DNA of 64,000 nt from Hormiphora californensis (Eukaryota; Animalia; Ctenophora): assembly GCA_020137815.1 (NCBI GenBank), contig CM035359.1, forward strand, positions 6,510,001 through 6,574,000, given 5' to 3'. Made by a program: the position numbers and the translations under genes. Position 1 is the first letter of the stretch. Each line of letters starts with the position of its first letter. Shown one piece after another: positions 1 through 64,000 of the stretch. The notes under the pieces were generated by a model, which had not been told where the DNA came from, made no database searches, and saw nothing but the letters and a program-made list of their open reading frames with translations.

Positions 1-128
1 TTTGGCTGATTCAAAGTTTATCTGGTAGGGAATGTCAAGGCCTAAGCCCTAACCCCAACCCCACTTTAGCCCTAACCCTAAAAACCGTTTGTCAGCACTC
101 CCAAAACACCCAGATTTTAACGCTGGCC
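1..128 (+). mobile_element. 3' part of a non-autonomous DNA transposon (MITE family A) with internal telomere-like CCCTAA repeats
   Basis: Near-identical to 37658-37754 + 37911-37957. Ends in the family terminus CACCCAGATTTTAACGCTGGCC. Truncated by the window edge. Confidence 0.8.
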
Positions 129-687
129 ATCAAAATCGAGTGCAGCAACATCCTGAAAAGCTTGAAATTGCGTGTTTTTAAAAAACAAATGTGGGTGGCG
201 CTCATTTTTTTCGCGCGGCGCTGATGTTTGATTGCGCGTTTTTTATTTGCGCGTATCAAAAATTTGCCATGTGACCATGACCCATAACGGCCCTTTCAAG
301 TTAAAAACAAACATCTTAATTTATAGAAGGTTGAAATCTGAAATATTATGGTACAAATATTACATGATATAGCGTTTGTATAATATGTGGAATCGGAATT
401 TCCTCCTTTATATTTTCCGTAACTCATTCTCTGTCTTTCATTCCAATTCAGTTTCTCAAGCGTTCAAGCTGCTGATATGTATACATATATTAGTACATAA
501 TTATGTATATCACACGTACATACAGATTCCGTCCCTTGACTCTTGGATCCCATTTAACACACTTATAAAAAAGTTAATTTCATTCAAACTCACACACTCT
601 CAAGCTCTGTTGGATTATGATAATGTCTTTAATTCTTCTCTCCTCTGTTAGACAGTTGTTAGAGCTCAAACTGTGTCAAATCTCACT

Positions 688-805
<118 letters not shown>

Positions 806-881
806 TGATAAACGCTAAACATGTATTTCTTAGTGTCCGCGAGGTGATTGGGATTGTTGCTCGATTGAGGACTATTGTTTG

Positions 882-21868
<20,987 letters not shown>

Positions 21869-21921
21869 GTATCGCTCACCATTCCTCTCACAACACTACA
21901 TCAGACACGACACCTTCAGCT

Positions 21922-22600
21922 AGATGGGTAGGAGAATGAGGAGGGGAAGAGGAGAGGGGAGTTGGAGGGAAGAGAGAGGGTTAGTAGGGAGCAGGAGGGG
22001 GAGCAGGAGGGGAGCATAACTAGAAGAGGGGTAGGGGAGTGAGATCTTTAGGAAGGGGAGTTGGAGGGGAAGAGGAGAGGGGAGATCTTTAGTAGGGGAG
22101 CAGGAGGGGAGCAGGAGGGGGAGCAGAACTAGAAGAGGGGGTAGGGGAGTGAGATCTTTAGGAAGGGGAGTTGGAGGGGAAGAGGAGAGGGGAGATCTTT
22201 AGTAGGGGAGCAGGAGGGGAGCAGGAGGGGGAGCAGAACTAGAAGAGGGGGTAGGGGAGTGAGATCTTTAGGAGGGGAGCAGGAGGGGAAGAGGAGAGGG
22301 GAGATCTTTAGTAGGGGAGCAGGAGGGGAGCAGGAGGGGGAGCAGAACTAGAAGAGGGGGTAGGGGAGTGAGGATGGGAGTTTTCTTTAGGAAGGGGAGC
22401 AGGAGGGGGTTGGAGAGGGAGATATTTAGGAGGGGGAGATCTTTAGGAGGGGAGCAGGAGAGTGAGGTCTGAAGAAGGGGAGCAGAACTAGAAGAGGGGG
22501 CAGGAGCGAGGGGGAGATATTTAGGAGGGGAGCAGGATGGGAAGAGAAGAGGGAGCAAGAGATGGAGATCTTTAGGAGGGGAGCAGGAGGGAAATCTTCA
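21922..22600. repeat. Purine-rich complex minisatellite (~110-bp higher-order unit) immediately 5' of the CBP start exon acceptor
   Basis: Repeated gagatctttag / gggagcaggagggg / agaactagaagaggggg blocks. A candidate acceptor CTAG lies at 21920-21921. Confidence 0.85.
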
Positions 22601-23842
22601 AATGGAGCAAATAGACTAGGATATGGAGCTATGGGTTAAGGGGCCAGGGGGTAAACCCCCTACAAAATGAAGGTATCGCAGGATATAACACACTACTGCT
22701 GGTGCAGAAGGGAGAGTTGTAGCTAGAGTAGAAACTATATATACGATGTAGTACAATGGGTAATATTGAGAATTGAGAGCTCATCCTAAGTGTGGTTAAA
22801 ATAAACAGGGGAACACAACATAGAGGTTCATATTTTATAGAGGACTGCTTTTAAGTCGCTCTCTATAATATCAAGGTACTCGGAGATCCCGTTAAACGCA
22901 TGACACTGACTGAGTGAATCAGAGAATAGATATAAAGCACTAAAGCAGCAACAAAACTAATGAGAGCGGGTTCTAGAAACACTCGGAGCGCACACTAACG
23001 CGTCGTGCAGCACACGCAAACACCTCACACGGACTCTGAAGACACAACTGTACCAAACAGGGCAGAAGGACCCTAAATTACAGGCTAGGGGCATCCCGTC
23101 AATGGAGGGAAGGTGCCCGGGAAGCCATCACGTGACGACAACAAGCCAATTGGCTATCTCTCGGACTTTCCTCTTTGCTTCCTGACGATCAGACCTACGT
23201 GAGATTGAGAATGCTTGCGGAGGAGAATGGTAAAGCATGGCGACGCAGCACTCAAATGCGTGGCGCGCAAATAAAACAAAGCGCCGCGCACACGCACGAC
23301 GTGTCATGTCAGGTGTGGTGTGGAATTGTTCAACAGTGCCATTGTTTGTTGTTTCAGAGTGAAAGAGCATTTGAATATTTGATGGAGATCATTTCGAGCG
23401 AAAATTGAGTTCCCCGGACCTTCCAGACAAGTTGGGACAACAAACTGTTGGCTATATTTCGACCGTTTCTCGGTTCCCGAAGGGTGCCGGGTGGTTAACA
23501 CTTAACCACTGGTTTCTGATGACTATGAGGATTTAGGTTTTCATCCAATCGTCTAGCCAATTTTCGATTGAATTGATTTCATAGCCCATGGAATTTCTAA
23601 ATCGATTAATTTCTCCAAAAAAGGAATCTGACAGCGAAACCAACAACGTGCAAGCATGACCAAAAATGGCAACAAATTTCGGTATTTCGCGCGCACCAGA
23701 TCACACAAAGAGCACCGCGCGTTACAAACAGCTGTCACCCGTCCTCCCTGAGATCTCTCAGCAGCAGCTCTCCCTCTTGGTGGATCTCCGACCTCCTCTC
23801 TCCGGGAGTCAATGGTGATTTGTACACACCGGATGTACAGGC

Positions 23843-23925
<83 letters not shown>

Positions 23926-24320
23926 AAAAGATTAGGACAGTATGAAAAAGGGAAAGACGGCAGTTCATTGGATTGAGCTCGTGTATGTGCAGTACAGAGC
24001 AACAGAAATCTAGATTGAAAATAAATCAAGATTCAAGATGAATTTCATGATTATTAATACATTTACTCTTGGTCAAAATCATTATACATATATTCAGGCA
24101 ACAGCCAGATTTCGAAATTGCGTCACATCAGAAAAACCATCACCGTAACATAAATAACTAATTGCATTTCTAAGTTTTAAAATACTACTTTTCAAATAAA
24201 TCAATCGAAAAGAAGTCTTATACCAGTAACTGAACTCTCTCCCAACAACTGAGAAAATTTTACCAGCGAAATAATAGAATCTCTACCACTGAATCTGTCC
24301 CTGTCTACATAATCTCTCCC

Positions 24321-27121
24321 TCAACTACTTCTATCCCTCTTTTTTCCTTTGTGTTTCTTGCCTCCTATCTTGTGGAAAAACCGGATTGATGATGACTCCA
24401 ATCCCTCTTTATCACGTGACCTAGTCCGGGCCCTCCTATCAGTGCTGTGGTTGTTGTTACCGGGGGGACGGTGGACGCTGGTAGAGTTACCCGTGTGCTC
24501 CTGTATAGGGTCCACCTGGTAGGGAGAAGGGGGTTAGAACAGGGGTGTTGTGGGATGTAAAATAATGCAGAAAAACTACCGAAAAAGGTTGTGTTTAAAG
24601 AGCTATTAAAATCGGCTCTTAGTTGGTTCTAGAGATGAATAAATGTTAAACAGTGCTTTCTGATGCTTTCTTAGGAAAATAATAGTTAGATAGGTACACT
24701 GGAGAGGAGACGACTTATTATAGAGGAGTATAATATTAGTTCAGAGCAACTCATAGAGATGAGGAAGAGAGATATCGATAGAGAGAAAGTGAGAGAGAAA
24801 GAAAGAGAGATTTAGTAAGAGTTGTAGTTACAGACATCCAAACGCACACAATAGAAGGGAATAAACCGGAATGAAAGAGAGAGAACATGGAAAATAAAAA
24901 CAGAGCTAGAACAGGGTTAGGTAGAAAGAATGATAGAGAGATCAAGATTCAAGAGAGAAAGAAAGATAGATGTAGTCTGAGAGATATATGGAAGGTAGAC
25001 AGATTTAAATTTGTCCTTACTCACAAATCAGGGTAGACACATGTTCATGGCAGTGATAGCCGTGTGCAGCAGCTCTGTGTTATAGACACACGGGTAGTGG
25101 AACAGTATTATAGTGAGATAGAGAGACATACCACTACCAGAGAGAAGGGGAGAGAGAAATGTGGTTGGTATTGAAAATCATGGAACCTGTGTGAAAGAGG
25201 TAATTTATTTATCTAAAATCCTGGCCCTAAACTCACCGCAGTTCCGTGTTTATTTCGTGTTGGGGGTCTGCTCGGCCTGCTCTTGTGCCCTCCATATGCA
25301 CCGAGAACATGTTTAGAGACCCGAGTACAGCAGTCAGGGTCGATAGGGTGGGTTGCCACGGAGACAGATGCGAAGGAGCCACGGAGGGTGGTGTCACGCG
25401 ATGACCGGGATGTTGTGGAGGATGGGGCGTGGTGTCGGGGGTCACCGGGACGGTAGAACCTATCGCTGAGGAGAAGGGGGTGTCATAGTGTCTGAATGAG
25501 TTAACACAAAAACACCAATTAGTTCATAAATAATAAAAGAATAATTCAGTAGGGATGAGAAACTAAACTTCCCCATTAATTACCTTTGATCAGCTCGAGT
25601 TAGTTGAGCCAGTGAGTGACACAACTCTGAGATCTGTGAGTTCGTCTCCACGCTGTCTGTCCTTGCCATGGCAACCCCGCCAGGTAGCGGGGGTTTCAGG
25701 TGACTAGCAGGTACTTGTTGGTAGGGGAGAGATGTTGGGAGTTGCTGTGAAGCAGGCTGGGGGTTTTGTTTCGGGAGGTTTTGTCGTGAAAGCTGATTAT
25801 GTTGTTGCGTTGTCATGGCTGCCTGTTGTTGCGTTGCCATGGCTGCCTGTTGCTGTGTTGCCATGGCTGCCTGTTGTTGCGTTGCCATGGCTGCCTGTTG
25901 TTGCGTTGCCATGGCTGCCTGTTTTTGCGTTGTCATGGCTGCCTGTTGCTGCGTTGCCATGTGTGTCTGCTGTTGCGTTGTCATGTTTGTCTGCTGTTGC
26001 GTTGCCATGGCTGCCTGTTGCTGCGTTGTCATGTTTGTCTGCTGTTGCGTTGCCATGTGTGCCTGTTGTTGCGTTGCCATGGTTGCCTGATGTTGCGTTG
26101 CCATGTGTGTCTGCTGTTGCGTTGCCATGTTTGTCTGCTGTTGCGTTGCCCTGACTGCCTGTTGTTGCGTTGCCATGGCTGCCTGTTGCTGAGACATGAT
26201 CGCATTGAATTGTTGCTGTTGCATTGCTAGAGTTTGTTGCTGTTGCGGCGTCATTCCCAGGTACTGTTGCTGCTGCTGAGAGTTGTTGTAAACTGAACGT
26301 TGCTGTTGCTGGGAATCGTTTATTGAACAGGGCGGCATAAACCCATTTTGGTAGACCATCTGCTGTGGCGTCATTGCGTTTTGTGACGTCATTACGTTTT
26401 GCGAGGTAATATTTTGCAGCGGTGGTGGTGCAGTGCTGGTCATATCGGTGTAGTGGCCAATTGAAGAGTTGGTCAGCCTGGCATCTTGTACTTCTCCTGG
26501 TGGGGGAGGGGGACGGGTTAGAAAATGAAACTAGTTAGTTGTAGTGTAACAAAGACACTAATCCATGGAATACGGGTATCGAACCCTGCATAGTGGAAGG
26601 GCGGGCGCGATTATAATCTGGGTGCCTTGCAGCGTGTTTACAGGTGCGCGCTGCCAAAAAAGTACACCTATAACCACTCAGACCGACTTTTTTCAAACGG
26701 CTATAGCCACGCAACCACATGGCCGATTTGAATAAACTAAACGGTATCTGATAGAGAATCGATAGCCCTAACCGATAACCCCAAACAAAACCCTAACCCG
26801 ACCCTAACAACAGCCCTAACCCGTCTCGACCGCCAAAATCGATGAATTGTTAGCAATGGAAGGCACCCAGATTTTAACGTTTTCCTGGAAGGGCAAAGGT
26901 TTTTCTTCACCAAAGTTATACACGCTGTTATGAGATCAAGGTACCTGCATAAGAGAAACTACTAGGATTATAGTAGTAATCTACTACCAGTGGCTGCAGC
27001 TGTACTGAAACTTATCGGTACGAAGAAGAACGTATTATGAACAACAATCACAATGGCCACACTTCACGGCAAGTGGGAGGGAGAGAGAGAAAGAAAGGGA
27101 GAGAGAGAGAGAGGAAAAGAG

Positions 27122-27176
<55 letters not shown>

Positions 27177-27968
27177 GAGAGAGTGATAGAGAGTAAGATA
27201 GAGAAAGATAGAAAGACAGATCTATGGAGGGAAGGAATGATGATGGGGGTAATTGCGGTTCACTCTGGTTCATTCTGACGCTCTTCTTTTTACTTTCTCA
27301 CTCATAGTACCAGTCACTAAATTGTCTCTCTCTCTCACCTTCTCTTTTTGCCAGATCTCTTATCTGAGCCACCATTAATGGTATTGGAAGTGGTATTGGA
27401 AGTTCAACAGAATACGGCGAAGTATCATTTAAAAAGTTAAATACAGTATTCCTGAAGATGGAGATCGTGAAGACAACTTACGTTTTCGGAGTCCATTTTC
27501 ATCGAAAGATTGTGTAGTTTTGGTGAGATTTTGTCTCCTCCGGTTGGTGCCTGTCAGGGTAGCTGCTCCGTCTGGTAGGGGGAAATCAAGATAACAACAT
27601 CGGGAATACACCATCCCAACATGACGGGTTGTAGTGAGAGGAGGAGCATGGCCCATTATGGTGGTGGTGTCCAGCTTGTTCTAACCCTCACATTTGTGAG
27701 GGAGAGAGGGTTGAGCAAGACAAGGTGTCTCAAAATGTGGTTATACGAAAGTTTAGGTATCTTGTCAACCTTTAATGGTATTGAAAGTAGTATTGACAGT
27801 TTAACAGAATACCGCGAAATATCATTTAAAAAGTTAAATACAGTATTCCTGAAGATGGAGATCGTGTAGACAACTTACGTTTTCGGAGTCCATTTTCATC
27901 GAAAGATTGTGTAGTTTTGGTGAGATTTTGTCTCCTCCGGTTGGTGCCTGTCAGGGTAGCTGCTCCGT
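24321..27968 (-). CDS. Uncharacterised low-complexity Gln-rich protein with octapeptide repeats (partial gene model; 5' end not found)
   Basis: Phase-compatible exons: 27879-27968 and 27482-27571 (duplicated), 25584-26496 (MATQQQAA repeats), ~25237-25466 and terminal 24321-24515 (TTCTAAC branch point, basic C-terminus). No recognisable domain. Confidence 0.6.
25800..26190 (-). repeat. Coding 24-bp minisatellite encoding (M-A/T-T-Q-Q-Q-A/T-A/N/H)n, ~16 units
   Basis: ORF 25580-26443. Confidence 0.9.
26603..26885 (+). mobile_element. MITE family A copy (9-bp TSD, Mutator/Merlin-like termini, internal CCCTAA repeats)
   Basis: TSD TGGAAGGGC at 26594-26602 and 26886-26894. Imperfect TIR ..TTATAATCTGGGTGCC / GGCACCCAGATTTTAA.. 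Confidence 0.85.
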
Positions 27969-28138
27969 CTGGTAGGGGGAAATCAAGGTAACAACATCGG
28001 GAATACACCATCCCAACATGACGGGTTGTAGTGAGAGGAGGAGCATGGCCCATTATGGTGGTGGTGTCCAGCTTGTTCTAACCCTCACATTTGTGAGGGA
28101 GAGAGGGTTGAGCAAGACAAGGTGTCTCAAAATGTGGG
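27376..28138. repeat. 397-bp tandem duplication containing a 90-nt exon
   Basis: ORFs 27429-27656 and 27826-28053 are near-identical, offset 397. Confidence 0.95.
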
Positions 28139-29499
28139 TTATAATGTGACCCGTCAGTGTGCAAGTAGTGCAGTAGAAAACAATGAATATATCGAGAATA
28201 AAAATGAGATTGTACTACGGTGATTATGGCGATACATACACAGAGAGAGAGAGGAGGAGAGAGGAGAGGAGATAGAGGATGAGAGAGAGAGAGAGAGAGA
28301 AGAGAGAGAGGAGTGGGCTAGATAGAAAAAGAGAAAGAATGAGAGAGAGCAGTGATGGTGAATGTGCGTTCATCTCCTTAAATTGCTTCTTCAAGAAACT
28401 GAAACATGCCCTCCTTCCTCTTCTCTCTCTCTCTCTCCTCTCTCCCCTCTCCTCTCCCCTCTCCTTCTCCTCTCCTCCCTCTCTTCTCTCTCTCTCTCAC
28501 TCCTCTTTCACTTTCTTTTTCCTTCATTCACTCTCGTCATACGTTTTTCATCTCTTTCCAAATCATATGTTCTTGCGGTATTATAGTGGTTACGGAAAGA
28601 GATATATAGTCTAGTACGGAAAGAGATATATAGTTATGATGTAGGAGCAAGTAATTAGTTTAACCATGATCCATTATAGTCCATTATATCATTATCATTT
28701 TCTAAATATTTTCTTGGTTCTACTGGTTACAGGACTTATAACACACACAGGAGAATGATATACGAACATCTGTGCCAAGGACCGGTCAGAGAGATAGTGA
28801 ATATGAATATAGTCATAACATAGATGCTAACAATTAACATTTAGACTACAAGCACACACACTGAACCCAATTCTGTGAGGTAATTCCCTTGCTGGAGCCT
28901 CAAACTCCGCCCGGGGTTAGAACAAACATTATAATTCCACGATATACCTCAAAATTCAGATCGAATACACCATCTCTTTTTAGTTTTTACTTTTTCTCAT
29001 AACTTGCACACATACACACATATATTGCCGTATTTCACAGCCATTCTCTTTTACGGAATGAACGGTTTTACACGAGGATGACAAAGAAATGAGGATAAAT
29101 TTAGTTACACTGAAATACATTATTTCTTCCCCGTTGTGTCCCGAATTCAACTCCGTCAGTGAGGTCGGGTGATGGGACAAGTTCTCCTCAACCTATTACG
29201 GAGTAAGCGGTGTTAGGAATCAAACTTTAGAAGCATTTTGGAATGTTGTCTTGAGAGTAATATGTTTATGGTAAACTAGGGTTGGCTGCTAGTGCTACCT
29301 TCAATAGTCCATTCGCGTTGGCATTTTTCTCCGTTTCCAATGCCGATGTGCTATTGCTTGTTCTGAAACAATTATTCAATGGAAATCGTTTCATTTGGGA
29401 GCAAAACAACTACAAAACATACACTTTGTTCAAACCCAGAGCGTGGTGAGAGAGGGAGAGTCGGGCGAGGCAACAAAACCTCAACAAAACTTCGAGTTC

Positions 29500-36054
<6,555 letters not shown>

Positions 36055-36569
36055 TTTGGTTAGATAAAATCATAGGAGGGAGGGAAGGCAGTGTCATGTT
36101 ATCATGTCTTATCGAGTCTAAAGGAATAAAGCTTGATCAACATTCAACTGAGAATTTCAATGAGATGTGAGGTCTTTCATCATACATATTTCTCACTTAA
36201 ATACGACAAATGCTAATAACACTTACTATCATAGCGACATAGCGGCTTTTAAAGCGGTTTAAAGGACAAAGGTTGACAGGATACATAAATGATAAAACTT
36301 TTCGTCTATCGTATTTTTTCGATTTATCATTAATTTTAAGCATTTTTTTAGAATTTTTTGTCGTCTAGAAATATGTGCGAAATAGGGGATCTACTGTAAT
36401 GTACTAATAAATATACTGATAAACATACTGATAAATGAGTGATGCAATTGGTGAATTGATAATACTTCATACTGTCATATCTCCGGTTTCTGATGAGATA
36501 CAGAAATCGTTTATATGGTAGTGTACTCCCAGCTGTATTCCACGCCTTTCAACAGATTCAAAACAATAA

Positions 36570-37115
36570 ATTCACAGTGCCTTCTTCCTCAGATCCTCAT
36601 GCTAAGTTCTTCTTGCTCCTCAGGTCACCAGTTCAGTCTTTGTTAGACTTGTGATTGCAATCTTTCTCCGATTTCATCTTAAGGCAGTAAAGCATGATCT
36701 CAGGCGGGAGAATCGTAGCCTCGTCCTCAGGTGAGCCATGACTTCACTGTACGGTTCTCCGGTTCTTGTGGAAATTCGGTGTCAGAGAACTTTGGAACTC
36801 GTTGGCTATCCCGCCTGCTGTATTCATAACCTGCGGAGAGAAGGCACCCCCTTCAACTTCCCGTACACACTTTCCATACGACTGATTCTTCTTGGTATCT
36901 TGGTATTGTCTTTGTGTAGATCCTACACCGGTGTCAGTTCCTAACAGAGCCTCCCCCTCCCGGCTCCCTGGAAACATTCCGTATCCAGTCCAATATTGAG
37001 TTGTTCTATTTTTAGTATCCAAGTACCGGGGGACGGTCAGCAAATCTTGCTAGCCTCGTTTCTTCAGCAGCGTTGGTCGAGGGGCGTGTTGATATAGGAG
37101 GCCGAATTAGCATGG
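36570..37115 (-). mobile_element. Decayed 3' fragment of a CRE-like (restriction-like endonuclease) non-LTR retrotransposon
   Basis: Frameshifted peptides KKNQSYGKCVREVEGGAFSPQVMNTAGG and TGEPYSEVMAHLRTRLRFSRLRSCFTALR resemble the C-terminus of metazoan CRE elements (recognised from memory). Confidence 0.7.
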
Positions 37116-37554
37116 AAAATTCACACACCCATATGGATTATGGGCCAGCTGCATTTTCCGTCACATGTCAAGTGCGATCACGACTATCCTATCATAAGTT
37201 GTGTTTGTATCTCGAAAATGTTCCGACTTTCCGACCGGGACCTAATGTACTTACATATTTCTCGTTACCTTATTGCTGAACTCCGCTTGAGGTAACTAGT
37301 AATATTAATTTATTACCGGGCCTGGTTGTGTGTTGTTACACTGTACTATGCATATCCAGGCTCGTATAGTGTATGAGCGGATGTTGATTTTATTGACATT
37401 ATAAATTCTGTTTTAATCTTGTAATCTTGTAATCTTGCCGAAGGGTGAAAGTGGATCCCATCGGCCATCCGGACATGCGAGATAAGAAGTATAGAAAGCT
37501 TCTCCACGCTCAAGTTGAAATTCAACCCAGATTTTAACTATGCCCCGTCGTGAC

Positions 37555-37957
37555 GGGCGCCGTTACGATCTGGGTGTTTAGAGGCCTGTTTACAGGTGCG
37601 CGCTGCCAAAAAAGTTGATTCACTAAAATGGCTCTAACCGCCAAACCACTCAACCGTTTTGACTGATTCAAAGTTTATCTGGTAGGGAATGTCAAGGCCT
37701 AACCCCAACCCAAACCCCAACCCTAACCCTAACCCTACTTTAGCCCTAACCCTATATAGTCCATTTTTTTTCAACTGTTCACCCCCCAAAGTCGTGCGCG
37801 GAATTGTTTTGCGCGTTTATCACATGTTAACGTGTAGCGCGCACAGCGTAAATTAAAATATCGCACGCGCACGAGTTGAGGGGTGAACAGTTGAATAAAA
37901 ATGGACTTTAAAACCGTTTGTCAGCACTCCCAAAACACCCAGATTTTAACGCTGGCC
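37555..37957 (+). mobile_element. MITE family A copy with nested family B MITE
   Basis: 9-bp TSD CGTCGTGAC at 37546-37554 and 37958-37966. Internal CCCTAA repeats. Confidence 0.88.
37755..37910. mobile_element. MITE family B-related element nested in family A
   Basis: TIR AGTCCATTTTTTTTCAACTGTTCACCCC / GGGGTGAACAGTTGAATAAAAATGGACT. Absent from the copy at 1-128. Shares the internal CACATGTTAACGTG motif with 33348-33491. Confidence 0.88.
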
Positions 37958-38254
37958 CGTCGTGACGTGCGCGTGCATGAATTGCCATTTGGAAAGAGTG
38001 CGCGGCTCTATTTATGCAGCGTTTTAGCAAATTCTTTAGACGCGACGCTCAATTCAGACGAGTGTGCAGCGCATAATTCAAAATTTTCATTTGCATTTTT
38101 AAAACGCGTTTTTTTAAATATGGGCCTGGGTGTTTTGAGAGAGATTTAAAAATTGAAAAGCGCTGCCTTATCCCGGGGGCCAGCAACGTTTGCCAAATTT
38201 AAAAAAATCTTTTTCATTAATTTTGGGGGTCGAGACAGGTTTAGGCTGCCCTTT

Positions 38255-38297
38255 AGTTTCAAACTTTTCAACACTACTTTAAACAAATTAATTTGAG
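38255..38297 (+). other. Spliced-leader (SL) exon sequence, 43 nt, at the 5' end of a retroelement
   Basis: AGTTTCAAACTTTTCAACACTACTTTAAACAAATTAATTTGAG matches, from memory, the pleurobrachiid ctenophore SL. Followed by CAG rather than a GT donor. Confidence 0.85.
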
Positions 38298-38352
38298 CAG
38301 GAAGATGAATCCGATGTAACAGCCCCGAAGGGCAGAAAACAAAACGTTGATA

Positions 38353-39309
38353 ATGTCGGAAGCGAAGTACGAGGGCGATAACCCTATGATAAAACGATTA
38401 GAAGAGACGGTGGATGACTTTGTTTCTGAAGTTTACCTGTTGAATTCGGACAACACGACGAGCATCACACCAGATGAGTTTACTCAATGTTATAGATCGA
38501 TTCAAGCTGCACCCGATTCAATGTTAACCAACGACAGCTTAGCTTCGCCTAGCAAGCACTGGGGTTCGTACTTTAGACACTGTCTCAAGGACCGAACTAC
38601 GAGTGAAATAATCGAGGCTACTTCGCGTATTTTTCTCTCCAGTATGAAACTTGCCCGAGCAACAATGAACAATTTTGAAACGGTTATCAGTGTGGAAAAC
38701 CTCGAGAAACAGCTGCGTGAATGTAAAGAAGAACTTGACCGCCATCGGGTTAACGTAATCGAGCTTCAGCAAACGGTCATCAACCACCAGAAGCAACAAC
38801 TCAGTACAGTGACAGCATCGGTGCAGAAGGTGAAAGCCTACTCTACTGTGCTAGCACAGAATTGTGCTGCAACCTCCCCCAAAGTGGGAAAACCACTACC
38901 AGTGAATCATCCTGCTCCCGTCCAACAGCCCGGAAGAGAGAAGAACCTGGTTGTGTTTGGTCTCCCAGAAACAACAGATAGAGTAGCTAAAACTACTTTA
39001 GACGAACTTTTTGAGGAATTAAATGAGAAACCGAAAGTGACTACGATGAAACGCATCGGCGAAAGAAATGAGAAGCGCCCTAGACCGCTCTTAGTATCCC
39101 TGGAGAAGAGAGCGACTCTCCTCGCACTCCTCAGACAGGCACGAAACCTCAAAGACTCCAAACAGTTTTCGGCTGTTTATCTCTCTCCGGATCTTACGCC
39201 CTCTGAACTGAAAGAGCAAAAAGCTCTAAGGTCCACTTTGAAGCGGATACGATCAGAAGATCCTGACGGCTGCTACTTCATCCGTAATAATCTTATCCAA
39301 GTGGGATAG
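38353..39309 (+). CDS. LINE ORF1-like protein (coiled coil + RRM-type C-terminal region of CR1/L2-group elements), 318 aa
   Basis: Motifs REKNLVVFGLPE, RIG..RPRPLLVSL and VYLSPDLTPSE, preceded by a heptad-rich coiled coil. Intact and intronless. Confidence 0.85.
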   Translation: MSEAKYEGDNPMIKRLEETVDDFVSEVYLLNSDNTTSITPDEFTQCYRSIQAAPDSMLTNDSLASPSKHWGSYFRHCLKDRTTSEIIEATSRIFLSSMKLARATMNNFETVISVENLEKQLRECKEELDRHRVNVIELQQTVINHQKQQLSTVTASVQKVKAYSTVLAQNCAATSPKVGKPLPVNHPAPVQQPGREKNLVVFGLPETTDRVAKTTLDELFEELNEKPKVTTMKRIGERNEKRPRPLLVSLEKRATLLALLRQARNLKDSKQFSAVYLSPDLTPSELKEQKALRSTLKRIRSEDPDGCYFIRNNLIQVG

Positions 39310-40599
39310 TTCCCCACTAACTCACCGTTATCAGAGAACTGTGCTAGGAGCAGGCAGTCTACTGCAGTCCCTTTCAAATTAAGGAAAACGAGTTGTCTGT
39401 ATACAAACTGTGTCAGTGCGGGATATAAACTGTTACTATTATTATTATTATTATTTAGGGATTTTTTAGGGTTTTCGGTTAATGCTATCAATTATCTATC
39501 AGATACCGTTTAGTTTACTCAAATTGGCTAATGGCTATATGGTTCCGTTGCTATAGCCATTTTAGGAAGTGTGTGTGTGTGTGTGTGTGTGGCCGTAAAG
39601 CGTTGGCTATCGCCTATCAATACGATCACCGTAAATTATTTCCACTAGAAAGTAGTATATTAAATGCATAAATTACATTAAAAAAAGTCGGTATATGTGC
39701 TCTCTTTTTGGAAGAATGCCCCCTTAAAACCTGTTAGAGGCACCTAGATTCCAATCGCACCCTGTAATAGCTGTGTAAAGGCTTAGGGACCCCTTTTGTA
39801 CAGCAGATTAAAAGTTCCCTAAGTTGCTGCTAAGCTTGCGAACTTGATTACAGTTCTTCCTCTTTCAGTCTTGCCTCACCGCACTAAGAGGAAACAGGGC
39901 AAACCAGGTCACTGATGTTTGATCTCATTTGAACTTCAGTGGTTGTCATGTTGAATACATTTCAATATATATTATAAAGTTTGAATATTTAACTTGCAAA
40001 AACATTAAGGGCCGTCCGCCGTTTCCTGAGTCCTGACAGCTAGGCATGAATCCTGAAGCCTGAAATCCCAGATTTCACAAAACTTTGTGTCGTTTGTAAT
40101 GTAGGTCTAATCATCATAAAGCTAATTCCATAGCACTGATTGTATTAATTATAATATTTTCCAAATCTGATCAGTATATGGCCCGTGATAAAATCAAGAG
40201 GTGGACGGAATTATAAAGAGGACTGATGATGCGGTCATTCCGCTTACCTGATACCCATCCCATTGCAATCACATTGTAAGTATTAATTGATAATACTAGC
40301 CTAGAACTTTTAGTAAGATAATTTATCGTCAAGCAAATACAGTCATAAAATAACTGTTTTAGAAACTAAAATATTGCCAACTAAACAGTATGTACGCTCA
40401 ATGTCATTTACATTTCGAATTATTATCAGGTTACTGGTCTGCCTTCTTATTACCTCTTCCGAATCTAGTAAGTTAATTCAATTTCTTGATGTTATTGATG
40501 GTACAATGCAACAGTAGTTCGAGGCCAATAAGCCAATCGTCATAACTAAAATGAATAGTGAATACGATCAAGATGTCATCTTTCAGGTCCCAGTAAGTT

Positions 40600-43500
40600 C
40601 GCCTTTTCCAAACAACCCACCAAAAACCGTGCCCCGACACGGGAAACCACCGAAAACCCCAAATCTGCGACTGGGGGAAAAACTGGTACCCACACAACCA
40701 AGGTACACCCTTTAAAAGCGGGCTTTAGTTTTTCCCTCCCGGAAGAACAAACCCCAGGGGATCAACCCACGGATAAAAAAAGGGACTCTTAAAAAATATG
40801 GGAGGGTCCCCTATGGGCGTGGTTCGTTTTTTTCCCAAATTTGTAAAGCACGGGCGGGGGGAGGAGTCTATTTTAAAGTGACTTTCCCTACGTTATTTTA
40901 AAATTTTCCCGGGCAACAAGAAAGGGACCCTTTTGGGCTTTAAATTTCCCGAATTGAGGGTTTTTTCTTTGGGGTTTTTTCCCAACCCTATTATTTGCAG
41001 CTAAAAAAGGTTTTAGTGGTTTTTTCCCAAACGACGACACATTTTCACTTAAATCTAAATATTTTTTTAAAAAAACGATGCCTGGGTTTTCACGCTCAAT
41101 TTGAAAACACAGACGGGGGGTTTTGATCCAAAGACCCCCAATCCCAGGGGTTTCTGTTACAGTGAAAGTGGTATAAAGGCGGTGGGGAAAGGGGAAACAA
41201 TAAATTAACATTTTTTTGGATAAAAAAAGGGGGAAAGGGGAAACGCTGGAAACAAATTTGGGTCAAAAAAATTTCAGTTACCCAAAATTTTCCCGGATTT
41301 TGAACATATAGTCTTGTTATATTCAACATAAAAACAGCAGATACTGGAACATATACCTGTAAAGCAGTTAAAAACGCTGATGGCTCCTTTTTATTTTGGA
41401 ACTGTCCCCATCAGTGTGTTGGAAAAATTTTAATTAAAATGCCTGGAAATTTAAAAATCAAAAACTTCATTGGCTGCTGGGTATACTTGTTCAAGCTCAA
41501 ACTCTGGGGGACATAAAGACGAAAAACCCTTTTTTTGGGGGAAAACCTTTCTTTTTACCTGCGGGGGGGTTTTTAAACCAGCGGGCCCCATTTATTTCCC
41601 AAATTTCGATCATTTCAAGTGGCTTTGGGGAAAGGATCAAAACACTACCCCTTTTTTTTTGACGGAGAATCAGTGGGGACCTTTCATTTCAAGTTTATAA
41701 CCTCCAGTTTTGAATAACAAAAGCGAATGTTGGGACATTTTAAAAATATCTAAAAAAGGAGCAGTGCCCCAAAAACCCACAGGTACTTTTAAAGAAAGGG
41801 GGTGCGTTTTTTGGATGGGGGGAAAAGATCAAAAAATTGGGGGTTTTACCCAAAAGGAAACAAAGTTTTTGATTTTTAGCAAAATTTTTTTTTTAAAAAC
41901 TCGTTAAATTTCAGCTGCTATTTTAAAGTTCCCTTCCAACACGTTTTTTAAACCCTTTCCCTTTTCTTATTCTGGGGGGGAAATTGACGGGTTCGAAGCA
42001 GCAGATCTCTTTTAGCCGTACGGGAAGGGGAAATCCGGAGGGACTTTAGAAAAATGGGAATATCCCCCAAAAGGGTGTATAAAATTTTAAAACACTCCAC
42101 CTTATACCGCATCTAATAGTGGTGCTTACCAATGTGCTATTACTAACAATGGGGATAACGTGTTCTTGACACAACATACAACTGAAGTTCTTATTGTTGG
42201 TAGGTAACTTTACTGTCTGCTCGTCATTGTATGGAAAATTATAGGTATCTTCACTCCAATAGCTCAGCTAAAATTTCTCCTTTCCAGAAAGCCCGACAGC
42301 TGCTCTGACTGCTTCTCCTACAACATACCGCACTGGTGATGCTGCCACCCTAACTTGTACCAAAAACGGGTTTCAACCCAATTTCATGGGTCCAAAAAAA
42401 GACGGGGACGGAGATCACTCTTCCCAAACTACTGAAGTCACTCAAGGGTTTTAAAAGGGCCCTATTTATTGGCCATTCTCTTTTTCGGACCCGGGGAAAA
42501 AAACACGTGCAGTGTTTTCAATTGAGGGGTAAAAAACTGAAAAGGGGGACGCAAAAAACCAAAACAAAAACCATTGACTCCCCTTGGAGTTTTTAATTTT
42601 TTGGTGAAAAAAAATTGAGCCAATAAATAGTAAAAAAACACATAAAAATTCCCGAGGTCTTTTAATTGTTTTGGTAACAAATTTTTCAGCCCAAGGGTTT
42701 CTAAAACCAACGCTCATTTAGGGCCTCCTTTTCCCCCTTCCAAAGGGCTCAGAAAACTATAACATGTGGGGTTGGGGGGGCAAACCCTGAACCTTCTCAA
42801 ACTTTTTTTAATCAAAGGGACAAATAGCAGTTTTTAAATTTTTTTCCCGGGGGATGTTCTGGGACTAATACCAAGACTTGCAACCATGTGATTACTACGT
42901 CCATAAAACCATGGGGAAAACTTACAATGTTTGGAAGCAATACTTTTTTGGAGGGTGTAGCAAAACAGACCCAAAAAACTGTTGAAAATCAATGTTGGTC
43001 GTTTTTAAAAAATAAGGTGTTTCTTAAAAAGCCCCCTTTCATTTTACTTTTAAACAAAATCTATTTTTTATTGGTCATTCCCAAACATCTTTTAGTTGGG
43101 GATGAGGAAGTTTCCATGGTGATTAAAAACGGCGCTGACGAGACTCTCACCGGTTCAAAAATTGAAATATCAAAAGGATCAACTTTGAAAATTACTTGCA
43201 TTGTAGAGGGCCAATTCCTTTAAACCGGGACCCAATTTCTCTGAAAAAAAAGGTGGAAACAGCAGGGGCCCGGGAACGACATTTTTCTGATAGGGAATTT
43301 TTCAAAGGCCCTTGGAGGTGTCAATTGGCAATTTGGAATTATGGAATTCGGGTTTTTTGACAAAATTTATTTTACGGGGCCCGTTTCCCTGAAACTCTTT
43401 GAACCATTGGTTTTTTGGGAAATAATAATATTCTGAGTATTTATTTAATAGGGGAAAAAACTTCATTTAGGAATACTAAAACTTTTGTAATTTATTCCCA

Positions 43501-46500
43501 GGTAAATCCCAAATGGAAAGGGACAAAGAACCCCGGTAAAAAACTGCGGGTCCTTCTGTTCTCAAATAGGGGCATAATGTCGGGGGTTAAAATGTCACTT
43601 TGGGTTAGTACAGAGTCCCCAAACCCCCTTGACCCCAAATTTTTTGTTTTTCCCCGCATAGCCAGGGGGAGGTAAGAAAAAAGAAATTTCCCAGTAGAAG
43701 ACCTATTATATTCATCAATTTTCCAAATTTTTTTCCCAAAACGTCATAATGGCAACCGCATTTATTGGATTTTTTAAAACCTCCTTTCCACAGGTGACCG
43801 ACCCTAGGGAAATTAATTTTTTAGAAAAAACCCGGGGAAAGATTTCATTAAAAATTTCCAAAATGAAACAAACTCCTTTTGTACAGAGGACAATGATTAT
43901 CAGCTTACTTGTACCCAAAACCCCATCAAAAAAGTTTTTGGGAAGTCCATTAAAAACCCCCGAATTTTACAATTTGGGAAATGAGTTTTTTTAAAAATAA
44001 AACCCTTTAAAATTTTGGGGTTTCCCGTTAAATTGGGGGCTTGACTTTTTTCTAGGGAAAACGGGCAAAAACAAGATTACACGGTTTTCGGGGAAGAATC
44101 AGAAAAGCCAAATTTTATGGAAAAAAAAGGCACCAAGGGCCCCTCCAAACCCTGGGGAAGTTGAGGTTTCCCAAGGGGGGGTTTTTAAATGTCCCCTGGA
44201 AAAACCCAAAGAGGTAAAAGGGGCTGGTATCATCAAGTCGGCTTGTCGTGATTTAACGTCCTCGTAAAATATTAAAGTTTTAACCTCTTTATGAAAAAAT
44301 GTGAAGAAATCAATAGGCCCAGAATTTTTAACCTTTCATGTTGATGGTGGTGGGTGCCCCCCTATCGTGTTACCCTCGATAGACCCAATTCACAGGAAAA
44401 AATTTTTGGGGGACAAGAAGATGGGTAGGGGGGTTTTTAAAATTAAACCCTTTTCATAAAAAAAGGCCAAATGAACTTCAGGTGGGTTTTAAAAACCCTA
44501 ATGTTCCCCTTGGGAGCTCCCTTAAAATTTAATTTGACTTGTTTGGGAAAAGGTTAAATCGTGTCCCAATGGACTCAAGGGGAAATCCCTTCCCCCTTAA
44601 CAAAGTGGACTATGCAGATAATTTGGGCAGAAAAAACTTAAAAAACTTTGGGCTTTTCCGATAAATTCAGGCTAACCCCCATTTTTCCCCCCCAGGAACT
44701 TCCCCCCGTACAGGGTTTCAACCGGGGCTAGCTGATTGGGGGTCCCCAAAAAAACAGACCCATTTCATTAGAATCAAACCATCACAGAAAATGTTTAAGG
44801 GGACTCCCGACAGCCCCCACCTACTGTAAAAAAGTTGGTGGGAAATGGAAGCAACTTTTGGGGATCTGTTTCCCGGGTTTCAAAGTTTTAGCTGAGGGGG
44901 GGACGAACTCCCCATTACATGGTATTGACCTTTTTTAAAAATGCTCAACTTTTAAAAGTAAAAAAATAAACACGTTTTTGGGAAAACGAAAAAAGTCATT
45001 TTCTTTGTTAACCCCCGGGGGTTGAATTTAAAAAGAACCCCCCCTGGTTATTTACAAAACGGGTGGGGCACAAGCAAACCAAAACCTGGCTGACAAAGTG
45101 ATTGCAAAAAAATTAACCCAAATTTTAAATCTAACATTTCCAAATTACTCTATTGGTTTTTTTTTGAAAAACGGGAAAATTAGGAAATGTGAATCGAAAA
45201 ACAAAGCATTCAATAAAACTGTTGCAATTTTAGTCAACAAAAAAACCGTAGTTGGGTTTTAAGTGGGTGATATTTTGTCAGAAATTTTTTTTATTTTCCC
45301 TTTTCGGATAAGTAGTTGATAGATTGAAAAGTAATTGTAACATCAAAATTAATCGTTTTTTCCCGCTTTTATTTCAAACGTAAAAATTGGGAAAAAACCC
45401 GAAAAAACCAAAAAGTAGATTTTTATGGATCAGTGGCCCTCAAAATTTTTTTTTGAAATGGGGGAAAATTCCCCGAAATCAGTTAAAGTGGCTAACAGCG
45501 CCCGCACAATCCCGGACGGGCTACTAAAAGCGGGATTTTTACGGGTGACAAAGGCTTTAATGTGTGTAACTTTTTTAAATGCCAAAAAGTGGACTCGATG
45601 GCATTTTACCTTTTCAGCCCAAGAATGATTTGGGGGCCAACCAGGGGGGGCTGAAATTAAAAAAAAACGGGTTTTAAGTTTTTCAGGGGGGTGATGGTTT
45701 TGAAAAAGAATTGCAATTTAAACGAAAGGGAAGGGCAATTGTATTTTTAGGTTTTTTCCAATTTCTCATGTGACAAAGTTTTTCTATGTTTTTTTCCTCT
45801 CGCGGCCGCGCTCGCGCCCAAAAAAAACAACATGCAGATACACCCTAAATTTATTTTTTGGCAGCCCCAAAACCACCTTCTTTTTGGTGACCCTGCACAG
45901 TAAAAGACGGGAAAAGACCTCACTATAACATGTAAAGCAGAGGGTGGGGAAGAACCCCATTCCATGAAAATGAATACCCAAGTACTGGGGAGTAATTGTA
46001 TGAAAGTTTAAACTCGGGCCCGCCGCCCTTTGATAAACAATTTAAAAAAATCAACTCCCTCTACGAGTTTTTGAATGGGACGAAATGGGTGGTAAGGATA
46101 TTTTTGGGCCCCGTTTGGGGGCACGGGGAGGAAGGGACACACCTCCTCGCGTCCCCCCGGTTTTCAAACCCCTGATGGTACTTTTCATTTTTAAAGGGGT
46201 ATAAAATTTGGGGATTGATGGGGGTAAATTTAACCACGTGTTCCCCAAATGACAATTGGTAAGTTTATTAAACGAATTAGGATTTCCAAACCTTCTAAAA
46301 AACCTCGAAAATTTTTACCCAAACCCCCCTAAATTTTGTCCAAATCCCCTGGTTTTCCCCTTTCTTCTCCCGAACTCGCATGTGACTTTCTAACCCCAAA
46401 TGTTAAATTTACTGTGGCATCTAAACCGATCATTGGAAAGGGGTAAGGTTGGATTTCCCGAATTCAAAGGGGGTTACAAAAATGTTATAAAAGGGGCCCA

Positions 46501-49500
46501 ACCCCATTTTAAAACGTTTCCCAAAAATAAAATTTTCAAGGTCTTTTTTATTTTCTCTAGAAGGGTTTAATGAAACCCCATTCATTTGAAGCTCGATCGG
46601 GATTTTCCCTACCTAAAATTATTTCCCTTTCCCCGATAAAAATGGAAGTACCCTAATGGCACAGAAGTGGATCACGACAGTATGGTTGTTTACAGAGCTA
46701 TTGATTCTTAACTTTGGAAAAAGCAGGGGAATTAACTTTGGGGCCAGGCCCCCTCTAAAAAACGCCCGAGGGGCTAATTTTAAATGTGTGGCTGACGGGG
46801 TTGAAAAGAGTGTTACAGTCACTAACCCCCAGGTTATTTTTGGGGAAATTTCCAACAAAAAATCTTTTATTCTTATTTTTTTTTATTCCCTAGATCTCGT
46901 TTTCCCGTTTTTCCCCAAAACTTTTTCCAAAACCCCTTTTTTTTTTTTTTTTTTTTAAGGAATGTGTTTTTGGGGGACTCCCCAAACTTTTTTTCCCCTC
47001 CGGAAAAAAAATCGTTGCCAAAAGGTGACCCCAACAAATGTGCCGTGTGAGCGGTTTTCCAGAACCGACAGTAGGGCCCTTTTCCCCTTTAATTTTGGGG
47101 AGAAACAAGGGGGCCTCTTAAAAATTTCTTTTAAAAATTTTTAAAAACCCAAAAATAATAAGGGAAACCAAAGGTTTATTTCTGTTTTGTGGGGAGAACA
47201 CGAAATTTTGAAATCAGGGTTTTTGTTTTAAGTGTAGGGTCAGTTCAAATTTTTTTTTTTAGGTTTCCCCAATAAACATTTGAACCCCCTCTGCAAAAAC
47301 CCGTGACGATACTGAAAACACGGGACTTCGTGGGGGCAGAGGGAAAAATGAAAGTTACGGGAACTAAGACCCGTTCCGAGTCGGGCCCCAATAAAAGAGG
47401 ACTTTACAGGGAGTTTCTTGGGGGGAATCCCCTTAACCCCGGATCGGGGGGAAGGGGTTTAAATTTTGCTGAACACACAGGCTATATAGTGCATCACACT
47501 AGCCAGCGTGGTATTAGAAGAAGAAGAAGTAAATTTTAGGGTTGGGGGTTAAAATGTTTTGTCCCCTTTTTGCTAAAAACAGAATAAAACCAGGGCAAAG
47601 GGGGGGGGGGTTTGGGGGGGGGGGGGGGGGGGGGCTTTTTCCCCAATCTCAAATCTCAGGGCTAACCAACCATTCCCTTCCATATTTTTTCCACCCCCTT
47701 TCCCCCCAACCCCACCTAACCCCACCTCACCCCCACCTAACCCAATCTCAGCACGTGCCAGGATTTTCGGTGGTAGTGTTTGGCGGGTTTTCTTGGTGGC
47801 ACATTTTCATTGTGATTATCCCCTTTTGTGGGGGTCAAGAGGCGGGGGCGCAAAATAACCACCACGCCAGAAAACGGGCTGCTTTCAGGTATGTAGAAAT
47901 GATATATTGAAACTTCGGTTATTTGGTGATTGTCGGCGTAGATTGGACGTTGCTTGGTTTATCTAGGATGGCAAACTCTGCTCAATTCTTGTAATTTTAT
48001 TTCCTTCTTTTTATCTCCTTTCCTCAGCTTCTTGTAGATATTTGCATTCGATGTTTACGGTTTTTTTCACAAATTCTATAATATTAGTTAATACAACATT
48101 TTCTGTATCCTAATAAACTCCCCCCTTTTAGAATTACAAATTATCCCTCCCTTTAAATTTCGGTTTCTTATGACCTTTTTTTTCCCCCCCCCCCCCCCTT
48201 CTCTCTTCTCCCCCCCCCCTTTTTTTTTTCCAAAAAAAAAAAAACTCTCTCTCCTTTCCCCCTCCCCTCTCTCCTCTCTCTCCCCCCTTTCCCCCTTTTC
48301 CCCCCCCATTTTCTAACTAACTTTGACCCCTCTGACCTCCCCAGGAACACGGCCTTCGTGAATTCTCCAACACCAGCCCCCAGGGTTTTGATTATTACAT
48401 GAAGATATGGGAGAGGGGGAGAAAAAGGGGGGGAGAGGGGGAACGAGAGGGGGGGGGGGGGGGGTGGGATTAATTAAAAGGGATAGGGGGAGGACCCCCC
48501 CCCCCCCCGGGGGGGTTTCTCTTCCTCGGGCCCCTCTCTCTCTTCCCCTTTTTTCCCCTCCTCGCCTCTTTAGGTGCTTGTCCCCAAAAGTTGTTCACTT
48601 GTTCAAATTACAACTGACAAAAATCCATCTCTCTTTAACAACACAATTGTCACGTTATGCTAAGGGGAAGGTTTGGGGCACCCCAAAACCTTTAAAAGGG
48701 GAAAAGGTTTAAAGAGTTGGCCCCAAAAAACCCGGATTTTCCACCCCCTGGTAAACCCGGGAAATTACCACTCCCGCACTTGACCAGTCACTTTTGCCCA
48801 TTTTGCCCCCAAACCCCCCCCCCCTCTCCCCGGGGGGGTTATCCCCCTTTTTCCCCCCCAAAAACCCCCCCCCCCCCCCAAAACTCACCCTACAAGAAAA
48901 GTCACCGTTCCCCAAAAGACCGGGGGCCTATTTTGGGGAGGTATGCACCAAAAACCACTATTCAAATCCGATAAAAAGGGGGGGAGTGGGGGACCAGAGG
49001 ATTTGGGGGTTTTTTTCCCAGATCCAACGCGTTGCAACGAGAATCAATTTAGAGGTTCAAACCTACCGGCTACCTGCAATCGAGTGTTTTTCAGCTTTAC
49101 ATGATACTGGATTATTGAAGAATGGTTGCTGTTCTCTGGCTAATTTTGTCTAGCTGATTGATAATAACAATTCCCAAAGTGATTTATAAAAATTTGCCCC
49201 AGTAAATTTCGTGACATTCATTAACCTTGTTTTTTCCTTGGGCGGAAAAACAAGAAAAAAAAGGGGTGCGTTGGGGTTTTGGGAAACCAAAGCTCCGTTT
49301 AAATACAATATGGGTTCGGAAATGTTTTGTGAATATTTTCAACCCAGTTCTCACACACATACATTTTTCAGAAAATATCGGTCCCAAAAAAAATTTTTGA
49401 CCAATGGGAACAGGCCGCTAAAACCAGTGATTGGCGGATTTAAATGGGAAAATCGTGATTTTTACCTCCAGTTTTCTCTGAAATATTTTCTATCCCCCGT

Positions 49501-50480
49501 CCTACCCCAGCATCTTTTGGCCTACACCCTCCGGGGGTTTTTGAGTTCTCCAAAACCATCCCTTTCTCCTACCCAATTCCCCAAAGCTAGAACCAGTTAG
49601 TAACATTCCCTCCCCCCGTTCACATGAAACCCAAAAACACTACTCATGATGACACACCCAAAACAGTCCCAAAAGAGTCCCCCATTGTGGACTTGAGGGC
49701 CACCACCTAATTTTTCGGCACCGCCGTGCCTGGCGGAGAGGTAGGTTTATTTGGGGTGTTGTCAGTTTTGGAACAATATAATTGTTATTTATTTTGAATA
49801 AATGGAATTAGGAAGTTGGTCAAGTAGTTTCTAAACTTGTCTAGCTTCCACAACCCGCTAAATTGTATCGCTCAGTAAAGGGCTAAGTAGACAATTCAAG
49901 CTACACTTCTCTCTCAGGACCCTGTTTATGCTAAGGTAAAAAACCCGGGGGGGCGTCTCTCCTGGGCCCGTCATGTTGAAGGGACAACCCCCCCCCCCCT
50001 TCCCCCCATTTACGGGACCATGCAGGTGCGTGTAGTTGGGGGAGAGAGGGCGGAGAGAGAGAGGGGGAAAAAAAGAAGGGGGGGAGAAGAAAAGGGGGAA
50101 GAGAGAGGGAAAAAGGGTGGCCAGGGGGAGAGTGGGGGGAAAAGGGGGGGTTTGTGGTGTTTGGACAAAGCCTCAAGAACCGTGTTAACTTAGCAGCGAA
50201 AACCAACCCCACAACGGAGTCTATTTAAACTCAAACAGGTTCGGTCCCCGGGGGGCCATTTTTCCCCCCCAAAAAACCCCCGGGAAAGGAAAAAAAAGGG
50301 CCCCCCCCCCCCCCAAAGAGCTCCCTCGCCGCCCCCCCCCCCCTCCCTCTCTCCCCCTTTTTCCCCCCTCTCTCTCCTCTCTCTCCCCCTTCTCTTCTCC
50401 CTTCCCCTTTTCTTTTTCTTCTCCTTCTCTCTCTCTTCTCTTTTCTCCTCTCTCTTTCTCTCTTCTTATCTCCCCAATTT
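40600..50480. other. Low-accuracy assembly segment (homopolymer-inflated consensus)
   Basis: Abrupt excess of A/T/G/C runs, fragmented reading frames, and GA microsatellites collapsed into G/A runs. Confidence 0.85.
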
Positions 50481-51959
50481 TTCTACGGCTCTTCTATCTC
50501 TCTCCACACCAGAATTCCAATAACGTGATATTGAAAGGACATGGCTCCCCCAATTTCACAACTTGACAGTACACGTGCCATCACACTCTGCACGTATTAG
50601 GCAATTGCAGTATTAATATTAGGGCGATGTACACGTGGTTCTAAGCTGGGATTTTTTGAAACTGTCGCACCCCTTTTCACGCGCGGCGTCGTATTTGCGC
50701 CTGACAGCCCCCACTTGCTCTCACTTTTCGGCAAAAAACGCATATCATCGGAAAGAGCATAATTTTGTGAGTCCGTAAAACTTTGGTTTGACGAAATTGG
50801 TCAAGAAACAAAGGCGTGAGAGCGAAAACAAGTTTCCGACGTGCAAATAAAAACTCGCGCACCACCCAGGGGGGCGACAGTTTCAAAAAATCCGACTTTA
50901 AGCTAGGATTTTCATTTTAATATTTCGGGGCGTGGATGGGAAATTCATACAATCTTCAAGGTGAGACTGGGTGCTAAAACTTTTCCGACTTTGGTTCCAT
51001 CTTCTCGTGAGAGGAACTCCTATAAATACCTTTTTCAAGAAATTTCTTGAGTGAAATGAACTGCAATATGATGAATTGCACAGTAGCTACTATTATTGTA
51101 GAAATGTGTTTCCAATGTGCTAATGTATTGTTTATGTTTACAAACATTTACACAAGATAACACATCCTACTCAGTTCACCATCATACATGCTCAAAGTTC
51201 TTTCTTTCCATCTCATTCATCACTCTATCTTTCTATCTTTTCTCTGTAACTCTACCTAAGCGATTTCAGTTACATGCTCAGTATAGTAAACTGTCAGTTG
51301 AGTAAAAAGAGCGCACCGATTTGCTTCCTCGCGTTCAAGACATACTCACTATCATCTTTCTCACGTTTCTCAACTTTCTACGGAAATGAATAATCATAAA
51401 AAGGATTGAAAAAGGGCTGGCTAATAATCAATATTATTAACTTCAAGCATAGAACCCAAACAGTATAGAAATGGGGGGATGGGGGGTGAGGAGATGTGTC
51501 ATCTTACCACACTACCATGACGATATTATCTCAATTGGCTATTTTCCTGATCCCTTTCAGAACCCTGGCGGTGAGGAGGATCCAGTATACAGCACAGTTG
51601 ATCCTCGATTAAAACCCGCGGTAAGTGTCCCCTGAATATTACCAGTGTTTCCCCACCTTTGGCAATTGTCCCTTACCATAAATAAATAATAGGGTAGAGA
51701 CATGATAGGCGGGAGACCCACTGAAGTTGGGCGTGCTCGTTCAAATCTCAACCTCGCGACACACACGAATTTTATCATGAAAACGGATTATGCTTTGCAC
51801 CCAAAAGTCAAAAGCAAGGGGTGATCTAGACCCCTAGCCCAACTTATCTCCCGCCCGTAACTATATAACATTTTCAAACAGAGAACGGTAACACCAGATC
51901 CCGATGACGACATACCTCCAGAGATCCCAATTTATGGGTCCATGGCACAACACATGCAG
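41300..51959 (+). CDS. Immunoglobulin-superfamily / FN3 type-I membrane receptor (approximate extent; sequence corrupted)
   Basis: Surviving motifs: DTGTYTCKAV (~41340), NSGAYQCAITN (~42115), GDAATLTC (~42335), GSTLKITCIVEG (~43177), an FN3-like GG.PITWY (~44895) and a hydrophobic segment (~47761-47830). Clean cytoplasmic exons 51561-51620 (NPGGEEDPVYSTVDPRLKPA) and ~51882-51959 (PDDDIPPEIPIYGS). Confidence 0.6.
50648..50900. mobile_element. MITE family B-related element
   Basis: TIR GGATTTTTTGAAACTGTCGC / GCGACAGTTTCAAAAAATCCGACTTTA. Confidence 0.8.
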
Positions 51960-53680
51960 GTAATCATCTAAAAAACTCACACACATACCCCTAACGAGCC
52001 ACGCCGGGACTTTGAAACCCGAAACCCAAAAGTTTGTTTTCCACTCCGAACTTTACGTAACGCGCGGAGTAGAGCGTGTGAGGGAAGTTCTCTCGCAACA
52101 CTCCGTGGAAGGTGCGCGCGCACGTTGGAGTGGGAGGATTGAGTCGATTGATTCACCGCCCTCACCGGTCACCCACTGCAATTCAGGGGCCAGAATGGAA
52201 TGTGGGATAGGGTATACGAATAGTCCATTTGCTCATCAACCACGAAACGAGCAGACATATACACCAAACCCAACGACCTGGAATCAGTTTTTAAAACTAA
52301 ACTAACAAATAAACCCAATGTCCCGCGGCCGGTCCGTAATTGAGCCGTATTACAACTCCATACAGTGCTGACTATGAGTCAAATACCTGTAATGAAAATC
52401 CAGTAAGACGCGCCCCAGGTAAAGTGCCGCCAAAAACGTGGTGTCACTCGAAAAGCCGTCGCGACCTGACCCGAAATACTGGAACTTTGGAAAAGGAATC
52501 AAATTATTACAAAGGAAACCTGAATTAGTGCAGATCATCGTCACTCGTTTGTGGAACGCTATTTAGCGCCGATTGGTAAGTTGGGTACTCTGACGTATCT
52601 TGTTATTTCATACGATTTTCCACAAACATCCAAGTTGATATTTTACACGGTAGATTTCAACACTTTCCTGCATCCATATCCATGCCAAATTTCAATTACA
52701 GTTCCACACATAATCTACGCAACAGTGAATTTATTCCAAAAGCTGCCATCGACACATCCACGATGTCGAAAGAGACTAGTAAAAGAATCAAATTGTTATA
52801 GAGACACACTATGTATAGCATTTTTAATTTCGCGAATTATTAGACCTAGTCAGAGTACTCGAGTATTTAGGTCACGAGACTAAAACATCAGGACCAGTAT
52901 TTCTGATTCGTCGGTTCTATTTTTCAATCTTTATCATGTCATTGACCAAATGGCAAATTATATTACACTTTTCACACCCTACTAATTAGGGCTGGTTTAA
53001 CAGTGTAAACAGTTCATTCACACTGACAATACATGCACAGATTTCCTATTGATTTGTTTGATATATGATTGAATGTAAATAGATTTAATTTCAGTTTTTA
53101 TAGGTAGCATTTTTGTTTACATTTTCCCACATCTTTAAAAAGGGCCAGTTTTGGCAGAATATGCAATTGGAATGGTTATAATTTATATACAAGTGTAATA
53201 AATTTAAAATGCTAAAACTCGTCGGTATTTCTATATATGGTAGAATAATGTCAGTGGTTCATATTACGATGGAACTTTAACTCAGGACTATGTATTTAAA
53301 TATCAAAACTGTGGGAAAATAAGTTCCGATTAGCTGCTAAGGTTTTCGCCCGGTCTTATATATCATGTATTTAACTCCAGCTAGATTATCTGTCCGTCTA
53401 TGTTAGTTTCTACAACTTTTTTAATAACTATTGGTCAACAGGGGATCAACATTAACAATATAGCAACCCAAATATAGAGCACTACTAGGAGAAAAAAAAC
53501 CGTGGTGTGATCAGCACACATCGTAGTTAGCTACCACACAACAAAGTTCCTAGTAAATAGCCTCCTATCATGATAATATCAGCAGCTCAGTCTCTCAATC
53601 ACTCTGACCATCTCTCTCTCTCTCTCTCTCTCTCCAGATCTATCAACATTAGAACAATATTAGAACTAATCCGCTCTGCT

Positions 53681-60796
<7,116 letters not shown>

Positions 60797-60797
60797 C

Positions 60798-60822
60798 CTG
60801 AAAAGAAAAAAATCGTCAGTTG
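60798..60822 (-). promoter_or_regulatory. 3' splice acceptor one base upstream of the kleisin ATG (probable SL trans-splice site)
   Basis: Minus strand reads CTGACGA-T-rich tract-CTTTTCAG|G ATG. Confidence 0.6.
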
Positions 60823-60904
60823 AAAAAATTGGGAGGCTCGATTGCCTCCGCGGGTGAGAGATTAGCAGGTGGTGGATGGTTTAACTTCAACAACGGACAA
60901 ATCA

Positions 60905-60942
60905 CAAACTTTTCAACACTACTTTAAACAAATTAATTTGAG
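60905..60942 (+). other. Spliced-leader exon sequence (38 nt, 5'-truncated) at the head of a LINE
   Basis: CAAACTTTTCAACACTACTTTAAACAAATTAATTTGAG, identical to 38260-38297. Confidence 0.85.
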
Positions 60943-61113
60943 GTGATGGCATTTAGCAAATAAAGTTACGGGGGAGGTGACGAACCCGTAACACAAGCGA
61001 ACCTATCTGACGAGAGACCCGATATCGATAGTCTCTGATAAGTCGACATCGATAGTCGTGAAGAAACACCCAGAGTGATAACCGACATCGATAGTCGTGT
61101 GGTGAATCCGATA

Positions 61114-62640
61114 ATGATGTCATCGCAAATTCCGAAGAGTTCGAAAAACCTTCAAGAATACAAGAGGAATGAGAAGCTAACAAGTGTCTTCGTCATATCT
61201 AAACTGGTAACAAACGCGGCTGCGACGCACCCTCTTGCTAAAAAAGCATTTGAAGCCTACGAACTTGGCGCCACCGCGGTAACCAACATCACCAACTTCA
61301 AAAAACTTGATGTGTCTGAGATTGAGAGCGCCGCTGAGTACCTTGGGTTCAAAGTAAGAAATACAACCCCTGACAACAAAAGGCTGTATAAAAACCGAAC
61401 CACTCTCGCTCACCGCGTTATCCTGAAAATTGAGAGCTTATTTCCTGCGTTCTGTCGGGAATGCGACTCGACCTACCAACCGCAACTAAATGACTCTCCC
61501 CCTCTCATCTGCTGGACCTGCTACAAACCCTCCCATAACTGCTCCAAACTCATAGAAAGTGCAGCAGCTATCGAGACTGTGAAGGATATTTCGGGATTCA
61601 AATGGATGTGTTTTGCGTGTACCGACAAGACCAGCCTGTCCCTGAAAAAAATGATAACTTTGGCCAATGTTGATACAGGAGAGAAGGCTTCAAACCCTCC
61701 CAAAGGTGCGACCCAAGACACGACCCAGGACACGGAGCACCAGAAGGAAGCTAAAAACACCCTCGACGAGGAAATGAAAGATGATGGGGAATGGGAGATA
61801 GACATATCGTCCAGCACTCTATATCACTCTCAGATCGAAGGAGACGGTGAAGAGGTTGAGAAAGACGAAGAGGTTGAGAAAGACGATGAACCAAAGAGGA
61901 AGGAAATCCAGGGAAAGTGCAAGTACTACAAAAAAGGGAAATGCCGGCACGGAGAAAAAGGTGACATAATTGTTGAAGGAAAAACCTGCCCTTATCTTCA
62001 TGATGGAAAACCCACCGCTGAACCGACTGATCAGGAAAATTGTAAATTCTTCGTCCAGTTCGGAAGATGCAGACATGGCACTAACGGAAAGAGGAGAATT
62101 AGAGGTAAGATCTGTCTCTACAAACACCCGAAAATCTGCAACAAGTTTAGAAGGGGTGGGTATGGAAAAAATGGTTGCAATGCAGGCTCAAAATGCGAGA
62201 ACCTTCACCCGAAATTATGCAGAGGATCTACCTCGCCTGATAAAACATGCCCAAACCCTACTGGTTGCAAATTCTTCCACATCTCTGGGACCCGCTTCAC
62301 TCCAAAAGTGCCACCGGGAGAAAATAAGCGAGAGGAAATTCAACATAACGCAACCAAAACTGGTTATACTGCTGGCAAAGCCCCGACATACGCAGATACT
62401 ACTTCCTCTGCAGCGCAGGAAAACCAGGACTCGCAGCAGGATTTTTACAAAACCCTGGTCAAGGAAATGAGACAAGGTTTCCTGGACCAGGCCCAGAGTA
62501 TCCAACTTCTCGCCAGATCCCTGTCAATGGTAGGACTTCAAGGCTCACCTGGACCCGGGATAAACATGGACCCACTAAAGCTACCACTGGGAATGGGCAT
62601 GACACAAGGGTTACTCCACCCTTCTCAAAGATCTTTCTAA
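61114..62640 (+). CDS. LINE ORF1 protein with a PHD-like finger and tandem CCCH zinc fingers, ~508 aa
   Basis: FCRECDS..ICWTCYKPSHNC..WMCFAC, then four C-x-C-x-C-x3-H-type fingers (CKYYKKGKCRHG..CPYLH, CKFFVQFGRCRHG..CLYKH, CNKF..C..CENLH, CRGS..C..CKFFH). Confidence 0.85.
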   Translation: MMSSQIPKSSKNLQEYKRNEKLTSVFVISKLVTNAAATHPLAKKAFEAYELGATAVTNITNFKKLDVSEIESAAEYLGFKVRNTTPDNKRLYKNRTTLAHRVILKIESLFPAFCRECDSTYQPQLNDSPPLICWTCYKPSHNCSKLIESAAAIETVKDISGFKWMCFACTDKTSLSLKKMITLANVDTGEKASNPPKGATQDTTQDTEHQKEAKNTLDEEMKDDGEWEIDISSSTLYHSQIEGDGEEVEKDEEVEKDDEPKRKEIQGKCKYYKKGKCRHGEKGDIIVEGKTCPYLHDGKPTAEPTDQENCKFFVQFGRCRHGTNGKRRIRGKICLYKHPKICNKFRRGGYGKNGCNAGSKCENLHPKLCRGSTSPDKTCPNPTGCKFFHISGTRFTPKVPPGENKREEIQHNATKTGYTAGKAPTYADTTSSAAQENQDSQQDFYKTLVKEMRQGFLDQAQSIQLLARSLSMVGLQGSPGPGINMDPLKLPLGMGMTQGLLHPSQRSF

Positions 62641-64000
62641 TCAATTGTAGATCAATTTCCCCAGCTGCAGGCGGTGAAACAAAATGGAAGCTACCTTACA
62701 TCCGTGAGATGTTTATGTCCCCTTCCCCAGGGGAACCACCCACCGTCGCAGTTGGAATAACAGAAACTTGGCTGAAATCGTAATTCCAAAGCTCAAAATT
62801 CTGTCCTGGGGTTTTAACTTTGTCAGATCAATAGGAAAATAAAGTGGGTGGAGGTTGCTTCTTTATTTAAAAAAGTTGACATTCAAAAGTCATCATGGAT
62901 GACAAACCAAAAGAGTGTACGTGGCATAGCGGAAAGAAAATCTATTATGGCCCGCCTTTTCCGACCCCCCATGCAGCACCCACTCCTTTTCTGATGCGTG
63001 AATCATTCAAAAGGGAAATTGACTATCACTGAAGGAAAAAGCAAGTACCCCCGGGTCACTTTATGGGTGATTTTTAACCTCCCTAACTGGACTGGGAAAA
63101 GAGCGATTTCTGAATCAACTGGGAAAAGGGTTTAAGGACCTTACCCCCAAAAAATTGGACCTGATAAACGAAAATTTTTTTTTCCCGATGACGATAATCA
63201 ACCAGGGGAGAAAAATTCTTGATATTTTGTTAAAACCCAAAACTCCGGGTATTTCACTCGAGTGATAACCTCCGAAACCAAATATGGACCACAAAATTGT
63301 AGAATGTGAATTTTCTACACCGTACAACCAAAAATGCAAGTGAAGAAGAAACAGACCCTTTTTTTTGACGATACGGATTCCCCCGATCTGTTACTTTTCC
63401 CAATGAAAACCAGGGTTTTTGATATTGACGGGACAAACCGAAAAGAGTTTATTGAAGCAGGAGAACAACTGGGAAAAAATTTAAAATGGTGTATTCAGGT
63501 ATACTGGGAAATTTCAAGGAAAACCCACTCTAAGAAAAAATTTTGTAAGGCGACCGAGACAAAGATCACGGAGAAGTTCAGAAGAAGAGCAAGAAAAATT
63601 AGAAAACGCCTACAGAATGATGACGAGGAGATGAGCTTTAGACAGAGGGTTTTTACGGTTAGGAGCTTGTCAATTGAGGAAAAAATGAAAAAAAACATGA
63701 TAGAAAAATCAAGCCAACGGGGAAGCTAAAGCAGTGGGTGCTATCAAGGAAATCCTCGCACTTCTTTTCTTTCGCTAAAAAGCTATCAAAAACAAAACAC
63801 CATAGCACCTCTCGGGAAAAAAAGGTTTAACACAACGCGGAGTGGTGAAAAAGGGACAAATACTACAAAAAACTTCACGAGTTTTTTTGAACCCGAAAAT
63901 GCGAAATGGAACCAGCCAGGCATAATAAACCCTGATACGAGCTCTACCTTGAGGACTTTTATTCACACCCGAAAGTGAAAAAAGCACTTGGCGAAATAAA
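62620..64000 (+). pseudogene. LINE ORF2 (AP endonuclease and linker), frame-broken; the breaks are probably consensus errors
   Basis: VAVGITETWLK (~62745-62780), GGG (~62845), MGDF.N (~63063), ILDILL (~63215) and DHKIV (~63287). Sequence beyond ~62780 is homopolymer-corrupted. Confidence 0.7.

Follow-up and report, generated by a model that had tools for sequence, protein, structure and literature searches.

[quoted passage not shown]

Three units, each headed by a copy of a host spliced leader (SL), were found in the window, i.e., the whole stretch of 64,000 nt of Hormiphora californensis DNA analyzed here (Table 1). The initial annotation had reported an identical 38-mer at positions 38260–38297 and 60905–60942, and this was confirmed: exactly two exact matches occur in the window, both on the plus strand, where none is expected by chance (0 of 100 shuffles). 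The identity suggested for it, a pleurobrachiid leader, also proved correct, the 38-mer being an exact match to the published spliced leader of H. californensis (SL-A), which was present on 56% of the Iso-Seq reads described with the published 110-Mb genome. Similarity between the two copies stops at TTTGAG on the 3' side, as had been stated, and their upstream flanks differ. The lengths of 43 and 38 nt given for the two copies hold as well. The first copy, starting at position 38255 with an A followed by GTTTC, would comprise the entire SL exon, provided that the A of CA/GTTTC is the first base of the SL RNA gene. The second copy consists of the 3' 38 nt of SL-A. Both leader-headed elements described initially were recovered, but their count was incomplete, as a third head, formed by the second host leader (SL-B), was located by motif search. 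The sole AG in SL-A or SL-B is represented by the final two bases.

Table 1. Leader copies and leader-headed units in the window.
Feature	Positions	Strand	Remarks
Element 1	38255–39455	+	Leader and 1.2-kb ORF1-only retroposon (family A)
SL-A, full-length copy, 43 nt (A + 42), head of element 1	38255–38297	+	Exact match to published leader
Element 1 body	38298–39455	+	5' UTR, ORF, 3' UTR
Element 1 5' UTR	38298–38352	+	Tiny uORF and GCCC..GGGC hairpin
Element 1 ORF, 318 aa	38353–39309	+	L1-ORF1p-like protein only
Element 1 (ATT)n tail, end of 3' UTR	39437–39455	+	
SL-B (second host leader), full-length copy, 43 nt, head of element 3	58267–58309	+	Motif search
Element 3, 99-bp high-copy unit without ORF, directly 3' of SL-B	58310–58408	+	
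SL-A, 3' 38 nt, head of element 2	60905–60942	+	Upstream flank unrelated to SL gene promoter
Element 2 body, decayed 5' part of an APE + RT LINE	60943–64000, on to ~64433 (L031:3634), beyond the window end	+	
Element 2 5' UTR	60943–61113	+	
Element 2 ORF1 with CCCH-like zinc finger	61114–62640	+	
Element 2 ORF2 remnants, three frames	from about 62250	+	

Both SL-A copies had been placed at the 5' boundary of a non-LTR element. The boundaries were verified, but element 1 is an ORF1-only retroposon of 1.2 kb and not an autonomous LINE. Forty scored copies of its family A (of 551 first-look candidates) showed identities of 87–99%, a common 3' end position, and an (ATT)n tail of varying length, eight of the 40 being 5'-truncated. 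The encoded protein had no sequence match in Pfam, NCBIfam, or PDB and was named by fold comparison only. In its structural model, a helix (residues 83–174) is followed by a beta-alpha-beta domain; confidence in the model is moderate (mean pLDDT of 65, rising to 79–91 for the greater part of the coiled coil and C-terminal domains). The best Foldseek match was the human LINE-1 ORF1p trimer (2ykp/2yko, E ~3e-6), and the top 11 matches were all human L1 ORF1p entries (E-values between 3e-6 and 2e-4) aligned over ~195 columns (trimer chains), indicating an L1-type ORF1p fold composed of coiled coil, RRM, and CTD. Since element 1 encodes ORF1 only, the reverse transcriptase must come from an autonomous LINE. 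RNA contigs from wild samples span the element from within the leader to the tail (38284–39424), and RNA from its flanks was little or none (~250 bp upstream and nothing downstream to position 40000). A contiguous unfilled site was not found for element 1, the flanks of which represent a mosaic of small repeats. One contig of a second individual (X5) joining positions 37944 and 39501 was considered as an empty site and rejected, as the two joined positions lie in high-copy repeats and differ from the element's ends.

Element 2 shares 88% identity over 3.5 kb with a copy on contig 7. The ORF2 of this relative (1137 aa) features the domains Exo_endo_phos_2 (1.9e-11) and RVT_1 (1e-27), and its best PDB sequence matches represent human L1 ORF2p (2e-11). 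Judged by these domains of its relative, element 2 is a non-LTR (LINE) retrotransposon with an APE endonuclease. In the window, its ORF1 matches that of the relative to residue 395, the frameshifted ORF2 extends to about residue 800, and the element lacks its 3' end. The ORF1 products of elements 1 and 2 are unrelated, as had been claimed (BLASTP E = 2.4; separate protein clusters). The 99-bp unit of element 3 yielded 626 first-look candidates; the 40 copies scored cover positions 1 to ~99 at 87–100% identity, and at least eight of them lie directly behind an SL-B match. At this short length, it may represent a mini retroposon or the 5' piece of a larger element.

Family A copies were picked by body sequence and hence are unbiased for the leader. 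All 32 of the 5'-complete copies carry one (22 SL-A and 10 SL-B), as opposed to none of the eight 5'-truncated copies. On a tree of the 32 bodies, the leader type changes seven times, at least three of these changes being forced by strongly supported branches; shuffled leader labels gave 8.7 changes on average, with 53 of 500 shuffles as low as seven. SL-A and SL-B alternate even among copies 98–99% identical, including star-like young bursts. In family A, the leader is supplied fresh in each cycle and not inherited together with the body.

Nevertheless, a leader could have been captured once or a few times and then inherited within the 5' UTR, the elements relying on an internal promoter and dispensing with trans-splicing in each cycle. 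Internal promoters are found in many LINEs, and work on Ascaris reportedly showed that the SL exon can act as an intragenic promoter element. Furthermore, two loci (L084 and L096) have the same mutated leader in common, indicating that leader inheritance does occur, at least via duplication at the DNA level. However, single capture fits poorly with two leader types scattered over nearly identical copies like shuffled labels, with the identical perfect leader present on families whose bodies are between 12% different and unalignable, and with junctions that shift in AG-bounded steps. On balance, this explanation is improbable.

At the junction, family A features GAG/CAGGAAG in 27 copies, GAG/GAAG in four, and GAG/ATG in one. 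Element 2 features GAG/GTGATGG in the window and GAG/ATAG-GTGATGG in the contig 7 copy, and another pair of leader-headed groups differs at the junction by exactly TTTCAG. All heads end in GAG, and the body-side variants (steps of CAG, ATAG, and TTTCAG) all follow an AG. An exon-exact leader end joined to an AG acceptor on the body side is the mark of retro-copies of SL-trans-spliced RNA. As to the outer end, 30 unbiased heads were compared with the exon's G: 22 extend to it or stop one base short, comprising 16 heads of 42 nt, eight of which also include the preceding A, and six of 41 nt. The same leader is joined to many different downstream sequences in RNA contigs of two metatranscriptomes (loose ends behind positions 38296–38307).

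Alternatively, leader addition could take place during cDNA synthesis, the reverse transcriptase switching to an SL RNA or another leader-bearing mRNA once it has arrived at the 5' end of the element RNA, comparable to the U6/L1 chimeras. LINE enzymes are well known to switch templates at 5' ends, and inverted heads arranged head-to-head at several loci illustrate that odd 5'-end events happen. Yet on the leader side the join always coincides with the exact exon–intron boundary and never includes SL RNA intron sequence, and on the body side it is fixed at two or three AG-preceded positions per family instead of being spread along the body. Such template switching thus seems highly improbable as the source of the leaders.

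A genome-wide search (110.69 Mb, 45 contigs) resulted in 508 exact matches to a 29-mer of SL-A and 145 to a 31-mer of SL-B, the reversed-pattern controls yielding 0 in both cases. As opposed to these 653 matches, true SL RNA genes number only ~13, namely 12 for SL-A and one for SL-B (G000:C13:2741213). The genes are recognizable by their layout: the exon end GAG is followed by the donor GTAAGCTGA (GT in all, GTAAG in 13 of 13) and the Sm-like site CTTTTGG, and those examined are arranged as divergent pairs with at least 120 bp of upstream sequence in common (comparison of two gene copies, the divergent pair in locus L100). None of the first 30 SL-A matches in the genome represents an SL gene. 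They fall into ~22 sequence groups, in most of which a long ORF begins 10–70 nt past the junction. Clustering of the first-ORF proteins of these matches, together with those of a GT-junction sample, yielded three large clusters and two small ones, the scanned representatives of which include an ORF with PHD and RT domains and another combining a 2OG-oxygenase domain with a weak lipase match. In several ORF-less groups, the motif CUGAUGA...GAAAC was noted 3' of the leader.

The leader copies could accordingly be regarded as SL RNA genes or pseudogenes that the elements adjoin or have entered, as CRE, SLACS, and NeSL do. Sites of this kind, 718 in number, were counted as leader loci in the published genome paper, and a GT happens to follow the leader of element 2. 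However, the head at 38255, which aligns base for base with the SL RNA gene exon of locus L100, continues with CAGGAAG and not with the GTAAG donor, and the donor, the Sm-like site, and the shared upstream sequence are all absent at 38255, 58267, and 60905, where CAGGAAG, GATGCTT, or GTGATGG comes next, followed by an ORF or a repeat body. The promoter motif GGAGGCCGGTCCAG was present at L099 and L100 but neither in the window nor at any other locus searched, and the upstream flanks of all heads examined are mutually unrelated. In the contig 7 relative of element 2, moreover, ATAG separates the leader from GTGATGG. There is consequently next to no chance that the SL-gene explanation applies: instead of being leader genes, all three copies in the window head retro-copies. 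The majority of the ~700 "leader loci" published for this ctenophore are likewise to be reinterpreted as retro-copy heads. An assembly artefact or cDNA contamination has an equally negligible probability: although the short assembled contigs (DNA and RNA) end inside the ~700-copy leader, so that none extends at the window loci from the flank through the leader into the body, more than 650 exact matches are spread across contigs with a distinct flank in every case examined, element copies show tails, 5' truncations, and age classes, and a second sample, taken in a different study (X5), has half of the window's words in its DNA contigs.

The explanation proposed at the outset, namely SL trans-splicing of the element RNAs followed by reverse transcription almost to the cap, is supported by the alternating leaders, the AG junctions, and the leaderless truncated copies. 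Since all 5'-complete copies of family A are headed by a leader, truncated copies lack it, leader types are scattered, and junctions lie at AG, the element RNAs were very probably SL-trans-spliced and then reverse-transcribed in full length into the chromosome, leaving the leader at the 5' end of the copy. Element transcripts would first be matured by host SL trans-splicing, in which an AG acceptor where the 5' UTR begins receives the 42–43-nt leader exon of either host SL RNA. In the manner of non-LTR elements, this mature leader-bearing RNA would then be reverse-transcribed at the chromosomal target, element 1 presumably borrowing the reverse transcriptase of an autonomous LINE. Synthesis would usually continue up to nucleotide 1 or 2 of the RNA, and each new copy in the genome would therefore open with the leader. 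We infer target-primed reverse transcription as the integration route. Target-site duplications bracketing leader and tail were not detectable above control: when the 30 nt upstream of the leader were compared with the sequence past the tail in 30 family A copies, flank matches of at least 6 nt were found in 4 of 30 versus 5% of mismatched controls. A source copy, promoter, or unspliced precursor of the elements was not identified.

As a more tentative idea, which we consider possible but somewhat doubtful, promoterless elements may rebuild their own 5' ends. Wherever a copy lies inside a transcribed region, the host polymerase would run on through it, the AG that ends the embedded leader would act as the trans-splice acceptor, and a fresh capped leader of either type would replace the old one, restoring exactly the same junction for the next round. 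Such a self-restoring junction would account for the fact that no leaderless full-length copy was found. If this holds true, host SL trans-splicing would be obligatory in the life cycle of LINE, ORF1-only, PHD + RT, and ORF-less groups, and the same may apply to Mnemiopsis, for which 491 genomic leader copies were reported. Whether a promoterless mobile element can live by recycling the acceptor site of its copied leader thereby becomes a testable question. Quite apart from this idea, it is very probably host SL trans-splicing that gives the retrotransposition templates of many retroelement groups their 5' end. Copies that were reverse-transcribed in full, to within a base of the cap, carry the leader as a built-in tag, and the two leaders provide a natural label for independent transposition events.

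Only partial precedents were found in print, and a report of leader-headed retroelements in ctenophores was not found in the literature searched. Slamovits and Keeling are said to have described, in 2008, dinoflagellate retrogenes tagged by DinoSL relicts. There, as here, reverse transcription of the mRNA includes its trans-spliced leader, which persists in the genome as the 5' end of the retro-copy and therefore marks retroposition. DinoSL-tagged retrogenes have since been reviewed (PMC6050394; PMC5585692). However, the dinoflagellate tags reside on host genes, whereas in H. californensis whole retrotransposon families are tagged, in family A on every 5'-complete copy and with two leaders alternating. 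Reuse of an AG within the leader often leaves the dinoflagellate relicts truncated and stacked; the leaders of H. californensis, in contrast, contain no AG upstream of their end. In parasitic flatworms, 597 candidate SL loci in mobile elements were discarded, and a single sentence of the paper proposes that they represent retrotransposons integrated after trans-splicing of their transcripts (PMC12582326, 2025). This by-product remark concerned partial leaders at LTR and LINE elements, without analysis of junctions, families, or phylogeny; the leaders described here are full-length, exon-exact, present on all complete copies, and renewed in each cycle. In Hydra, ~30% of the Iso-Seq reads from transposable elements carry the host leader, showing that these RNAs use host trans-splicing (PMC12220107, 2025). 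The Hydra evidence is confined to the RNA level, genomic copies having no reported leader, whereas here it is the genomic copies that carry it.

A physical linkage of non-LTR elements to leader sequences is also known for CRE1/CRE2, SLACS, and CZAR of trypanosomatids and NeSL-1 of nematodes. These elements enter the SL exon within SL RNA gene arrays, so that the promoter lies upstream and the exon is split. The contrast drawn with them by the initial annotation was correct: fixed-site insertion inside the leader exon of an SL RNA gene was not seen at the heads examined, and the elements of H. californensis begin with the whole exon and occupy hundreds of unrelated sites that lack the gene promoter. 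U6/L1 and other chimeras similarly feature small host RNA sequences fused 5' of a LINE-derived copy, but there the whole snRNA is joined at variable body positions, as opposed to the exon-exact join at AG acceptors observed here. Finally, self-cleaving ribozymes, i.e., the HDV-like ribozymes processing the 5' end of co-transcribed R2 and L1Tc (PMC3185411) and the hammerheads of Penelope-like elements, likewise yield a defined 5' end from a longer transcript without a reliable promoter. At gathering thresholds, Rfam gave no match in the window or at eight loci; at E-values up to 1, only spurious miRNA-like matches on palindromic heads were obtained for five of these loci, and no hammerhead was matched there. 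In the ribozyme systems, an RNA motif encoded by the element makes the cut and the end is uncapped, whereas here the host spliceosome would provide a capped leader. SL trans-splicing would thus represent a route to a defined, capped 5' end that is distinct from both internal promoters and self-cleaving ribozymes.

The 38-mer, the 3′ part of the host spliced leader SL-A, was found exactly twice in the window (38260–38297 and 60905–60942, both on the forward strand), and 0 of 100 shuffles matched. Identity between the two copies ceases at ...TTTGAG on the 3′ side, and their 5′ flanks are unrelated. The initial annotation had described this identical pair with its sharp boundary and had equated the sequence with the pleurobrachiid ctenophore SL exon; exact search and comparison of both flanks bore out the former, and the 38-mer equals the trans-spliced leader that the genome paper of Hormiphora californensis (110 Mb) describes. 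In that work, 56% of Iso-Seq reads bore the leader, and the 718 'leader sequences' counted in the genome were taken as leader loci (PMC8527503). Three leader-headed repeats reside in the window (see table). Only the first two had been noticed before, element 3, headed by a second leader (SL-B), having been overlooked; the leader lengths of 43 and 38 nt given for them were correct, but the 43-nt copy is complete and not 5′-truncated.

Leader-headed repeats within the window and their parts
Feature	Position	Strand	Description
Element 1	38255–39455	+	Complete 43-nt SL-A plus 1158-bp body
Element 1 5′ UTR			55 nt directly after the leader
Element 1 ORF	38353–39309	+	Intact, 318 codons
Element 1 3′ UTR			Ends in (ATT)n
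Element 2	60905 to beyond window end	+	Headed by the 3′ 38 nt of SL-A
Element 2 5′ UTR			171 nt after the leader
Element 2 ORF1	61114–62640	+	Weak CCCH zinc-finger match
Element 2 ORF2			Remnants only in the window copy
Element 3	58267–58408		Complete SL-B plus 99-bp unit without ORF

Element 1 features neither a second ORF nor a reverse transcriptase, and its protein had no sequence match in Pfam, NCBIfam or PDB, while eight homologues were identified in other leader-headed groups. In a protein model built on the alignment of homologues, a 90-residue helix precedes an RRM-like and a C-terminal domain, and the 11 best structural matches all belong to human LINE-1 ORF1p, as trimer or domains (E 3e-6 to 2e-4). 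Given this modelled L1-ORF1p-like fold and the missing reverse transcriptase, element 1 is a non-autonomous retroposon encoding only an ORF1p and dependent on another element's enzyme. Both leaders had been placed at the start of non-LTR elements, which holds for the retroelement 5′ boundary, but not for element 1 as an autonomous LINE. Element 1 and its genomic copies (family A; 40 scored copies, 551 first-look candidates) share the same 3′ end position in all scored copies, with (ATT)n tails of varying length, and eight scored copies are 5′-truncated at differing positions. Degenerate TTAGGG-like repeats often adjoin or contain family A copies (window 39456–39560 and 38230–38254; flanks of loci L033, L040, L048, L066 and L077), as does an adjoining ~100-bp repeat (…CGGTTAGGGCTA…TTTAGTTTACTCAAA) in the same flanks, and these surroundings may reflect a target preference. 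A 5′ UTR module, in which one or two ATGs with a closing stop precede a GCCC(C)-loop-GGGC hairpin and an AG, was observed at 38305–38335 and within 50 nt downstream of the leader in L001, L009, L011, L022, L025, L030 and L074. It lies 10–25 nt before the ORF1 start and is common to otherwise diverged groups of two ORF1 superfamilies; since the stem is invariant while the loops vary, covariation is not scorable.

The contig-7 copy of element 2 (L032; 88% identity over 3.5 kb) encodes an ORF2 of 1137 residues with endonuclease and reverse-transcriptase domains, for which human L1 ORF2p is nearest in PDB. Compared with L032, the window copy is colinear in ORF1 to residue 395, and its ORF2 is scattered over all three frames and ends near residue 800, the 3′ part therefore being missing. 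As initially annotated, the ORF1s of elements 1 and 2 are unrelated (E = 2.4) and fall into separate protein clusters of leader-headed elements. Four genomic sites (C4:5640276–5640396, C3:4216797–4216917, C2:3718660–3718780 and C8:6717892–6718012 of assembly G000) match the element 2 5′ UTR over its first 122 nt only (95–96%), at least one of the four adjoining a leader match; they may represent a derived family or a spliced variant with this 5′ UTR. In element 3, SL-B directly follows a (GA)n run. Its 99-bp unit yielded 626 first-look genomic candidates, of which the 40 scored match positions 1 to ~99 only, at least eight sitting directly 3′ of an SL-B match. At its end the unit has a pyrimidine-rich stretch followed by AG (…TTTTCTTTTATAATATAG), and several genomic matches have no exact leader match beside them.

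Searching the genome (110.69 Mb in 45 contigs, the window being C10:6510001–6574000) revealed 508 exact SL-A matches (29-mer). Leader matches preceding GT numbered 84, among them the divergent pair L099/L100 with a full exon, followed by GTAAGCTGAG and two stem-loops either side of a CCTTTTGG Sm-like site, and with an upstream region of at least 120 bp common to both copies. The pattern of leader end, GTAAG donor and CTTTTGG identified 12 SL-A genes, mostly in divergent pairs plus one contig-13 cluster. In the latter (C13:3181608–3195356), five leader genes, each having a donor and an Sm-like site, lie inside 14 kb (six SL-A+GT matches), with a spacing of partly ~750 bp; those on contigs C5, C9 and C11 are mostly divergent pairs 540–610 bp apart. 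Leader-gene upstream sequence ends ...CAGCA|GTTTC; transcription may start at that A, which would give a 43-nt exon, and the 5′ GAG published would then consist of AG preceded by an extra, cap-dependent G. SL-B, found through family A copies, shares its first 12 bases (GTTTCAAACTTT) and TTGAG end with SL-A and has 145 exact genomic matches; a single SL-B gene was identified, with a GTAAGCTGA donor and CTTTTGG. Therefore, only ~13 of the 653 exact matches (2%) are leader genes, and none was present among the first 30 SL-A matches (0/30). A share of ~97–98% of leader copies being heads of retro-copies held on re-testing.

These 30 matches form ~22 nucleotide groups, most beginning a long ORF 10–70 nt past the junction. 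First-ORF proteins from them and from a GT-junction sample fell into three larger clusters, two of which contain the window's ORF1s, and two small ones; a PHD plus reverse-transcriptase ORF, as well as one with a 2OG-oxygenase domain and a weak GDSL-lipase match, were detected in the cluster representatives scanned. One group without a long ORF (L020) is a 0.69-kb repeat family. Sixteen of the 30 heads, i.e., leader copies at the 5′ end, comprise 42 nt from the exon's G (8/16 also the preceding A) and six comprise 41 nt, indicating that reverse transcription usually extends to the RNA's first bases. In L084:1582–2973 and L096:1582–2973, a leader-headed ORF (at least 464 aa) encodes a 2OG-Fe(II) oxygenase (AlkB-like) domain with a weak GDSL-lipase match, and may represent either a retrogene or an atypical ORF1; both copies carry the same mutated or truncated leader, which was therefore inherited there. 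Head-to-head inverted leaders were observed in L013, L016, L021 and L029 (position ~1440–1560 of each) and in L040:300–2690, where two near-full-length family A copies face each other. Leader and body start form a palindrome joined at the leader 5′ end (in L016 the inversion is exact over 115 nt), which suggests that the cDNA 3′ end snapped back to prime the second strand; the first nine bases of the leader are nearly palindromic. In the ORF-less groups L004, L005, L013, L016, L021, L024, L027 and L029, CUGAUGA or a near variant right after the leader is followed by a short GC helix and GAAAC, resembling the hammerhead core that occurs in Penelope-like elements, although Rfam detected no hammerhead at E up to 1.

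Family A copies, chosen by body sequence alone, carried a leader in 32/32 5′-complete cases (22 SL-A, 10 SL-B) and in none of the 5′-truncated ones (8/8 without). On a maximum-likelihood tree of bodies only, with leader and tail left out, leader type required seven changes, at least three of which were forced by strongly supported branches; shuffled labels gave a mean of 8.7 changes, with 53/500 shuffles as low as seven. Young, star-like bursts with a divergence of 0–0.4% among members also contain both leaders. Taken together, these results indicate that the leader is drawn anew for each copy, as predicted by trans-splicing and not by inheritance. The leader side of the junctions is always the exact exon end, and on the body side GAG|CAGGAAG (27 copies), GAG|GAAG (4) and GAG|ATG (1) were found in family A, each alternative start following AG. 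The element 2 body starts GTGATGG in the window, ATAG preceding these bases in the contig-7 copy, and TTTCAG is the exact difference between two related leader-headed groups. Alternative AG acceptors characterize splicing. Had the leader come from template switching, body positions would be scattered and SL RNA intron carried along, neither of which was seen.

Trans-splicing followed by reverse transcription and integration is thus the best supported mechanism: the element pre-RNA would be trans-spliced to either host leader at an AG that opens its 5′ UTR, and the mature leader-bearing RNA would be integrated by way of reverse transcription up to its 5′ end. The analysis confirms the feature, and the retrotransposition through SL trans-spliced RNA proposed initially is supported by the exon-exact leader side, AG-bounded body starts, SL-A/SL-B alternation and the leader on every complete copy. 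Each complete family A copy begins with a leader, and in either leader AG occurs only as the final dinucleotide; read-through from outside could therefore allow re-splicing at this AG, which would restore the same junction.

Sequencing runs were examined as short assembled contigs. RNA contigs from two marine metatranscriptomes, one oligo-dT primed, covered element 1 from 38284, inside the leader, to 39424 in the tail, with one low bin in the ~250 bp upstream and none downstream to 40000. As a leader should, the leader bin was very deep in RNA and ran on into numerous unrelated sequences. One contig per RNA run had non-leader sequence upstream of a complete leader, which could stem from a read-through precursor or from carried-over DNA. 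Element 1 is also contained in DNA contigs, some of them belonging to a second sample of a different study, but these break within the leader, so that no junction was bridged. Flank matches of the kind that target-site duplications would give were no commoner in family A (4/30 copies) than in mismatched controls (5%), no empty site for element 1 could be rebuilt, and no source copy with upstream outron or promoter was seen.

The retro-copy explanation may also fit the 491 genomic leader-motif copies of Mnemiopsis leidyi given in the H. californensis genome paper (PMC8527503). A literature search found no published reports of leader-headed retroelements in ctenophores. The phenomenon is not unprecedented, its nearest precedents being a one-sentence suggestion on flatworms, where 597 loci with partial leaders at LTR/LINE elements had been discarded (PMC12582326), leader-bearing TE Iso-Seq reads in Hydra (PMC12220107) and DinoSL-relict retrogenes in dinoflagellates (PMC6050394, PMC5585692). 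By contrast, CRE, SLACS and NeSL elements enter the leader genes themselves, an arrangement that, as previously recognized, differs from that of the H. californensis heads.
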